Shown here in pieces: positions 1-64,000 of a stretch of 64,000 nucleotides of DNA; positions within the stretch are counted from its first letter, which is position 1; each line of letters begins with the position of its first letter. Position numbers and translations under genes: made by a program. This DNA comes from an uncultured virus (IMG/VR IMGVR_UViG_3300026250_000242). Taxonomy: Duplodnaviria > Heunggongvirae > Uroviricota > Caudoviricetes. The notes under the pieces were generated by a model. The model did not search any database and was not told the DNA's origin. It worked only from the letters and a program-made list of their open reading frames with translations. The stretch is from IMG/VR virus record IMGVR_UViG_3300026250_000242. One strand, given 5' to 3'.

Positions 1-126
1 CTTCGGATCCAGCTTGTTCATCACTATCGTGATCGCCGCGGTCAAGGTCGTCTTGCCGTGATCGATGTGTCCGATCGTCCCGATGTTGACATGCGGTTTG
101 CTGCGATCAAATTTCTCCTTGGCCAT
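1..126 (-). CDS. tuf: Elongation factor Tu, N-terminus (truncated by window edge)
   Basis: Reverse strand reads [33 protein letters not shown]; lies downstream of the Thr-Tyr-Gly-Thr tRNA cluster. Confidence 0.98.
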
Positions 127-210
127 ACTCGCTTCTCCTGACTTGTGCGCCCGATTATTTATTCCCTCTAATAATGACTCTTCCCGACCTGCGCCCCGCA
201 GGGGCCCCGC

Positions 211-286
<76 letters not shown>

Positions 287-293
287 TGGGTAC

Positions 294-369
294 TGGAGCG
301 GGAGACGGGACTCGAACCCGCGACCAATAGCTTGGAAGGCTATGACTCTGCCAACTGAGTTACTCCCGC
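294..369 (-). tRNA. tRNA-Gly(TCC)
   Basis: GCGGGAGTAACTCAG...CTTCCAAG...GGTTCGAGTCC...CCCGCTCCA. Confidence 0.96.
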
Positions 370-378
370 TTAAAAAAA

Positions 379-466
379 TGGTGGAGAGGGAAGGATTCGA
401 ACCTTCGTAGTGCCGAAGCACGCTGGGTTTACAGCCCAGTGCCATTAACCGCTCGACCACCTCTCC
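379..466 (-). tRNA. tRNA-Tyr(GTA)
   Basis: GGAGAGGTGGTCGAGCGG...CTGTAAA..., long variable arm, GGTTCGAATCC...CTCTCCACCA. Confidence 0.96.
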
Positions 467-566
467 ATAATCCGCTGGGCCTGGGCCCGGTTTGCCGCGT
501 GTCGGCTCACCGCCCGCCAGCGAGCCCGCAAACCTTTATTTTATATACCCTTATATCTCTTAAGCC

Positions 567-642
567 TGGAGCTGGCGAGAGGATTTGAACCCCCGACCGG
601 CTGATTACAAATCAGCTGCTCTACCAGCTGAGCTACGCCAGC
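567..642 (-). tRNA. tRNA-Thr(TGT)
   Basis: GCTGGCGTAGCTCAG...TTTGTAATC...GGTTCAAATCC...GCCAGCTCCA. Confidence 0.96.
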
Positions 643-746
643 ATTGGCAAAGTTTTGAGTCTAGCATGGGCAAAACCGCCGCGCAACTACAAAACTTCAA
701 CAAAACTGCAACTTTCACAAGATTAGGACCGGCCCCGGATGCCCCC

Positions 747-1538
747 CTACCGCCGGAAGATATTCCCCTGGTGGTACCGGCTCACGACGTCCGCAAGCCT
801 CCGGTCGAGAAACCTGTAGTGTACCAGATGGGACCGCTGCAGGAGGAAACATAATAGCACTCCCAGCGTCTTGATTCCATAGACGGTGCTGACGCGGAAA
901 TTGACGCTCGACGCCTCCGGGAAATAGCGCGCCTGCACCGGGATCTCCCCGATCCGGAACCCCATGTGGGCGGCCTGGGCGATCATCTGCGAATCGAAGA
1001 CGAAATCGTCGGAATTGAGCAGGAACGGGACCGTCGTCAGGAGCCGCCGGCTGTAGGCGCGAAAACCGCTGTGGCCGTCGGTGAGGCGCGTGCCGAAGAC
1101 GAGGTTCTCGAGCGCCGTCAGCGCCCGGTTCGCCGCGTACTTCCAGACCGGCATCCCCCCTTCGAGCGCGCGCCCGTTGAGGATGCGGGACCCCATGACC
1201 ATGTCCGCCTCGCCCCGGACTATCGGCCCGACGAGCTCGGGCACCAGCCGGGAGTCGTACTGGTGGTCGGGGTGGAGCATGACCACCACGTCGGCCCCCT
1301 CCTTGAGCGCCTCGAGGTAGCACGTCTTCTGATTCCCGCCGTACCCCCGGTTCTGGACGTGGATGACCACCTCGAGCCCGAGCGACCGGGCGATCTCCAC
1401 GGTCTGGTCCTGGCTCACGTCGTCCACGAGGATGATTTTGGCCACCCGCTCCTTCGGGATATCGGCGTAGGTCCGCTCCAGGGTGGCGGCGGCGTTGTAG
1501 GCCGGCAGGACGATGACGATCCGGGGATCCGCATTCAT
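747..1538 (-). CDS. Glycosyltransferase family 2 (DPM1-like), host gene
   Basis: MNADPRIVIVLPAYNAA...LVDDVSQD...NRGYGG...HPDHQY; start placed at ATG 1538 because the longer ORF overlaps tmRNA. Confidence 0.9.
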   Translation of the reverse strand: MNADPRIVIVLPAYNAAATLERTYADIPKERVAKIILVDDVSQDQTVEIARSLGLEVVIHVQNRGYGGNQKTCYLEALKEGADVVVMLHPDHQYDSRLVPELVGPIVRGEADMVMGSRILNGRALEGGMPVWKYAANRALTALENLVFGTRLTDGHSGFRAYSRRLLTTVPFLLNSDDFVFDSQMIAQAAHMGFRIGEIPVQARYFPEASSVNFRVSTVYGIKTLGVLLCFLLQRSHLVHYRFLDRRLADVVSRYHQGNIFRR

Positions 1539-1613
1539 AGGCGCTCGCTGGGTTGAATCCGTTATCCTACACGAGAATCCCCTCCCGCGAAAGGGGGTTG
1601 CGGACGGCATGGT

Positions 1614-1642
1614 TTGCTTTTGCCCCGCGCACACCTTATAAT
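1614..1642 (+). promoter_or_regulatory. sigma70-type promoter of ssrA
   Basis: TTGCTT-17bp-TATAAT about 20 nt upstream of the tmRNA 5' end. Confidence 0.65.
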
Positions 1643-1661
1643 GATACCGACGATCACCAAT

Positions 1662-2011
1662 GGGGGTGCTCTGGATTCGACGGGGGTCATGAGGCGGTGG
1701 AGGCGTGCCGAGTTGTCCGCGACTCGTAAATATCGTGGAAACTAAATATAACTGCTGATAACACACAGTTAGCACTGGCTGCTTAGCAGCCACGTCCCGC
1801 CGCTCTTTCCTGCGAGGGCGGGCCGGGGCGACACACAGCAGGATAGGTTGGGTCCCCTCCTCGTGACTCCGACCGAAACCTAGAGGATAGCGGGCGCGCG
1901 CTCCTGCCGGTTCGTACGTTGCGCTCGCGAAACCTAACGGACCGGATACGCACGTAGTCTTCGCCAGCTGAAGTCCTTCGGACGCGGGTTCGATTCCCGC
2001 CACCTCCACCA
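1662..2011 (+). ncRNA. ssrA: tmRNA; tag peptide (A)ADNTQLALAA encoded at 1754-1786
   Basis: 5' GGGGGTG..GGATTCGACGG, 3' GACGCGGGTTCGATTCCCGCCACCTCCACCA, internal tag ORF ending LALAA-TAG. Confidence 0.96.
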
Positions 2012-2028
2012 TTATTTAGAATGCAACC

Positions 2029-2064
2029 ACGCTCTCTCGGGCAACCGGCCCGAGGGGGCGTTTT
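2029..2064 (+). terminator. Intrinsic terminator after tmRNA
   Basis: ACGCTCTCTCGGGC/GCCCGAGGGGGCGT stem followed by TTTTGCGTTTT. Confidence 0.65.
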
Positions 2065-2580
2065 GCGTTTTGGCCCTTTATTGGCGGGGCTTTGCGCGGT
2101 TTCCCGCCACCCCGGCCTGTGGACTTGCCGTCCGGCATTTCCCCCCAATCTGGCCACATTTCTCCCCGAATCTCTCTGTTCTCTCCAATACCTGTGGACT
2201 GAGTCCGAGGAGACGATTTCGCATAAGACAAGCCATTTCAGTGCCTTATGGCGCTCATCGGTTTTCGCGTTTTGCGAGCGACCATCGAACGGCCTGCCCA
2301 AAAACCTTTACCCGGCGGCGTTTCTCGAACCGGAAGTCCACAGCCTTTTCATGAAAGCCGCATAAACAAAGGCCAAGACGCGATCAGCTTGGAAGCGTTA
2401 CTGACTTTCGCTTCCAGGGCCGGGAAGCGTTTCTTGAGAGGATTTCCTTTTGCGGGCGCAATGACGACAGGCCAGCCCTCGGCTCTACGATCACGAAATG
2501 GCCGCAAGACAGCAAAACGCCGGAGGCGCGGCGTGCGCTTCCGGCGTCTGGGATGAGGGGGATTTCAGAGGGTCAAACGG

Positions 2581-3000
2581 CTACGCGAACCCGAGCGCCT
2601 TGCGCTGCTCGTTCCAATCGTAAGAGAGGACCTTGATCAGTTTCATGTAGGAAAGCCCATCCGGTTCGCGGCCATCGAGAATGGCCTGCGTGATATCCGG
2701 CGCAATGGTGGCGAGACGCAGAACTCGAGCAACATAAGAGGGGTCCTTGCCCAGCGCGTCGGCGAGCTGCTTCGTCGAGCCATACCGGCCTTCGTCGAGA
2801 AGCCGGGTCCAGGCATGGGCGCGGGCCAGGATCGCGACAAGACGTTCCTGGCTCGCAGAATGGTCGCCGGTGCTCGATCCGTCGAGGCCTTCGGGAGCGA
2901 TGATCAGTTTTCGCCCGAAGCGTTTGCGCATCAGCATCGGCACGTGAATCAGCAGGCCCCCGTCGGCTGTGGAGCGGATCGTGACTTTGCCGTCGCTCAT
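2581..3000 (-). CDS. Recombinase-associated HTH protein
   Basis: LARAHAW..LLDEGRYGS...LA......SYVARVLRLATIAPDI..AILDG motif typical of the small gene following DUF2924-linked serine recombinases. Confidence 0.7.
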   Translation of the reverse strand: MSDGKVTIRSTADGGLLIHVPMLMRKRFGRKLIIAPEGLDGSSTGDHSASQERLVAILARAHAWTRLLDEGRYGSTKQLADALGKDPSYVARVLRLATIAPDITQAILDGREPDGLSYMKLIKVLSYDWNEQRKALGFA

Positions 3001-4571
3001 GATTGGCCTCCCCGTTGCCGCGCTTCGTCGGCATAGGCATTCAGATCGGCGACCAGTCCCGCGACACCCACGGCTTTCAGTTTCAGATCGAGTCCATCCG
3101 GCCAGACCGTGATCCGCTCGACCAGCGTCTGAACGATGCGTTGCTTCTCAGTTGGAAATAGCACCTCCCAGAATTCCTCAAGCGAACCGAAGGCCTCGGC
3201 GACGTCATGCTCGGTGATGTTGCTCTGGCCGAGTCCCGCCAGATCGCGCTCGATCCGGTCGAGGTCGTGGCCGACCGAGGATGCCTTTGCGTTCAGTTCC
3301 ATAATCCGGTCGGCGTCGCCGCCGTCACGCACGAGTTGGATCGCCTCGTCCTGAAGCGCTTTCAATTCCGACCTGAGCCGCGTCTGTTCATCGTTCAGGC
3401 GGCGGCGCTCCTCGTCTTCCTGATTCCGGGCGGACATGAACGTTTTGGCGACCAGCGTGGGTGTGCGGAAGACCGCGCCCAGTTGCTCGACGACGACCTT
3501 CTCGATTTCGCCCGCCGCGACACGGCTGACCGGGCACACGCCCGCGCCGCGTTTGGCAGCGGTCTGGCAGACGTAGTAATGATACTGGCGTCCGTGGCGT
3601 TTCGCGTAGGTCGGACTCATGGCGCTGTCGCAATGCCCGCAGCGGATGAGTCGGCGCAGCGGGGAGTTGGAGGTTTGGCGACCGGAAAACCGTCGCGTCC
3701 GGTTGTTGTCGGCCAGCAGTTCCTGCGTCCGATCCCAGAGCGCGCGGTCAAGGATGGCCTCATGCTCGCCGGGGTAAGTGTTGCCGTTGTGTTGCACTTC
3801 GCCGAGATAGAGACGGTTCTTATAGTGGCGATAGAGATGGCCGACGGACCACGGATGCCCGGCGCGATGATTGCCCTTCTTGGTGGTCCAGGACTTGGTG
3901 GTCAGCCCATCGGCGTTCAGTTCCCGTGCGACTTGCAGCGAAGAACCGGTCTGGACAAAGCGTCGGAAGATACGCCGGACGAGTTGCGCCTCACTCTCGT
4001 TGACGACCAGCCGCTTGTTGTCGTAATCCACATCGTAACCAAGCGGCGGCGGCCCTCCGCACCACTTGCCGCGACGCTTTGCGGCGGCGACCTTGTCTCG
4101 GATGCGTTCCCCCGCGATCTCGCGTTCGTATTGAGCGAAGGACATCAGGATGCCGAGCATCAGGCGACCCGACGAGTCGGTGGTGTTGAATTGCTCGGTG
4201 ACCGAGACGAAACTCACGTTTTGCTCTTCGAAGACCTCGACCATGCGGAAGAAATCGAGCAGCGACCGCGACAGCCGGTCGATCTTGTAGACGACAATGA
4301 TATCGACCTCACCGTCCGCGATGTCCTTGAGCAGCATCTTGAGCGCCGGGCGCTCCATCGTCCCGCCAGAGAATCCGCCATCGTCATATTGGCCGGGCGC
4401 CAGTTCCCATCCGCGCGAGGCCTGGCTTCTGATGAACGCCTCGCAGGCTTCGCGCTGGGCGTCGAGGGAGTTGAATTCCTGCTCCAGACCGTCCTCATGA
4501 CTCTTGCGCGTATAGACGGCGCAGCGGACGGTGGCGCGTTCGGTTTGTGGGCGGAGCAAGGTCTCAGGCAT
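2997..4571 (-). CDS. Large serine recombinase (integrase)
   Basis: RCAVYTRKS catalytic motif, YDDGGFSGG.MERPAL, VYKIDRLSRS, recombinase domain, Zn ribbon CGHC...YYVC. Confidence 0.95.
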   Translation of the reverse strand: MPETLLRPQTERATVRCAVYTRKSHEDGLEQEFNSLDAQREACEAFIRSQASRGWELAPGQYDDGGFSGGTMERPALKMLLKDIADGEVDIIVVYKIDRLSRSLLDFFRMVEVFEEQNVSFVSVTEQFNTTDSSGRLMLGILMSFAQYEREIAGERIRDKVAAAKRRGKWCGGPPPLGYDVDYDNKRLVVNESEAQLVRRIFRRFVQTGSSLQVARELNADGLTTKSWTTKKGNHRAGHPWSVGHLYRHYKNRLYLGEVQHNGNTYPGEHEAILDRALWDRTQELLADNNRTRRFSGRQTSNSPLRRLIRCGHCDSAMSPTYAKRHGRQYHYYVCQTAAKRGAGVCPVSRVAAGEIEKVVVEQLGAVFRTPTLVAKTFMSARNQEDEERRRLNDEQTRLRSELKALQDEAIQLVRDGGDADRIMELNAKASSVGHDLDRIERDLAGLGQSNITEHDVAEAFGSLEEFWEVLFPTEKQRIVQTLVERITVWPDGLDLKLKAVGVAGLVADLNAYADEARQRGGQS

Positions 4572-5088
4572 GACGCTTCCCCTTCTTGATGCTCCTGACC
4601 GGCGGGAGTCCGAAGAAGATGCGCCCGCTCCACTTCGTGCCGGTAATGGCGATGGCCACGGCGGTCAGCGAGCGGTAGACCTGCCCGTCATACTTGAAGC
4701 CGCCCTCGACGACGACCACCTCATACTCGACCCCGCGCCACCGACGCTTGAGGCGCGTCCCCGGCACCAGCCGGGCAGGCTCAGGCTTCTTCTGGGCTTT
4801 GGGCTTGCCGACGCAGGCCAGGGGATCAGCCTCGGCGACCTGGGCCAGTTGCTGTTTCGCATTCTCGCTCAGGCCGCCGTAGTACATTTCCTGGATGCGA
4901 TAGGCCAAGCGGCGGATCAGATACTGGCGGTTGTAGGCGGGTGGTTTCGTTCCGTTCAGTTCACGCCACTTCTCCCGCAGTTCGGGGACCTTCATTTTGG
5001 ACAGGGCGGCCAATTGCCGCAGGACCGTTCCCCGCAGGCGATCCGCCCCGTTGCCCCCGTCGTTGTTCAGTTTCTCTGATGCGTTCAT
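4564..5088 (-). CDS. DUF2924-like protein
   Basis: LIRRLAYRIQE..YGGL, PGTRLKRRWRG, YRSLTAVA.AITGTKWSG..FFGL; SD GAAGGAGG upstream of ATG 5088. Confidence 0.85.
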   Translation of the reverse strand: MNASEKLNNDGGNGADRLRGTVLRQLAALSKMKVPELREKWRELNGTKPPAYNRQYLIRRLAYRIQEMYYGGLSENAKQQLAQVAEADPLACVGKPKAQKKPEPARLVPGTRLKRRWRGVEYEVVVVEGGFKYDGQVYRSLTAVAIAITGTKWSGRIFFGLPPVRSIKKGKRHA

Positions 5089-5098
5089 TGGACCTCCT

Positions 5099-5296
5099 TC
5101 ACGCGTTGTCTCGGTCACAATGAACGCTTCGTTCGGGAGTCGAAATCAAGTCCTTCACAGGAGAATGTGGAACTTTCTTCGATGTGGCTGACATGGCCCG
5201 CCGCGCCCGCAGGCGCAGGACGCCGAGGGCCAGGATCGATGCCAGATCGTCCAGCCTTTGAAGGGGGCGTTCCCGTTCTTCATGTGTTTTCTGCAT
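5099..5296 (-). CDS. Small hypothetical protein upstream of DUF2924-like gene
   Basis: MQKTHEERERPLQRLDDLASILALGVLRLRARR; first ORF after the minus-strand motif at 5349-5381. Confidence 0.4.
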   Translation of the reverse strand: MQKTHEERERPLQRLDDLASILALGVLRLRARRAMSATSKKVPHSPVKDLISTPERSVHCDRDNA

Positions 5297-5348
5297 CGGC
5301 TTTCGTCCTCGACTCGGTTTGCTGGCGTCTGGGAGGAGACGCCCCATT

Positions 5349-5381
5349 GGTTACCTACCGGCGAGAGGCAAAAACTGTCGG
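5349..5381 (-). promoter_or_regulatory. Phage bipartite motif copy (putative phage-sigma promoter) facing the recombinase unit
   Basis: Reverse complement CCGACAGTTT-TTGCCTCTCG-CCGGTAGGTAACC, one mismatch to consensus. Confidence 0.7.
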
Positions 5382-5402
5382 TTTTGCGCTTACATTTGGG
5401 GG

Positions 5403-5432
5403 TTGACATGAACGGGTCCGGGTGTTTATATT
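5403..5432 (+). promoter_or_regulatory. sigma70-type promoter for repressor operon
   Basis: TTGACA-18bp-TATATT upstream of the XRE gene. Confidence 0.6.
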
Positions 5433-5511
5433 ATCCTCAACATTGTGCGCGAGGGTCGTAAAGCGCCTCTCGCGCTTCGTTGCTTCGATGAAAGACAGGA
5501 AACGATGAACT

Positions 5512-5892
5512 ATGCCAGGAAACGCTGAGTTCGGAAAACGGATACAGGAACTGCGCAAGAAGAAGATGGAGACCGATCCCTCTTACTCACTCCGCCAGTT
5601 CGCGGCCAAGGTGGGGATCAGCCCCACGTTTGTGAGCAAGATCGAGAATGGGGAGTTCGATCCGCCGAGCGCGGAGAACATCAAGAAGATGGCCGCCCTG
5701 CTGGACTGCAACACCGACGAGCTGCTGGCGCTGGCGGGCAAGGTCGATCCGGACATTTCGGAGATCATCAGAAAGAAGCCGAAGGCCCTGGCCGACTTTC
5801 TGCGCGTGGCCAACGGCCGGAGTGAAGAGGAAATTCGCAAGATGACGGCTCGCATGGTCGATCCAGACAAGGAGGACGAGGACAAGCAGTGA
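5512..5892 (+). CDS. XRE-family HTH repressor (ImmR/CI-like)
   Basis: FGKRIQELRK...SLRQFAAKVGISPTFVSKIENGE..PPS. Confidence 0.9.
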   Translation: MPGNAEFGKRIQELRKKKMETDPSYSLRQFAAKVGISPTFVSKIENGEFDPPSAENIKKMAALLDCNTDELLALAGKVDPDISEIIRKKPKALADFLRVANGRSEEEIRKMTARMVDPDKEDEDKQ

Positions 5893-6599
5893 GCCGTCTG
5901 TATCCAGTCAAGTTTATGCCCAAGCCCCATATCGAGCGAGCGGCCACCGCGCTGATTCATACCTACGCGCGTCAATATGGCCTGGCCGACGATGCGCCGG
6001 TGCCGGTGGACGCCATCCTTGAGTGTTCGCTGGGCCTGACGCTGGAGATCGGCGATCTGGCCGAACGGCTGGGACTAACCGATGTGCTCGGCGCGACGTG
6101 GATCGAGTCCCAGACCGTCATGATCGATGAGTCGCTGGAGCCGACGGACAACCCCTCGAAGGAAGGGCGCTTCAACTTCACGCTGGCCCACGAGATCGGC
6201 CACTGGGAACTGCACCGCCTTCAGATCTGTGATCCTCCGGATCAGCCATCGCTTTTCGATTTCCAGAGCGAGCCGTCCATCGTCTGCCGGTCCACCCAAT
6301 CCAGGGAGCCGATGGAATGGCAGGCGGACTGCTTCGCGGGGTATCTGCTGATGCCCGAGGACCGCGTGTTTCGCGTCTGGGAGCAGGTCTACGGCTCCGC
6401 CGGTCAGTACGTAGCCTTCGAGGAGATCGAGCAACTGAAGGCGCGCTGGGACGACGAACGCCCAACGGTCGAGGTGGCTCGGGAAATGGCCAAGCGGTTC
6501 AACGTCTCCGGCCAGGCAATGCAGATTCGGCTGGAGGACTTGAAACTCATTCTGCCGGAGAAGCCGGAGCCGGATCTGTTTTCGGGAGGCTGGGAATGA
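5889..6599 (+). CDS. ImmA/IrrE-family metallopeptidase (anti-repressor)
   Basis: RFNFTLAHEIGHW (HExxH), EWQADCFAGYLLMP, FNVSGQAM.IRL; translationally coupled to the XRE gene. Confidence 0.92.
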   Translation: MSRLYPVKFMPKPHIERAATALIHTYARQYGLADDAPVPVDAILECSLGLTLEIGDLAERLGLTDVLGATWIESQTVMIDESLEPTDNPSKEGRFNFTLAHEIGHWELHRLQICDPPDQPSLFDFQSEPSIVCRSTQSREPMEWQADCFAGYLLMPEDRVFRVWEQVYGSAGQYVAFEEIEQLKARWDDERPTVEVAREMAKRFNVSGQAMQIRLEDLKLILPEKPEPDLFSGGWE

Positions 6600-6694
6600 C
6601 GCCCGCCTCTCTCTTTTTGTTTTGGATGTTTAGTGTTTATTTCACTATACGGGCCGTGAGTGCGGCTGCGACAACATGAAAGGAGGTTCTGCAA

Positions 6695-7948
6695 ATGCGG
6701 AACGCGTTTAACGAGAGCATGCGCGAAGTCGGCGCCCCACTCGCGGAGTTTTGGGAAAACGACTTGGAACTCGGGCTGGAGGATATCCTGCGCCGACTCA
6801 ACACAAACGGGCACTTGGCCGAGTGGGCTGGCGGCCTGAATGGGCGGCGGGCGGCGATCCTCTGTCGGAACCTTGGTCTCGATGTCGAGGACTCGATCCA
6901 CGCCAGGCGCGAGGCGCTTTGCGAGTGCAATGGGACATTGACACCCTATCATCTCGTCTCGTGCTTCGCCCGCCATCAATCACACGCGGCCATCACCGAA
7001 CTGGCCCAGCGGCGTTTGCCCGAAGAGGTTGCCGAGCAGTGCCGGGTCAACGAAGAGAAGTTCGACGTGCCCGCCCTCCTGTTTGCGCTCTACCGGGAAG
7101 ACCCGATGCTGCTGCGCGACGTGTTTCACTTGAGCAAGATTCACCGCAAGGGATTCGCCCGGATGGAGATGACCACCCAGGCGCGCAAGCCTGGCGATCG
7201 GACGTTTGAGGAATACTTACAGTCCAATGAAGTCTTGCAGGCGTTGCGTCAAGCGGACATCGCTCTCGCCGACGGTCACACAAGCGAGTTCCGCGACGTG
7301 ATCGAAATGGGCGGCAGGCTTCTGGTCTTCGTTCGCCGCGCCGAGCGCCCCGAGCACATCGTTCACGACAACAAGATCATCCACGGGCACCGTCCCGAAT
7401 GGATCATTCTGGATTTCGAGAGCGGCGCCAAGCGCGTGAACATCGCCTCGAAGAGCATCGCCGAATCCCTGGAGATCGCGAACCAGCTGGCTTCCGGCTA
7501 CTTCGGCAAGGAGGTCTCCTACGAGAACGAATCCGAGGTGACCTATGCCAAGCAACTGGAGCGGCTGCTCTCGCGTTTGAAGGACGGCGAGGACAAGAAG
7601 ATGGAGTTCGTGGAATTGGTCTTCGCAAACTCGCCCCTCGACGGTTCCCCAAAACTCAAGATATCCGATCAGAAGGCCATCGGTCCGGCCATCGTTCATT
7701 TCGAGTCGGTCATCGGCGGCCTTCTGGAGCACCTGGGAAATATCGAGAGCATCAAGGTCTGCTTCGCCAAGAAGCGCGTGAGCGTCATTTTCGAGCGAGA
7801 GGAAGACCATGAAGAGGACGAGTTCGTCGTCCGTTACTCCGACCACCGGCTGAATGTTTTCCAGCGGCAGGAATTCGAAAACCACATGAGGCAGGAATAT
7901 GGCATCCCCATCCTCTCGACTGAAAAACGCTTCAAGAAGCAGTCCTGA
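6695..7948 (+). CDS. Hypothetical protein (417 aa)
   Basis: Long ORF with SD AAGGAGG and coding-like codon usage; no recognised motif. Confidence 0.75.
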   Translation: MRNAFNESMREVGAPLAEFWENDLELGLEDILRRLNTNGHLAEWAGGLNGRRAAILCRNLGLDVEDSIHARREALCECNGTLTPYHLVSCFARHQSHAAITELAQRRLPEEVAEQCRVNEEKFDVPALLFALYREDPMLLRDVFHLSKIHRKGFARMEMTTQARKPGDRTFEEYLQSNEVLQALRQADIALADGHTSEFRDVIEMGGRLLVFVRRAERPEHIVHDNKIIHGHRPEWIILDFESGAKRVNIASKSIAESLEIANQLASGYFGKEVSYENESEVTYAKQLERLLSRLKDGEDKKMEFVELVFANSPLDGSPKLKISDQKAIGPAIVHFESVIGGLLEHLGNIESIKVCFAKKRVSVIFEREEDHEEDEFVVRYSDHRLNVFQRQEFENHMRQEYGIPILSTEKRFKKQS

Positions 7949-9092
7949 ACTGCTGGACAGACTCCTCGCCGACGGCACCCAGTCGAAACCTTCGGCGGAG
8001 CTTCGGGAAGCCGCCGACTTGCTTGCCGAACGCGGTCTCATCGAACTCGAGGATCGGCAGTATGTACGATGCGCCAATGCGGAGGACACCGAGGACTTCC
8101 GCTTCGTCAAGAATCGCAGTTGCCGGGGACGAATCTATATCGAGGACGGATTGGACCTCTATGGCGACGACTACAAGTGCCCGGATTGTGACAGGCGAAT
8201 CCTGCCCGGCAAAAAGAGGCACTATGAGGAATGGCGCGTGCGTCTTCTGCCGAACGGAGTCAAAGCCTTCGTCGAGTCCGCCCTGAAAGAGGCGGGCCTG
8301 ACCTGGAAGGAGAAAGCCCCGTGGGTCTTTCGCGTTGATGTGGGCGACGAGGAGGTCTGGCTGTGTATCGTCGACTTCTGCGAATCGTGCCAGCACATGA
8401 CGCGCGAGTGGGCTGTGGCGAACCATAACAAGGCGCTGTGGCTTGTTGTTCATCCCAGGGGCAAGACCGAGCGATTCCTTCAGGAGGATTGGCTGCCCGT
8501 TGTCTCGTTGTCCGAGCTGCTGACCGGCAGCGCCTCTCTCAATTCGCTCCTCCAAGCCAGGGCGGCCTGCAATCCGGCAACCAACCTCGGCAACCCATCG
8601 CTGCCCATCTATACAAAGGGCCGGAGGCATCCCGCGACCTTCGAAACGGAGATGCCTCCCAATCCAGACCGCTTGTTCACGGTGCAGGTCGGCGAACGGG
8701 AGGTCTTCGTCAACGGCTATCGGGTTGTCGCCAGACAATCCAGCACGGCCTTTGCCATCTTCAACATCCTATACAAGCGATTCCTGGCGAGATTCGCGGA
8801 CGATGCGAACGACGAGGACGCGACGGCGATTCCGGCGAAAGAACTCTGTTCACTGCTCTACGACGACACGGGCGGCGAGCCCGCTTCCGAGGAATCGCTG
8901 GGCAAGGCCATTGGACGCATCCGCAAAAACATCGAAAAGGCGATCAAGAAGAACACCGGCATGCCCATCGACGAATGCGACGTCATCGAAACGGTCCGCT
9001 GGAAAGGAATCGGCGAAGGGGAATACGGCTACCGTTTGAACCCGATTTCGGTCGCCATTCGACCTTTCGTTCCCGCGAAACCCGAGACATGA
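7899..9092 (+). CDS. Hypothetical protein with Cys cluster and probable C-terminal winged helix
   Basis: YVRC...SCRGRI...YKCPDC; C-terminal LGKAIGRIRKNIE...IETV...YGYRLNP resembles an OmpR-type wHTH. Confidence 0.65.
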   Translation: MASPSSRLKNASRSSPELLDRLLADGTQSKPSAELREAADLLAERGLIELEDRQYVRCANAEDTEDFRFVKNRSCRGRIYIEDGLDLYGDDYKCPDCDRRILPGKKRHYEEWRVRLLPNGVKAFVESALKEAGLTWKEKAPWVFRVDVGDEEVWLCIVDFCESCQHMTREWAVANHNKALWLVVHPRGKTERFLQEDWLPVVSLSELLTGSASLNSLLQARAACNPATNLGNPSLPIYTKGRRHPATFETEMPPNPDRLFTVQVGEREVFVNGYRVVARQSSTAFAIFNILYKRFLARFADDANDEDATAIPAKELCSLLYDDTGGEPASEESLGKAIGRIRKNIEKAIKKNTGMPIDECDVIETVRWKGIGEGEYGYRLNPISVAIRPFVPAKPET

Positions 9093-9128
9093 CCGGTCGG
9101 ATTTAGACCCGTCCGGTAGAATTTTGCG

Positions 9129-9178
9129 AGCCGGAGAGAAGCCCTGAGAAACATGGGATTCTCTCCGGCTTTTCTTTT
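9129..9178 (+). terminator. Intrinsic terminator
   Basis: AGCCGGAGAGAA/TTCTCTCCGGCT stem followed by TTTCTTTT. Confidence 0.7.
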
Positions 9179-9296
9179 GATACCCGTCGGGTCGGATTCA
9201 GACCTGACCTGCAGGTGGAGGCCTCTTTGGCCGCATTATTTCACCCGTAACGCGGCGAAATAGATGCCGCCGAACTCAACCATCTGGAGGTCAGAT

Positions 9297-9641
9297 ATGA
9301 CAGTTCAAGCCACACTGAAGCGCCCCACCAAAGGGGAACTGAGCGGGGAGCATCGCAGCCTGCTCGAACAGATGCAGGCCCTTAACTACGGCCGGATTCT
9401 CAAGATTCAGGTCCGCGACGGCGCCCCGCATTTCACGCCCATGACCCGGATCGAGCGACAAGTCCGCTTCGGCGGGGACAACCGTCCCCGGCCCGAATGC
9501 GGGCTGGATGATTTCGAACTCAAGGACAAGGTCGTCGAGCTTTTCGACGTCATCGAGCGGATGGGCGACGGGCTCATCCTGAAACTGGAAATCAAGGGCG
9601 GATTGCCCTTCGACATGACCGTCGAAGAGCGCCCCGCCTAA
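9297..9641 (+). CDS. Hypothetical phage protein upstream of the sigma factor
   Basis: SD GGAGG before ATG 9297; LLEQMQALNYGRI....VRDG.P...LEIKGGLPF. Confidence 0.7.
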   Translation: MTVQATLKRPTKGELSGEHRSLLEQMQALNYGRILKIQVRDGAPHFTPMTRIERQVRFGGDNRPRPECGLDDFELKDKVVELFDVIERMGDGLILKLEIKGGLPFDMTVEERPA

Positions 9642-9643
9642 CC

Positions 9644-9832
9644 CGGACAGACAAACCCAAGACATCAGACAACCAGCCGGACGCCAAGCGGAGGCCGTTG
9701 TGGATGTCGCCGAACCGAGAGATCGGTTGATCGCGGCGATTCCATTTCGGCCTCCGCTTTCTGTTTGTCCGTCCCTCCGCCGGTTCGCGTCGACATCCAC
9801 GCGCCTCCCTCCCGTCCGGGAAGGAGCGCGAA
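9644..9832 (+). promoter_or_regulatory. Structured RNA leader (putative attenuator/translational switch) of the sigma gene
   Basis: Nested hairpin 9686-9759 with GAGA tetraloop plus U-tract; alternative pairing of 9690-9717 with 9781-9808; anti-SD hairpin 9801-9829. Confidence 0.6.
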
Positions 9833-10381
9833 ATGGATTACCAGAACACGTACTACGAGTTGGGGGAATACGCCAACGACCTGATCCGCAGCAAGGCCCG
9901 CACGCTCATCGGCAAGGCGGGGTTCACCTCGGCGGACTGCGAGGACATCGAGCAGGAACTCGCGTTGGACCTGCTGGTGCGCCTCGAAAACTATGACCCG
10001 AAGAAAAGCAAGCGAAGCACGTTCATGACGCGCGTGGTCGAGCATCGCATCGCCACGCTGCTCGAAGAACGCCATGCCGCCTGCCGGGACTGGCGGCTGT
10101 GCCGCGAGTCGCTGGACGACCCGGAGTGGCAGGAACACGAAGACGGTTCACCCCGCCTCGACAGCCAACCCGATCCCTCGGCACCGACCGGCGATGACCT
10201 GGCGCTTGGAATGGACCTGCACAAGGCGCTGGAGAGCCTGCCCGCAGACCTGCGCGAACTGTGGGACCTGCTGCTCGATTCGAACATGTACCGCGTGGCG
10301 CGCGAGACGGGGATTGCCCGCGCAACGCTCTACTACCGGCTCGACCGGCTGCGGGCCGCCCTGCGCGAAGCCGGGCTGTGA
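9833..10381 (+). CDS. Phage-encoded ECF-like sigma-70 family factor
   Basis: Region 2-like DCEDIEQEL.LDLL.RLENYDP.KSKRSTF..RVV; region 4 HTH ALESLP.DLR...VARETGIARATLY.RL. Confidence 0.85.
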   Translation: MDYQNTYYELGEYANDLIRSKARTLIGKAGFTSADCEDIEQELALDLLVRLENYDPKKSKRSTFMTRVVEHRIATLLEERHAACRDWRLCRESLDDPEWQEHEDGSPRLDSQPDPSAPTGDDLALGMDLHKALESLPADLRELWDLLLDSNMYRVARETGIARATLYYRLDRLRAALREAGL

Positions 10382-10400
10382 GGAGAAAACGTCCGGGGCG

Positions 10401-10433
10401 CCGACAGTTTGCGGATTCTTCCGGTAAGTAACC
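10401..10433 (+). promoter_or_regulatory. Phage bipartite motif copy before the recombination/replication operon
   Basis: CCGACAGTTT-GCGGATTCTT-CCGGTAAGTAACC. Confidence 0.75.
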
Positions 10434-10507
10434 ACTGAGCGGCATCGGAATGAAGCCGCCCGCCGCCGGGGCCTCGGACGGAACCAAAACAACGAAAGGA
10501 ACGAATC

Positions 10508-10843
10508 ATGACAAAGCACATCTACCGCTACCGATTCGCTCGGACGGTTCCGGCCCGCGACATCGAAGAGACTTTGATGCTGGCGCTGATGGCCGTGGAA
10601 AGCCTGCACGGGCGCGCCCGGCTCCGCATGGACGGGCGTTACCGCTTCGACAAGGAACAACATACCTGCGAGATCGACGCCTCGACCAAGGTCGGAGCCG
10701 ATCTGGCCGAGATCTTCACCGGCTACGCGACGCGCGAATACGGCGACGACGCGGTGGCCATCAAACAGGAAGTTACGCCTGGCGAGAAGAGGGGCAAGTG
10801 CTCGTGCGCCGCCGCCTCCGCGCCTGCGGGGGTGGCCTCATGA
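10508..10843 (+). CDS. Hypothetical phage protein
   Basis: SD AAAGGA; stop overlaps next start (ATGA). Confidence 0.75.
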   Translation: MTKHIYRYRFARTVPARDIEETLMLALMAVESLHGRARLRMDGRYRFDKEQHTCEIDASTKVGADLAEIFTGYATREYGDDAVAIKQEVTPGEKRGKCSCAAASAPAGVAS

Positions 10844-11853
10844 GCGCGAAGATGACCACCACCTACAGCATGTGGTCGAAGTTCCGCAACTGCCGCAAGG
10901 CGTGCGAGTGGCGATACCTGAAGGAACTGGTCCCGCTCGAACGGGACCACAACCTTCACTTCGGGGCGGCTATTCACGAGTGCCTCGAACTCTGGCATCG
11001 CCACCGCGACCTCGACCGCGTCCTAGAGCACATCGACACCCTGTACCCCGAACGGATGGGCGACGAGAAGCAGCGCGCCGACTGGCATCTGGCCACGGCG
11101 ATGATGAAGGCCTACGCGGCGCGATACCCCGAGGAAGATTTCGAGGTCGTCGCGCTGGAGAAGACCTTCGAAAGCAACATCGTCAATCCGGCCACCGGCG
11201 CGTCGTCGCGCAGTTTCACGCTGGCGGGCAAGGTCGACGGGATCGTCAAGAAAGACGGGCAGTATTTCCTGCTCGAACACAAGACGGCCTCGCTTATCGA
11301 CTCCGGTTATCTCGAACGCCTCTGGGGCGATTTCCAGATTCAACTCTACTGCTGGTACATCGAGCAGACGCTCGGTTGGCGCATCAGCGGCCTCGTCTAC
11401 AACATCCTGGCCAAGGCGAAGCTGCGCCAGAAGCAGGGCGAAACCGAGGACGAATACCAGGCCCGGTGCGCGGAACTCATCGCCAAGTCGAAGTCCGGCA
11501 AGACGACGGCAAAACGGAAAATGCCGGAGACGGACGAGGAGTTTCAGGCGCGCCTGGCGGAGTGGTACGCGCAGCCCGACGCCTTTCATCGCGAGATGCT
11601 GTTCGTCAGCCGCGATCAGTTCGACACGCTGCGCGCCGAACTGTGGGAACTGACCCGCTCGTTTCTCGACGCGCGCCGCCGCAATATGTTCTATCAGAAC
11701 ACCTCCCAGTGCTTCACCTACGGGCGTCCCTGCCCGTACTTCCAGCTCTGCCGCTCGGGCGGCAGCCCCAACGTTATCGAGAACTTCTACCGGCACGAGG
11801 CGCCTCACACGGAACTTTCCGAGGACGCCGAGGCCGAGAAACCCATTTTCTGA
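10840..11853 (+). CDS. PD-(D/E)XK exonuclease (Cas4/AddB-like, Fe-S cysteines)
   Basis: FRNCRK...LAGKVDGIV...LLEHKT...Q..Y; C-terminal C...PCPYFQLC. Confidence 0.85.
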   Translation: MSAKMTTTYSMWSKFRNCRKACEWRYLKELVPLERDHNLHFGAAIHECLELWHRHRDLDRVLEHIDTLYPERMGDEKQRADWHLATAMMKAYAARYPEEDFEVVALEKTFESNIVNPATGASSRSFTLAGKVDGIVKKDGQYFLLEHKTASLIDSGYLERLWGDFQIQLYCWYIEQTLGWRISGLVYNILAKAKLRQKQGETEDEYQARCAELIAKSKSGKTTAKRKMPETDEEFQARLAEWYAQPDAFHREMLFVSRDQFDTLRAELWELTRSFLDARRRNMFYQNTSQCFTYGRPCPYFQLCRSGGSPNVIENFYRHEAPHTELSEDAEAEKPIF

Positions 11854-11873
11854 ATCGAGAGGAGATTCATGCC

Positions 11874-12620
11874 ATGCCATTGCCGACCGCGAAGACACCG
11901 CCGAAACGCTCGCTCAGCGACGTTTCCATTCTGCTCTACGGCCCGTCGAAAATAGGGAAGTCGACCTTCGCCTCCCAGGCGCCGGACGCCATCTTCCTGG
12001 CCACGGAGCCGGGCCTCAACGCCCTCGAAGTCTATCAGCAGCCCATCCGGAACTGGGGCGAGTTTCTGGAGATCTGTGCGGAACTCGCCAAGGGCGAACA
12101 CCCATTCAAGACCGTCGTCATCGACACCATCGATATCCTTTACCGCCTCTGCGCCGACCACATTTGCCAGAAGCGCGGACTCGAGCATGAGAGCGACGGC
12201 TCGCACGGGAAGATCTACGGCCTGATCAAGAACGAGATCTACCGCGTGCTGACCAAGCTCGCTCACCTGCCCTACGGACTGATCCTGATCAGCCACAGCC
12301 AGGATCGCGACCTAGAGACTCGCACGGGGACCGTCACGCGAACCGTGCCGACGCTGTCCGAATCCTTCCGCCAGATCGTCATCGGGCTGGTGGACCTCAT
12401 TCTCTACTGCGACGTGCAGATAGAGCAGGCCGAGGACGGAACGCGGAAGCACCGGCGCGTCGTGCGCACGAAGCCCAGCCCGAACTACGACGCCGGCGAC
12501 CGCTTCGGCTGCCTGCCCGAAGTGATGGACCTCAATTTCCAGGCCTTCGCCAAGGCCTTTGAAACCCCGAAGACACCCCCTGCTCCGGCGAGCGCCGGGG
12601 CGGTCAAATCAACCAAGTAA
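11874..12620 (+). CDS. AAA_24/Sak4-like ATPase (single-strand annealing recombinase)
   Basis: LLYGPSKIGKSTFA Walker A, TVVIDTID Walker B, LISH. Confidence 0.85.
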   Translation: MPLPTAKTPPKRSLSDVSILLYGPSKIGKSTFASQAPDAIFLATEPGLNALEVYQQPIRNWGEFLEICAELAKGEHPFKTVVIDTIDILYRLCADHICQKRGLEHESDGSHGKIYGLIKNEIYRVLTKLAHLPYGLILISHSQDRDLETRTGTVTRTVPTLSESFRQIVIGLVDLILYCDVQIEQAEDGTRKHRRVVRTKPSPNYDAGDRFGCLPEVMDLNFQAFAKAFETPKTPPAPASAGAVKSTK

Positions 12621-12626
12621 GGAGAC

Positions 12627-13133
12627 ATGCAGATGGAAACCAACGGTTATCCCAACGACGCGCACGACGATTTCGATCTGGCGCAGTTCGACGACGACTT
12701 CGCCGAGGCGCCGGTCGAGGAGAAGGAATTCGAGGAACCGCCCGACGGCAAGTATCAGGTGCTGGTGGACAAGGTCGAGATGACGCGCTCCAAGGAGCGC
12801 AATCTGCCGATGCTCAAGTGGCAGCTGAAGATTCTCGGACCGCGTTGCGCGGGGCGGTACCTGTTCCGCAACAACGTGATCGCCAGCCCCGAGAACGTGA
12901 AGTGGCTCAAGAACGACTTGGCGACCTGCGGCATGGATGTCGGCGGCCTGAAACTGTCCGAGCTGCCGAACCGGCTGGGCGAACTGCTCGACGTGACGCT
13001 GGAAGTGCAGAAGAAGACCAACGGCGAATACACCAACGTCTATCTCAACCGGCGCATCCAGATCGACGTGCCTCCCGAACACGCGGCGAACCGAACCGCC
13101 GACGATGGCTCAGCCGACGTGCTGCCGTTCTGA
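12627..13133 (+). CDS. DUF669-like single-stranded DNA-binding protein
   Basis: PDGKYQV.V.KVE..., acidic C-terminal tail ending DVLPF. Confidence 0.75.
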   Translation: MQMETNGYPNDAHDDFDLAQFDDDFAEAPVEEKEFEEPPDGKYQVLVDKVEMTRSKERNLPMLKWQLKILGPRCAGRYLFRNNVIASPENVKWLKNDLATCGMDVGGLKLSELPNRLGELLDVTLEVQKKTNGEYTNVYLNRRIQIDVPPEHAANRTADDGSADVLPF

Positions 13134-13582
13134 TGGCGGACCTTCTTTCCATCGCCGCGGATACGCGGGAGCAGGCGCCGTACGCATTCGACCCCAACCG
13201 TTTCCGCGTCGAGCGTCGCGCCCTTCCCGCCGGTGACTATTCGCTGGTCGGCAGCGAAGAGCGGGTGGCGGTCGAACGCAAGTCCCTCGCGGACTTCGCC
13301 CAGACCGTCATCCGCGCCCGTCACCGGTTCCACGCGGAACTGAGGAAACTGGCCTCACACGAGTTCGCCTGCGTCGTCGTCGAGGGGTCGATGCGCGACG
13401 TGATCGAGGGAGTTTACGGCACCGGGGCGCATCCCAACGCGGTCTTCGGCGCGGCCATCTCGATCTGCGTGGACTGGGGCGTGCCGGTTTACTTCTGCGG
13501 CGACCGGCAGACGGCGAAGCAATTCGTCGAGGCATACCTCGAACGCTGCGCGCGGGCCATCAACGAACGCGACCTTGGGTGA
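13133..13582 (+). CDS. ERCC4-domain nuclease
   Basis: DTREQ...L..GDYS...VAVERKSLADF motif. Confidence 0.88.
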   Translation: MADLLSIAADTREQAPYAFDPNRFRVERRALPAGDYSLVGSEERVAVERKSLADFAQTVIRARHRFHAELRKLASHEFACVVVEGSMRDVIEGVYGTGAHPNAVFGAAISICVDWGVPVYFCGDRQTAKQFVEAYLERCARAINERDLG

Positions 13583-13608
13583 GGCGAACGCAATGAAAGA
13601 GTCGAGAC

Positions 13609-15435
13609 ATGAAGCGAATCACATTTGGAAGCATCTGTTCGGGCATCGAGGCCGCCAGCGTCGCCTGGCTGCCGCTGGGATTCGAGGCGCTGTGGCTGTC
13701 CGAGATCGAACCATACCCATGCCGCGTGCTGGCGCAGCGTTTTCCCGAGACGTCGAATCTAGGCGACATTACCGACCCGGACTTTCCGACTCGAGCCGCG
13801 CAGTGCGGCAAGCCGGACATCATCGTCGGCGGTACGCCCTGCCAGGCGTTCTCGGTGGCGGGGCTGCGTCGCGGCCTGGCCGACGAGCGCGGCAACCTCA
13901 CCCTGCGATATGTGGAGATCTGTAATGCAATCGGTCCAACTGTGTGCGTTTGGGAGAATGTTCCCGGAGTCTTGTCCTCCACGGACAACGCCTTCGGGTG
14001 TTTCCTCGGCGCTCTGGTCGGAGCCGACTGGCCGTTCGAACCCGGTCCCCGCCCCGCTGTGGGAAAAAGCACCCGCCTGTGGCGTTGGCATCGGTCTGGC
14101 CGGCGACACCTTCCGCGCTGGCCCGGCGCTGGTTTTTGCGTCGGACCCCAAAGGCGCGCGGCGTGGCGAATTCTGGACGCGCAACATTTCGGAGTGCCCC
14201 AACGGCGCCGTCGCGTCTTCGTTGTGGCATGTGCTGGAACCTCCGGGCTCGACCCCGCCGAGATACTTTTTGAGCGCGAAAGCGTGTGCGGGAATTCTGC
14301 GGAGGGCGGACAGACGGGGACGCCAATTGCCCGAGCCGTTACGGCGAGCACTGGAGGCGCAAGCGCGAAGGAACAACAACTGACCTTCGTCGGAGCCGAC
14401 GGGGCTCCGCTCAATCCACTCGGGGCCATCGCATTTCAGGCGAGGTATTTCACCCGCGACAACAAGACTGGCAATGCGGATTCGTGCGGGGACGTTGTTC
14501 CACCGCTCCGCGCGTCCGAGTCTTCGGGCGACAGTTCAAACCTCGTTGCCTTTGGGCCGGAGATTCCAAGGGAAACTGCTCATGCTTTGCCCGCAAGCCA
14601 CGATGGCAGCGAGGACGGCACGGGACGCGGCATCCCGCTGATTGCTTCGGCGGTGACTGCCAAATGGGCCAAGGGCAGCGGCGGACCTGCCGGAGACGAA
14701 TGCCAGAACCTCGTTACCTGGCCCAAGCGAATCGCGCCAGCGCTGACCGCGCACTTCTTCAACGACCAGGGGATCGACAACCAGCATGTCAATGGCGGAT
14801 GCGGGCTGTATGTGCCCGACGATCCGCCCGGCGCGCTGGCCTTCGACTGCAAGAACGATCCCAAGCCCGGTTCCATCTCGCCGCCCCTGCGGGCGATGGG
14901 CCACCACGGCAGCCACGCCAATGGCGGCGGACAGGTGGCCGTGGCCGCTCCGATTCTCGAACCCGGATCGCGCACAGGCGTGTCCACGGACAATCCGCGC
15001 TGCGGCGACGGCATCGGTTCGCTCGGCGATCCCATGTTCACGCTGCAGGCCACGCGCCCGCACGGCGTGATGGTCCACTGGGCGCAAGGGGGCGGCGAGG
15101 TCGAGGACGGGACCGCCGGGGCGCTGCGCTCGGAGGCCGAACACAACTACCAGTTCCTACGCCAGGAGATCGGCGTGCGCAGGCTCACGCCGCGCGAGTG
15201 CGAACGACTGCAGGGATTCCCGGATGATTTTACTCTGGTCGACTGGCCGAAGGCGCGCCGCCCCAAGGACATCGAGGAGATGACGGCGTACTTCATCGCC
15301 TCCGGCTGGCCGGAGACCCTCGCGCGCGAACTGGCCAAAACTCCCGACGGACATCGATACAAGGCGCTGGGCAACAGCATGGCGGTCCCCGTGATGCAGT
15401 GGATCGGCGCGCGAATCAGAAAGGCATTGTCATGA
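13609..15435 (+). CDS. DNA cytosine-C5 methyltransferase with long variable region
   Basis: SICSGIEAAS, GGTPCQAFS, WENVPGV, PQRRRRVF, RRLTPRECERLQGFPD, YKALGNS. Confidence 0.95.
   Translation: MKRITFGSICSGIEAASVAWLPLGFEALWLSEIEPYPCRVLAQRFPETSNLGDITDPDFPTRAAQCGKPDIIVGGTPCQAFSVAGLRRGLADERGNLTLRYVEICNAIGPTVCVWENVPGVLSSTDNAFGCFLGALVGADWPFEPGPRPAVGKSTRLWRWHRSGRRHLPRWPGAGFCVGPQRRAAWRILDAQHFGVPQRRRRVFVVACAGTSGLDPAEILFERESVCGNSAEGGQTGTPIARAVTASTGGASAKEQQLTFVGADGAPLNPLGAIAFQARYFTRDNKTGNADSCGDVVPPLRASESSGDSSNLVAFGPEIPRETAHALPASHDGSEDGTGRGIPLIASAVTAKWAKGSGGPAGDECQNLVTWPKRIAPALTAHFFNDQGIDNQHVNGGCGLYVPDDPPGALAFDCKNDPKPGSISPPLRAMGHHGSHANGGGQVAVAAPILEPGSRTGVSTDNPRCGDGIGSLGDPMFTLQATRPHGVMVHWAQGGGEVEDGTAGALRSEAEHNYQFLRQEIGVRRLTPRECERLQGFPDDFTLVDWPKARRPKDIEEMTAYFIASGWPETLARELAKTPDGHRYKALGNSMAVPVMQWIGARIRKALS
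13910..14383 (+). CDS. Overlapping alternative-frame ORF, putative methyltransferase partner polypeptide (start uncertain)
   Basis: SSLWHVLE...RYFLSAKACAGILRRADRRGRQLPEPL..AL lies in another frame inside the MTase gene. Confidence 0.5.
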   Translation: MWRSVMQSVQLCAFGRMFPESCPPRTTPSGVSSALWSEPTGRSNPVPAPLWEKAPACGVGIGLAGDTFRAGPALVFASDPKGARRGEFWTRNISECPNGAVASSLWHVLEPPGSTPPRYFLSAKACAGILRRADRRGRQLPEPLRRALEAQARRNNN

Positions 15436-17648
15436 ATCAACCAATCATCCTGCGAGGAAATATCGAGAAGGTGTTCTACGCCGGGCCGAAGTTCTCGGCG
15501 GGGCGGCTGCGCGGGACGGACGGCAAGTCCCATTCGTTCGCGGGGAACCTGTTCGCGACCGAAGGGCAGCACATCGCGCTGGCGGGCCGCTGGGAGACGC
15601 ATCCCGATTACGGCCGCCAGTTCAAGGTGGAGCACGTCGAGATCGAGATGCCGTCGGGCGCGGAGGGGCTGGCGCAATTCATCGCCAATCATCCGGAGGT
15701 GAAGGGGATCGGTCCCTCGCGCGCTGCAAAGATCGTTCAGGCGTGTGGCGACGATTTTGAAGGTGTCCTGCTGGAATCCCCGGAGCGGATCGCGCAGGTC
15801 GCCAAGGTCCCACTCCCCACCATCCAGAATCTGCGCAACGTCTGGATCACGTCGCGCAAATTCAACGCTGCAATGACCTGGCTTTCGGCCTTCGGGCTGA
15901 CGCATCACCAGGTGACGACGCTGATCGAGAAGCTGGGTAACAACGCGCTGGCGATCCTACGCGACGATCCCTACCGGCTCATGCGCGAGATCAAGGGGCT
16001 GGGGTTCAAGAAGGTCGATCAGATCGCCCGCAAGATGGGGACGGCCAAGGAGCATCAGCCGCGCATCCGCGCCGGGATACTGCACTGCATCCACGAGGCG
16101 TTGGGAGAGGGCGACTGCTGGGTCGAGTTGGAGGAACTGGTCGAACGGGCGAACCTGCTGCTCATCATGGATTGCCTCGACAGTCGCGAGCGGATCGAAG
16201 CCGAACTCAACGGCCTGATCCCCGAAAAGACACTGCGGTGCGTCGATATGGGCGGGCGCGTTGTGGCGGCCTTGCCTTTCATCCACGAACAGGAGTCCGC
16301 TCTCGCCAGATTCTTCGAGCAGGGCGCCGAAGAAGTCCACCGAGTCGAGACCCAGGAACTGGACGAGATCATTGAGCGGGCCTGCCCGACGCTGAATGAA
16401 AAGCAGGAATACGCCATCCGGACGGCGCTCGTCCAAAGGATCAGCCTGATCTCCGGCGGCGCGGGCGTGGGCAAGAGCTTCTGTGTGTCGGTCATCGATG
16501 CGATCTGCGAGAAACTCGGTCTCGAAGTGGCGCTCACCGCGCCGACGGGCAAGGCCGCCAAGCGGCTGGAGGAACTCTCGGGGCGCGAGGCGAAGACGAT
16601 CCATCGCCTTCTCGGCTATGATGGCAACGCATTCGCCAAGGGGCCAGATGATCCGATCGACGCCGACGTGCTGATCGTGGACGAGGTCTCTATGGTGGAC
16701 GTGACGCTGGCTTGGCATCTCTTTCAGGCCGTCGACCTGACACGCACATCGGTCGTGCTGGTGGGCGACCACAACCAACTTCCGCCGGTCGGACCGGGCA
16801 ACATTCTGCGCGACCTGATCCAGACCCGCGCCGTGCCCACAACCATCTTGGACGAGTGTGTGCGCCAAGCAGGCGTGCTGAAGGAGAACTCGACAGCCAT
16901 TCTCACGGGGCAGGTCAACAAGACCAGCGACAAACATCCCGATGGCCGCTGCGACTGGTATCTCGTCGATCAATTCACCGATCCGATGGGCGTGAGCCGT
17001 TGCTTGCGCGAGATGTTCTCGAACGTGCTGGAGGAGAAACTGGGCTTCGATCTGCTGCGCGACGTGCAGGTCCTGACGCCGACCCACAAAGGATCGCTTG
17101 GAACGCAGGCGCTCAACGAGGAACTCCAGCGGCTCGTGCAACGCAAACGCTTCGGCGTCGAGGTTCCGCCGCGCCCGGCCAATCGGCGTCCGCCGCTGCT
17201 CAAGGGCGACAAGGTCATCCAGACGCGCAACAACTACGACCTCGGCGTGATGAATGGCTCGATTGGCTTCATGAAGGACATCTACGCCAACGGGACGCTC
17301 GTCATCGAGTTCGACGACCGCACGGTCGAGATCGAGAAAGGCTCGGAGAACCTGCGGGACATCCAGTTGGCCTACGTGCTCACATTTCACAAATGCCAAG
17401 GAAGCGAATTTCCGTGCGCGGTGGTAATCGTCCACAAGGCGCACTCGTTCATGCATCACCGCAACCTGTTCTACACGGGCGTCACGCGAGCGCGGACAAC
17501 GGCCATTGTGCTGGGCGACCGCTGGGGCGTGCGCAACTGTGCCCAGAAGGTTCAGGTGGACAATCGCAAGACGTTCCTCTCGCAACTGCTGCGGACCGCG
17601 CCGGCGTCGGCCACATGCGGAGACTTCGCATTCGCGGCGGAAGGATAA
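15432..17648 (+). CDS. RecD2-like SF1 helicase
   Basis: HhH KGIGP, ISGGAGVGKS, APTGKAAKRL, IVDEVSMVD, VGDHNQLPPVGPG, HKCQGSEF, YTGVTRA. Confidence 0.93.
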   Translation: MNQPIILRGNIEKVFYAGPKFSAGRLRGTDGKSHSFAGNLFATEGQHIALAGRWETHPDYGRQFKVEHVEIEMPSGAEGLAQFIANHPEVKGIGPSRAAKIVQACGDDFEGVLLESPERIAQVAKVPLPTIQNLRNVWITSRKFNAAMTWLSAFGLTHHQVTTLIEKLGNNALAILRDDPYRLMREIKGLGFKKVDQIARKMGTAKEHQPRIRAGILHCIHEALGEGDCWVELEELVERANLLLIMDCLDSRERIEAELNGLIPEKTLRCVDMGGRVVAALPFIHEQESALARFFEQGAEEVHRVETQELDEIIERACPTLNEKQEYAIRTALVQRISLISGGAGVGKSFCVSVIDAICEKLGLEVALTAPTGKAAKRLEELSGREAKTIHRLLGYDGNAFAKGPDDPIDADVLIVDEVSMVDVTLAWHLFQAVDLTRTSVVLVGDHNQLPPVGPGNILRDLIQTRAVPTTILDECVRQAGVLKENSTAILTGQVNKTSDKHPDGRCDWYLVDQFTDPMGVSRCLREMFSNVLEEKLGFDLLRDVQVLTPTHKGSLGTQALNEELQRLVQRKRFGVEVPPRPANRRPPLLKGDKVIQTRNNYDLGVMNGSIGFMKDIYANGTLVIEFDDRTVEIEKGSENLRDIQLAYVLTFHKCQGSEFPCAVVIVHKAHSFMHHRNLFYTGVTRARTTAIVLGDRWGVRNCAQKVQVDNRKTFLSQLLRTAPASATCGDFAFAAEG

Positions 17649-17657
17649 GGCGGCGCG

Positions 17658-20216
17658 ATGGCCAGGATCAGAGAGGAGCATATTCGCGCCGCGCGGGAGA
17701 CGCCCATTCACGACACCTGGTCGCGGCTGGGACTGCCCGACGTGCGCACGGGCGCGGCGTTCCGTTCTCCCTTTCGGGAGGACAAGAAGCCGTCGTGCCA
17801 GTTGGGCGGCGCGAAGAATATCTTCTTTGACCACGCCACGGGTGAGAGTCTCGACCCGATCGCGCTGGTTAGGAAGGCGCGGGATTGCAGTTTCAAGGAG
17901 GCCGTGGCTTTCGTGCTGGGACGCCCGCTCGACGACCTGCTTGAATCGCAGGCGCGGCCCAACAGCCAAAGGACTTCGGGCGGAGGTTCTCCGCCGAAGC
18001 AAACGGCATCCCATACAAGCGGAGGTTCTCCGCCGGATGCCATTGAGGAACTGGCTCGGGTGCGCGGTTGGCGGCCCGAGGCCATCCGGGCGCTGGGTGC
18101 GGAGTCGCGCAATGCCCAGGCCCCGCGCGAGGTGCATTTCCCCATGCGGGACGGCGCGGGAGCCGTCGTCGGGTTTCGGCGGCGGCGCAGCGACGGCAAG
18201 CCTTTCTCGAACGGTTCGAAAGCGATGTCGAGCAAGGGCGCGAAGAACGGCCTGCTTTGTCCCTGGCCCTTGCCGGAAGAGGGGCCGGTGCTGGTGGTTG
18301 AGGGCGAAGCGGACGCCTGTGCGGCCCTGTCGGCGGGTTTCGCCGCGGTGGTCGCCACGCCGGGGGCCAGCGTGCCCAAGATGGTGGTGTCCGCGCTGCA
18401 GAAGATCGTCACCCGGCGGGAGGTCGTGCTCTTCCCCGATCCTGACGAAGCAGGACGCGGATGGCTGGAGCGTGTCGGACGCGCGCTGGCCAATGCTCGT
18501 TGCGCGGTGCGGTTCGCGCCGGCAGACGACGAAGACCTGGACAAGCGACTACGGCATGAGGGCAATCCACGCGAGGCGCTCGAAGCGCTTATTCGTGACG
18601 CCGCCCTGTTCATCATCAGGGACGGCAACTCAGGCAGGCGCCCGCAGAGCAACCTCACGCCGCTGATCCTGCCCAACGAAGCGCACGGCGAGCGGCTCAG
18701 CGACACGGCGCGGATGCTGTTTCCGGTCGTCGCACCCAAGCACGTGTTCTTTCAGCGCGGCGGCAAGATGGTGGAAGTTGCCGAGGTCGACCACGAGATG
18801 ACGCTCAACATCCTCGGTGCGGACGCCTTCCGTTCCCGCATCGAGCGGCATTTCGAGGTGGTGGTCTACCGCTCCGGGCCGAACGACAGCCTGCTGCTCA
18901 AGCCGACGGTCTGCCCCTGCGACACGGCCCGCGCGCTGATGGAGACGCTCGACGCGCGGCACGACCTGCCCACCATCGCGGGCATCTCCGGTTGTCCGCT
19001 CATCGACGCAGAGGGACGCGTTCTCGGCAAAGGCTACGACCCCAAGACCGGCTGGTTCATCGCCTCGGGCGAGACACCGCCCGACGTGCCGCTGGAGGAG
19101 GCAACGGCGTCGCTCTCCGCCCTGCTCGACGACTTCGATTTCGTCTGCCCCGGCGACCGCAGCCGGGCGTTGGCGTCGATCATCACGCCCGCGCTCAGGC
19201 TGGGCGGCATGCTGAACCTTGTGCCCTGCGACGTGGCCGAGGCCAACGCCAGCCAGTCGGGCAAGACTTACCGCCAGAAGGTCATCGCGGCCATCTACAA
19301 CGAAACGCCGCGCCTCATCACACAGCGCCAGACGGGCGGCGTCGGCTCCTTCGACGAGTCGCTCTCGGCACGTCTGGCCGAGGGGCGGCCCTTCATCCAG
19401 ATGGATAACCTGCGCGGCAAACTCGACTCGCCCAACCTAGAAGCCTTCATGACCTCCGAGCGGGCGTTCCCCGTGCGCGTGCCGCACAAGGGCGAGATGA
19501 TGATCGACCCGTCGCGGTTCTTCATCTTCGTCTCGTCCAACGGCTTCGAGACCACGCGCGACTTCGCCAACCGCTCTTCCATCGTCCGCATTCGCAAACG
19601 CCCACGTGAGACAGTCTTTCACGAGTATCCCGAAGGCGATCTGCTCACGCACGTCCGCGCCCGCCAACCCTATTACCTCGGCTGCGTGTTTGCGGTCGTG
19701 CGAGCCTGGCTGGACGAGGGCATGCCACGCACAAAGGAAGCCCGCCACGACTTCCGGGACTGGGCGCGCTGCCTTGATTGGATCGTTCAGAACCTGTTCG
19801 AAGCGGCGCCCTTGCTGGACGGCCACAACGACGCGTGCGAACGCGTCAGCGATCCGGGCAAGGGCTTCATCCGCGCCGTCGCCGCGCACGTCGAGGAACT
19901 CGGCAGACTGGGGCAGGAACTCACGGCCTCCGATATCTACGAACTGGCCGAAGAGAACGAGATCACCGTTCCCGGTCTGAAGCACTGGAACGAGGATACG
20001 GGCAAACGACGCATCGGAGCGGTTTTCTCCCGGTCGCTGAACGGCGCCACGGAACTTGAGATCGAGGATTACCGAATCGTCCTCGGCACCAAGGAAGTAT
20101 GGCGTGCGCAGTATTCCGACCACATGAAACTCAAGTGCTATACCTTCAATCACAGCAGTGTTGCCGCCCCTGTCGCGGCGGATGGCCCTGAAGAGGACGA
20201 CCTCTTACCCTTCTGA
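17658..20216 (+). CDS. Primase-helicase fusion (degenerate Zn-binding-like N-terminus, Toprim, P-loop domain)
   Basis: SPFREDKKPS, VVEGEADA...FPDPDEAG Toprim, SQSGKT Walker A-like. Confidence 0.8.
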   Translation: MARIREEHIRAARETPIHDTWSRLGLPDVRTGAAFRSPFREDKKPSCQLGGAKNIFFDHATGESLDPIALVRKARDCSFKEAVAFVLGRPLDDLLESQARPNSQRTSGGGSPPKQTASHTSGGSPPDAIEELARVRGWRPEAIRALGAESRNAQAPREVHFPMRDGAGAVVGFRRRRSDGKPFSNGSKAMSSKGAKNGLLCPWPLPEEGPVLVVEGEADACAALSAGFAAVVATPGASVPKMVVSALQKIVTRREVVLFPDPDEAGRGWLERVGRALANARCAVRFAPADDEDLDKRLRHEGNPREALEALIRDAALFIIRDGNSGRRPQSNLTPLILPNEAHGERLSDTARMLFPVVAPKHVFFQRGGKMVEVAEVDHEMTLNILGADAFRSRIERHFEVVVYRSGPNDSLLLKPTVCPCDTARALMETLDARHDLPTIAGISGCPLIDAEGRVLGKGYDPKTGWFIASGETPPDVPLEEATASLSALLDDFDFVCPGDRSRALASIITPALRLGGMLNLVPCDVAEANASQSGKTYRQKVIAAIYNETPRLITQRQTGGVGSFDESLSARLAEGRPFIQMDNLRGKLDSPNLEAFMTSERAFPVRVPHKGEMMIDPSRFFIFVSSNGFETTRDFANRSSIVRIRKRPRETVFHEYPEGDLLTHVRARQPYYLGCVFAVVRAWLDEGMPRTKEARHDFRDWARCLDWIVQNLFEAAPLLDGHNDACERVSDPGKGFIRAVAAHVEELGRLGQELTASDIYELAEENEITVPGLKHWNEDTGKRRIGAVFSRSLNGATELEIEDYRIVLGTKEVWRAQYSDHMKLKCYTFNHSSVAAPVAADGPEEDDLLPF

Positions 20217-20249
20217 TCTCGTCCCGATCCTCATCGCTTTGTTCTCGAT

Positions 20250-20288
20250 GCCCCTGGCGGTTTCTCCGTTTCAGGGGCTTCTTCTTTT
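20250..20288 (+). terminator. Intrinsic terminator after primase
   Basis: GCCCCTG/CAGGGGC stem followed by TTCTTCTTTT. Confidence 0.55.
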
Positions 20289-20393
20289 CTCATACCCATT
20301 TCGAGTGGCGGCAGACGGAGTCAGACGGCTTTGAGCCGGAACGAGACATAAGCCATGTCATAACAACACGACGCATCAATTGTCACCAATTTT

Positions 20394-20523
20394 ACCCACG
20401 CAATCCACGCAACCCACGCAATGGGTAGAACCTCCAAGGGATCGTGAAATGAAAATGGGTCATTTCATATTACGATTTGTAGAAAGATATGGGTATTGCG
20501 TGGGCTGCGTGGGTTACGTGGGT
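20394..20523. repeat. Inverted arrays of 3 x 9-bp repeats around an AT-rich core (putative replication origin)
   Basis: ACCCACGCA-ATCCACGCA-ACCCACGCA ... TGCGTGGGC-TGCGTGGGT-TACGTGGGT. Confidence 0.7.
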
Positions 20524-20533
20524 CGGAAGATTT

Positions 20534-20566
20534 CCGACAGTTTTCACCGCCGTCCGGTAAGTAACC
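20534..20566 (+). promoter_or_regulatory. Phage bipartite motif copy
   Basis: CCGACAGTTT-TCACCGCCGT-CCGGTAAGTAACC. Confidence 0.75.
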
Positions 20567-20610
20567 CTTGGAAACGAAAATTGAGAAACGCTTCCAAGGG
20601 ACACGACCAC

Positions 20611-21276
20611 ATGACGACACCGACGGCGACGCTCTATTTCGCATCGACCAGCCTCGATCTGCGCCAGACCGACAAGCCCGGCGACTATCCGCAGGACATC
20701 TACATCGACGACGTCTGTTACCGAAAAATCGATCCCCCCTATTTCGCCTGGCTCCGGTCGAGGATGGAGACGGCCAAGAGGTCGTTCGAGTCGGCCCGGT
20801 TGCCGAAGGCAAAGTGGGACGAACTCCGGGGGCGATTCAATCGACTGCAGGAGTGGGCTATCGAGCATTACGGCAAGGAAGTCTTGCAGGCAGCCATTCG
20901 CGAGTTCGATCCCGCCAACTACGCGCCACCAGTCAATCATCAGCCCGAGCCGTTCCTCTTCCCCAACACCGGCGACTGGCGTTTCACCGAGCCGGTCAAA
21001 CCGGCATCGGTCCGGAAGGTGGACGTCATCCGCGAAGCCGCCCAAGCCAAGGGATGGTCGGACGAACGCCTCTACCAGAATCGCGGACGGTTCTCGTTTC
21101 CCCTCGGCCAGGACTACGGCCTCGTCTGCTTCGTCGGTCCCGATGACGAACTCGGCGAGATCACCGAGACGCATATCGAAATCATCCATACCTGCGGCTC
21201 CCGCAAAAACTCCCTGCGCTTCGCCAACTCTGACGTGTTTCCGCCGCGCATCAGGAAGGCGGACGCCGCGTCATGA
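20611..21276 (+). CDS. Hypothetical phage protein
   Basis: ORF from ATG 20611 right after a motif copy; coding-like composition. Confidence 0.7.
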   Translation: MTTPTATLYFASTSLDLRQTDKPGDYPQDIYIDDVCYRKIDPPYFAWLRSRMETAKRSFESARLPKAKWDELRGRFNRLQEWAIEHYGKEVLQAAIREFDPANYAPPVNHQPEPFLFPNTGDWRFTEPVKPASVRKVDVIREAAQAKGWSDERLYQNRGRFSFPLGQDYGLVCFVGPDDELGEITETHIEIIHTCGSRKNSLRFANSDVFPPRIRKADAAS

Positions 21277-21542
21277 ACCCATCCTACCTCAACGGTCGCG
21301 AGGTCCTGCCGCCCGATGTGCTTGCCGAAGTCCAGAAGCACGCCAGCGGCCTGATCTGGATTCCATCGCCGAAGACCTTCTACCACGAACGCCGCCAACT
21401 CATCCTCACGCTTCGCGAGCAGGGCGTGCCGACCAGGGAGATCGCGCGGCTCGCGGGCATCTCCGTGCGGCGGGTCAATCAGGTCGTCGCCGGGAAAAAC
21501 GGCCACGAGAACCGACAGTTTCGGAAGGAATCCGGTAAGTAA
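21273..21542 (+). CDS. Small HTH protein
   Basis: Y.N..EVLP...L.EVQK...GLIWIP; C-terminal HTH GVPTREIARLAGISVRRVNQV. Confidence 0.75.
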   Translation: MNPSYLNGREVLPPDVLAEVQKHASGLIWIPSPKTFYHERRQLILTLREQGVPTREIARLAGISVRRVNQVVAGKNGHENRQFRKESGK

Positions 21543-21544
21543 CC
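21512..21544 (+). promoter_or_regulatory. Phage bipartite motif copy before the putative terminase small subunit
   Basis: CCGACAGTTT-CGGAAGGAAT-CCGGTAAGTAACC. Confidence 0.75.
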
Positions 21545-21658
21545 ACTGGAGCCCGGCGGATGAGCCGCTCGGGCCTGGAAGCGAAAATTAAGAGCGATTT
21601 CCCTCTCCCGCCCCGGAGTCCGGCTGTGGGGAGCGAATTCACACATGACGCGAGACCG

Positions 21659-22162
21659 ATGGCGAAGATGAACCGACGAGATACGGAAGAGTTGCAACGC
21701 TGGCAACGCAGCGAGGGGAAGGCCGAGCCTCCCCGCAATCGCGGCGGCCAGGCGGGCAATCTCAACCCTATGCGCCACGGGATTTTCGCCAACAAGTGCC
21801 TGGACGAGGAAGAGCGCGAGTTGTTTCGGGAGGTGATCGACAGCCTCTACCAGGACTTCACCTTCAACCGCTCCAGCGACTTCATCCAGATCGAGTTCAT
21901 CGGGATCAACACCGTGAAGTACATGCGGGCCGTGGCCGAGGGCAACATGGACGCGGCTCAGAAGCTGGACTCGATGATCCGGGCGAACATGAAGGACGTG
22001 AAGATGACGAAGATTGCCCGCGAGAGCGATCAACCGAAGGGACCGCAGTCCACGCCGGCGGATTGGGCGGCGGACCTGCTCAAGAAGTCGGGCGGCAAGC
22101 GGTCGGTCAAAGAGGGAGAAAAGAAGGCCGCTCCGAAAAAACGCAAGAAAGATGGCGGATAA
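21659..22162 (+). CDS. Putative terminase small subunit
   Basis: GGQAGNLNPMRHGIF resembles the GNxNAxKHG motif of TerS proteins; lies upstream of TerL. Confidence 0.55.
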   Translation: MAKMNRRDTEELQRWQRSEGKAEPPRNRGGQAGNLNPMRHGIFANKCLDEEERELFREVIDSLYQDFTFNRSSDFIQIEFIGINTVKYMRAVAEGNMDAAQKLDSMIRANMKDVKMTKIARESDQPKGPQSTPADWAADLLKKSGGKRSVKEGEKKAAPKKRKKDGG

Positions 22163-22401
22163 CACCGAACCGGCGATTCGCCGTACCCGCATGAACAGGG
22201 GCGATCCGGAGACGAGGCATGACCAAGACTTCGCATAAGACATGTTCCAGGAAGCGTTTCTTGAGATACGCTTCCAGGCTGGCGCGTTCTGTCATTGGCC
22301 GGATGTGTGTTTCTTCGGACTGTCTGAGGACTGTCTCTTCGGCTGTGCCAAGAGAGACGCGCCCCGCGAAGGAGCGCGTGATGAGGGTGAAGCCCGGCGT
22401 G

Positions 22402-23343
22402 TCAAAGACGTTCGAGGGCTTCCTCCAGACGGCCATCGACGAGGTGGGTGTAAATCTCGGTAGTCGAGATGTCGCGGTGGCCGAGGGCGCGTTGGACGAC
22501 CAGCAGGTCGCTCGTCGCCTCGTAAAGGTGGGTGGCGAAAGTGTGCCGCAGTCCGTGGGGCGAGAGCGGCTTGGCGATGCCCGCCTTGCGGAGCCAGTGC
22601 CCGAGCCGGTGGGCCACCTGCCGGTCCGAGATTCGGGCGGCCCGGTTCGAGAGGAAGAGTGCCTGGCAACCCATCGGAGCCTCGCGTCGGCGGTCGTTCA
22701 AGTAGCCGCGCAGCAGCGAGCGGAGGTCTGACTTGATGAACTTCACCTGCACGCAGCCCCCCTTGGCCCGAACGCGCAGATGCTTGGCGTCGAGGTCCAC
22801 GTCGTCCACGTCGAGGCCGACCAGTTCGCCGAGCCGGATGCCGGTGCCGAGCAGCACCTCGATCATCACCCGGTCGCGGCGGTCCCTCGCCGACGTGCGG
22901 CCCTTGAGTTCCTTGAGCAGAGCACGCTTCTCGGACAGCGTCAGGAAGACGGGCGGCTTTCTCGGCAGGCGCTTGAGGCGGATGCCTCGGGCGGGATTCT
23001 CGGCGGCCAAGCCGTTCTCGGCGGCCCAGGCGAAGAACATCTTCACGGCGGCCTTGAGCCGGTGGAGCGACGCCGGGGAGCGCTCGCCCGTTCGCGTGTT
23101 CAGAATGGCCGGTTCGGCCAGGGCCGCGTCCAACAGGCCGGGCGTCACGTCCGCCAAAACGACCGCCGGGCGCTGCGATTCGAGCGTCCGCGCCACGAGC
23201 AGCAGGTCCCTTCGGTATGCGCTGACCGTGTTCTTCGAGCGTCCGTTTGCCTGGAGGCTCCTGCAGAAGGCGTCCACGTGCTCCGCAAGTGGCGACCTGA
23301 CTTCGGCCAGCGGGATGATCGCCGCTTCATTCCTCGCTGTCAT
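22402..23343 (-). CDS. XerC/D-like tyrosine recombinase
   Basis: NTVSAYRRDL, TGIRLGEL, AKGG, SPHGLRHTFATHL, LGHRDISTTEIYTH (R-K-H-R-H-Y). Confidence 0.93.
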   Translation of the reverse strand: MTARNEAAIIPLAEVRSPLAEHVDAFCRSLQANGRSKNTVSAYRRDLLLVARTLESQRPAVVLADVTPGLLDAALAEPAILNTRTGERSPASLHRLKAAVKMFFAWAAENGLAAENPARGIRLKRLPRKPPVFLTLSEKRALLKELKGRTSARDRRDRVMIEVLLGTGIRLGELVGLDVDDVDLDAKHLRVRAKGGCVQVKFIKSDLRSLLRGYLNDRRREAPMGCQALFLSNRAARISDRQVAHRLGHWLRKAGIAKPLSPHGLRHTFATHLYEATSDLLVVQRALGHRDISTTEIYTHLVDGRLEEALERL

Positions 23344-23698
23344 TGGCTTGTTCCTTCTTCCTGCTGTAGCCCATGGGCGTGTCCTTGGGCAGCGGGAGGC
23401 TGGCGAGCCGCCCGGTTTCCTTGGCCCAGACGAGGAACATGCGGAAGACCCGGACCGTCTTGTCCACCGTCGGCTTGGCGCGTTCCTTCCCGCTCGGCAT
23501 CTTGAGCAGGTGGTCGGACTTGAAGAACTTGCCAACCTGCGGCGTGCGGATCGAGGCGAGCGGCTTGTCGCCGCCGAAGAAGCCCTCGATCAGGTCGAAG
23601 TCCTTGGCGTAGGTGTAGAGCGTCCGCTCCTTCTTCCCCTGCTGGCGCAGGTGTTCGAGGAAGGCCTGCGCGGCGTTGTGAATCGTCGGATTCGTCAT
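23327..23698 (-). CDS. Stand-alone integrase core-binding (SAM-like) domain protein
   Basis: FLEHLRQQGKKERTLYTYAKDF...TVDKTVRVFRMFLVWA; no catalytic domain; SD AAAGGAGA. Confidence 0.7.
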   Translation of the reverse strand: MTNPTIHNAAQAFLEHLRQQGKKERTLYTYAKDFDLIEGFFGGDKPLASIRTPQVGKFFKSDHLLKMPSGKERAKPTVDKTVRVFRMFLVWAKETGRLASLPLPKDTPMGYSRKKEQANDSEE

Positions 23699-23844
23699 CG
23701 TTCTGTATCTCCTTTTGGCTTTTGTTTTGGCGGGCCTTCGCGCCCGCGACATGGACATACACGCTTGGAACGGCGAGTGAAATCAAGTCGTTCAGGCGGA
23801 AACCTGGAAGTAATTTGAGAACCCCAGCAACGGAGGAAATACCC

Positions 23845-24123
23845 ATGAGAAAGACCATCGAGTGGCTGATCGCGCTGACCTTGGCCGGAACGCTGGCGGG
23901 GTGCGCCACGACGCAGCCCCCAGTGCGCATTCAGGAAGCCATCGGCACGATGAACGCCCACATGCCCGAGTACGTGGCCGAGGCCAACGCAGCCCTGGAG
24001 TCGGGCGAACATCCCGACGCGGAACGCCTGACGGGCGTCGGCGTCCGGCTTCAGGAAGGCATGGAAGCCCTGGACCGCTGGGCCGAGGGCGAGAACATCC
24101 AGCAGGAAGGCGGCGAACAATGA
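23845..24123 (+). CDS. Small lipoprotein
   Basis: MRKTIEWLIALTLAGTLAGC signal peptide with lipobox; SD GGAGG. Confidence 0.75.
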   Translation: MRKTIEWLIALTLAGTLAGCATTQPPVRIQEAIGTMNAHMPEYVAEANAALESGEHPDAERLTGVGVRLQEGMEALDRWAEGENIQQEGGEQ

Positions 24124-24398
24124 AGGAGATTCTGCGTGAAAACAAGGAGGCCGTCCGCGACGCCGGGCTGGCGCTGATCGATATCGGCTCGCAACTGGCC
24201 GCCGGGAAGATCGACGAGGCCCTTGGGCGGCTTGAGGCGTCCCGGCAGAAATACCGCGAGTGGGACGAACTCGACGGAGCCGTGGCCAAGATCGAGTCGG
24301 TCATCCGCGAGCGCGAGTCGATGCTGGCGGTTCAGCAGGTCGTCGGCGAGATGGTCGGCGTCATCCTGGGCGCGGCGTTGCGAAGCAGGATGGGCTGA
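24120..24398 (+). CDS. Hypothetical protein
   Basis: Coupled by ATGA/TGATG overlaps to both neighbours. Confidence 0.7.
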   Translation: MKEILRENKEAVRDAGLALIDIGSQLAAGKIDEALGRLEASRQKYREWDELDGAVAKIESVIRERESMLAVQQVVGEMVGVILGAALRSRMG

Positions 24399-25924
24399 TG
24401 GCGCGGCTCACGGCCCAGGAGCGCAAGATCGTCGAGACGCTGCGCAGCCCGATGCTCTGGGGCCAGGCGTATCTGCGCAACCGCGACGGTTCGCCCCGCG
24501 AGTATTGGGAGCACCAGCGCGAGGACCTGCTTTGCGAGGACCGGAACATCATCCACCTCGACGGGCGTGCCGTGGGCAAGACGATCAATCTCACGACGCA
24601 GGTTCTACACTACGCCTTTGTGACCCACGGGGGGCAGGGCCTGATCGCCGCGCCGCACCAGGGGCACCTCGACACGATCATCGAGGAGGTCGAGTTCCAA
24701 CTCGACGCCAATCCGGACCTGATGACCAGCGTGGCGCTGACCAAGTATGGCAAGCCGAAGATCCACCGGAAGCCCTACTTCCGGCTGGAGTTCACCAACG
24801 GCTCGATCCTCTACTTCCGCCCGGCGGGAGCCTACGGCGACGCCTTCCGGTCGCTGCACGTGGACCGGGTCTGGGTGGACGAGGCCGCGTGGCTTTCGGA
24901 GAAAGCGTGGAAGGCGCTACGCCAATGCCTGAACGCGGGCGGCACGCTGCGCATCTACTCGACGCCCAACGGCCTGCGCAACACGACCTATTACCGCCTG
25001 ACGCTGTCGGACCAGTTCAAGGTCTTCCGCTGGCCGTCGTGGCTCAATCCCGGCTGGAACGAGGAGCGCGAGGCCGAGTTGCTGGAATTCTACGGCGGGC
25101 GCGACACCTCGGGATGGCAGCACGAGGTCGCGGGCGAACACGGCAAGCCCTCCTACGGCGCGTTCAATGTCGAGCAGTTCAACCTGTGCCGCCAGGACGT
25201 GCTCGAATACCAGAAGGTCGTCATCACCGACTCGGAGCTGCGCGACTGCGAGGACGAGGAGGCGGCGCACGACCGGCTGGAACTGCTGCTCAACCTCATG
25301 CCACAGACGGGCGTCTTCTGGATCGGCGGCGACCTGGGCTACACGAACGATCCGACCGAGCTTGTCGTGTTCCAGGAGATCGACGTCGGCGAGCGCAAGG
25401 TACTGCGACTCGTGCTGCGCCTGCACATGGAGCACGTGACCTACCCGCATATCGCGCAGACCCTCGCCCTGCTGGAGCGCTACTACACGCCCGTCGGGAT
25501 CGGCGTGGACAACGGCGGCAACGGGCTGGCCGTCGTGCAGGAGCTGCTGACGCTGGACAAATACAAGGCGCTGGGGCTGGAGGGGCGGCTCAAGGGCTAC
25601 GACTTCGGCGGCATGACTCGCCTGGCCGTGCGCGACGGCAAGGAGGTCAAGAAGCGCACGAAAGAACTGATGACCAGCCTCATCAACGGCGCGCTCCAGC
25701 GGCGGCAACTGGTGTTCCCCGCCGAGGACCTGGAGATCGAGGACCAGTTCACGACGCACACCTACACGCTGCGCGACGGCAAGATCATCTACTCCAAGGG
25801 CAACGACCACATCATCGACGCCGTGCGCTGCGCGATGCTGGCGCATGAGGAAGGCAACCTCGACCAGGCCGGCGAGGAGATTGTCTCGCTCAAGCCGGTC
25901 TTCACCGATCCTGTGTTTATTTGA
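24398..25924 (+). CDS. Terminase large subunit
   Basis: GRAVGKT Walker A, VWVDEAA Walker B, YSTP, nuclease GGDLGY..DPT and DHIIDA. Confidence 0.92.
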   Translation: MARLTAQERKIVETLRSPMLWGQAYLRNRDGSPREYWEHQREDLLCEDRNIIHLDGRAVGKTINLTTQVLHYAFVTHGGQGLIAAPHQGHLDTIIEEVEFQLDANPDLMTSVALTKYGKPKIHRKPYFRLEFTNGSILYFRPAGAYGDAFRSLHVDRVWVDEAAWLSEKAWKALRQCLNAGGTLRIYSTPNGLRNTTYYRLTLSDQFKVFRWPSWLNPGWNEEREAELLEFYGGRDTSGWQHEVAGEHGKPSYGAFNVEQFNLCRQDVLEYQKVVITDSELRDCEDEEAAHDRLELLLNLMPQTGVFWIGGDLGYTNDPTELVVFQEIDVGERKVLRLVLRLHMEHVTYPHIAQTLALLERYYTPVGIGVDNGGNGLAVVQELLTLDKYKALGLEGRLKGYDFGGMTRLAVRDGKEVKKRTKELMTSLINGALQRRQLVFPAEDLEIEDQFTTHTYTLRDGKIIYSKGNDHIIDAVRCAMLAHEEGNLDQAGEEIVSLKPVFTDPVFI

Positions 25925-25942
25925 ATGAGCCTCAGGTAACGG

Positions 25943-26521
25943 TCAGGGATGCAGTTCCATCTTGTCATGCGTGTATATATTGTGTTTTTTCAACGCGCCT
26001 TCAACACAAGTGCGATCTATGGGCGAATTATTGGAAAATTCCGTCAGGAATGCTGGGATAAATGACGTGGCCTCACCTTTTGATAATTTGCATCTCGATG
26101 CGATCAAGAATAAGGGGCTGCCTTCTCCTATGTTGAAAAAGGACCAAGCAGAATCAACATTACTGCCTTCGCAAACTGCCAGAATGACAATCTTGTCTGC
26201 AATTGCTCCATCAAAGTATTCCTTTAGCAATTCATATGAAGTAACCGGATCTTTGCCTATTCGAATCAGTGCGGCATCTGGGTCATCTTTGATGCCTCCG
26301 TGACATATGATGACGAGGGAATTGTATTTTCCTGAATCGCGAGTACAGGCATTGGAAAAGTCCTTGAGGCTATCGGCGCATACTCTCTCGGACACTAATC
26401 CACCTGCCGCCAGAGCCGTTTGGATATCTTGCGACATATCGTGTTCCCAACCGTTAACATTTGCCGTGGCATCGACAATACGAATGGTACTGGGTCCGTC
26501 TACGTATCCTTGCACAAGCAT
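25943..26521 (-). CDS. AT-rich moron, putative caspase/CHAT-fold cysteine protease
   Basis: LVIICHGG and VILAVCEG His/Cys dyad motifs; visibly lower GC than flanks; antisense between terL and portal. Confidence 0.6.
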   Translation of the reverse strand: MLVQGYVDGPSTIRIVDATANVNGWEHDMSQDIQTALAAGGLVSERVCADSLKDFSNACTRDSGKYNSLVIICHGGIKDDPDAALIRIGKDPVTSYELLKEYFDGAIADKIVILAVCEGSNVDSAWSFFNIGEGSPLFLIASRCKLSKGEATSFIPAFLTEFSNNSPIDRTCVEGALKKHNIYTHDKMELHP

Positions 26522-26643
26522 GGATTGATGGCCTTTCCTTTAGGATGACTTTCAGCAAAACGGCTTCTACAGTCACATCCCAGAATGCTCGACGTGTGAT
26601 TGATGCGCAAGCTTAGTTTTCCCGCTAACCTTCGATTATCTCT

Positions 26644-26676
26644 CCGACAGTTTCCCAATCCCTCCGGTAAGTAACC
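26644..26676 (+). promoter_or_regulatory. Phage bipartite motif copy before the portal gene
   Basis: CCGACAGTTT-CCCAATCCCT-CCGGTAAGTAACC. Confidence 0.75.
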
Positions 26677-26748
26677 ACTAAGGCCCCGCGCTTTCGCCCG
26701 ACAGGCGGCGTGTGCGGGGCAACGTCGGCCTTTACCGGAGGAGCCCGC

Positions 26749-28260
26749 ATGGAAGCCCGTAATGAACCGAACGAGGGCGCACAGCCCCTTTCCGCGCAGA
26801 ACGCCACCGAGACGCCATTGGCCACGGTGGCGGCGCTCGATGCTGCCACCTTCGGCGCGCTGCATCCCGGCGAGGCAATCCCGGCGGCCTGGGAAGACCG
26901 GGCGCGCCGGGCCTGGGAGTATTACCTCGAAGAGCCGCTGGTCAAGAACTGCATCAACTCCTGGCGGACCTTCGCCGTGGGCGACGAGATCAAGATCGCC
27001 GCCGAGGACGAAGACCTCAAGTGGGCGGCCATCGAAGCATGCGACCGGCTCAAGGTTTCGCAGTTCGTTAAGGACATGATCCTGCAACTGCTCGTCAAGG
27101 GTGACGCCGTCGGCTTCAAGCGATACGCCAAGGACGGCAAGGAGATCGAGGAGGCCGTCTGCGTCAACCCGGTCTCGGTAAAGGTCAAGTACGCCGAGGG
27201 CGAGCTGATCGAGGCCCAACAGGTTCCCGAGAACACGCCGGGCGCGGAGGCCATCGACCTGCCGGTCGAGCAGGTCATTCACCTGAAATGGGACGCCCCG
27301 GCTTTCTCGCCACGCGGCAACTCGCTCGTCCTGCCCGCCTTCCAATCCATCGAACTCCTGCGCGACTACCGCCGCGCCGAACGGGCCATCGCCAAGCGCT
27401 GGGCAACGCCCTTCCGGCTCATCAAGGTGGGCGGTGCGTTTGGGCAGAAGATGGTCATGCCCGACCAGAAGATGCTCGAACAGGTTCGCGACATGGTCAA
27501 CAAGATGGACATGAAGAGCGGTCTGGTCGCGCCGTTCTACGTGACGGTGGAGACGCACGGGGCCGAAGGGCACGCGCTCAACGTCGAGGACAAGGTCAAG
27601 GAGGTGAAGGAAGACATTGTCGTGGCCCTGGGGCTTTCGCGTTCGCTCGTGGCCGGCGACGGGCCGAACTTCGCCACCGCCTCGGTCAGCATGCAGAAGA
27701 TGATGGTCATGATCCGCGAGATCAAGCAGGCCGCCCGGCGGCTGCTCGATTGGATTTTCGACGACTGGATGGCGCTGCACGGCCACGAGGACAAGAGCCT
27801 TCAGTTCCTCTTCAACGACCTGGACCCCAGCGACGCCGTCGATTTCAAGAAACTGCTCATCGAACTCTACGACCGCAAACTCATCAGCCGCTCCAGCCTG
27901 CAAATCAAGATGGACCTCGATCCGGACATCGAGGCGTCGAACCGCGAAAGCGAAAGCCGCCGCGTGGACTTGATGGACGAGAAACAGGTCAAGCCGGTGA
28001 CGGATATGGTGATCGCGGGCATCCTGAGCGTGCCGCAGGCCCGCAAGATGCTGGGCATTCCCGACGACGACTCCGACCTCCCGGCGGCGGAGGGCACACT
28101 CGGGTTGCCCGGCGGAATGACGGCGTCCGCCGTGGCCGGGGCGATCTGCGACGAGTGTTCGCACTTCAATGCGTCGGACAACCGCTGCCGGGTACATAAC
28201 GCCGACCGGGTCTTCGACGCGCCCGCCTGCCGCTTCCTGGATCGCCGGGAGGCGGGGTGA
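26749..28260 (+). CDS. Portal protein
   Basis: Position after TerL, about 500 aa, QVIHLK....SPRGNS, GPNFATA; SD GGAGGAG. Confidence 0.8.
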   Translation: MEARNEPNEGAQPLSAQNATETPLATVAALDAATFGALHPGEAIPAAWEDRARRAWEYYLEEPLVKNCINSWRTFAVGDEIKIAAEDEDLKWAAIEACDRLKVSQFVKDMILQLLVKGDAVGFKRYAKDGKEIEEAVCVNPVSVKVKYAEGELIEAQQVPENTPGAEAIDLPVEQVIHLKWDAPAFSPRGNSLVLPAFQSIELLRDYRRAERAIAKRWATPFRLIKVGGAFGQKMVMPDQKMLEQVRDMVNKMDMKSGLVAPFYVTVETHGAEGHALNVEDKVKEVKEDIVVALGLSRSLVAGDGPNFATASVSMQKMMVMIREIKQAARRLLDWIFDDWMALHGHEDKSLQFLFNDLDPSDAVDFKKLLIELYDRKLISRSSLQIKMDLDPDIEASNRESESRRVDLMDEKQVKPVTDMVIAGILSVPQARKMLGIPDDDSDLPAAEGTLGLPGGMTASAVAGAICDECSHFNASDNRCRVHNADRVFDAPACRFLDRREAG

Positions 28261-31200
28261 TGCCTTCCGACCTGAAGGCGCGCATTCAGGCGGCGACGCT
28301 CAAGAGCCTGAAGGCGCGCGACCGCTACACCGACCAGATGACCGCCAGCCTCACCCAGGCCCTAAAGCAGGCCGAGGGCGAGGTGAAAGCGAGTATCCGG
28401 CGCTACGGTGATCCGGCGTCGCTGCCGGAGAACAAACTGGCGGGACTCAGGGGGCTGGAGAAACTCCAAGTTGAGATCGACGAGGCGATGAAGCGTCTCA
28501 AGCGCGAGCAGACGCTGGCCTTTCGCCGGAGCACGAAAGAATCCTTCCTGAACGGCGTCGCGGGAGGGATCGGCGAACTCGCCGACGCCGCGCTGCCCTT
28601 CTACGCCGACCTCACGCCGGGCGGCATCGACAAACTGGCCACCAAGGTCTTTCAGATCGTCGATACCGATGCGCTCGATTTCCTCACGCAATACAACCTG
28701 ACACTGGCCGGCGACGTGAATCGCGAGCTGGCAGACGGCATCAAGCGCGCGCTGCTCTCGGGCATCGCCACGGGCAAGGGCGCGGGCGATATCGTACGAG
28801 ACCTGGGCGAGGTCATTGTCGACAAGGACTCCTTCCGGCAGGCGGGCACGAAGGTCTTCAGCAAGGCGCAGTACCGCATGGAAATGATCGCGAGGACGGA
28901 GGTCTTGCGCGCTCACAACATGGGGCGGCTCAAGTTCCACGAGCGCGTCGGAGTGCAGCGGCTCGAATGGCTGGCGATGGACGACGAACGGATGTGCCCC
29001 GTCTGCGGCGGCCTGGACGGCAAGACCTTTCCCATCGACAGGTTCCCCCAGCAACCAGCGCACCCCCATTGCCGCTGCACGAACATCGTTGCCAAGCCGC
29101 TCGTCATCTGCGGCAGCGGGGCAATGTCCGCACAGGCCGCCGAGGCGACCGAGCCGGGGGACGCCTGCATCCTCCCGCCGCATGTGCTCGAAAGCATGGC
29201 CGATGCCGAGGCGATGGAGGCCACCGCGCTCAAGGCGGCTTTCGAGAAGGGCACGCCCGCCGACCTGGAACAGCTGACTGCCGCGCAATTGAAGACGCTG
29301 GCCAAGCAGAACGGCGTCTCGGTGGCGCGCACCAAGGCCGAGCACCTTGCCCTGCTCGACCAGGCGGAACCCGGCATCGACCACACCGGGCTATCCGGCG
29401 CGGCGCTTCAGGCCAAGCTCAAGCAGCACAAGATCGGCGCGCTACGCAGCAAACAGGAACTCATCGATCTTCTGGCGCAGAAGCAGGCGGCGCTTCAGCA
29501 GGCGAAGATTGCCGCCCAGCAGATGGCCGAAGCGGCGCCGTTGCCCGATCTGGAGGCCATGCCGGTTTCGCAACTCAAAGAGATGGCCAAGTCCGAGGGC
29601 ATCTCGCTCAACATGACCAAGCAGGACACCATCGAGCTGCTGGACAAGATCGAGCCGGGCGTCGACCACACCGGCCTGAGCGGCAAGGACCTCATCGCGG
29701 CCAAGAAGAAGCATGGCATTGGCGTGCTGAAAAACAAGCAGCAGCTCGCCGAGGCGCTTCAGAAAAAGGCGGGCCAACAGATGGCCCAAGAGGCGAAGGC
29801 CAAGGAAAACAAGGAGGCCATCGAAAAGAAGAAGGCGAAGATCAAGGACAGCGTACTTGGCGTGCAGGTTCCGCAGAAGCCCGACGATTATGCCACCTAT
29901 CTTCAATCGCTGAAGCAGGCGGAGCAGGCTTTTCAGGCGGCCTCGGATGTGCCGCCCGCGGAGATTGCGCACCTGGCGGAGAACCTCGCCATCAAAAAGC
30001 AGGTCGTGCAGAGCCAACTTCAGGAAATGAAGTCGGTCGATCTGAAGAAGATGGCCAAGAAGGCCAAGGTCTCGCACTGGCAGTGGGGATCGAAGGAAGA
30101 CTTCGTCGCGCTGTTCAGCGAGACGGACGAGGCCAAGATCGCCGCGATCCAGGCCAAACTCGACGCGGGCTACAAGGCGCACCAGGAAAAATACAAGAAG
30201 GGCGGAAAGCCGAAGACCGCGACTCCGGCGAAACCCGCAAAGCCCGAGCCGCAGCCACAAGCCCCGCCGGAAGATGTGAAACCCGCCAAGAAGGGCGTGG
30301 TGTTCGAAGACGTGGATACGGCCTGGCAGGCGAAGGGACAACCCGGCAAGTTCAAACCGGCTGGCAAGGCGCAGGTGGGCGGCGCGCATGAGAAGGAATT
30401 CTGGACCGATGAGAACGGCGAGAAGTGGCTCTTCAAGCCGATCGGCAAGAAGGCCGACGAGTTCATCGCCCACGGCGAGGAGGCCGCCTACCGGATCGGA
30501 CGCCTGATCGATCCGGACGCCATTGAGGTTCGCACCATCCGCCTGAATGGCCGGACCGGCTCGATCCAGAAATGGCGCACCGACCTGAAGGACGACTTCG
30601 ATTTCCGGAACACCCTTCCCGAGAATCTGACCACACTGGAGATGGAACAGGTCCAGCGCGAGCACGTCATCGACTGGCTGGTCGCCAACCACGACGGGCA
30701 TTCGAAGCAGTTCATCCGGGCGAAGGGCGGCCACGTCTACGGCATCGACAAGGGGCAGGCGTTCAAGTTCCTGGGGCAGGACCGGCTCGCGCTCGATTAC
30801 CACCCCAATCAGGTCCACGGCGAACAGGAACCTTACTACAACACGGTTTTCCGGGCGGCCAAGGAGGGCCGAGTCCGGTTCGATCCCTCGGCGACGCTGC
30901 GGGCCATCGAAGAGGTCGAGAAGATCTCCGACGATGATTACCTTGCGATCCTGCGCCCCTATGCCGAGGGACGCTTCGGCGGCGACACGACCAAGGTCCG
31001 GCACTTCTACGATCAGGCTCTGGAGCGCAAACACAACCTGCGCCGCGACTTCGAGTCCTACTACCGGGACATTCTGAACGATCCGCAATTCGGGTTCGCA
31101 AAGGCTGTCCAAGCGGGCAAGGCCAAACGCTTCGGTCCCACTGAGGAGGCGCTCGTCCGCGAAGCCGAGGCGCTGGGCTGGCAGGGGAAAACGCTGCCGG

Positions 31201-32798
31201 TCGATATGGATGACATCGAGGATCAGAACGCGCTCGTATTCACCGAAACGCTGCAGGGGAAGAAACGCACGGTCGTAAAGATGAAACTCCGCCCGGATGC
31301 GGACGGCAAACTGCTGGCGGGCCTGCGCAAGGGGGACCTGACCGGCGTGCCTCAGCGTATCGGCAAGCCTTTGGAGGAGGACAACTACTATGACGACATC
31401 CTCTCGGCGGTGAAGACGGTCAACCACCACCAGCAGGACGGGCAGTACAACGCCTCGACCATCGAGAAGGCCGTCAGACATCGCCGGACGCTCAAGGAAC
31501 TGGCCGCGCACGACGACCCCGAGGTGCGGGATATGGCCAAGGGGTATCTGGGCTGGCTGGACGAGATCGAGAAGGCCCGCGAAGCGCAGCGGCGCACCGA
31601 GGGCGACCTCGCTCAGTATCTGCGCAAGAAGAAAACCGAACGCAAGAAATCCGAGGCGGCCTTCACCGTCCACAAGGGGGGCGTGGAGAACACGCTGCGC
31701 TCGCTCAACAAAGGCGAGGTCCTCGTTCAGGACGACGCGGCGCCCAACAGCCAGCTCTTTCATGGCCGCCGGATGAAGAAGGGCGAGCAGTACACCGCCA
31801 CCTTCCCAGACGGCACGCGGGTGCGCTACCGCCCGTGGTCGGACCAGAACCACTACGCCCAGCGGGGTGAACTGGAGGTGATGATTCCCAAAGGGGCCTC
31901 GCCCGACGATGTGGCGGGGATCATGGAGAAACTGGACAGCCTGGGAATCGACGCCTCGACGGCGCTGCCCGAGCATGCCGAGTGGATGTACCTGCGCAAA
32001 ATGGCCTACGTCTCCAAGACGGACGCGCGAGACGACTACCGCAAGGTGCTGAAAAGCCTGGAGGATCGCGACGCCTCGGTGACCGAGCGGGTGCAGACGT
32101 TGCGCGACTACTGGCAGGGACGTCTCGGTGTGCGAGACCTGACACGCCTCCCCGGCTACAACCCACAGGGCGAATACCAGCACGGCTTTCTCAACCGAAA
32201 ACTGAACGGCGGGTACCGGCATCAATACCGGTTCGATCTGTCGGACGAGGACTTGGAGCGGGAGATGAAGGGGCACGCGCTCTTCCACAACCTCACCGAC
32301 GGCGCGCGGATGGACTCGTTCATCGACACGGTGCTGGAGAATAACGGTGCGATGGTCAGCACCATCGAGAAGATGCGCATCGGCGTGCCGACCGGCGGCA
32401 TGTCGCCCGAGGCGGACATGGACACCGGCGGCGCCAGCTACTTCTTCACGCGCATCAAGAAACTGCCCGCCCGCGGCAAGCCGACTTCCAAGGGCCTCTA
32501 TTTCAAGAAGCGCCTGCTCCGGCGCATGGACGCCGTCAGTTACGACCATGACGCCTTTGGACGGGTAACAGACGATTACGTGCGCAACCGGCGCGGCAGC
32601 GCGCCCGCCGACTGGAAGCAATTCGCGGGGCGGTCGGGCAACGAAACGATCTTCAAATACTCCGTCACGCTGCTGGACAACATCGAAACCATCGTGACCG
32701 GCAGCCAGGCGGAGCGCGAACGGGTCTTGAAGAGTTTCACGAGCCGAGGCATCACGGTGCTGCCAGACGGGCGGAAGATCGAGGAGGTGGTTCTGTGA
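28260..32798 (+). CDS. MuF (SPP1 gp7-like) minor head protein with large C-terminal extension including a kinase-like domain
   Basis: IARTEV.RAHN.G, W....DERMCPVC..LDG, PAHPHCRC; later LFKP, DWLVANHDGH, GIDKG. Confidence 0.88.
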   Translation: MPSDLKARIQAATLKSLKARDRYTDQMTASLTQALKQAEGEVKASIRRYGDPASLPENKLAGLRGLEKLQVEIDEAMKRLKREQTLAFRRSTKESFLNGVAGGIGELADAALPFYADLTPGGIDKLATKVFQIVDTDALDFLTQYNLTLAGDVNRELADGIKRALLSGIATGKGAGDIVRDLGEVIVDKDSFRQAGTKVFSKAQYRMEMIARTEVLRAHNMGRLKFHERVGVQRLEWLAMDDERMCPVCGGLDGKTFPIDRFPQQPAHPHCRCTNIVAKPLVICGSGAMSAQAAEATEPGDACILPPHVLESMADAEAMEATALKAAFEKGTPADLEQLTAAQLKTLAKQNGVSVARTKAEHLALLDQAEPGIDHTGLSGAALQAKLKQHKIGALRSKQELIDLLAQKQAALQQAKIAAQQMAEAAPLPDLEAMPVSQLKEMAKSEGISLNMTKQDTIELLDKIEPGVDHTGLSGKDLIAAKKKHGIGVLKNKQQLAEALQKKAGQQMAQEAKAKENKEAIEKKKAKIKDSVLGVQVPQKPDDYATYLQSLKQAEQAFQAASDVPPAEIAHLAENLAIKKQVVQSQLQEMKSVDLKKMAKKAKVSHWQWGSKEDFVALFSETDEAKIAAIQAKLDAGYKAHQEKYKKGGKPKTATPAKPAKPEPQPQAPPEDVKPAKKGVVFEDVDTAWQAKGQPGKFKPAGKAQVGGAHEKEFWTDENGEKWLFKPIGKKADEFIAHGEEAAYRIGRLIDPDAIEVRTIRLNGRTGSIQKWRTDLKDDFDFRNTLPENLTTLEMEQVQREHVIDWLVANHDGHSKQFIRAKGGHVYGIDKGQAFKFLGQDRLALDYHPNQVHGEQEPYYNTVFRAAKEGRVRFDPSATLRAIEEVEKISDDDYLAILRPYAEGRFGGDTTKVRHFYDQALERKHNLRRDFESYYRDILNDPQFGFAKAVQAGKAKRFGPTEEALVREAEALGWQGKTLPVDMDDIEDQNALVFTETLQGKKRTVVKMKLRPDADGKLLAGLRKGDLTGVPQRIGKPLEEDNYYDDILSAVKTVNHHQQDGQYNASTIEKAVRHRRTLKELAAHDDPEVRDMAKGYLGWLDEIEKAREAQRRTEGDLAQYLRKKKTERKKSEAAFTVHKGGVENTLRSLNKGEVLVQDDAAPNSQLFHGRRMKKGEQYTATFPDGTRVRYRPWSDQNHYAQRGELEVMIPKGASPDDVAGIMEKLDSLGIDASTALPEHAEWMYLRKMAYVSKTDARDDYRKVLKSLEDRDASVTERVQTLRDYWQGRLGVRDLTRLPGYNPQGEYQHGFLNRKLNGGYRHQYRFDLSDEDLEREMKGHALFHNLTDGARMDSFIDTVLENNGAMVSTIEKMRIGVPTGGMSPEADMDTGGASYFFTRIKKLPARGKPTSKGLYFKKRLLRRMDAVSYDHDAFGRVTDDYVRNRRGSAPADWKQFAGRSGNETIFKYSVTLLDNIETIVTGSQAERERVLKSFTSRGITVLPDGRKIEEVVL

Positions 32799-33280
32799 AG
32801 GAATTCATCGAACAGGAAAAACAACGATTGGAGGGCCTGCTGCGGCTTTTCAACGAGCGCGGCAGCCGGATGGAAGTCTACGGCGAAGATGGCAAGCGTA
32901 TCCTCGGAGATCTGGTTGACTCCTTCACGGTGACGCGCCTGGCTCCGCATTTCGACGCGCAGGGCAATCACACCGGCTCGGACTTCTGGCTGCTCTGGAA
33001 GTCGGTCGGTTACGACAACGGATGGCAATACGCGCACACGGTCAAGATCGTGAAGGCCCGGGTGTGGGACACGCTCGATAACTGCTGGCTCATCGTGGAC
33101 CTGACGGACGACCAGGGGCGGCGGTTTCACGTCGAACTGATCGAACCGGTGATCGAGAAGGATTACGCCTCGGACTGGAAGCGCTGGGGGGCCTACAAGA
33201 CTTTGAACGCCGATATGTTCGCGCGGATCGACGCGCAGCTGCTTGAAGAGCACCTGCGGATCGCGGAGGAATGGCAATGA
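32795..33280 (+). CDS. Hypothetical protein (candidate immunity partner)
   Basis: GTG start overlapping the MuF stop; SD GAGGAGG. Confidence 0.7.
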   Translation: MKEFIEQEKQRLEGLLRLFNERGSRMEVYGEDGKRILGDLVDSFTVTRLAPHFDAQGNHTGSDFWLLWKSVGYDNGWQYAHTVKIVKARVWDTLDNCWLIVDLTDDQGRRFHVELIEPVIEKDYASDWKRWGAYKTLNADMFARIDAQLLEEHLRIAEEWQ

Positions 33281-33630
33281 AACTGCGCTATATGATCGAC
33301 ATGATCCTTCGCGAGGACAAGGACGGCCAACCCCTCTACGAGCCAGTCGGCGTCTGGGTCCAGGGTCCCGGACCGGGCCTCGACATCGAGATGTTCTACC
33401 TGGACAGCCGCGATCCGAAGGTACTGGCACGAAAGGAAGAAGCCGACTGGGTCATAAACCGGCTGGTGGAAAACGACGCCACCAGTCTGGCCGACGATTT
33501 CCTCGATTACCACCGCCAGTCCCGCTCGGCCTACGACGGCGCCTTCACCGAACCCGCCGAAACGGAGCGTTTCGCCAGCCTCGAAGCCTGCGGCCTGGCG
33601 ATCCTCAACACCCTTCCCAGGAAAAAGTGA
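33277..33630 (+). CDS. Hypothetical protein (candidate immunity partner)
   Basis: ATGA-coupled acidic small ORF. Confidence 0.7.
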   Translation: MKLRYMIDMILREDKDGQPLYEPVGVWVQGPGPGLDIEMFYLDSRDPKVLARKEEADWVINRLVENDATSLADDFLDYHRQSRSAYDGAFTEPAETERFASLEACGLAILNTLPRKK

Positions 33631-33638
33631 TCCACGAT

Positions 33639-33671
33639 CCGACAGTTTGCGGATTCTTCCGGTAAGTAACC
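33639..33671 (+). promoter_or_regulatory. Phage bipartite motif copy before the head/tail operon
   Basis: CCGACAGTTT-GCGGATTCTT-CCGGTAAGTAACC. Confidence 0.75.
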
Positions 33672-33734
33672 ACTGAAGGACGCGCCCACGCCATTGTGGC
33701 GCGGGCCGTCCGGTTACCGACGCGGGAGAATCGC

Positions 33735-36224
33735 ATGGAAGTGTTCGCCACCGATCTGGAGCGCCTCGAGTTTCTGCTGGAAGCGGAGGCCGAGTTTCAT
33801 CTGGCCGCCGAGGCGATGTCGGCCACGGGCGAATCCGAAGAGGAATCGCCCGCCGCGGACGCCGCCCCGAGGAAAGAAGCGAAACCCGAGTCCGGGAAGT
33901 CTGAGGTCGGAGAAGAGAAAGCCGACGATGACTCCCAGGAACAAGGCGAACTCCCGCCCGAGAAGCGCCCGAAGTACATCACCAACTACATCGGCTCGAA
34001 GCAGAAACTGGTCGATTGGATCTGGCGCAACACGCCGCAGGACGTGAAGTCGGCGCTGGACGCCTTCTCCGGTTCGGCGGTCGTGGCCTACATGTTCAAA
34101 AGCAAGGGGCTGCGTGTCGTCGCCAACGATCGGCTGCATTACTGCTTTCACGCCGCGCGGGCGATCATCGAGAACGGCAAGGAGCGGCTCAGCGCCGAGG
34201 ACATCGACAAACTGCTGGCCGAGAACGGACGGGCGGGAAGCTTTGTCCGGGACCATTTCAAGGGGCTGTTCTTCGCCAGCGGCGTGCATGGCCTGATCGA
34301 CCAGATCCGGGCCAATTGCGACAAGTTCTCGGGCTACAAGAAGGACATCGCGCTGTTCGCGCTGGGCAAGACCTGCATGAGCGCGCACGGGGGCTTCGGC
34401 CATTTTTCGGCATCCTCCAAACACGGGCGTCAAGACAGCCCGGAGGAGTTCAAGGAGCGACTGCGCAAGAACATCGAACGGATCAACGCGCTGGTCTTCG
34501 ACAATGGCCAGGACTGCAAGGCGCACCGCGAGGAAACCCATGAACTGCTGCCCAGGGTGCAGGCCGATCTCGTCTATTTCGATCCGCCCTACGCCACCGA
34601 GTTTTCTACGACCAACTACGAGAAGTCCTACCACTTCGTCGAAGGACTGATGATCTACTGGAAGGGCCTCAAGATCAAGACCGACACGCAGGTGAAGTCC
34701 TACGAAACCACCCACGAGACGGTGACCAAGGCCAACGCCGAGGCGTTTTTCCAACGCTTCCTTTCAGCCGCGAAACATATCGGCCACTGGCTGATCTCGT
34801 ACCGCGACCACGCCTATCCGAACGAAGAGCAGATGAAGAAGATCATCGGCTCTTTGGGGCGTGAGAGCCGGATGAAGACCAAGGACCACCACTATTCGAT
34901 CACGGCGCGCCACGGCGAGGCGTCCAACGCCAAGGAGCGGCTGTTCGTGTGCAAACGCACGGCGGGCGCCAAAGCCGCAGAGCATCCGGCGCCGCTGCAA
35001 GCCGCCGCGAACTTTCACACGACGATCCCCGTCGAGATCAGCCTTCCCGAGCAGGACGCTCTCAGCGCCGACGCGATGCAGGCCGGACCAGACGGCGATC
35101 CGCAGTTCTCGTTCATCCTGTGCCGGACGGGCACGAACCGCAACGGCGACCATTTTCTCGCCGAGGAACTAGCCGCGCGCCACGCCACGGCGATCAACCG
35201 CAAGATCGACCTCCAGCACTCGCAGGACTTTTCGGACATCGTCGGCGGCATTGTCGCCTCCGATTACCTGGAAGACGAGACCGGCGGGCGCGTCGAATGC
35301 GTCGGCGAACTCTACGTCCGCGAAAGCGAACAGGCCCGCCTGGCGCACAAGCTGATGCGCAAGGGAATCATCAGCCAGGTCTCGATGGAGTGCGACTACG
35401 AGGAGGGCGAGTGCTCGATCTGCGGCAAGCGGGTGAAGAGCAAGAATGAATACTGTCCGCATCTGCGCAAGCAGAAGGGGGGCGAATCGGGCGGCAAACC
35501 CGTCTACGAAATCCTGCACGGCGTCACGTTCACGGGGCTGGGCCTGCTCGACCGCAAGGGCGCGGACGAGAACGCCCGCATCATCCAGGTGGCGTCGGCG
35601 AACGAGGAATCAATCACCAACCAACCGGAAGGAGGTCCAGCGATGGACGACAAGAAGAAGCCCGATGAGCAACCCGCCGAGGGGGCGAAGAAGCCCGGCA
35701 ATCCCGGCGCGGACCGGGGCGGCGGAGGCTCGGGCGATCCGGGCAAGCGCATCGCCGAACTGGAACAGGAGAACAAGGAACTGAAGGCCAAGGTCGCTGA
35801 ACTGCAAAAGCGCGTGCAGGAACTGGAAAGCGAACAGCAGGCCGCCGCGAACAAGGCGCGCGCGAGCAAGCTGATCGCCCGGCTCGAAAAGCAGGGCGTC
35901 GACTTCGGCGGCGACGAGGAGCGCGACAAGGAGTTCCAGCGGCTGGCCGGACTCTCGGACGACGCCTTCACGGCCACCGAAGCGGCCTACGAACGCATGG
36001 CCAAGCAGGCCAAAGCGGACGCCAAGCCCGAGGACAAGCCCACGGAGAAGCCCGAGCCGAAGAAAGAATCGGCCAAGGCTTCCGAGGAACCCATGCGCAG
36101 CGACGCCGGGGTGCGACCCCGCGACGTGGACGACCGCAAAGCGACGCTGGAAGACCAGCTGCGCGACGGCTTCATGGCCGCATACGAGAGCCGCGTCGGC
36201 GAACCCGCCATCGCGGGTGAATAA
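33735..36224 (+). CDS. Fusion: Dam-like N6-adenine methyltransferase + prohead protease + scaffold
   Basis: NYIGSKQKL, DAFSGSAVV, YFDPPY; then TNRNGD, DLQH, VSMEC, CSICG, FTGLGLL..KGAD; then C-terminal coiled coil; directly upstream of capsid genes. Confidence 0.85.
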   Translation: MEVFATDLERLEFLLEAEAEFHLAAEAMSATGESEEESPAADAAPRKEAKPESGKSEVGEEKADDDSQEQGELPPEKRPKYITNYIGSKQKLVDWIWRNTPQDVKSALDAFSGSAVVAYMFKSKGLRVVANDRLHYCFHAARAIIENGKERLSAEDIDKLLAENGRAGSFVRDHFKGLFFASGVHGLIDQIRANCDKFSGYKKDIALFALGKTCMSAHGGFGHFSASSKHGRQDSPEEFKERLRKNIERINALVFDNGQDCKAHREETHELLPRVQADLVYFDPPYATEFSTTNYEKSYHFVEGLMIYWKGLKIKTDTQVKSYETTHETVTKANAEAFFQRFLSAAKHIGHWLISYRDHAYPNEEQMKKIIGSLGRESRMKTKDHHYSITARHGEASNAKERLFVCKRTAGAKAAEHPAPLQAAANFHTTIPVEISLPEQDALSADAMQAGPDGDPQFSFILCRTGTNRNGDHFLAEELAARHATAINRKIDLQHSQDFSDIVGGIVASDYLEDETGGRVECVGELYVRESEQARLAHKLMRKGIISQVSMECDYEEGECSICGKRVKSKNEYCPHLRKQKGGESGGKPVYEILHGVTFTGLGLLDRKGADENARIIQVASANEESITNQPEGGPAMDDKKKPDEQPAEGAKKPGNPGADRGGGGSGDPGKRIAELEQENKELKAKVAELQKRVQELESEQQAAANKARASKLIARLEKQGVDFGGDEERDKEFQRLAGLSDDAFTATEAAYERMAKQAKADAKPEDKPTEKPEPKKESAKASEEPMRSDAGVRPRDVDDRKATLEDQLRDGFMAAYESRVGEPAIAGE

Positions 36225-36242
36225 TCGAAAGGAGCAAGCATC

Positions 36243-36608
36243 ATGGCGTTTATCAATCCATGCCACCGGGGCCTCGCCTACGGTGACGGCTACATGCAGA
36301 GCGACGGGGCGAAGGGCCAGGTGGTCAAGATCGCGGGCAGCGACCTGTTTGCCGTCAACGACGACCCGACCGTCCCGTCCTTCGGCGTCCTCATCAAGGA
36401 CTACAAGGCGGGCGACATGCCCGGCATCTATTGCGACGGCGGCGTCTACGAAACCGACGTTTTCGAGGGGACGATCAATCCCGGCGACGATCTCAAGGTC
36501 TCGGCGGGCGGCAAGCTGACCGCCGGAACCATCGGCGCGGGCGAACACGTCATCGCGCGCGCCATCTCGGTCGGAGGCGGAGTGCTCAAATTCCGCCTGC
36601 TGGTCTAA
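36243..36608 (+). CDS. Putative capsid decoration/cement protein
   Basis: Small Gly-rich beta-type protein between scaffold and major capsid genes. Confidence 0.65.
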   Translation: MAFINPCHRGLAYGDGYMQSDGAKGQVVKIAGSDLFAVNDDPTVPSFGVLIKDYKAGDMPGIYCDGGVYETDVFEGTINPGDDLKVSAGGKLTAGTIGAGEHVIARAISVGGGVLKFRLLV

Positions 36609-36629
36609 GCGAAGGAGACACCAGAACCC

Positions 36630-37499
36630 ATGAAGACGCAAAAAGTAAACATCCACAGCCAGCAGTACATGGAGACGATGGCGCGGCTGATGAGCGAGGC
36701 GCTGGAGTCGCCCGAGGGGCTGCGCGCCCTGGCGGCGGCCATCGCCGCGCCCATCGAACAGGAAATCAAGCGCAAGGAAATCTCCTCGCTGCTGCTCACC
36801 AAGCACACGCTGCCCAAGGGCGAGCGGCCCGTTTACCAGAAGAAGCCGACGGTCAAGGCGCACTGGATCTCCACCGAAGGCGAGGCCCAGGAGCAGGAGG
36901 TCGGCAAGGACGAGGTCGAATTCCCGACGCACCGGATTCATTCGGCGCCGATGGTCGATATCTCCGTCCTGAAGCACGGCAATATCGGCACGCTGACCGA
37001 CATCCAGACCGGCGCGGCGGACGAAATCCGCAAGGAGATCGACAAGCGGACGCTGACGGTCATCTCGGCGGCGGTTCCCACGGCCAACGTGATCGAGGTC
37101 GCGGGCGATACGCTGACCGACACCGCGCTCAACGAGGCGATCTCGATCATCGAGGACATGGAACTGACGGTGAAGACCATCGTCATGCGCGGGCGGCGAT
37201 TCAACGACATGCGCGGCTGGGACCTCGATCCGCAGACCCGCAACGACCTGCGCGCCAAGGGCATGATCAAGAACTATGGCACGGGCGGCATCCTGCTGAC
37301 CTCGGCCATGCCGCTCGATGAAATCCTGCTCATCCCCGACGAGGAGATCGGCAAGATGCCCGTGCGCGAGGCGGTCAAGACCGAGGCCATCGAGCAAAAG
37401 ACCCGCTTCAAGACGGGCTGGCTCGTCTGGTCGGAACTCGGCCAGGGCGTCACCCGGCCCGACGTGCTTGTGAAGATCAAACTCGGCGTCGGCGGCTGA
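36630..37499 (+). CDS. Major capsid protein (HK97 fold, inferred)
   Basis: Position, 289 aa, strong SD, AHWISTEGE, C-terminal G.GVTRPD.LVKI. Confidence 0.75.
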   Translation: MKTQKVNIHSQQYMETMARLMSEALESPEGLRALAAAIAAPIEQEIKRKEISSLLLTKHTLPKGERPVYQKKPTVKAHWISTEGEAQEQEVGKDEVEFPTHRIHSAPMVDISVLKHGNIGTLTDIQTGAADEIRKEIDKRTLTVISAAVPTANVIEVAGDTLTDTALNEAISIIEDMELTVKTIVMRGRRFNDMRGWDLDPQTRNDLRAKGMIKNYGTGGILLTSAMPLDEILLIPDEEIGKMPVREAVKTEAIEQKTRFKTGWLVWSELGQGVTRPDVLVKIKLGVGG

Positions 37500-37511
37500 T
37501 AGGAGGCCATC

Positions 37512-37874
37512 ATGATCACGATTAAGAACATCCGTCCCGGCATCCTGGTGATTCCGGATGCCGGGCTGCGGCTCACGCCGGGCCAGAAGGTCGAGGTTAA
37601 TGAACCGACGAAACAGATAGAGGGGTTGATTGCCTCGGGCCATCTGGCGCGGGTTGGTGATGCCGATGCTCAAGAGAAACCGGAACCTATGAAAACGACG
37701 GAGCCGGTTGAGGCGCCTGACCTGTCGAAGATGACGGCGCAGCAGGCCATCGCCAGCGTCGCCGAAATGGACGATCCCGAACGCATCAAAGCGGCCATCG
37801 AATCGGAAAAGCGCCGCTCGGTGCTCGATGCCCTGATGAAGAAGCGCGAGGAGGTGGGCGGTGGCGCTGAGTGA
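37512..37874 (+). CDS. Hypothetical head-associated protein
   Basis: ORF with SD AGGAGG after the capsid gene. Confidence 0.65.
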   Translation: MITIKNIRPGILVIPDAGLRLTPGQKVEVNEPTKQIEGLIASGHLARVGDADAQEKPEPMKTTEPVEAPDLSKMTAQQAIASVAEMDDPERIKAAIESEKRRSVLDALMKKREEVGGGAE

Positions 37875-38325
37875 CCTGATGGCCAGCCTGCGCGCGGACC
37901 TGGGCGACGGGGACGGTGCGATCTTTGACGAGGCGACGCTCACGCGCTGTCTGCACAAGAGCGCCTTTCTGCTCGCCCGTGACCTCGACACCGCATTCGC
38001 GGTGCAGGATGGCGAGATCGTGCCCGAACCCGTCGGTGAGGAGCGTGAATTTCTGCTCCTGCTGGCGCGGATTCACGCCTGCCAGGTCATGCGTTCGGTC
38101 ACGGCCAACGGGTTTTCCTTCGCCAGTGGCGATAAGCGGGTGGACAAGACGAAGCAGGCCAGTCACTGGGCGCAGCTCGAAGCGGACTTGCGGACGCAGT
38201 ACAAGGCGCGGCTGGCCGAGATCAATCCCGAGACAACGCTCGCCGAGGACGACTATTTCGTGAATCCAGGAGATGTCGGCCCGGTCATCTACGAGCAAGG
38301 GAGCGGACGGCGATGCCACTCCTGA
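37861..38325 (+). CDS. Putative head-tail adaptor
   Basis: LRADLGD......FDEATL N-terminus; synteny. Confidence 0.55.
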   Translation: MALSDLMASLRADLGDGDGAIFDEATLTRCLHKSAFLLARDLDTAFAVQDGEIVPEPVGEEREFLLLLARIHACQVMRSVTANGFSFASGDKRVDKTKQASHWAQLEADLRTQYKARLAEINPETTLAEDDYFVNPGDVGPVIYEQGSGRRCHS

Positions 38326-38675
38326 CCGATGGTGAAAAGGCCCAGTCCGCTGCCGATGTGCGGGCGATGATTCTCGCCTCGGGCCAGCAGGCGGCGCTCT
38401 CGCGCTGCGATCCCGGTGAGAAACTCTTCGGCCACGAGGACGAAACGTTCGCCCCAGTCGGGACGATTCCGGTCGAACTCAATCGAACGCCGCCCGCGGA
38501 TCTGCCGGGCGATATCGACGCCGTCGCGTCGGCATTGCCGGAGGCGGACGCGCGGGCGCAGGACCGGCTGGAACTGGATGGCGAAACCTATCGCGTGCAG
38601 GCGGTTGTCGAGGAACGCCTCTTCGGGGGCGTCACGCACAAGGCGCTCAGATTGGTGAAGGTCCATGACGGTTAG
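38313..38675 (+). CDS. Putative head-closure protein
   Basis: DRLELDGETYRV motif; synteny. Confidence 0.55.
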   Translation: MPLLTDGEKAQSAADVRAMILASGQQAALSRCDPGEKLFGHEDETFAPVGTIPVELNRTPPADLPGDIDAVASALPEADARAQDRLELDGETYRVQAVVEERLFGGVTHKALRLVKVHDG

Positions 38676-39150
38676 GCGAACAGGAGACTGGGATAAGGCG
38701 CGGGCAAAGATCAACGCTTCGATTGGCCCCCGGCTGGCGGTGGCCCTCAAGCAGGCGACGATCCGCAATGCGCTGCTGCTCGTTCGCGAGATACAGCGGG
38801 GCATCCGAAGCCAGGCGCCGGGCGGCAAGCCGTTCGCCAAACTGGCGCAGAGCACCATCGACCGGAAGGGATCGAGCAAGGCGCTGATCGACACGGGGTT
38901 CCTGGTGAACGCGATCACGCAGAAGATCATGGCGGACAAAGCGTTCGTCGGACTGCTGCGCGGCACGGTCAATAAGGACGGAGAGGACATGGTGAACATC
39001 GGCGCGGTGATGGAATACGGAGCAACGATCCAGCATCCCAACGGAGCGACGATCATCATCCCGGCCCGTCCGTTCCTGCATCCGGTCATGGAGAAGCATC
39101 GCATGGAGATTTTGAACAACTACCGCCAGGCGATCCGGGCGGTTCTGTAA
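38665..39150 (+). CDS. Tail completion/virion morphogenesis protein
   Basis: STIDRKGSSKALIDTG.L, EYGA...IPARPFL. Confidence 0.75.
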   Translation: MTVRRTGDWDKARAKINASIGPRLAVALKQATIRNALLLVREIQRGIRSQAPGGKPFAKLAQSTIDRKGSSKALIDTGFLVNAITQKIMADKAFVGLLRGTVNKDGEDMVNIGAVMEYGATIQHPNGATIIIPARPFLHPVMEKHRMEILNNYRQAIRAVL

Positions 39151-39159
39151 GGCAGAGCA

Positions 39160-39729
39160 ATGAGCATCATTCTCACAGTCACCCAGGAATTCATCCGTCT
39201 CTTCAAGCGCGAGGTCCACCAAAGCGCCGTGCTGGTCGCGGCGGACGACGTGTTCGAGGTCAAGGACACGCCCAGCGTGATTCTGCAGGGGCCGGTCCTG
39301 ACCGAGGACGCGCGGCGGCGAACGCAGGCACGGCTCATCGAGAAGAACGTGCCCGACCTTTCCTACGAGGAATGCAAGGCGCCGCGCCTCTATCACCTCG
39401 ACTTCGACATCGTCGTGACCACCGCGACCGAGACCGAACTGCTGGGCCTGCAGGAAGCCGTCGCGCGGCTTTACCAGACGCATCCCGTAATCGAGATCGC
39501 CGACAAGGGATCGCTCAACCTGACCGAACTGATCCCCGTGGGCGGACTGCGGCGCGTGAATCTGTCGAACCTGCGCCAGGCGTCGGGGCGGGCGCGCGTC
39601 GAGGACTGTCCCGTCTACGACGGCGAGGTGCGCCACGGGAAACTCATCCGCGACCGCGTTTTCGATTTTCAGGATGGCGTCCAGGAGACGCGGACATTCG
39701 AACCTCAAGAAGGAGAACCAGAGCAATGA
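39160..39729 (+). CDS. Putative tail terminator
   Basis: Synteny upstream of the sheath gene. Confidence 0.5.
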   Translation: MSIILTVTQEFIRLFKREVHQSAVLVAADDVFEVKDTPSVILQGPVLTEDARRRTQARLIEKNVPDLSYEECKAPRLYHLDFDIVVTTATETELLGLQEAVARLYQTHPVIEIADKGSLNLTELIPVGGLRRVNLSNLRQASGRARVEDCPVYDGEVRHGKLIRDRVFDFQDGVQETRTFEPQEGEPEQ

Positions 39730-39962
39730 TCGAAGTCAGAAATCTGCTGTTCCAGCCGCTGACCTTTCATCTGACGGGCGGAGACGGAAACCTCCATCTC
39801 GGCCCCCGGCAGCGGACAGTCATCGATAAGGAATTGATCTCGCCGGAACTGGAGCAGGCGGCCAAGCGCGGCCTAGTCAGTCTGACGGAAAAGACCGCCA
39901 CGCATCCTGAACCGGCTCCGGCGAAAACAGCGGCCAAGCGCGTGCGGAAAGGAAGGAACTGA
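39726..39962 (+). CDS. Small hypothetical protein
   Basis: ATGA-coupled ORF MIEVRNLLFQPLTFHL. Confidence 0.6.
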   Translation: MIEVRNLLFQPLTFHLTGGDGNLHLGPRQRTVIDKELISPELEQAAKRGLVSLTEKTATHPEPAPAKTAAKRVRKGRN

Positions 39963-39964
39963 TC

Positions 39965-41818
39965 ATGCCGAATTATCTCTCTCCGGGCGTTTACGTCCGC
40001 GAAACGGACTTCAGCTTCTATGTGAAGCAGATCTCGACGGCTTCCGCCGCGATGGTGGGCGTCGCCGAGCGCGGCCCGATCAATAAAGTCGGGCTGGTGA
40101 CGAGCTGGGAGCAGTTCATCAACAAGTACGGCGGTTACATCGCCGACGGCTATCTGGCCTATGCCGCACGCGCCTTCTTCGACAACGGCGGGCGTGTTCT
40201 CTACGTTAACCGCGTGGCCCACATCACGGACCCGACCGACCGCGACACGCTCACGGCGGTCAAGTCGTCCGTCACGCTCGTGGGACGCGACGGCGTGGCG
40301 GCTTCGCTGACCACCGGGACGCCCGGCACGGATGAAATCACCTGGACGGCCCTGGAAAAGGGCGCGGGTGGCAACGCCATCTCCATCGCCTTGATCGCGT
40401 CTGGGACCGACACACCGCTTTCTGTCTCGGTGACCGGCAACGCTGTCACGATCAATCTGGCGACCGACGCTTCGGGTGACCCGAGCAGCACGGTCGCGGA
40501 GGTCCTCGCCGCGGTAGCCGATAACTCCGAGGCGACTGCGCTGGTCTCCGGTGCCTCGACCGACACGGGAATAGTCCAAGCCGTAGCGGAAGCCAACCTC
40601 GCCGACGGCGCCGACCCGGCGGACACGCTGCGCGTCGACGCCATCGACGAAGGCGTCTGGGGCGACGATCTCTCGGTGAAAATCGAGGACGGCTCGCTCG
40701 ACCCTGACAATGCCTTCAACATCGTCGTCCGGCACAAGGGCAACGTGGTCGAGGTTTTCAAGGACCTCTCGATGGACGAGAGCAAGGCCAACCACGCCGA
40801 ACTCATGATCAACGAGAAATCGGATTACATTACGGTCCACGACCTCTCCGTCACGACCGGCGCGGCGGCGGAGCGTCCGGCTCTGGGCGAATACGCGCTT
40901 GCGGGCGGCGACAACGGACTCGACGGGCTGACCGACGCCGACTACATCGGCGATCCCTCGCAGCACACGGGCATCTACGCCTTCGACGAGATCGACGCCG
41001 TCAATATGCTGATGATTCCGGGCGTGACCACGGCGCCGGTCTTCGTGGCGGCCATCGCCTACTGCGAGAACCGCAAGGACCTGATGCTGATCGCCGACAC
41101 GCCGATCCTGCTGGAGCCGCTTGAAGCGGTGGATTTCCGCAAGGGCCAGGGTATGTACAGCCACGCGGCGTTCAACTCGTCCTACGCCGCGCTCTACTAC
41201 CCGTGGATCGAAATCAGCGACCCGATGACGAGTCAGAAGAAACTGGTCCCTCCCTGCGGCGCGGTGGCCGGGTGCTACGCCCGCAGCGACGAGAAGACGC
41301 AGGTCTGGTTCGCTCCCGCCGGCATCGACCGGGGCCGGGTGTTTAACGCCCTGTCGGTCGGCTACAAGACCAGCCGGGGTGAGCGCGACGTGCTCTACCC
41401 CGAAGGCGTCAACGTCATCGCCGTCTTCCCCGACACCGGCATCAACATCTGGGGCCAGCGGACGCTGCAGAGCCAGCCCTCCGCGCTGGACCGCGTCAAC
41501 GTGCGCCGCCTGATGATGTACATGGAGGAAGCCATCGCCGAATCCTCGCGCTTCGTCGTATTCGAGCCCAACTACCCGCAGACCTGGCGGGCGCTCAAGC
41601 GGCTGATCAACCCCTTCCTGCAGGATATCAAGGAGAAGGGCGGCCTCTACGACTTCGCCGTGCAGTGCGACGAGGAGACCAACACGCCGGCGGCGCGCGA
41701 CCGCTACGAAATTATCTGCCGGGTGTTCGTGAAGCCGACCAAGACCGCCGAGTTCGTCGAACTCAACTTCGTGCTGACGACGACCGGCGCGGACTTCACC
41801 GAAATCTTCGGCGCCTGA
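39965..41818 (+). CDS. Contractile tail sheath protein
   Basis: MPNYLSPGVYVRE, AALYYPW, VPPCG.VAG, WFAPAG, IWGQRTL, VNVRRL, VFEPN, P.KTAEFV. Confidence 0.95.
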   Translation: MPNYLSPGVYVRETDFSFYVKQISTASAAMVGVAERGPINKVGLVTSWEQFINKYGGYIADGYLAYAARAFFDNGGRVLYVNRVAHITDPTDRDTLTAVKSSVTLVGRDGVAASLTTGTPGTDEITWTALEKGAGGNAISIALIASGTDTPLSVSVTGNAVTINLATDASGDPSSTVAEVLAAVADNSEATALVSGASTDTGIVQAVAEANLADGADPADTLRVDAIDEGVWGDDLSVKIEDGSLDPDNAFNIVVRHKGNVVEVFKDLSMDESKANHAELMINEKSDYITVHDLSVTTGAAAERPALGEYALAGGDNGLDGLTDADYIGDPSQHTGIYAFDEIDAVNMLMIPGVTTAPVFVAAIAYCENRKDLMLIADTPILLEPLEAVDFRKGQGMYSHAAFNSSYAALYYPWIEISDPMTSQKKLVPPCGAVAGCYARSDEKTQVWFAPAGIDRGRVFNALSVGYKTSRGERDVLYPEGVNVIAVFPDTGINIWGQRTLQSQPSALDRVNVRRLMMYMEEAIAESSRFVVFEPNYPQTWRALKRLINPFLQDIKEKGGLYDFAVQCDEETNTPAARDRYEIICRVFVKPTKTAEFVELNFVLTTTGADFTEIFGA

Positions 41819-41833
41819 AAGGAGAACCGATAA

Positions 41834-42301
41834 ATGCGAAGCGGAAACATGCCCCAGAGTCTTTACCAGAACTGGCAATTCGCCATCGAGGTGAACGGCT
41901 TCGACGTGGCCCTGTTTCACAAGGGCCAGGAACCCAAAACGGAATTCGAGGAGGTGGCCTTCGCGCCCGGCGGCTCGATGTTCGACCAGAAGGTCGCGGG
42001 CCGCGTGAAGTTCGAGGATATCACGCTGGAGAAAGGCATCCTGCAGGACGGCTCCGACCAGGAGGCCATCGACTGGGTGCGAAAGGAAGTGGACGTGAAC
42101 GCCGTCACCGGCGGACTGCCCAACGACTACCTGCGCGACATCGACATCGTGCGTTACGACCGCACAGGCAACGAGACGCGGCGCTGGACGCTGCACGGCG
42201 CGTGGGTCAAGACGCTGGAGTACGACGAACTGGAAGGCGCGAACACCGAGAACACCATCGAGAAGCTGTCCATCTGCTACCAGTACTGGACGAAGGAATA
42301 G
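41834..42301 (+). CDS. Tail tube protein (T4 gp19-like)
   Basis: F.IEVNG, GRVKFEDITLEKG, RWTLHGAW, IEKLSI. Confidence 0.9.
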   Translation: MRSGNMPQSLYQNWQFAIEVNGFDVALFHKGQEPKTEFEEVAFAPGGSMFDQKVAGRVKFEDITLEKGILQDGSDQEAIDWVRKEVDVNAVTGGLPNDYLRDIDIVRYDRTGNETRRWTLHGAWVKTLEYDELEGANTENTIEKLSICYQYWTKE

Positions 42302-42310
42302 GAGACGAAC

Positions 42311-42988
42311 ATGCACACTTTCACGCTGCCCAGCGGGCCTGAGATCGAATTGCGGGAGATGACCGGCGCCGAGGAGGAACTGCTCACCAACCAGCGGCTC
42401 ATCCGCAGGGGCGAGTCGATCAACCAGGTGCTCAAGAACTGCATCCTGCGCATCGGCGAGAACGCCGAACCCTCGATGCAGGACGCGCTCGACATGCTGT
42501 CTGGCGACCGGCTTTTCGTCCTCGTGCGGCTGCGCCAGATTTCCCTCGGCGATGAGGTGAACCTGGAGATGAGCTGCACGAATCCCACCTGCCGCGAAAC
42601 GAACTACGCGGCGATCAACCTCGAAGATCTGGAGGTCACGCCCTACGGCGAAGAACGCGAATTCGCTTTCGCGCTGCCCGGCTCGGGCAGAACCGTGCGT
42701 TTCGGCTACCTCGACGGCCACAAGGAGAAACGCCTCGCCGCGCTCAAGGAGCCGAACATCACATCGGCGATGCTGATTCGGATCGTCGACATCGACGGCA
42801 AGCCGCCCAGCAAGAAAACGCTGGCGGAGATGTCGCTGCGCGACCGCAACGCACTGCGTAAGGAAATGGCGCGGGTGGATGCCGGGATCGACACGGCGGT
42901 CGAGGTCGCTTGCGAGGCTTGCGGCACGCTGTTGCGCACGCGGCTGGAGGCCGAACCGGCTTTTTTGTTCCCATCCGTTCGCTTGTAG
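42311..42988 (+). CDS. Tail assembly chaperone (Cys pairs)
   Basis: LREMTGAEEELL, CTNPTC, CEAC; between tube and tape measure genes. Confidence 0.7.
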   Translation: MHTFTLPSGPEIELREMTGAEEELLTNQRLIRRGESINQVLKNCILRIGENAEPSMQDALDMLSGDRLFVLVRLRQISLGDEVNLEMSCTNPTCRETNYAAINLEDLEVTPYGEEREFAFALPGSGRTVRFGYLDGHKEKRLAALKEPNITSAMLIRIVDIDGKPPSKKTLAEMSLRDRNALRKEMARVDAGIDTAVEVACEACGTLLRTRLEAEPAFLFPSVRL

Positions 42989-43131
42989 GCGACGCCTTCT
43001 TTCTCGCCTACGGCGGACTGCACTGGGGATTCACGGAGATTCGCTCACTGCCGCTCGCGACGCGACGCCAGTTCGTCGAAGCGCTCGAGCGGCAACTTGA
43101 TTTCGAGCGCGAGCAAATGGAGCGGCGGTAG
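42961..43131 (+). other. -1 frameshift site T TTT TTG and extension frame (G/GT-type chaperone)
   Basis: Heptamer in X XXY YYZ phase at 42961-42967; -1 frame encodes ...LHWGFTEIRSLPLATRRQFVEAL up to the tape measure start. Confidence 0.7.
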
Positions 43132-43134
43132 AAG

Positions 43135-46100
43135 ATGAACGATCTGGGCCTTGGCGTTGTCGTCTCGATGAAGGATGCGTTCTCGCGCAACGCGCACCGC
43201 ATCCAGTCGTCGATGCAATCGCTCGACGCCTCGGTCGCGGCGGCCAGCGAAAACATGACGCGCAACCTGGATCGCATCCAGAAGGGCACGATGATGATCG
43301 GCGCGGGACTGGCCGCCTTGGCCGTCCCCGCCGCGCTCGTCGCCTCAACCGCCGCCAGCCAGAAAGCCTTGGGCGAACTCGCGTCACTCGGCGTGCGCGA
43401 TCTGCGCGCCATCGAAAACGCCGCCGAGTCTTTCACCAATCAGTGGTCGGGAACGAGCAAGGCCGAGTTCATCGGCGCGACCTATGACGTCAAGTCGGCG
43501 CTGTCGGGACTTTCCGACGAGGCGGTCGGCGTCTTCACCTCGATGGCCGCGCTCACGGCCAAGGCGACCAAGGCCAGCACGCAGGAGATGGTCGGCACCT
43601 TCACGTCCGGCTACGGCATCTTCAAGCCCATCATGGCCGACATGACCGACATGGAATGGGCCACCGCTTTCTCGGGCGCGATGGCCCAGACCGTGGCGTC
43701 GTTCAAGACCAATGGCCAGCAGATGGCCGACGCGATCAAGAACATCGGCGCGGTGGCGGCCTCGGCGAACGTGCCGCTCCAGGAGCAGCTCGCGGTGCTC
43801 GGCCAACTCCAGACCACCATGCCCGGCTCCGAGGCGGGCACGCTCTACAAGGCGTTCATGATGAAAGCCGCCGAGGCGGGAGACGAACTCGGTCTGTCAT
43901 TCACCGATTCGGCGGGACGGCTGCGAAGCGTCACGGCGATCCTGGAGGAGATCAAAGGCCTCTACCCCGACCTTTCCAAGGCCGCCGCGCAGGTCGAACT
44001 CAAGAAAGCGTTCGGCTCGGATGAGGCGCTCAAGTTCGTGCTTCAGATGTCGGCGGGAACGGAGGCTCTCGAAGGCAACATCCAAAGCATCGAGAAAGCC
44101 ATGAAGAGCGGCACGGCGGTTACCGAGGAAATGGCGCGGGCCATGAATCTCGACATCGGCTCGCAGATGGTTCTGCTCCGCCAGCAGATGAGCAACCTCT
44201 TCGAAATCATGGGCCGGACGCTGCTTCCCGTGGTGACGCCGCTGATCCAGGGTCTGTCGCGCATGATTGTGTTCTTCCAGAACGTCGCCCGGAGTATTCC
44301 AGGCGTAACGCGTGCGGCGCTAACGCTCACAGGGGCGCTGGGCGCGGTGCTCGTCATCGCGGGCGCGGTCATGTCGGCTGTCGGCCTGATCGGCGTGGCG
44401 GCCCCGGCCATCTCGGCGGGCTTCGCGGCCATCGGCACGGCGGCGGCGGGCGTGGGATCGGCCATCGCGGCCTGGTTCTGGCCGGTGACGCTGGCCATCG
44501 CGGGCGTCGTTTTGGCGGTCTATCTGCTGCGCAAGGCATGGACCACGAACTTCGGCGGCATCCGCGACGCGGTCATGGGCGTCTGGAACCGGGTCTCGCT
44601 CGTGTTTCAAGGGATCAAGGCGCTGGTCACGTCGCTCAGCGGCGGCGTGGGCCAGATGTCGGCGGAACTGGCCGGGAAACTTGAAGCGGCGGGGCTGATG
44701 GGCTTCGTCGTGACGGTGTTCAAGGTTTACCACCGCGTGCGCGAATACCTGGCGGGACTGTCCGAAGCCTTTTCGCACGCCTTCGGGCGCGTGCGCGCCA
44801 TTCTGGAGCCCGCCGTCCGCTCGCTCATCGGCGCCTACGCGGCGCTCTACAAGGCTTTCTTCTCGATCTTCGAGGTGTTCGGCCTGGTCTCGACGGCGGC
44901 GGACGGCTCAAGTTTTCGCAGTCTCGGCAAGACGGTCGGCACGGTTCTGGGGGTTCTCCTGCAGGTCGGCGCCTATGTCATCCGCTACGCCCTGATGCCG
45001 CTCACGCTCGTGATCAAGACGCTGGCCGTCGTGGTTCGCACGGCGGTCTGGGTCGGCAAGGTTATCGTCGGCTCGCTCGTCATGGCTGGCAAGTTCATCG
45101 GGAAGTTTCTGCTGCCCGTGCGGATGCTGGGCCAGGCCTTCGTCTCCGTCGGGAAGATCATCTACTCGGTCTGGCAGATTCTGACCGGCGACGTGTCGCT
45201 GCTGGACGGTCTCAAGGCCATCGGCGGGGCGGTGTTCAATTTCCTGACCACGCCTTTCCGCTGGGCGCGCGACGTGGTGGCCGGCGTCTTCGGGTTTATC
45301 CGCGACACCTTCAACGCCATTGGCGGGTTCTTCACCTCGGCGGCGGCGCGGATCGGCGAGGCGATCCTCAATCTGCCGGTTATCGCGATGCTGCGTCAGA
45401 TGCTCGCGACGGTCCGCGATTTCTTCTCGGGAGATACGACCTTCCTCGAAGCGGGTAAGCGGCTCATCATGACGCTGGGCGAAGGCATCGTTTCGATGGC
45501 CACCTATCCCTACCGCAAGGTGAAGGAAGTCCTTGGGAAAATCCGAAACCTGCTTCCCTTCTCCGACGCCCAGGAGGGACCGCTCGCGACACTCACGGCC
45601 TCGGGCGTGGCGCTGTTCAAGACCTTCGCCCTGGGCATGAGCGCGTCGGCGAGTCTGCCCGGCATGGCGTTCGGCGCGGCGATCAAGAAGCTGGTCCCCA
45701 TGCTTTCGTCTGTGGGCGGCGTCCTGCGCGACAAGGCGCGATCCGTCATGTCGCTGGTGGCCGCGCCGTTCCAGGGCATGCAATCGCTCTGGGGCGGACT
45801 GACGGAGCGATTGAAGAATGCCGCTTCGTCCGTATTGCAGAAGACCGGTGTTCTGGCCGGACCGCGAATGGAAGCCTCTGTCGCGGCTGCGCCGAAAGGA
45901 CCGGAAGCAAGCCTCTGGGATCGTCTGAAAGCCGCCGCACTGCGGGGCGTCCAGGCCGTTCAGCAGAGCATCCCAAGCCTGAAGGTGCCCGTATCGAACG
46001 TGGACTCTCAGTCTTCGCCGCTACCCCTCGCTCAGCGCATCCTGAACGGCGTGCTGAATCTCGCGCCGAAGGTGGATATGCGGCTCGTGCCCAAGGCGTT

Positions 46101-47316
46101 GAGCGCGGCGCTGTTGCTGACACCCGTTCTGGCCGGAGCCGTTCCCCAGCCGACCGCAACGGGGCCGCTTGTTACGCCCCCAATTGTTGCAGAGCGGTCT
46201 GCTCAGTCCGTCGTCCCTGATTCGCCGCTGGTAGGACTGCAGCGCTTTGCCGTTCCTGAAACGCCTGCACTGGCCGCAGCGCCCATCGAGAGACGTGTCT
46301 CGCCTGTCCTGCCTGATGGGCTTTCAACCACCATTACCGGGGACCTCCGCTACGCCGTTCCGAACACCATCGACGTTCCTTTCTCAGGTGAGGTTCTGCC
46401 TCGTGCGCCGCAGGATATGTCCGCGAGCATCGCGGGGAGCGTTCAGCCCGAGCTGCCCGACTCACTTGGTTCAACACTGGCGTTTGAGCCGCAGGTCGGA
46501 GCCCTTCCCAAACTGACCGCGAATCTTGGCCTGAACGCAACGGCCCCATTACTCGCGCCGCTGCGTATTCCTGGGATTGTCGAGGCTGGCCTTCCGGCGA
46601 TGGCGCCTCTTGGGCTAAAGGCTACACTCGGTGAGATTCCGCCGCCCGAACTGCAGGCCCGGATCGCCGCGTCAATGCCTCCGTTGCCGCCGCTTCCGGC
46701 CATGTCCGCCGAGATTCGCGGGAATCTGAGCACACCCCCGCTGGAGACGCTTTCGGCCAACGTGGCGACAACCCTGCATCCGGCGATGGAGCCGGTCACG
46801 CGCCCGCCCATCCCGGTCGATATGGAACCGACACTCAAATCGGCCATGCCCATGAACTATCCGGAAATGCCGGAGAATTGGAACGTGGCCACGCCGACCG
46901 TTGGACCGTTGAGCATCCCCGGTTCGGTCGCGCTTGCGCCTCCGTCGATTTCGCCATTGGACATCCCCGCCACATTGAGCATGGCGCAGCCGGATATGGA
47001 GCCAGCCCAGCCGATTCCCGCGATGGCTCAGCCGTTCATGCCCGTGCCGGATCGGATGGAATCCTATCAACGGCAGGCATCGCTCAACCCGCGGCTCAGC
47101 CTGCTCAAAGAATCGCGTGCGCCCGAGAAGCCGACCACCGGAGAGCGGGAAGACGGCATCCGGCCATTGCTGGAAACGATCATCGCCAAAATGGATGCTC
47201 TCGCCGAACGGCCCATCGATCTGTCCGTGACAACCACGCTGGACGGACGGCGGATCGCCGAGGCCGTCTACAAGGACCTGCGCGAGCAGCGCATCCGGAA
47301 TTACGAGACTCTGTAG
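43135..47316 (+). CDS. Tape measure protein (TP901-like core, Pro-rich C-terminal segment)
   Basis: 1393 aa, Ala/Gly-rich, GSEAGT, hydrophobic helices; synteny. Confidence 0.9.
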   Translation: MNDLGLGVVVSMKDAFSRNAHRIQSSMQSLDASVAAASENMTRNLDRIQKGTMMIGAGLAALAVPAALVASTAASQKALGELASLGVRDLRAIENAAESFTNQWSGTSKAEFIGATYDVKSALSGLSDEAVGVFTSMAALTAKATKASTQEMVGTFTSGYGIFKPIMADMTDMEWATAFSGAMAQTVASFKTNGQQMADAIKNIGAVAASANVPLQEQLAVLGQLQTTMPGSEAGTLYKAFMMKAAEAGDELGLSFTDSAGRLRSVTAILEEIKGLYPDLSKAAAQVELKKAFGSDEALKFVLQMSAGTEALEGNIQSIEKAMKSGTAVTEEMARAMNLDIGSQMVLLRQQMSNLFEIMGRTLLPVVTPLIQGLSRMIVFFQNVARSIPGVTRAALTLTGALGAVLVIAGAVMSAVGLIGVAAPAISAGFAAIGTAAAGVGSAIAAWFWPVTLAIAGVVLAVYLLRKAWTTNFGGIRDAVMGVWNRVSLVFQGIKALVTSLSGGVGQMSAELAGKLEAAGLMGFVVTVFKVYHRVREYLAGLSEAFSHAFGRVRAILEPAVRSLIGAYAALYKAFFSIFEVFGLVSTAADGSSFRSLGKTVGTVLGVLLQVGAYVIRYALMPLTLVIKTLAVVVRTAVWVGKVIVGSLVMAGKFIGKFLLPVRMLGQAFVSVGKIIYSVWQILTGDVSLLDGLKAIGGAVFNFLTTPFRWARDVVAGVFGFIRDTFNAIGGFFTSAAARIGEAILNLPVIAMLRQMLATVRDFFSGDTTFLEAGKRLIMTLGEGIVSMATYPYRKVKEVLGKIRNLLPFSDAQEGPLATLTASGVALFKTFALGMSASASLPGMAFGAAIKKLVPMLSSVGGVLRDKARSVMSLVAAPFQGMQSLWGGLTERLKNAASSVLQKTGVLAGPRMEASVAAAPKGPEASLWDRLKAAALRGVQAVQQSIPSLKVPVSNVDSQSSPLPLAQRILNGVLNLAPKVDMRLVPKALSAALLLTPVLAGAVPQPTATGPLVTPPIVAERSAQSVVPDSPLVGLQRFAVPETPALAAAPIERRVSPVLPDGLSTTITGDLRYAVPNTIDVPFSGEVLPRAPQDMSASIAGSVQPELPDSLGSTLAFEPQVGALPKLTANLGLNATAPLLAPLRIPGIVEAGLPAMAPLGLKATLGEIPPPELQARIAASMPPLPPLPAMSAEIRGNLSTPPLETLSANVATTLHPAMEPVTRPPIPVDMEPTLKSAMPMNYPEMPENWNVATPTVGPLSIPGSVALAPPSISPLDIPATLSMAQPDMEPAQPIPAMAQPFMPVPDRMESYQRQASLNPRLSLLKESRAPEKPTTGEREDGIRPLLETIIAKMDALAERPIDLSVTTTLDGRRIAEAVYKDLREQRIRNYETL

Positions 47317-47318
47317 CC

Positions 47319-47789
47319 ATGAGCTGGGACCGCAAAGAGATCAAAGGTTATCTTGTCGATGTCGACACTGGAGAGCGGCTGGAGTTCCAGCACAACCCCA
47401 ACGACATCGGCGACGACAAGTCGACAGCCTACGCCGCGATCAAGATTCCCGGCATGAGCCATCCGCGCTATCAGTATGTCGCCGGGGAGCCGCGCCGGAT
47501 CGCTTTCAAAATTGAGCTGTTCAAGGGGCCTGTGAAACAGAAGGTCCACTGGCTGCGCTCGCTGCTCTATCCCGAACACGCCGGCACGATGCTCAAGAAC
47601 GCCCCGCACCGCGTGCTGTTCATCTTCGGCGATCTCTATCCCGGCGTGCTGTGCGTCGTGCGCCAGGTCAAGGCCCGCTACTTCCACATGTTTGACCGCG
47701 ACAACCTGCTCCCGCAGCACGCCGAGGTGGACGTGGTGCTGGAGGAATATGTGGACGAATCGGTCAATTACTCGGAGGTGCGCCAATGA
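47319..47789 (+). CDS. Tube-initiator / CIS tube-like protein
   Basis: LEFQHNP..I..., IPGMSHP.YQY..GE.R, P.RVLFIFG. Confidence 0.7.
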   Translation: MSWDRKEIKGYLVDVDTGERLEFQHNPNDIGDDKSTAYAAIKIPGMSHPRYQYVAGEPRRIAFKIELFKGPVKQKVHWLRSLLYPEHAGTMLKNAPHRVLFIFGDLYPGVLCVVRQVKARYFHMFDRDNLLPQHAEVDVVLEEYVDESVNYSEVRQ

Positions 47790-48076
47790 TCGGCAAGAAC
47801 TCGCGCTACGCCGGGTCCCTCCTGATCTGCGGTGCCGACGGGAACACCCTCGGCACGCGCCAGCGCATCGATACCACGCCGCGCTACGACGACCGTTTCC
47901 ACACTGTCATTGACGGCGACCGGATCGACCTGATCGCCCACCGCTATCTGGGCGACGCCCGCCTCTGGTGGATCGTCGCCGACTACAACGACCTCTTCTT
48001 TCCCCTCGAACTGGAGACCGGCGCCGTCCTGCGTATCCCCTCGGTCGAACACGTCCAGATGCGGATTCTGGACTGA
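47786..48076 (+). CDS. LysM / tail protein X-like baseplate protein
   Basis: HTVIDGDRIDLIAHRYLGDARLWWIVADYN...LRIP. Confidence 0.85.
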   Translation: MIGKNSRYAGSLLICGADGNTLGTRQRIDTTPRYDDRFHTVIDGDRIDLIAHRYLGDARLWWIVADYNDLFFPLELETGAVLRIPSVEHVQMRILD

Positions 48077-48096
48077 TCGCTTTTCCGGCCTCCCGT

Positions 48097-48129
48097 CCGA
48101 CAGTTTTCCGCTTCCTCCGGTAAGTAACC
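48097..48129 (+). promoter_or_regulatory. Phage bipartite motif copy before hub/lysis/spike genes
   Basis: CCGACAGTTT-TCCGCTTCCT-CCGGTAAGTAACC. Confidence 0.75.
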
Positions 48130-48163
48130 ATTGGGGCCGGCATACGCCCCGATGGAGAACCGG

Positions 48164-49435
48164 ATGGACCTGGACACCTTCAAACCCACGTTCCTGATCC
48201 AGATCGAGGGCCAGACGCTCTCGAAGGACATCACGCAGGAGATCACCGCCTTCTCGTTCACTGACAACGAGGAGGAACTGGACGTGCTGGAGCTGTGCGT
48301 CACCAATCGCAATCTCCAGTTCGTGGACGATCCGCTGTTCCAGGAGGGCAACGAGATCGTCGCGCGGTTCGGTTATGTTGGCAACCTCTCCCCGCGCAAG
48401 AAGGCGGTGATCAAGGACATCGACTACGACTTTCCCGAGGGAGCCGATCCGAGCATCCGCATCAAGGCCTACGACAAGGGCTTCAAACTGGCGGGCAAGG
48501 AGAACCAGAAGGTCTGGAAGAAACCGCCGCCGGGCATCCTCTATTCCGAGATCGCCCAGGAGATCGCGTCCAACAACGGGCTTTCGGCCAACGTCAAGGA
48601 GACCAAGGTTCGCCACCTGCGCGTGACCCAGAGCAACGTCTCGGACGCGCAGTTCCTCCAGGAACTGGCCGCCAAGGCGCGCGATAAGGACGGCGACGGC
48701 GTCACCGGCTACGTGTTTTACGTGCAGGACGATGAACTGCACTTTCATCCGCGCGACTTAGGCCAGGGTCCCGCCGTCGCGCTGGAATACTTCACCGACA
48801 AGAAAGGCGTGCTCCGCTCGTTCCGTCCCTCGACCCAATCGCAGGGGGCCAAGGGATGCGGGACGGAAACGCACGCCATCGGGGTCGATCCTCGCAAGAA
48901 GGAAACCGTCGAGCACAAAGCCAACAACGCATCGACTGGCGAACGCACGTCGCTGGGCAAGAAGACCTACCTCGTGGACGGCAACACGGGAGAAGGCTCC
49001 TACAAGGAGCAGGAGACGGGCCAGGTCGCGCCAAGTTTCGAGCGATCCGAGGCCTTCGACGAGGAACCGAAACAGGAGCCCGCGCAGGACCTGGCCGAAG
49101 GGCGGTTCAAGGACGCCGAACTGCGGCAGGTCGAGGCCGTGGCGGCAACCATCGGCATCCCGTCTTTGCGCGCCAAGCAGAACATCGAAGTCAAGGGCGT
49201 CGGCCAAAAATTCTCCGGGGTCTATTACTGCCACTCGGTGCGCCACAGCATCGACGGTTCCGGGTATTCCTGCGAACTCAAACTCAAAAAGAACGCGCTG
49301 GGCAAGGGCGCGGGCGACAAATCCGAGGCGGCCCAGGGCAAGCAGAACGACTGCGAAGCCCCGCCGGTTCCCAAGGAAACGCCCCCGCCGATGGTCACCG
49401 TCGACGGCGACTCCGGCGCGGTAACGGGGGGATAA
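48164..49435 (+). CDS. Baseplate hub (late control D-like)
   Basis: Q.N.SDAQFL..LA, FYVQDDELHF, G.P.LRA..., FSGVYY...V.HSI...GY. Confidence 0.8.
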   Translation: MDLDTFKPTFLIQIEGQTLSKDITQEITAFSFTDNEEELDVLELCVTNRNLQFVDDPLFQEGNEIVARFGYVGNLSPRKKAVIKDIDYDFPEGADPSIRIKAYDKGFKLAGKENQKVWKKPPPGILYSEIAQEIASNNGLSANVKETKVRHLRVTQSNVSDAQFLQELAAKARDKDGDGVTGYVFYVQDDELHFHPRDLGQGPAVALEYFTDKKGVLRSFRPSTQSQGAKGCGTETHAIGVDPRKKETVEHKANNASTGERTSLGKKTYLVDGNTGEGSYKEQETGQVAPSFERSEAFDEEPKQEPAQDLAEGRFKDAELRQVEAVAATIGIPSLRAKQNIEVKGVGQKFSGVYYCHSVRHSIDGSGYSCELKLKKNALGKGAGDKSEAAQGKQNDCEAPPVPKETPPPMVTVDGDSGAVTGG

Positions 49436-49438
49436 CGC

Positions 49439-49813
49439 ATGGGCGATCTATCGAAGAACTTCAGCCGAAGCGAATTCGCTTGCCGCGGCGAGAACTGCTG
49501 CGGCGGCAGCGCGCCGGTCCATCCCGCGCTGGTCGCGGGGCTTCAGGAACTGCGCGACAAGTTGGGCGGGCCCCTCACGATTTCGAGCGGCTTCCGCTGC
49601 AAACGGCACAACACCGCTATCGGCGGAGCGAAGAACAGCCAGCACATGTACGCCATGGCCGCCGACGTGCTCGTGCCGGAGGGCTGGACCCCGGAGACGC
49701 TGGCCGAACTGGCGGAGAGCATCGACGCCTTCCGCGAGGGCGGCATCGGCGTCTACCCGACCTGGGTGCATGTCGACGTGCGCACGACGGGGAAAGCGAG
49801 GTGGCGGCGATGA
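49439..49813 (+). CDS. Peptidase M15A (putative endolysin)
   Basis: NFSRSEFAC, ISSGFRC..HN..IGGAKNSQH....AAD, WVHVDVR. Confidence 0.9.
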   Translation: MGDLSKNFSRSEFACRGENCCGGSAPVHPALVAGLQELRDKLGGPLTISSGFRCKRHNTAIGGAKNSQHMYAMAADVLVPEGWTPETLAELAESIDAFREGGIGVYPTWVHVDVRTTGKARWRR

Positions 49814-50229
49814 CGGAGACGACGAACCGCACCATTGTCGCGGGCAAGGACATTGGCCTGATCGGCCCCTTGCAGGTCGAGATTCTGCCGGACGGCCGCC
49901 GGGCGCGGCTGTTGCAGCCCTTTCGCGTGCGGCTGCGGGAACTCGGCGAGCGCGTCATCGAGGTGCCCCAGGGCTTCGAGACCGACTTCGCGTCCGTGCC
50001 GCGCTTCTTCTGGCGCGTCGTGCCGCCCTGGGGGCGGTATTCGCCCGCCGCGGTCGTTCACGACTATCTCTATTCCACCGGCAAAGTCAGCCGGGAGGAC
50101 GCCGACCGCGCCTTCCTGACGCTCATGCAACGCCTCGGCGTGCCAGCCTGGAAGCGTTCAATCATGTATTGGGCGGTCCGCTGGTTCGGCGGCCCGGCCT
50201 GGGAAGGATGCCGTAAATGGAAAAGATGA
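49810..50229 (+). CDS. DUF1353-like protein
   Basis: VPQGFETDFASVPR, AAVVHDYLY, ADRAF, AVRWFG. Confidence 0.85.
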   Translation: MTETTNRTIVAGKDIGLIGPLQVEILPDGRRARLLQPFRVRLRELGERVIEVPQGFETDFASVPRFFWRVVPPWGRYSPAAVVHDYLYSTGKVSREDADRAFLTLMQRLGVPAWKRSIMYWAVRWFGGPAWEGCRKWKR

Positions 50230-50660
50230 ACTGCCCGGCGAACGAGCCGCTCGAACAGTGCAATCCGGGTGTGGTGGCTTCGGATATCGAATCGCTGAAA
50301 AAGACGCGCGACAGCCAGTGGTCCCGCATCGAGGAGATCAGGGAATCCCACGAGGAACACGAACGGCGGCTGGAACGGCTTGAGTCGCTGCTTCGGAGCG
50401 CCGGAGGCAACGGCCACCCCTCGTGGAGTGAACGCATGGTTCTGCTCGAAGACTGGCAGCGTCGTCAGGAGAAACTGCTGGCGACCCTGCCATCCCAACT
50501 GGCCGAAATCAACGTCCAGTTGCAGATGCTGCTCTCGCAACGCGCGGCGCATTCATCGGCAAAAACCAGCGCGCTTTGGACGGCCATCGGCTCGCTGATC
50601 GTCGCGGTTCTCGTCGGGATGGGGTCGGCGGCGCTCATGTGGTGGAGCAGCCATCCATGA
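50217..50660 (+). CDS. Coiled-coil protein with C-terminal transmembrane helix (possible lysis accessory)
   Basis: C-terminal ALWTAIGSLIVAVLVGMGSAALMWW. Confidence 0.55.
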   Translation: MEKMNCPANEPLEQCNPGVVASDIESLKKTRDSQWSRIEEIRESHEEHERRLERLESLLRSAGGNGHPSWSERMVLLEDWQRRQEKLLATLPSQLAEINVQLQMLLSQRAAHSSAKTSALWTAIGSLIVAVLVGMGSAALMWWSSHP

Positions 50661-51706
50661 TCGAGACCGCCGACAAACAGCACGAGGACCGTTACAAGAA
50701 CCGCTGGTACGGCAAATACCGGGCGTTCGTGCGCGACAACAACGACCCGGAGCGCCTGGGCCGCGTGCGCATGGAAGTCCCGGCGGTGCTGGGAACCGGG
50801 CGCGAGAACTGGTCCGAATGGGCCTATCCCTGCTTCCCCTGCGGCGGCAACGACGACACGGGCTTCTTCCTCGTGCCCGAGGAGGGCGCGTCGGTCTGGG
50901 CCGAGTTCGAGGGCGGCATCGTGCAGCACCCGATCTGGACGGGCGTCTGGCTGGCGATGAGCAATCCCGGCGAGCAGCCCGAGGAATCCAAGCGCGAATG
51001 CAACGAGCCGACGTGCCTCGACTGCGAGGACAAACTCGAACACAAGAGCCATCCTCACGACGACAAGGAACACAAGAAATACCACCAGCATCCGCCCTAT
51101 ACCTGCCCGCGATTCCGGGTGCTGATGAAATCCGAGACCGGCCACACGATTCTCTGCGACGACAAGGACGAGGAGGAGTGTTTCAAGGTCATCGACCGAG
51201 CCGGGCAGATTCTCCATTTCGAGAGCAAGGTCAAGCGGCCGATGCAGGTCGCCAACGCCCTGCGCCGGGGAACGAAGGACGCCGAACGCGGCGACCAGCT
51301 CGACCTCATGACCATGCTGCAGGGCCAGCGCTCGAAGATCGAAATTACCGACCTGGCGCGGCAGTACGTGCGATGGGAAGCATGGCAGGACAACGAGAAG
51401 ATTCACATCCAGTCCTGCGACCGGATGCGCGCTCGCTGGCAGAAAATCCTGATCGATACGACCAAGGGCCGCGAGAAGGTCCATGTCTGGGGCCTCAACG
51501 GCATGCAGGAAATCCTGATCGATTCGACGGCGGGCATGGAGAAGATCGAATTGCGCGACAAGGCGGGTCAGTTCGTCGTGATGAACGCGGCGGCAGGCGC
51601 CGAACACATCCGCGCCACCGACAAGTCCGGCAGCATCGTCTTCATGGACGCCGTGGCAGGCAACATCATCGTCAATTCCTCGAACATGGTCTTCATCAAT
51701 CCATAG
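50657..51706 (+). CDS. Baseplate spike (gpV/gp5/VgrG OB-fold)
   Basis: YGKYRAFV.DNNDPERLGRV...VP, G.FLVPEEG..VW.EFEGG....PIW. Confidence 0.88.
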   Translation: MIETADKQHEDRYKNRWYGKYRAFVRDNNDPERLGRVRMEVPAVLGTGRENWSEWAYPCFPCGGNDDTGFFLVPEEGASVWAEFEGGIVQHPIWTGVWLAMSNPGEQPEESKRECNEPTCLDCEDKLEHKSHPHDDKEHKKYHQHPPYTCPRFRVLMKSETGHTILCDDKDEEECFKVIDRAGQILHFESKVKRPMQVANALRRGTKDAERGDQLDLMTMLQGQRSKIEITDLARQYVRWEAWQDNEKIHIQSCDRMRARWQKILIDTTKGREKVHVWGLNGMQEILIDSTAGMEKIELRDKAGQFVVMNAAAGAEHIRATDKSGSIVFMDAVAGNIIVNSSNMVFINP

Positions 51707-51715
51707 GAGCGCCGC

Positions 51716-52480
51716 ATGGAACCGAGAGTCTCGATTGTCATGACCGTCCACAACGCCGGGAAATATCTGCGAGAAGCCATTGGCAGCGTGCTGGCGCAGA
51801 CCTTCCGCGAATTCGAACTGATCGTCTGGGACGACGGCTCGACGGACCATTCACACGATATCGCACGCCAACTCGCCGCTTCCGATGAACGGCTTCACGT
51901 CATCGACTCAGAGCATAAGGGACGCGGTCCGGCCCTGGCCGAAGCCTGCGCCCTGGCGCGGGGCGAGTTTCTGGGTGTCGTGGACGCCGACGATCTGCTG
52001 GAGCCGACCGCCCTGGAGGAATGCGTCGCCCATCTGGACGCGCATCCGGATGCGGGGATGGTCTACACGGACCACTTGATCATCGACGCCGACGGCAACC
52101 CGCGCGGCCTGGGCCACCGCTGCCGCATTCCCTATTCAAACGACCGGCTGCTGCTGAATTTCATGACGTTCCATTTCCGGCTGATCCGGAAGCACGTCTA
52201 CGAACAGGCGGGCGGCTTCGACGCCTCGTATCCTATGGCGATGGACTACGACCTCTGCCTGCGCCTCTCCGAGATGACCCGGATCGATCACCTGAAGCGT
52301 CCGCTCTACCGCTACCGGCGCCGCCGCGACAGCCTGTCCGCGACCCGCCGCATCGAGCAGGCGCAGTGTTCGCACCGGGCGATCAACGCCGCGCTCGAAC
52401 GGCGCGGCATGGCCGGGGAATACGTCTGCGATCTCGAAATCCAGACCCGCTACCGCTTACGGAGGACCCAGCATGGCTAG
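51716..52480 (+). CDS. Phage-encoded glycosyltransferase family 2
   Basis: VSIVMTVHNA.KYL.EAI.SVLAQT..EFELIVWDDGSTD, DADD, DYDLCLR. Confidence 0.92.
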   Translation: MEPRVSIVMTVHNAGKYLREAIGSVLAQTFREFELIVWDDGSTDHSHDIARQLAASDERLHVIDSEHKGRGPALAEACALARGEFLGVVDADDLLEPTALEECVAHLDAHPDAGMVYTDHLIIDADGNPRGLGHRCRIPYSNDRLLLNFMTFHFRLIRKHVYEQAGGFDASYPMAMDYDLCLRLSEMTRIDHLKRPLYRYRRRRDSLSATRRIEQAQCSHRAINAALERRGMAGEYVCDLEIQTRYRLRRTQHG

Positions 52481-52739
52481 ACCGCAAGCGCGTCTCGGTG
52501 ACGCCACCAGCCACGGCGGCGTGATCGTCACCGGCGCGTCGCGCACTTTCGTCAACGGGCGTCCTCTGGCGCGGCTGGGCGATCTGCACGCCTGCCCGAT
52601 CCCCGGTCACGGCGTGAACCCCATCGTGACAGGCAGCCCGGACACCTTTACCGAAGGCCGCCCCAACGCCCGGATCGGCGACGCGACGGCCTGCGGAGCG
52701 GTCATCGTGACGGGCAGCCCGGACACCACGGACAACTGA
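52473..52739 (+). CDS. PAAR spike-tip protein
   Basis: ARLGD.TSHGG, PLARLGD.H.CP..GH, PNARIGD.T.CGA. Confidence 0.93.
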   Translation: MARPQARLGDATSHGGVIVTGASRTFVNGRPLARLGDLHACPIPGHGVNPIVTGSPDTFTEGRPNARIGDATACGAVIVTGSPDTTDN

Positions 52740-52749
52740 GGAGCCCCGC

Positions 52750-53073
52750 ATGGCGATCATCGATTTGCTCAACATCCACTACTGGGACGTCTTCCCCAGG
52801 AAGATCAAAATCTCGGTTTCCGCATGGGAACGGTCCGTGCCGCTCTCCATCCGGGGCGCTTCCATCGAATATCCCGAGTTCGAGAGCGCCGACTCGACCA
52901 TCGCCTGGGTCGATTCGGACGGCGTGGTGCATCTGGGGCTTCAGGCCGGGGCCACGATGATCATGGTCTATGACTCGTGGGAGCGCACCAGCGTGCGTTA
53001 CGTCGAGGTCGAGGTGATCGACCCGGCGGTCGCGGCGGCTCCGGTCTGGATGGCCTGGGAGGAACAGTCATGA
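52750..53073 (+). CDS. Small Ig-like/hypothetical virion protein
   Basis: FESADSTIAWVDSDGVV...AGAT resembles Big_2 Ig-like pattern. Confidence 0.5.
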   Translation: MAIIDLLNIHYWDVFPRKIKISVSAWERSVPLSIRGASIEYPEFESADSTIAWVDSDGVVHLGLQAGATMIMVYDSWERTSVRYVEVEVIDPAVAAAPVWMAWEEQS

Positions 53074-54170
53074 CCCGGAACCCTTTCGTCGGGCGGCACT
53101 GCTTTGGCCGCCACATCACGCAGATCATGCGCGACATCAATCGGATCGAATATTCGCTCAACAGCGCGGGCAGCGACGTCGACGTCATGATCATCGTCGA
53201 TATCTCGGGCAGCATGGGATCGGTGATCCAGACCGTGAAGGACCAGGTGGGGCGCATCTTCTCCGAGGTCCTCGAAGTCTACAGCGGCGTTCGCGTGGGT
53301 CTGATGCAGCAGGGCGTGGATGGCAACTCCAATGATCCAACCTATGGCCGCAGGGCCTTGATCCTGTGTCAGCCGACACGCGACCACCAAGTATTCGGCG
53401 CGGCGACCGCCGCCATGCCGAGCGCCTCGGGCGGCAGCGAGTGGTATCTGAACGCGATGGAACTGGCGGCGGACCAGGCCGCATGGAATTCCGGCTCCCA
53501 GAAACTGCTGATCACGATCGGCGACGAGGTGGCCAATCAGTATCGAAACGGCACCTCGAACATCACGACGATGGCGCGTTTCGAGGAGACCATCGCCTAT
53601 CTGCAGGCGCGCGGAGTGATTTCCAGCATGATCTGCCCGCGCACGTCCTCCTGGTATTCCTGCCAGAACACCTACACGCAAATGGCCGAAGCGACCGGAG
53701 GGCGCTGGCTTGTCGCGCCGACGGACGAGGAAATCGTCGCCATGATTGTCGCGATGATCGGCTACTACGCCTTTTCGCAGACACGCTGGAATCGCTATGA
53801 GAGGTTCGGGCAGAGGGCGTCTCTGGGTGCACCGGATGGCGGTCAGGCTGTTCCGGCCCTGGACGCCATCGACGGGGCTCCGCTCTGCCCCCAATATATC
53901 CATGACCTCCGCGCGGCGGTGGAGCGAATCGTGGCGCAACAGCGGCTGATGACGTCCGACGGAGCGGTCTACGACTGGACGCTTGGTAGTCCGAACAACC
54001 TCCTCGCTTTCGCGCTTGGCGACGGCGCCGCCTACGGACTGAAGGCCACCCCTTCAGACTGGCGGCGGAGTCTTGCCGGGATGACCGGCTCGCCACCCTG
54101 TGGCATCGACATCGGCGAAGTGTTCGAGTGCGTGCGACTTCTCAAAATCGCGGCGGGAGTGAACCCATGA
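53070..54170 (+). CDS. vWA-domain protein
   Basis: DVMIIVDISGSM MIDAS, LITIGDE, MAEATGG. Confidence 0.85.
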   Translation: MTRNPFVGRHCFGRHITQIMRDINRIEYSLNSAGSDVDVMIIVDISGSMGSVIQTVKDQVGRIFSEVLEVYSGVRVGLMQQGVDGNSNDPTYGRRALILCQPTRDHQVFGAATAAMPSASGGSEWYLNAMELAADQAAWNSGSQKLLITIGDEVANQYRNGTSNITTMARFEETIAYLQARGVISSMICPRTSSWYSCQNTYTQMAEATGGRWLVAPTDEEIVAMIVAMIGYYAFSQTRWNRYERFGQRASLGAPDGGQAVPALDAIDGAPLCPQYIHDLRAAVERIVAQQRLMTSDGAVYDWTLGSPNNLLAFALGDGAAYGLKATPSDWRRSLAGMTGSPPCGIDIGEVFECVRLLKIAAGVNP

Positions 54171-55174
54171 TTGGATATGGATACGGCAGCGGACCGCTGA
54201 TCGAGGAGACTAGCAGCGCCGAGCATCATTACGAACTCATGGCGCTGGCGCGCGTTCTGGCCGAGGGGCTGGGGTTGCTGCGGGACGGCCAGGACGGCGT
54301 TTCCTACCTGGAGGAAATCCGGGACCGGATGTCGTCCGCCGGCGGGTCGGTCCCCGAAGGGCTGGAGACGATTCTTGAGGGCATTCACGGTGAACTGACC
54401 CAGATGCGGACCATCCTGCAGGCCGGGCACAACGCGAGCGAGGCCATCCGGCAGGAGGCGCAGTCGGTGCTCGATGCCCACGCCGAGGCCGCGCAGAACT
54501 ACATGGGCCAGGTGCAGACGCAGCCCGAGCCGGACTGGTATCCCTTCGAGTCGGTTCCTGTGGGAACGAGCGTGCGCGATCTGGAAAGCGGCGGGCGGCT
54601 ATTCGGACTGCCGAACGCCGACCAGGTGCGGGTCAATGCCGACGGCACGATGGTCTTCATCGGCGCGGATGGCGAGGCGCATCCCCTCCCTCCGCCCGTC
54701 AATCGTCAGGTCGCGCTTCCGGGCGGACTGGTCCTGATCCTGCGCGCCGAGGCGGTGCGCGTCACGCACGAGGCGGCGATGATCGAGGGGCTGCCGTGGG
54801 ACGCGACGCCGGAGCAGGTGGCCGCCGAACGCTACTCGGTCGCATTGCCGGGCGGTATCCGGCTGGATGTCAACCACGCCGAACACTCCGCCACGGTCAT
54901 CAACCCCACGGGCACGGTCGTGCTGCTCAGTCTGCAGCGCATCGAGGGCATTGGCGAGGATGTCGAGATTCGCCTCATCGCGGGCGGCGCCAAGAGTTTC
55001 GCGGCGCTCGAATCCGGTCATCGCGGCATCATCGAGTCCGGTGGAACCATTCATCTGGGCCTTTCCAACGGCCTGGACTTGGTCATCCGGTTCCCAGCGG
55101 GTTCGTCGTCAGGCAGCGGCAGCTCTGGATGTGATAGCGTGTGCGGGATCGATTGTCAGGAGCGCACGCCATGA
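54167..55174 (+). CDS. Hypothetical protein
   Basis: ATGA-coupled on both sides; beta-rich C-terminus. Confidence 0.7.
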   Translation: MIGYGYGSGPLIEETSSAEHHYELMALARVLAEGLGLLRDGQDGVSYLEEIRDRMSSAGGSVPEGLETILEGIHGELTQMRTILQAGHNASEAIRQEAQSVLDAHAEAAQNYMGQVQTQPEPDWYPFESVPVGTSVRDLESGGRLFGLPNADQVRVNADGTMVFIGADGEAHPLPPPVNRQVALPGGLVLILRAEAVRVTHEAAMIEGLPWDATPEQVAAERYSVALPGGIRLDVNHAEHSATVINPTGTVVLLSLQRIEGIGEDVEIRLIAGGAKSFAALESGHRGIIESGGTIHLGLSNGLDLVIRFPAGSSSGSGSSGCDSVCGIDCQERTP

Positions 55175-55578
55175 ATCTCGACTTTCTCGGCAAGGGACTC
55201 AAGTATCCCTTTCGCTTTCAGAAACGGTCGGGCGGGGCGCAGATCTCGACGGTCACCTCGCACGAGCACGCCCATATCCATGAGAGCATCCTGCAGATTC
55301 TCGGCACGCGCCCAGGCGAGCGGTTCATGAACCCCGAGTTCGGCTCGCGGCTCAAGGACCTGGTGTTCGAGCAGAACGACGAGGTGGTCAAGGCGCTCGT
55401 GCGGCATTACGTGATCGACGCCGTCAAACGCTGGGAGAAGCGCGTCGTCATCACCGGCGTCGAGTTCGACGACGCGCCCGAGAGCAAGGACCGCAACCTG
55501 CTCCTCGTCCGCATCAACTACCGCGTGATTCAGTCGCAGGTCGAGGGCAACCTCGTCTATCCCTTCTATCGCAAATAG
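55171..55578 (+). CDS. Baseplate wedge gp25/GPW-like protein
   Basis: FLGKG..YPF, SI.QIL.TRPGER.M.PEFGS.L, WE.RV, NLVYPFY. Confidence 0.92.
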   Translation: MNLDFLGKGLKYPFRFQKRSGGAQISTVTSHEHAHIHESILQILGTRPGERFMNPEFGSRLKDLVFEQNDEVVKALVRHYVIDAVKRWEKRVVITGVEFDDAPESKDRNLLLVRINYRVIQSQVEGNLVYPFYRK

Positions 55579-55588
55579 CGCGGGCCAT

Positions 55589-55621
55589 CCGACAGTTTCA
55601 CGATTCTTCCGGTAAGTAACC
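55589..55621 (+). promoter_or_regulatory. Phage bipartite motif copy before the baseplate J operon
   Basis: CCGACAGTTT-CACGATTCTT-CCGGTAAGTAACC. Confidence 0.75.
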
Positions 55622-55677
55622 ACTGAGGGCCGTCCGGTCGCGGGCGGCGATCAGCAACAGGAAGAAACGGAGCAGGC

Positions 55678-57087
55678 ATGGGCCGCGCAAGCGTCAGTTA
55701 CACCAACAAAGATTACGAGTCACTCCGGCGCGAGCTGCTGGACCGCGTGCCGCAGCTGACCGACCGCTGGACCGACTTCAACGCCTCGGACCTGGGCGTT
55801 GTGCTGCTGGAACTCTTCTGCGGCGTCGGCGACATGCTGGCCTATTACCTCGACGCGCAGGCCGCAGAAGCCTTTCTGCCGACAGCCCGTCAGCGGCAAA
55901 GCGTCATCAACCTGTGCAAGCTCATCAACTACCGTCTCGATACGCCCGTCGCCGCGACGACTTCGATTCGGTTCTCTCTCTCCGCCGCCCTGGACGCCGA
56001 CCTGACCATTCCCGCCGGGACGGCCTGCCGGGCCTTGCTCGACGACGGGCAGGCCGACTTCGAAACGGTGGAGGATGCGATCATCCCGCGCGGCGCCCTT
56101 TCGGCGCAGGTGGGCGCGCGACAGGGCGTTCGCAAGACCGAGACGTTCAGCGGAACCGGGGAGCCGTGGCAGAAGGTCATTCTCTCCGGCAAGGCCGTCG
56201 CGCAGGGCTGCCTGCGCGTGTGCGTGGACGGCGAGGACTGGAGCGAGGTCCATCACTTTCAGGACAGCAACGCGGACAGCCCGCATTTCCTGCCGGAAAC
56301 CGACCATCTCGATACGACCGCGATTTCCTTCGGCGACGGCAAGCACGGCGCAATCCCGGCCAACGGAGCCGACATCGAAGTCTCCTGGTTGGAGACGCTG
56401 GGCGCGGAGGGCAACCTCGCCGCGAACCTTGCTACCAACCTGCTCGATCCCATTTATCTCGACGGCCAGCGCGTTCAACTGAGCGTCACCAATCCCGTCC
56501 CCGCCACGGGCGGCGCGGATCGCGAAGCGCTCGATCACGCAAGGCGACAGGCTCCGGCGGAGCTGCGAGCCCTGTGGAAGGCCGTCACCAAGGAAGACTA
56601 CAAGGCGCTGGCCGAAGGCTATCCGGGCGTCGCGAAGGCCGAGGTGCTCGACACCAACGATTGCACGAATATCCGCTACTACAACGTACATCTTGCCATC
56701 GCGCCGAGTGGCGGCGGGCAGCCCTCGCCGCTCCTCAAGGAGGAACTGGCGCAGCATCTGGAGGAACTCAAGGTCATCACCGTGGAGGTGAACCTGTTCG
56801 ACCCGATCTACCGGGCGATCCGGATCGACGCCGAGGTGTTCGCCTGGCCGGGTGAGGACCTGGACCTCGTGCGCAGCCGAATCGAGTCGGGCCTGACGGA
56901 CTTCTTCGCCTTCGACCAGGTTTCGTTCGGACAGTCGGTTCATTTTTCCGACATCGTCGCGCTGCTCGACGGGACGCGCGGCGTGAGCCACGTGCGCATG
57001 TACGCGCCGCAGGATGACATCGTCCTCAAACGCGGCGAGATTCCCGTCCTCGGCGAGGTTCACCTCGACATGCGGAGGGCCGGATAA
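55678..57087 (+). CDS. Baseplate J-like wedge protein
   Basis: YTNKDYESL, WTDFNASD.G..LLE, FGDG..G.IP, GGAD.E, AVTKEDY. Confidence 0.9.
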   Translation: MGRASVSYTNKDYESLRRELLDRVPQLTDRWTDFNASDLGVVLLELFCGVGDMLAYYLDAQAAEAFLPTARQRQSVINLCKLINYRLDTPVAATTSIRFSLSAALDADLTIPAGTACRALLDDGQADFETVEDAIIPRGALSAQVGARQGVRKTETFSGTGEPWQKVILSGKAVAQGCLRVCVDGEDWSEVHHFQDSNADSPHFLPETDHLDTTAISFGDGKHGAIPANGADIEVSWLETLGAEGNLAANLATNLLDPIYLDGQRVQLSVTNPVPATGGADREALDHARRQAPAELRALWKAVTKEDYKALAEGYPGVAKAEVLDTNDCTNIRYYNVHLAIAPSGGGQPSPLLKEELAQHLEELKVITVEVNLFDPIYRAIRIDAEVFAWPGEDLDLVRSRIESGLTDFFAFDQVSFGQSVHFSDIVALLDGTRGVSHVRMYAPQDDIVLKRGEIPVLGEVHLDMRRAG

Positions 57088-58655
57088 TGCCCCCGTATTT
57101 CGAACACAAATTAATCGACTTGCTGCCGCCCCTCTATCGCATCGAGGACGAAAGCGGCGACCTGCAATCTTTTCTGAATGTTACGGCGCCCACGCTCGAC
57201 GAACTCATGGAACTGATCGACCGGTTCCCGCAGATCTTCGACGTGGATGTGTGCGAGGAGCGATGGCTTCCGTACCTGGCGAATCTCGTCGGCATGCCCT
57301 TCGACGGCACGGCGGACCCAGTGGCGCAACGGCGGCTCATCAAGGAGGCCGTTTCGATCTACCAGCGCAAGGCGACCATCCCGGCGATCCGTCGGTCGCT
57401 CACGGACATCGGCTGGTCGGGCGAACTGGAGGAGACCTTCCGCCGGGCGCTGCGACTGAACAGCCGACCCGTGCTGAACGGCTCCAAACTCCCCGGCCTG
57501 ATTCACAGCCTCGGCGTCTATCGCGTCATTTGCCTGAATCAGACCGGCGGCTTGCGCGACGCGCTGACTTTCCATCATCCGGCGGGAACCCGCGCCTACT
57601 TCTGGCAGTGGTTCTTCTCGCGCGTCTCGCACGCCGAGGACCTGACCGCGCTCGAAAAACTGATGGTCCGATACATCCTCTTCGGCAGCATCGACGAGAC
57701 CTTCGCGCTCAATCGCACCCCGCTGGGACGCTGTTTCCACCTCACGCGCAAGCAGAAGGCCTTCAGTTACCTTCAGTTGAACTCCGGGACGACGCTCCGG
57801 CCCGATTACGACTACGCCTCGGTTTGCTTCGCCTCGTGGCACGGACGCGGCGACCGGATGCGGCTCAATCGCAAATCGCTCAACAGCCGGATGCTCGCCA
57901 ACTGCTGGGAGAGCGAGCGCAAATACGCGATCTGCTGCGAAATCCAGGCGCGGCGGCAACCGCCCGAGCGGCCCGTTCCGATGATCCTCAACCGACGCGA
58001 TCTCGGCGCGGCATTGCTCAATCACGCGAACATTCCCTGCCGGGTGCGCTTCAAGCAGAAGGACTATTACGGCGAGTCGGCCCCGCTTGGTCTGGACACG
58101 GCGGCTGACGGCAGGACTGTCCGTCGCTCGGGCGACTCCCGCCTCAGCCGTTGGTTCCGGGTGAATCGCTCCCGCGTCTCGGGCGGCGATCACCTGACCG
58201 GCAAATTCAAGGCCTCGATGTTCTTCTCGGCCTGCTTCGCCGATTCGCAGTGGGGCGAGGTGACTGAAGCCTGGGACGTGGTCGACCGCTGGCGGCGGCG
58301 CGGTCCGACCTTCACGCTCAACGCGAACGCACTAAACAACCGTTATCTGACCGATGCCAACCTCACCGAGGAACGGGCGTCGTTCGAGCTGCGCACCGAC
58401 ACCGGCGCGCCGCGCAGACGCCGCACGCAGCCGCTACGGCTCAATCAGCGGCACCTGAATCACACGGGACTGCGGCTCTCGGTCAATCGCAGCCATCCCA
58501 TGCGACTGGGCCGCATGGCGCTCAACCAGTCCGGCCCGCGGCTGGCGCGGCCCGACCTCGTCTGGCGATTCCGCCAGAAGGACGAACACGCCCCGGCGAG
58601 CGCGGGCTTCGATGCCGCCGCGAACCATCTCCGCGTCACCCGGTGGCCGGCATAA
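57087..58655 (+). CDS. Tail protein I-like baseplate protein with repetitive C-terminus
   Basis: L..LLP..YR..D, LPYLA..VG, R.LIK.A...Y.RK.T. Confidence 0.7.
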   Translation: MPPYFEHKLIDLLPPLYRIEDESGDLQSFLNVTAPTLDELMELIDRFPQIFDVDVCEERWLPYLANLVGMPFDGTADPVAQRRLIKEAVSIYQRKATIPAIRRSLTDIGWSGELEETFRRALRLNSRPVLNGSKLPGLIHSLGVYRVICLNQTGGLRDALTFHHPAGTRAYFWQWFFSRVSHAEDLTALEKLMVRYILFGSIDETFALNRTPLGRCFHLTRKQKAFSYLQLNSGTTLRPDYDYASVCFASWHGRGDRMRLNRKSLNSRMLANCWESERKYAICCEIQARRQPPERPVPMILNRRDLGAALLNHANIPCRVRFKQKDYYGESAPLGLDTAADGRTVRRSGDSRLSRWFRVNRSRVSGGDHLTGKFKASMFFSACFADSQWGEVTEAWDVVDRWRRRGPTFTLNANALNNRYLTDANLTEERASFELRTDTGAPRRRRTQPLRLNQRHLNHTGLRLSVNRSHPMRLGRMALNQSGPRLARPDLVWRFRQKDEHAPASAGFDAAANHLRVTRWPA

Positions 58656-58668
58656 CGGAGGAAAATGA

Positions 58669-59262
58669 ATGGCAATCCATCTCTATCTCGACGCCGCGCT
58701 GACGCAGCCTATTTCCGAAGGCGACGGCTCCAACCCCGACGCCGACAACTACAACGGCACCGATGGCGAGTCCAAGGATCGCCAGATCTGGATCGCCAAC
58801 GAACAGACCTTGCTGGTCGGCGCGATAGGCGATTCCCAAGTCGGTCTAACCCTCGACGAGGCTCGCTTCACGGACGGCGAAATCATCATCGTCGATGCCG
58901 AGCAGATGCAGGTTCAGTCCGGCGGCGGCACGACCGCGCCGACCGTCTCCCGTGGCTACGGCGGCACGACGCCCGCCGCGCACGCGGACGGAACGACAGT
59001 CTACTCGGGCTACGAATACACCGGTTTGGCCGTGGACCCGGTCGACGAGGACGGTTCGGACGAATCGGACTGGTACACGCTGGCTCTGACGCAAGCTGAA
59101 CTCGACGCCGCCACGCCGGGCGCCGCGCTCAATCTCGGCGACAAGGCCCACGACCAGACGCTGACCTTCTGGCGGCGCTGCACGGTGCCGCCGGATACCC
59201 CCGTCCAGAACAAACTCGATCTCAAACTGCGCCTGACCGGCACCGAAGCGCCGATTCTCTAG
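58669..59262 (+). CDS. Hypothetical virion protein
   Basis: SD GGAGG; RGYGGTTPAAH motif. Confidence 0.7.
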   Translation: MAIHLYLDAALTQPISEGDGSNPDADNYNGTDGESKDRQIWIANEQTLLVGAIGDSQVGLTLDEARFTDGEIIIVDAEQMQVQSGGGTTAPTVSRGYGGTTPAAHADGTTVYSGYEYTGLAVDPVDEDGSDESDWYTLALTQAELDAATPGAALNLGDKAHDQTLTFWRRCTVPPDTPVQNKLDLKLRLTGTEAPIL

Positions 59263-59272
59263 GAGGAACCCC

Positions 59273-60259
59273 ATGCCATACCATAGCGCCACCGCTATCT
59301 GCCCCGACAAGCAGACATTCCTTTCCGCCCTTGTGGACTTTCTCACGAACACGGTCGGCTGGACGCTTCACGACGACATGTCGGGCGATGCCGAACCGAG
59401 CTACGTCTTCAAGTCCTACGGCGAGTCCGGAGCAGAAGACATCTATTTGCGCTTCGGCGACGACGCGACCACCGACCGCATCTACGTCCAGGCCTGGCAG
59501 TACTGGGACGCCGCGACGCATGTCGGCGTCAATGGCGCCTGGTATTCGTCGGGGACCTACATCCGCATCAAGGACGCCGCCGAGTTCATTTACTGGTTCT
59601 ACGCCGACCTCGATCACGTCTTCATCGTGACGAAAGTCGGCTCGACCTACTACGGCCATTACCACGGCTTGCTGCGCCGCTTCTGGTCGGACGCCGTGGC
59701 GCTCACACAGGCCGCCGTGACCGCCGGGAGCAATGTCGTCATTCCGGTGAACGACGCCGCGCTGTTCCTCATCGATGAGCACTACCTCATCAAGGACAAC
59801 GCCGCCATCGAGCGCGTCAAGATCACGGCCCGCGACACGGTATCCACGCCCAACACCGTCACCATCGAAACGCTGGCTAACGGCTACGCCGCCGGGGCTA
59901 AGATCGGCGAAGACCCCCAGCCGGTCGTCGCGGGCTATTACCAGTCTCCCGGCACGTTTTACGCCGTCAATCGCTTCGACGGTTACACCAATTACAACGG
60001 CCAGTATGGCCGGGCGGGCTCCGCCACGGGCAATCTTCAATCGGACTGCGACCCGGACAAACGCTACAGCCGGACAGTGCTCTTCCCCTGGATCGCTTCC
60101 CATCAGGACGCCAGTTATCAGGAACTGCGGGGCGAGTTCATCGAGGTCTATGCCATCGGCGGCGGCAACGTCGATTCCGAGGACATCCTCGATATCGGAA
60201 CGGACACTTACCGGGCCTTCAACCTGAGCGGTCCCGGCTGGTGCGCGGTGAAGGAGTGA
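59273..60259 (+). CDS. Hypothetical virion/tail protein
   Basis: SD AGGAGG; aromatic, beta-rich sequence. Confidence 0.7.
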   Translation: MPYHSATAICPDKQTFLSALVDFLTNTVGWTLHDDMSGDAEPSYVFKSYGESGAEDIYLRFGDDATTDRIYVQAWQYWDAATHVGVNGAWYSSGTYIRIKDAAEFIYWFYADLDHVFIVTKVGSTYYGHYHGLLRRFWSDAVALTQAAVTAGSNVVIPVNDAALFLIDEHYLIKDNAAIERVKITARDTVSTPNTVTIETLANGYAAGAKIGEDPQPVVAGYYQSPGTFYAVNRFDGYTNYNGQYGRAGSATGNLQSDCDPDKRYSRTVLFPWIASHQDASYQELRGEFIEVYAIGGGNVDSEDILDIGTDTYRAFNLSGPGWCAVKE

Positions 60260-60263
60260 TTCG

Positions 60264-60395
60264 ATGGCGACGACTCTAGGTAAAAAGCAGGACGTGACGC
60301 CCAAGCCTGCGTTTCGCAGGCCGCGCTACCGGACCGTTCTCAATCAGGGGCGGGTGTTCGTGCTGAAAGGAAGGCTGCGCCGTGGGCGTTTCTAA
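60264..60395 (+). CDS. Small basic hypothetical protein (43 aa, not in ORF track)
   Basis: SD AAGGAG; MATTLGKKQDVTPKPAFRRPRYRTVLNQGRVFVLKGRLRRGRF fills the intergenic gap. Confidence 0.5.
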   Translation: MATTLGKKQDVTPKPAFRRPRYRTVLNQGRVFVLKGRLRRGRF

Positions 60396-60843
60396 GGGAA
60401 AGATTCAACCGGTCATCCTCAAGGCCGGCGCGCGGCGGATGGTCTACCGCACCTCGCTCTCGAGCGGGCAGGTGGCGTTCTATGAACTGCCTTCTCCCAA
60501 GCCGTTCCTTCGGACCGTCATGGTCCGGACCGATGCAGCCGTTCGCGTCAGCCGCACATTCGGCTGGGATTACCGCGAACCGCTTCGGGTGGTTCGTCCG
60601 GTGGACCTGAAGGCGGACACACAACGGGCGGTCTTCAATGCGCTGCTCAAAGACGCCGACATTGCCGTCCGCACGCGGCGGGGCCGAACAACGCTTTGCG
60701 ACACGGCGGTAAAGGTGACGCACAGCGTTCAGTGCCGAAGCGATACCGCCCAGCGCATCGGCAGGCGGCTTGGCGCTTCCGTCGACCTGAAACAGACCGT
60801 CTATATCGTGCTCATCAACGAATCGCACGTCATCGCGACCTAA
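60382..60843 (+). CDS. Hypothetical protein with short D-x-x-x-x-V repeats
   Basis: RTDAAVRV, KADTQRAV, LCDTAVKV, RSDTAQRI. Confidence 0.6.
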   Translation: MGVSKGKIQPVILKAGARRMVYRTSLSSGQVAFYELPSPKPFLRTVMVRTDAAVRVSRTFGWDYREPLRVVRPVDLKADTQRAVFNALLKDADIAVRTRRGRTTLCDTAVKVTHSVQCRSDTAQRIGRRLGASVDLKQTVYIVLINESHVIAT

Positions 60844-60858
60844 AGGAGAACTCAACCA

Positions 60859-61392
60859 ATGGCACTTGGACTCATTGTCAACGCAGGCCGGATTCTGACG
60901 GCCAAACTGCTCATGGGGCAGGATGTCGAGGGACTCACGCACTGCGCCATCGGCGATGGCGACGCGACCTTCGCCGATCCGCTCAATCCTCCCGATCCCG
61001 ACATCGGCCAGACCGCGCTCAAGAACGAACGCGCCCGCAAGCGCTGGTACAAGCGGACCTTCCTCAAGGAGCACCCGGAGGGGGCGCTCATCGTCAACGG
61101 CGTCCATTACATCGAGACCGGCGAGGAGACCAACATCATCGGCGTCTTCTTCCGTTTCGACGAGGAGGAGGCCAACGGGATCACCATCAAGGAATACGGA
61201 TTCTTCGGCGGCGACTGCGCCTATGTGGATGGCCTCGTGGGCGACTACGCCCTGAACGGCGTTTACCACGAGGACACCAATCCCACGGGTGAAGTGCTGC
61301 GCCCCGGTTACCTCTACGAGGTCAAGAACATCCCCGATTTCAACAAGATCTCCGATACCCGCGTCGAACTCGTGGGCGTGATCAAAATCTAA
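60859..61392 (+). CDS. Tail collar/fibre-attachment-like protein
   Basis: AIGDG...QTALKNE.AR, EANG.TIKEYGFFG. Confidence 0.6.
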   Translation: MALGLIVNAGRILTAKLLMGQDVEGLTHCAIGDGDATFADPLNPPDPDIGQTALKNERARKRWYKRTFLKEHPEGALIVNGVHYIETGEETNIIGVFFRFDEEEANGITIKEYGFFGGDCAYVDGLVGDYALNGVYHEDTNPTGEVLRPGYLYEVKNIPDFNKISDTRVELVGVIKI

Positions 61393-61410
61393 GCGAAGGA
61401 GAAACACCCG

Positions 61411-64000
61411 ATGACTATCTCGCGAGACACTTTCGACGCGGCCAAGAACTACAAGCGCATCCGCTACCACCAGGACCGCGACCTGCTCGACTCGGAACTG
61501 AACGAGCAGCAGGAGATCATTAATCTGGAGCGGCGCAAGATCGCCGACCAACTCTTCAAGGAAGGCGCCATTCTATCGGGCTGCGCGATTTCCGCCGCGG
61601 CCAACGTGCTCACGGTCGGCGCGGGCGTTGTTTACATCGACGGCCATGTGGAGGCCGTGCCGGGCGCGACGCTGACCTACGATCCGGCGAAAGACTCGGG
61701 CGCGGACTATGTCTACGTCGAGCGGCTCAAGTACAACATCGGCCACACCGTGGACGGCGGCCTGATCAATCCCGCCACGGGCGAGCCGACCGCCGAACGC
61801 GAACAATGGATTCTCGCGCTCAAGTCGCAGGACACCTCCAGCTTCTCGCTGCCCAACAACGTGACCGAACGCAAGGTCGTCCCGCTCTACAAGTTCGACC
61901 GAGCCACGGGCGAGATCACCACCACGGTGCAGGAAAAGTCCAACATGTACCTGCGGGACCTGCTGGGCACGCTGCCCGGCAACCGGATCACGGTCTCGTC
62001 GATTACGGAGGACCAGCTTTCCTTCGCCGCCGCCGAAGGGCTGCAATCGCTGCTGCAGAACCTGGCCGAACGCACCTTCGACCAGGCGGGCAGTTACCTT
62101 GTGCGCGGCTTCGATTCGTTCCTGGGCGACATCGACGGAGACGACGTCGACGTGGTCACCAACGCGGGCCGCGCCTACATCGAGGGCTACCGGCTCCAGC
62201 TCGACCTACCCACGACGACCGTCGTGCCGAAGTCCGTCGCGACCAAGTCCGTGCGCGGCGAGCAGAAGACCTTCAACACAAACGAGCGACGCTACGCGCT
62301 CAACTCGACGCCGCTCAAGGAATCGACGCAAGTCGAGGGCATCGTCGAGACGACCGCCAACGTGACGCGCGGCTCGGTCGGCGGCGGCGAAGACCTGCTC
62401 GAACCGAATCCCGTCGTGGACATCCTCGAAGTCAGCCAGGGTGCCACGGTCTTTCAGGAGGGCGTGGACTGGCAGCAGTCGGGCAACCACGTGGACTGGC
62501 TCGGATCAGGCAACGAACCGGCCATCGGCACGACCTACACTGTGCGCTGGACCTACACTAAGCAGATGATCAAGGGGACGGACTACGTCGACGGCGGCTG
62601 GTTCGGTCAGTCCGGCCATCCGGCGGCGGACGAATATTACTACGTCCTGACCGCCTTCGACGCGGGCGGCGAAACCGCATATGACGCCGGAGCCATCGTC
62701 TCGCGCCAGACCAGCGCGGGAGAACTCAACCGCCTGACCTGGCTTCCGGTCAGCGGCGCGCTCGGATACCGGGTCTACCGCTCGACAGCCGCGACGGGCC
62801 GAACGAACTTCAAACTGCTCATTGAACTGGGCAGCGATGCCATTTCTTATGTCGACGACGGTGTCGAGGTGATCGGCTCGACCAATCCGCCCACGACGAA
62901 CACGTCGGGCCTTACCATGTCCGCCGCCCAGATCGCACTGGGCAATCTGAACGTCGTCAACTTCGGGCGCACCGGCGTCGGCGACCAGCCGGTGAACGGC
63001 TCGAACTGCAGCATCGACTACGACTACTACCTGGGCCGCCGCGACATCATCTACGCCACGCGGACCGAACTCAAACGGCTCGACGGCGCGCCCGCCGACT
63101 TTCCGAAACTGCCCATCGTTCCCGAGGGCACGCTGGCGCTGTGCAGCATCGACTGCCCGCCCAACTCGACCGACTTGACCATCCGCAACTTCGGCCTCAC
63201 CCGCGTCACGATGGACATGATTCACGACATCATCGAGGACGTGGAGGCGCTCAAGTACAACGACGCTCAGTACCAGATGAACAACGAGCTGCAGAATCGC
63301 GATGCCCAGACCAAAAAGGGCATCTATTCCGACGATTTCTCCAACGACGCCCAGTCCGACATCTACCATCCCGAGTGGAGCGCGCGCATCGACGGCGTTC
63401 ACAAGTTCGTCGCGCCGGGCCGCTCCGCCGTGTCGAGCGTGCTGGAGGTGGACCCGGCCAACAGCGACGCCTCCTTCTTCGGCAGCCTGACGGTGCTGCC
63501 AGGCACTGAGCGTGTGCTCATCGCACAGAACGATTGGTCCGAGGAGAAGAACATCAACCCCTACGCCGTCTTCGACAAGCCGCCGGCCATGATCGAGATC
63601 ACGCCCAATATCGGGCGGCGCGGCCAGACCGGCGTTTCGGTGCGCGGCATGAACTTCACGCCCAACGTGAGCAACATCACGGTGCGCTGCGACGGGCGCG
63701 TGGTGGCCACCGGCGTGTCCTCGGACGAGATCGGGCGCGCCACGGCGGCCTTCACGATCCCGACCAATGTGCGCAACGGCGACCGCACCGTCGAGATGAC
63801 CGACGGGACCTACTCAGCCAGGACCGCGATCCAGATCAACGACCCGCTCATCATCACCCGTATCCTGCGCATCGTCGAGACGCGTATCATCCGCATCCCT
63901 GTGATTCGCGTGGTCTGGCGCTGGCGCTGGTGGCCCGTGCGGATCGACCCGCTGGCCCAGACCTTCAGTTTCGACCGCAACCGCGTGGTCTCTGCGGTGG
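61411..64000 (+). CDS. DUF4815-like large virion structural protein (truncated)
   Basis: MTISRDTFDAAKNYKRIRY...LLDSELNEQQ, YYLGRRD, KGIYSDDF, NPYAVF, DPLAQTF; SD AAGGAG; open to the window end. Confidence 0.8.
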   Translation, partial: MTISRDTFDAAKNYKRIRYHQDRDLLDSELNEQQEIINLERRKIADQLFKEGAILSGCAISAAANVLTVGAGVVYIDGHVEAVPGATLTYDPAKDSGADYVYVERLKYNIGHTVDGGLINPATGEPTAEREQWILALKSQDTSSFSLPNNVTERKVVPLYKFDRATGEITTTVQEKSNMYLRDLLGTLPGNRITVSSITEDQLSFAAAEGLQSLLQNLAERTFDQAGSYLVRGFDSFLGDIDGDDVDVVTNAGRAYIEGYRLQLDLPTTTVVPKSVATKSVRGEQKTFNTNERRYALNSTPLKESTQVEGIVETTANVTRGSVGGGEDLLEPNPVVDILEVSQGATVFQEGVDWQQSGNHVDWLGSGNEPAIGTTYTVRWTYTKQMIKGTDYVDGGWFGQSGHPAADEYYYVLTAFDAGGETAYDAGAIVSRQTSAGELNRLTWLPVSGALGYRVYRSTAATGRTNFKLLIELGSDAISYVDDGVEVIGSTNPPTTNTSGLTMSAAQIALGNLNVVNFGRTGVGDQPVNGSNCSIDYDYYLGRRDIIYATRTELKRLDGAPADFPKLPIVPEGTLALCSIDCPPNSTDLTIRNFGLTRVTMDMIHDIIEDVEALKYNDAQYQMNNELQNRDAQTKKGIYSDDFSNDAQSDIYHPEWSARIDGVHKFVAPGRSAVSSVLEVDPANSDASFFGSLTVLPGTERVLIAQNDWSEEKNINPYAVFDKPPAMIEITPNIGRRGQTGVSVRGMNFTPNVSNITVRCDGRVVATGVSSDEIGRATAAFTIPTNVRNGDRTVEMTDGTYSARTAIQINDPLIITRILRIVETRIIRIPVIRVVWRWRWWPVRIDPLAQTFSFDRNRVVSAV

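Follow-up and report, generated by a model that had tools for sequence, protein, structure and literature searches.

A widely conserved RNA element outside the named RNA families occupies the 191-nt spacer between ORF114 and the gene of an ECF-like phage sigma factor, on the + strand of the window (the whole 64,000-nt stretch of DNA that was analysed, to which all coordinates refer). Within this leader, one G-rich strand has three alternative partners. The resulting pairings, hairpin C, hairpin A and fold B, are mutually exclusive, and each is conserved with covariation on the + strand. The leader is here read, with modest confidence, as a cis-acting, multi-state lock on sigma translation that contains a mimic of the ribosome-binding site it controls, and it probably gates the timing of phage sigma synthesis. 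Because a phage sigma redirects the host polymerase to late genes, the timing of its synthesis probably commits a temperate phage to lysis, and the leader would offer a testable RNA-level gate on that synthesis.

The sigma gene (9833..10381, + strand) encodes 182 amino acids with matches to PF04542 (E 1.6e-5) and to phrog_1740, “RNA polymerase sigma factor” (E 4.4e-15), and its product has 42 homologous protein clusters. Upstream of the leader and strictly syntenic with it lies ORF114 (9297..9641, + strand), which encodes 114 amino acids from the ATG at 9297 and has an alternative ATG at 9264. The intervening RNA is unusually structured. RNAfold gives -92.6 kcal/mol for 9642-9840 (199 nt), compared with -68.5 +/- 4.8 kcal/mol in 200 dinucleotide shuffles, none of which folds as well (z -5.04). 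The longest perfect stem of the leader is 12 bp, where 300 shuffles have a mean maximum of 7.2 and a largest value of 11, and perfect stems of at least 7 bp occur at 18 positions versus 1.9 +/- 1.7 in shuffles.

A covariance model of the leader matches 95 of the 98 sources with sigma homologues, which yield 72 distinct sequences, all on the + strand and just 5' of the sigma gene; the 64-kb window holds one copy, on the + strand. The core motif of the shared strand, GTYGTGGNTGTCGC, is found in 115 of 162 sigma loci, again always on the + strand and 5' of the gene, and its conservation extends to sigma homologues of only about 35-40% protein identity. Among its sources are metagenomes, viral contigs of IMG/VR, and MAGs labelled Sumerlaeia and Methylococcus. 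INPHARED phage records returned neither DNA nor protein matches, and E. coli genomes contained no match for the locus of a relative. Where viral sequences were scanned for sigma loci, alignment-based queries gave loci and a single sigma protein query gave none. Searches for a known RNA family were likewise negative: cmscan of 9000-10500 against Rfam 15 (E up to 10) produced no + strand match in 9642-9838, its sole overlap with the leader being a chance-level, minus-strand match to HOTTIP_1 (E 8.5), and six further members of the leader family, searched at E up to 1, gave just a weak tRNA match elsewhere. Full-text literature searches turned up no account of the leader.

The strand common to the three alternatives, S1 (9687..9712, + strand), is a G-rich decoy: read from the sequence, its GGAG-N6-GUGGAU resembles the GGAG-N6-AUGGAU of the sigma ribosome-binding site. 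Its partners are the C/A-rich segments S0, S2 and S3, which generate hairpin C, hairpin A and fold B, respectively. Hairpin C (S0:S1; 9661..9708, + strand), whose 5' strand is AGACATCAGACAAC, pairs GACAUC 9661-9666 with GAUGUC 9703-9708, ACAAC 9669-9673 with GUUGU 9697-9701, 9675-9678 with 9693-9696, and 9681-9684 with 9688-9691. Hairpin A (S1:S2; 9686..9759, + strand) is composed of P1 (9687-9697/9748-9758), P2a (9700-9704/9741-9745), P2b (9706-9712/9734-9740) and P3 (9713-9718/9723-9728, closed by a GAGA loop); its arms comprise AAGCGGAGGCCG 9686-9697 and CGGCCTCCGCTT 9748-9759, TCGCCG 9707-9712 and CGGCGA 9734-9739, and the stem-loop AACCGA-GAGA-TCGGTT at 9713-9728. In fold B (S1:S3; 9690-9717/9781-9808, + strand), GTGGATGTCG 9700-9709 pairs with CGACATCCAC 9791-9800, CGAACCG 9711-9717 with CGGTTCG 9781-9787, and GGAGGC 9690-9695 with GCCTCC 9803-9808, which amounts to 23 bp of complementarity between S1 and S3.

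S3 is itself a shared strand. This C-rich anti-TIR segment (9781..9813, + strand) pairs either with S1, in fold B, or with the sigma ribosome-binding site S4, which consists of the SD and the AUG, in hairpin D (S3:S4; 9795..9838, + strand). The MFE pairs of hairpin D enclose the SD, GGAAGGAG at 9819-9826, together with the start codon AUG at 9833; the SD hairpin proper (9801-9829, + strand) lies within it, and AUCCA 9795-9799 pairs with UGGAU 9834-9838. Fold B is the sole state that withdraws the anti-TIR from the ribosome-binding site.

The comparative evidence was drawn from a 72-sequence alignment fitted to fold A and from a MAFFT-only alignment of 19 sequences. In the former, fold A is 94.6% paired, with double changes at 16 of 27 pairs and with 0 of 500 shuffles reaching this level; this and the other covariation counts are inflated by kinship, and several of the changes, the core's A/G switch among them, may have arisen only once. 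The three helices of hairpin A are 95.8, 98.8 and 85.7% paired over the 72 sequences (double changes at 11 of 22 pairs), and the hairpin is 96.3% paired in the MAFFT-only alignment. The main helix of fold B lies in columns that were modelled as unpaired and were not fitted to B, and it is 98.4% paired with double changes at 4 of 10 pairs, rising to 99.5% paired in the MAFFT-only alignment, while its GGAG/CUCC helix is 81.3% paired. Taken whole (16 pairs), fold B has a paired percentage reached by 0 of 500 shuffles, and slid controls give 35-58%. Hairpin C is predicted by RNAfold in 71 of the 72 distinct sequences; its inner 13 pairs are 91.7% paired, with double changes at seven of them (66 cells; 0 of 500 shuffles), and its outer six pairs are 94.1% paired, with double changes at four.

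These changes converge on the same nucleotides. Core columns 65-74 pair with three sets of columns, with compensatory changes in each, and column 69 keeps GC, AU or GU pairs with columns 150, 230 and 27 alike. The G/U-rich strand is invariant and the C/A-rich strands drift by wobble-compatible transitions. Cells with G·U outnumber those with A·C in hairpin A (211/17), fold B (63/6) and hairpin C (106/34), an excess that points to + strand RNA. Most of the conserved nucleotides of the leader are explained by its multiple pairings, and hairpin C in particular explains a conserved motif that is otherwise modelled as unpaired. A conserved unpaired pocket was looked for in the leader and none was identified. 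Bearing on a possible riboswitch core of unpaired, ligand-binding nucleotides, hairpin C has in its internal loop an invariant GG (9679-9680) that the pairings do not explain.

The closed form of the ribosome-binding site is also conserved. The SD hairpin is near-universal, with 97.3% of cells paired over its five modelled pairs and double changes at all five, and the helix that S3 forms with the start codon, present in many clades, is 72.7% paired versus 10-41% when slid. An initial annotation of this DNA had described an RNA structure in the leader of the sigma gene, which it did not recognise as a named RNA family, and in which the SD is buried in a hairpin and one 5' segment has mutually exclusive partners. 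Every helix that it listed is present at the positions it gave, and on each of these points the present data agree with it; covariation among homologues, by which it had proposed to judge the alternative helices, is found in both folds A and B. Its two-state switch needs amending: folds A and B are conserved as two of the states, and hairpin C adds a third partner for the same strand, giving at least three.

Energetically, the alternatives are far from equivalent. The MFE structure of the leader combines hairpins A and D (-93.6 kcal/mol in the window), compared with -80.1 kcal/mol when hairpin C is forced and -73.8 kcal/mol when fold B is forced. Fold B is thus about 20 kcal/mol worse than the MFE in the window, and 0-23 kcal/mol worse among the representatives listed; none of the states that leave the ribosome-binding site free is favoured by energy, a point against the lock model. 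Hairpin C is the MFE of transcript prefixes that end at 9702-9750, and hairpin A takes over at 9756. The barrier from C to A given by findpath, a heuristic upper bound, is 11-15 kcal/mol.

On these grounds, a sequence of events can be proposed for the lock. Hairpin C would sequester the decoy S1 as soon as it is synthesised, hairpin A would then displace C over a sizeable barrier, and S3 would finally hold S4 closed in hairpin D, each structure folding in the order of its synthesis. The resting state, A+D, would be OFF, and sigma would be made only when S1 passes to S3. This handover could be transient during synthesis, as in the maturation-gene leader of MS2, or could depend on a factor that blocks both S0 and S2. 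In the window, S2 is additionally complementary to the ribosome-binding site (9741-9755/9823-9837, 13 of 15 positions), so that fold B might not free the site there. As a conserved helix, S2:S4 pairing was rejected, being 55% paired, equal to slid controls.

The obvious candidate for a blocking factor is ORF114, since its gains and losses track those of the leader. An HMM of the ORF114 family matches 128 of 135 leader-bearing loci versus 0 of 27 leader-less loci, and four of five independent contrasts on the sigma tree show co-occurrence in the same direction, with none opposite. The AF2 model of ORF114 has a pLDDT of 91.8. ORF114 has no match in Pfam or PHROG, no lead in the Atlas and no fold match by Foldseek (best E 0.5) or VIA (best Z 3.3); it is a structurally novel small protein tied to an RNA element. 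Predictions of an ORF114-sigma complex scored 0.00 in two runs made without controls, and are evidence for neither side. A parallel is phage Mu, where the translation of mom is activated by Com, a small protein encoded just upstream. An upstream-encoded small protein that opens a start-site hairpin is the model proposed by analogy for ORF114, which differs from Com in having no detectable similarity to it or to any solved fold. In its fullest form, which we put forward as a speculation and consider rather unlikely, the model makes ORF114, leader and sigma an undescribed commitment device of temperate phages: ORF114, produced from the very transcript that carries the leader, would bind the repeated C/A-rich anti-segments or hairpin C and hand the decoy to the anti-TIR, so opening sigma translation only after early proteins had accumulated. 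If true, this would add a new family of RNA-binding proteins and a new class of multi-state RNA, in phages of several bacterial phyla.

As judged from its sequence, the leader has two features of an SD-sequestering translational riboregulator: the SD and start codon lie in a conserved helix, and a conserved alternative captures the anti-SD/anti-TIR strand. In the rpoS leader (DsrA/RprA) and in lambda cIII mRNA, which adopts two conformations, the ribosome-binding site is similarly closed by an upstream antisense segment and opened when another RNA strand captures that segment. Both are like the present case in that the site belongs to a sigma factor or a phage regulator, and unlike it in that the capturing strand is here part of the leader itself, where two additional partners keep that strand locked. 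The leader additionally shares with the MS2 maturation and hok leaders the presence of mutually exclusive structures that each covary at shared nucleotides. In the hok mRNA of plasmid R1, coupled covariations accompany a ribosome-binding site that stays closed until a trigger, activation being by 3' processing under the control of an antisense RNA. The likeness lies in single nucleotides that covary with at least two competing partners and so betray a programmed succession of structures; a processing site and an antisense RNA are known for hok and not for the present leader.

In the maturation-gene leader of MS2 and other Levivirus members, where translation is under kinetic control, the SD is closed at equilibrium by an upstream complement, an exclusive metastable hairpin forms first in the course of synthesis, and both are conserved (PMC4615214). 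The phage leader described here is alike in all three respects, and differs in being intercistronic, in a DNA genome, and in having as its shared strand a ribosome-binding-site mimic with three partners. Furthermore, what hairpin C ties up on forming first is the decoy rather than the inhibitor, and the geometry thus gives no clear sign of a permissive period. Two unnamed candidates from a catalogue of structured RNAs of viruses, DNAVirus_1961 (103 nt) and DNAVirus_4829 (39 nt), are listed within 25 bp 5' of phage sigma-70/ECF genes (PMC10690425, supplementary tables 1, 3) and can be compared by their description only; they are much shorter than the leader (about 180 nt) and are reported with only 1-2 covarying bases. 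A strand that covaries with three partners, combined with a decoy copy of the regulated ribosome-binding site, is rare in nature and should make the leader a good model for programmed folding pathways.

Among other explanations, the one that survives best is transcription attenuation, which we regard as possible, if doubtful. Hairpin A and the U-tract would form an intrinsic terminator in an early operon, hairpin C would be the antiterminator, read-through into the sigma and replication genes would be regulated, and fold B and hairpin D would add a secondary layer. The window itself lends this some support, as the 12-bp GC-rich stem base of hairpin A precedes a U-rich tract (UUUCUGUUUGU, 9758..9768, + strand), the tail TTTCTGTTTGT beginning at 9758, with 6 U in its best 8-nt window. 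Hairpin C lies upstream, shares 9687-9708 with hairpin A and is transcribed earlier, being preferred until 9750 and separated from A by the barrier noted above; it has the geometry of an antiterminator, whereas fold B does not. This arrangement recalls the classical attenuators (trp, pyrBI and erm leaders), whose overlapping hairpins follow one another and where formation of an earlier hairpin can preclude a terminator-like one. The likeness extends to the serial, overlapping hairpins, with C upstream of the terminator-like A; the differences are that no leader peptide and no U-tract are conserved here and that the output appears translational. The trp attenuator is summarised in PMC4615214.

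Against attenuation as the general output, just 29 of the 72 distinct leaders carry 5 or more U within 8 nt, and eight carry 6 or more. The tract is missing from the other 43, including the largest clade, which has 0 U there yet retains all four of C, A, B and D; it is thus terminator-like in the window's clade only. A consensus terminator scan passed over the site after hairpin A, because the loop exceeds 8 nt. In one RNA run (X17), metatranscriptome contigs break at 9757-9764, which favours termination, but another contig of the same study bridges 9241-9853 at 100% identity, which counts against it. The bridging contig is also weak evidence that the leader is transcribed, as DNA carry-over is possible; these contigs are of low depth, have no consistent stop place across studies and cannot show RNA ends or levels. 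No sensing device that would choose between the helices, and between C and A in particular, was found in the leader in the form of a leader peptide, ligand pocket or protein site. A leader peptide from the decoy GUG or UUG was rejected for want of a conserved stop or frame: the stop of the decoy-GUG ORF falls between -121 and +594 relative to the sigma start, and the GUG and the UUG are each changed in 2 of 72 sequences, with the changes compensated in the pairing partners. Attenuation can nevertheless coexist with the translational lock in the window's clade, where some of the transcripts may also end at hairpin A and its U-tract; if hairpin A does terminate, hairpin C, not fold B, would be the antiterminator.

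It is improbable that the S0-S1-S2 half, ending at the U-tract, is an sRNA released from the ORF114 transcript at its 3' end to act in trans on S3 of sigma mRNAs, activating them in an anti-antisense manner, as DsrA does rpoS. Hairpin A with its U-tail does resemble an sRNA 3' end in this clade, and the 23-bp complementarity of S1 and S3 would suit such a role, but S1 would be locked in a very stable hairpin A, the U-tract is absent from most clades, the element is always immediately 5' of sigma, and a promoter scan of 8500-11000 found 0 sigma-70-like sites. As a repeated promoter motif, AGACATCAGACAAC was rejected: with up to 3 mismatches allowed, the 64 kb contain a single copy, no more than chance would give.

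Very improbable, and largely refuted on geometry, is the model of the initial annotation, in which hairpin A is the terminator, fold B removes it and frees the SD, and the choice may be set by ribosomes ending the ORF at 9297-9641 through pairing of 9645-9656 with 9763-9774. Folds A and B are indeed conserved and mutually exclusive. The 3' strand of fold B (9781-9808), however, is transcribed after polymerase leaves the U-tract (9758-9768), and so cannot compete at the moment of termination, and the U-tract is not a conserved output. The stop-proximal match of GGACAGACAAAC (9645-9656) to GTTTGTCCGTCC (9763-9774) exists at 11 of 12 positions, but the energy of the duplex is at chance against shuffled partners (z +0.5 in the window; family median z 0.17, with 8 of 72 below -2), and the pairing is not conserved. 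The coupling to translation that it was to mediate is likewise unsupported, the more so as the distance from the ORF114 stop codon to the first conserved helix downstream varies from about 19 to 45 nt across the family.

Equally hard to sustain is a static reading of the element, with hairpin A as a terminator or stability hairpin of the upstream gene, the SD hairpin as a fixed damper and the other complementarities as by-products of SD-like and anti-SD-like repeats. Its appeal is that the MFE is simply A+D, much more stable than the alternatives; yet compensatory changes keep fold B and hairpin C, including at columns not fitted to them, and S1 hardly varies, as befits a strand that must suit several partners. 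Least credible of all is that GACATC(CAC) at 9661 and 9792 and the inverted GTGGATGTC at 9700 are operator half-sites co-evolving with a phage DNA-binding protein, for while a direct repeat and an inverted copy do lie within 140 bp and the copies change together in the window's clade, the strong + strand excess of G·U over A·C, the asymmetry of change between an invariant G/U-rich strand and drifting C/A-rich strands, and a spacing of 61 to 122 nt all speak against DNA sites.

The layout of some loci counts against the translational lock as a single device. At three loci (L047, L065 and L067), ~100 nt separate S3 from the SD hairpin, so the two need not work as one unit.

The stretch between ORF114 (9297-9641, + strand) and the sigma gene is well supported as a real and widespread RNA leader of a phage sigma gene, strongly covarying, with at least three states and richer than first reported. 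The gene itself (9833-10381) encodes a sigma-70-family factor (PF04542; phrog_1740). Direct reading located every helix listed in the initial annotation, and a repeat finder independently recovered the same set: hairpin A (9686-9704 with 9741-9759), the three helices of the alternative fold B (9700-9712 with 9788-9800, 9711-9717 with 9781-9787, and 9690-9695 with 9803-9808), and an 11-of-12 match between 9645-9656 and 9763-9774. The minimum-energy fold of 9642-9840 (RNAfold) consists of hairpin A and a hairpin burying the sigma SD and AUG, at -92.6 kcal/mol versus -68.5 +/- 4.8 for 200 dinucleotide shuffles, none of which was as good (z -5.0). The longest perfect stem is 12 bp (mean maximum 7.2 and largest 11 in 300 shuffles), and perfect stems of at least 7 bp occur in 18 places versus 1.9 +/- 1.7 in shuffles.

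The leader is ordered 5' to 3' as S0 (C/A-rich), S1 (G-rich), S2 and S3 (both C/A-rich) and S4, the sigma ribosome-binding site. Since S1 (GGAG-N6-GUGGAU) and S4 (GGAG-N6-AUGGAU) match on direct reading in GGAG-N6-(G/A)UGGAU, S1 is a copy of the ribosome-binding site, in spacing as well as in sequence. S1 is seen to pair with S0 in hairpin C, with S2 in hairpin A and with S3 in fold B, while S3 also pairs with S4 in hairpin D (9795-9838, over the SD and AUG); fold B alone leaves S4 free. In the window, the 3' arm of hairpin A at 9741-9755 is also complementary to the SD-AUG region at 9823-9837 (13/15), a possible second sequestrator in this clade; family-wide the pairing is not conserved (55% paired, equal to slid controls).

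Homologues of the sigma protein fall into 42 protein clusters and are common in metagenomes and viral contigs. The 162 loci fetched comprise two from genomes, the best 80 of 213 from metagenomes and the best 80 of 141 from IMG/VR. A 14-nt leader core, GTYGTGGNTGTCGC, occurs in 115 of them, in every case on the same strand as sigma and 100-260 nt 5' of the start. A covariance model trained on 19 close relatives found a single + strand copy in the window and full-length + strand matches in 95 of the 98 sources searched, giving 72 distinct sequences, including loci whose sigma is just 35-41% identical to that of the window. Neither the window leader nor six other members matched an Rfam family, in keeping with the initial annotation, which did not recognise it as a named RNA family. 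In three loci (L047, L065 and L067; e.g. L067:1380-1475), an insert of about 100 nt separates the anti-core segment CGACACCCAC from the SD hairpin, with the remaining leader intact and the SD hairpin still directly before the sigma start.

In a 19-sequence MAFFT alignment made without structure information, pairing reaches 96.3% in hairpin A and 93.9, 99.5 and 89.5% in the three fold B helices; sliding the 3' partner by 1-3 columns lowers pairing to 28-55%. In the 72-sequence alignment, itself fitted to fold A, fold A with the SD hairpin is 94.6% paired and shows both-side changes at 16 of 27 pairs (119 cells; 0/500 shuffles). The model behind this alignment treats the columns of the fold B main helix (core 9700-9709 with 9791-9800) as unpaired, and these are 98.4% paired across the 72 sequences, four of the ten pairs having changed on both sides, for example from U-A to C-G by way of U·G or, in the window's clade, from A-U to G-C. 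Both alternative folds proposed initially are thus kept with compensatory changes, one set of core nucleotides covarying with two partners; the proposal thereby passes the refuting condition set in the initial annotation, a lack of conservation or covariation of the alternative helices in homologues. The proposal that the SD is buried also held: the SD hairpin, present in the minimum-energy fold of the window, is 97.3% paired across the family, all five modelled pairs covary, and the helix of S3 with the start codon is 72.7% paired versus 10-41% when slid. Hairpin D is near-universal in the family.

A third partner of the core lies upstream, where a conserved and seemingly "unpaired" motif, GACAYNRGACAAC...CYGGMCGC, forms the 5' strand of hairpin C (9661-9708). 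Its pairs join 9661-9666 to 9703-9708, 9669-9673 to 9697-9701, 9675-9678 to 9693-9696 and 9681-9684 to 9688-9691. The isolated 37-nt segment folds as hairpin C in 71 of 72 distinct sequences (RNAfold). Pairing reaches 91.7% over the inner 13 pairs, seven of which have changed on both sides (66 cells; 0/500 shuffles), and 94.1% over the outer six, four of which have done so. Taken by itself, the ACAAC/GUUGU helix shows compensatory changes at three of its five pairs, contributed by five of the 72 distinct sequences (L029, L131, L134, L136 and L157). The core position at alignment column 69 (window 9704) shows covariation with all three partners, S0 (column 27), S2 (column 150) and S3 (column 230), a "coupled covariation" pattern known from programmed folding pathways. 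The two alternative folds of the initial annotation stand, and hairpin C brings the states to at least three. Within the internal loop of this hairpin, the GG at 9679-9680 is invariant and not accounted for by the pairings found; it may be a protein contact or tertiary interaction.

Because the reverse strand folds even better (z -7.4), the strand was settled by means other than folding energy. DNA sites or a minus-strand RNA would be expected to show G·U and A·C mismatches about equally often. Instead, G·U exceeds A·C in fold A (211 versus 17 cells), fold B (63 versus 6) and fold C (106 versus 34), while the G/U-rich S1 is nearly invariant and its C/A-rich partners drift through wobble-compatible transitions; together these patterns point to a + strand RNA.

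In prefix folding of the window, hairpin C has the lowest energy for transcripts ending between 9702 and about 9750, and hairpin A supersedes it at 9756, once the 3' arm of A is complete. Over 9642-9850, A with D reaches -93.6 kcal/mol, C forced (with D) -80.1 and B forced -73.8; in the other family members displayed, B lies 0-23 kcal/mol above the minimum. The C-to-A barrier, by a heuristic direct-path estimate that is an upper bound, is 11-15 kcal/mol, which implies seconds or longer, so hairpin C could be a kinetic trap. The modelled energies firmly place the resting leader in the OFF state, from which a permissive state would require either a kinetic window or a factor. The most economical inference is that the leader is a translational lock on sigma. 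Comparable systems include the hok mRNA pathway, lambda cIII, rpoS/DsrA and Mu com-mom. The closest working analogue is the MS2 maturation-gene leader, in which, as outlined in PMC4615214, a metastable hairpin delays the SD-closing structure and gives a brief translation window. A catalogue of viral structured-RNA candidates (PMC10690425) includes two unnamed motifs, DNAVirus_1961 (103 nt) and DNAVirus_4829 (39 nt), that lie a short way 5' of phage sigma genes; compared here by their catalogue descriptions, they may overlap with this leader. A full-text literature search found no description of the sigma leader.

In metatranscriptome assemblies from sludge and bioreactor samples the stretch is present at low depth with 100% identity. 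One contig covers 9241-9853, that is ORF114, the leader and the sigma start; DNA carry-over is possible, and read-through RNA across the leader is plausible. Contigs of another run break at 9757-9764, although contig breaks cannot show RNA ends.

Transcription attenuation fares less well than a translational lock. Fold B had been proposed to remove a terminator, yet its 3' strand (9781-9808) is made after polymerase passes the U-tract at 9758-9768, and it therefore cannot stop hairpin A from terminating; hairpin C would be the antiterminator, if any exists. At least five U in 8 nt occur in 29 of the 72 distinct leaders and at least six U in 8 of the 72, and the largest clade has no such tract, yet keeps C, A, B and D. 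A terminator role is at best clade-specific. The suggested coupling to upstream translation through stop-proximal pairing (9645-9656) is at chance level (window z +0.5; family median 0.17), and only one clade pairs strongly in this region, using other sequences. A leader peptide from the decoy GUG was rejected, the stops of its ORF being scattered between -121 and +594 of the sigma start and over all three frames. In the window this ORF (98 codons, 9700-9996) begins 5 nt after a perfect GGAGG and runs across the start of sigma in a different frame; as relatives conserve neither its length nor its frame, it is unlikely to be a gene.

An ORF114 homologue ends 0-45 nt 5' of the leader in nearly all loci, and the ORF114 HMM matches 128 of 135 leader-bearing loci versus 0 of 27 leader-less ones. 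In five of the seven misses (L055, L070, L078, L108 and L151) the leader lies within about 150 nt of the fetched contig start; L050 retains no more than an 18-aa ORF similar to the C-terminus of ORF114, and L125 is an outlier by divergence. A FastTree phylogeny built from 148 sigma proteins has 7 changes of state for the leader and 8 for ORF114; across five independent contrasts ORF114 follows the leader in about four and never does the opposite (sign test p 0.125). A functional tie is a lead, not proof, from these distributions: as the two are adjacent, joint loss by a single deletion explains their co-occurrence equally well. At L049:1150-1520, a sigma homologue (46% identity) has neither ORF114 nor leader; the gene before it closes with a canonical terminator (GC stem and T-run), after which comes a spacer of about 280 nt, and the ORF114-leader cassette therefore looks exchangeable. 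ORF114 matches no named family in Pfam, PHROG or Atlas. Its AF2 model is confident (pLDDT 91.8), with two helix-plus-beta-hairpin units, and among PDB folds it has no convincing counterpart (Foldseek best E 0.5; VIA best Z 3.3).

The surroundings of the sigma gene look like the early operon of a temperate phage. A serine integrase (2997-4571, - strand) and an XRE-type regulator with an ImmA-like protease (5512-6599) were identified by family search, followed by two function-unknown PHROG families, ORF114, the leader and sigma, and then by recombination and replication genes, methyltransferases, terminase, head and tail. Directly 3' of sigma, a spacer of about 70 nt precedes putative short overlapping ORFs at 10450-11853 and 10508-10843 (region 10450-10870), for which family searches gave no match. 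Between primase and terminase, a mostly minus-strand ORF block at 20380-24304 carries a further integrase, of the tyrosine type (22402-23535, phrog_1), and may be a nested mobile element or second integration module.
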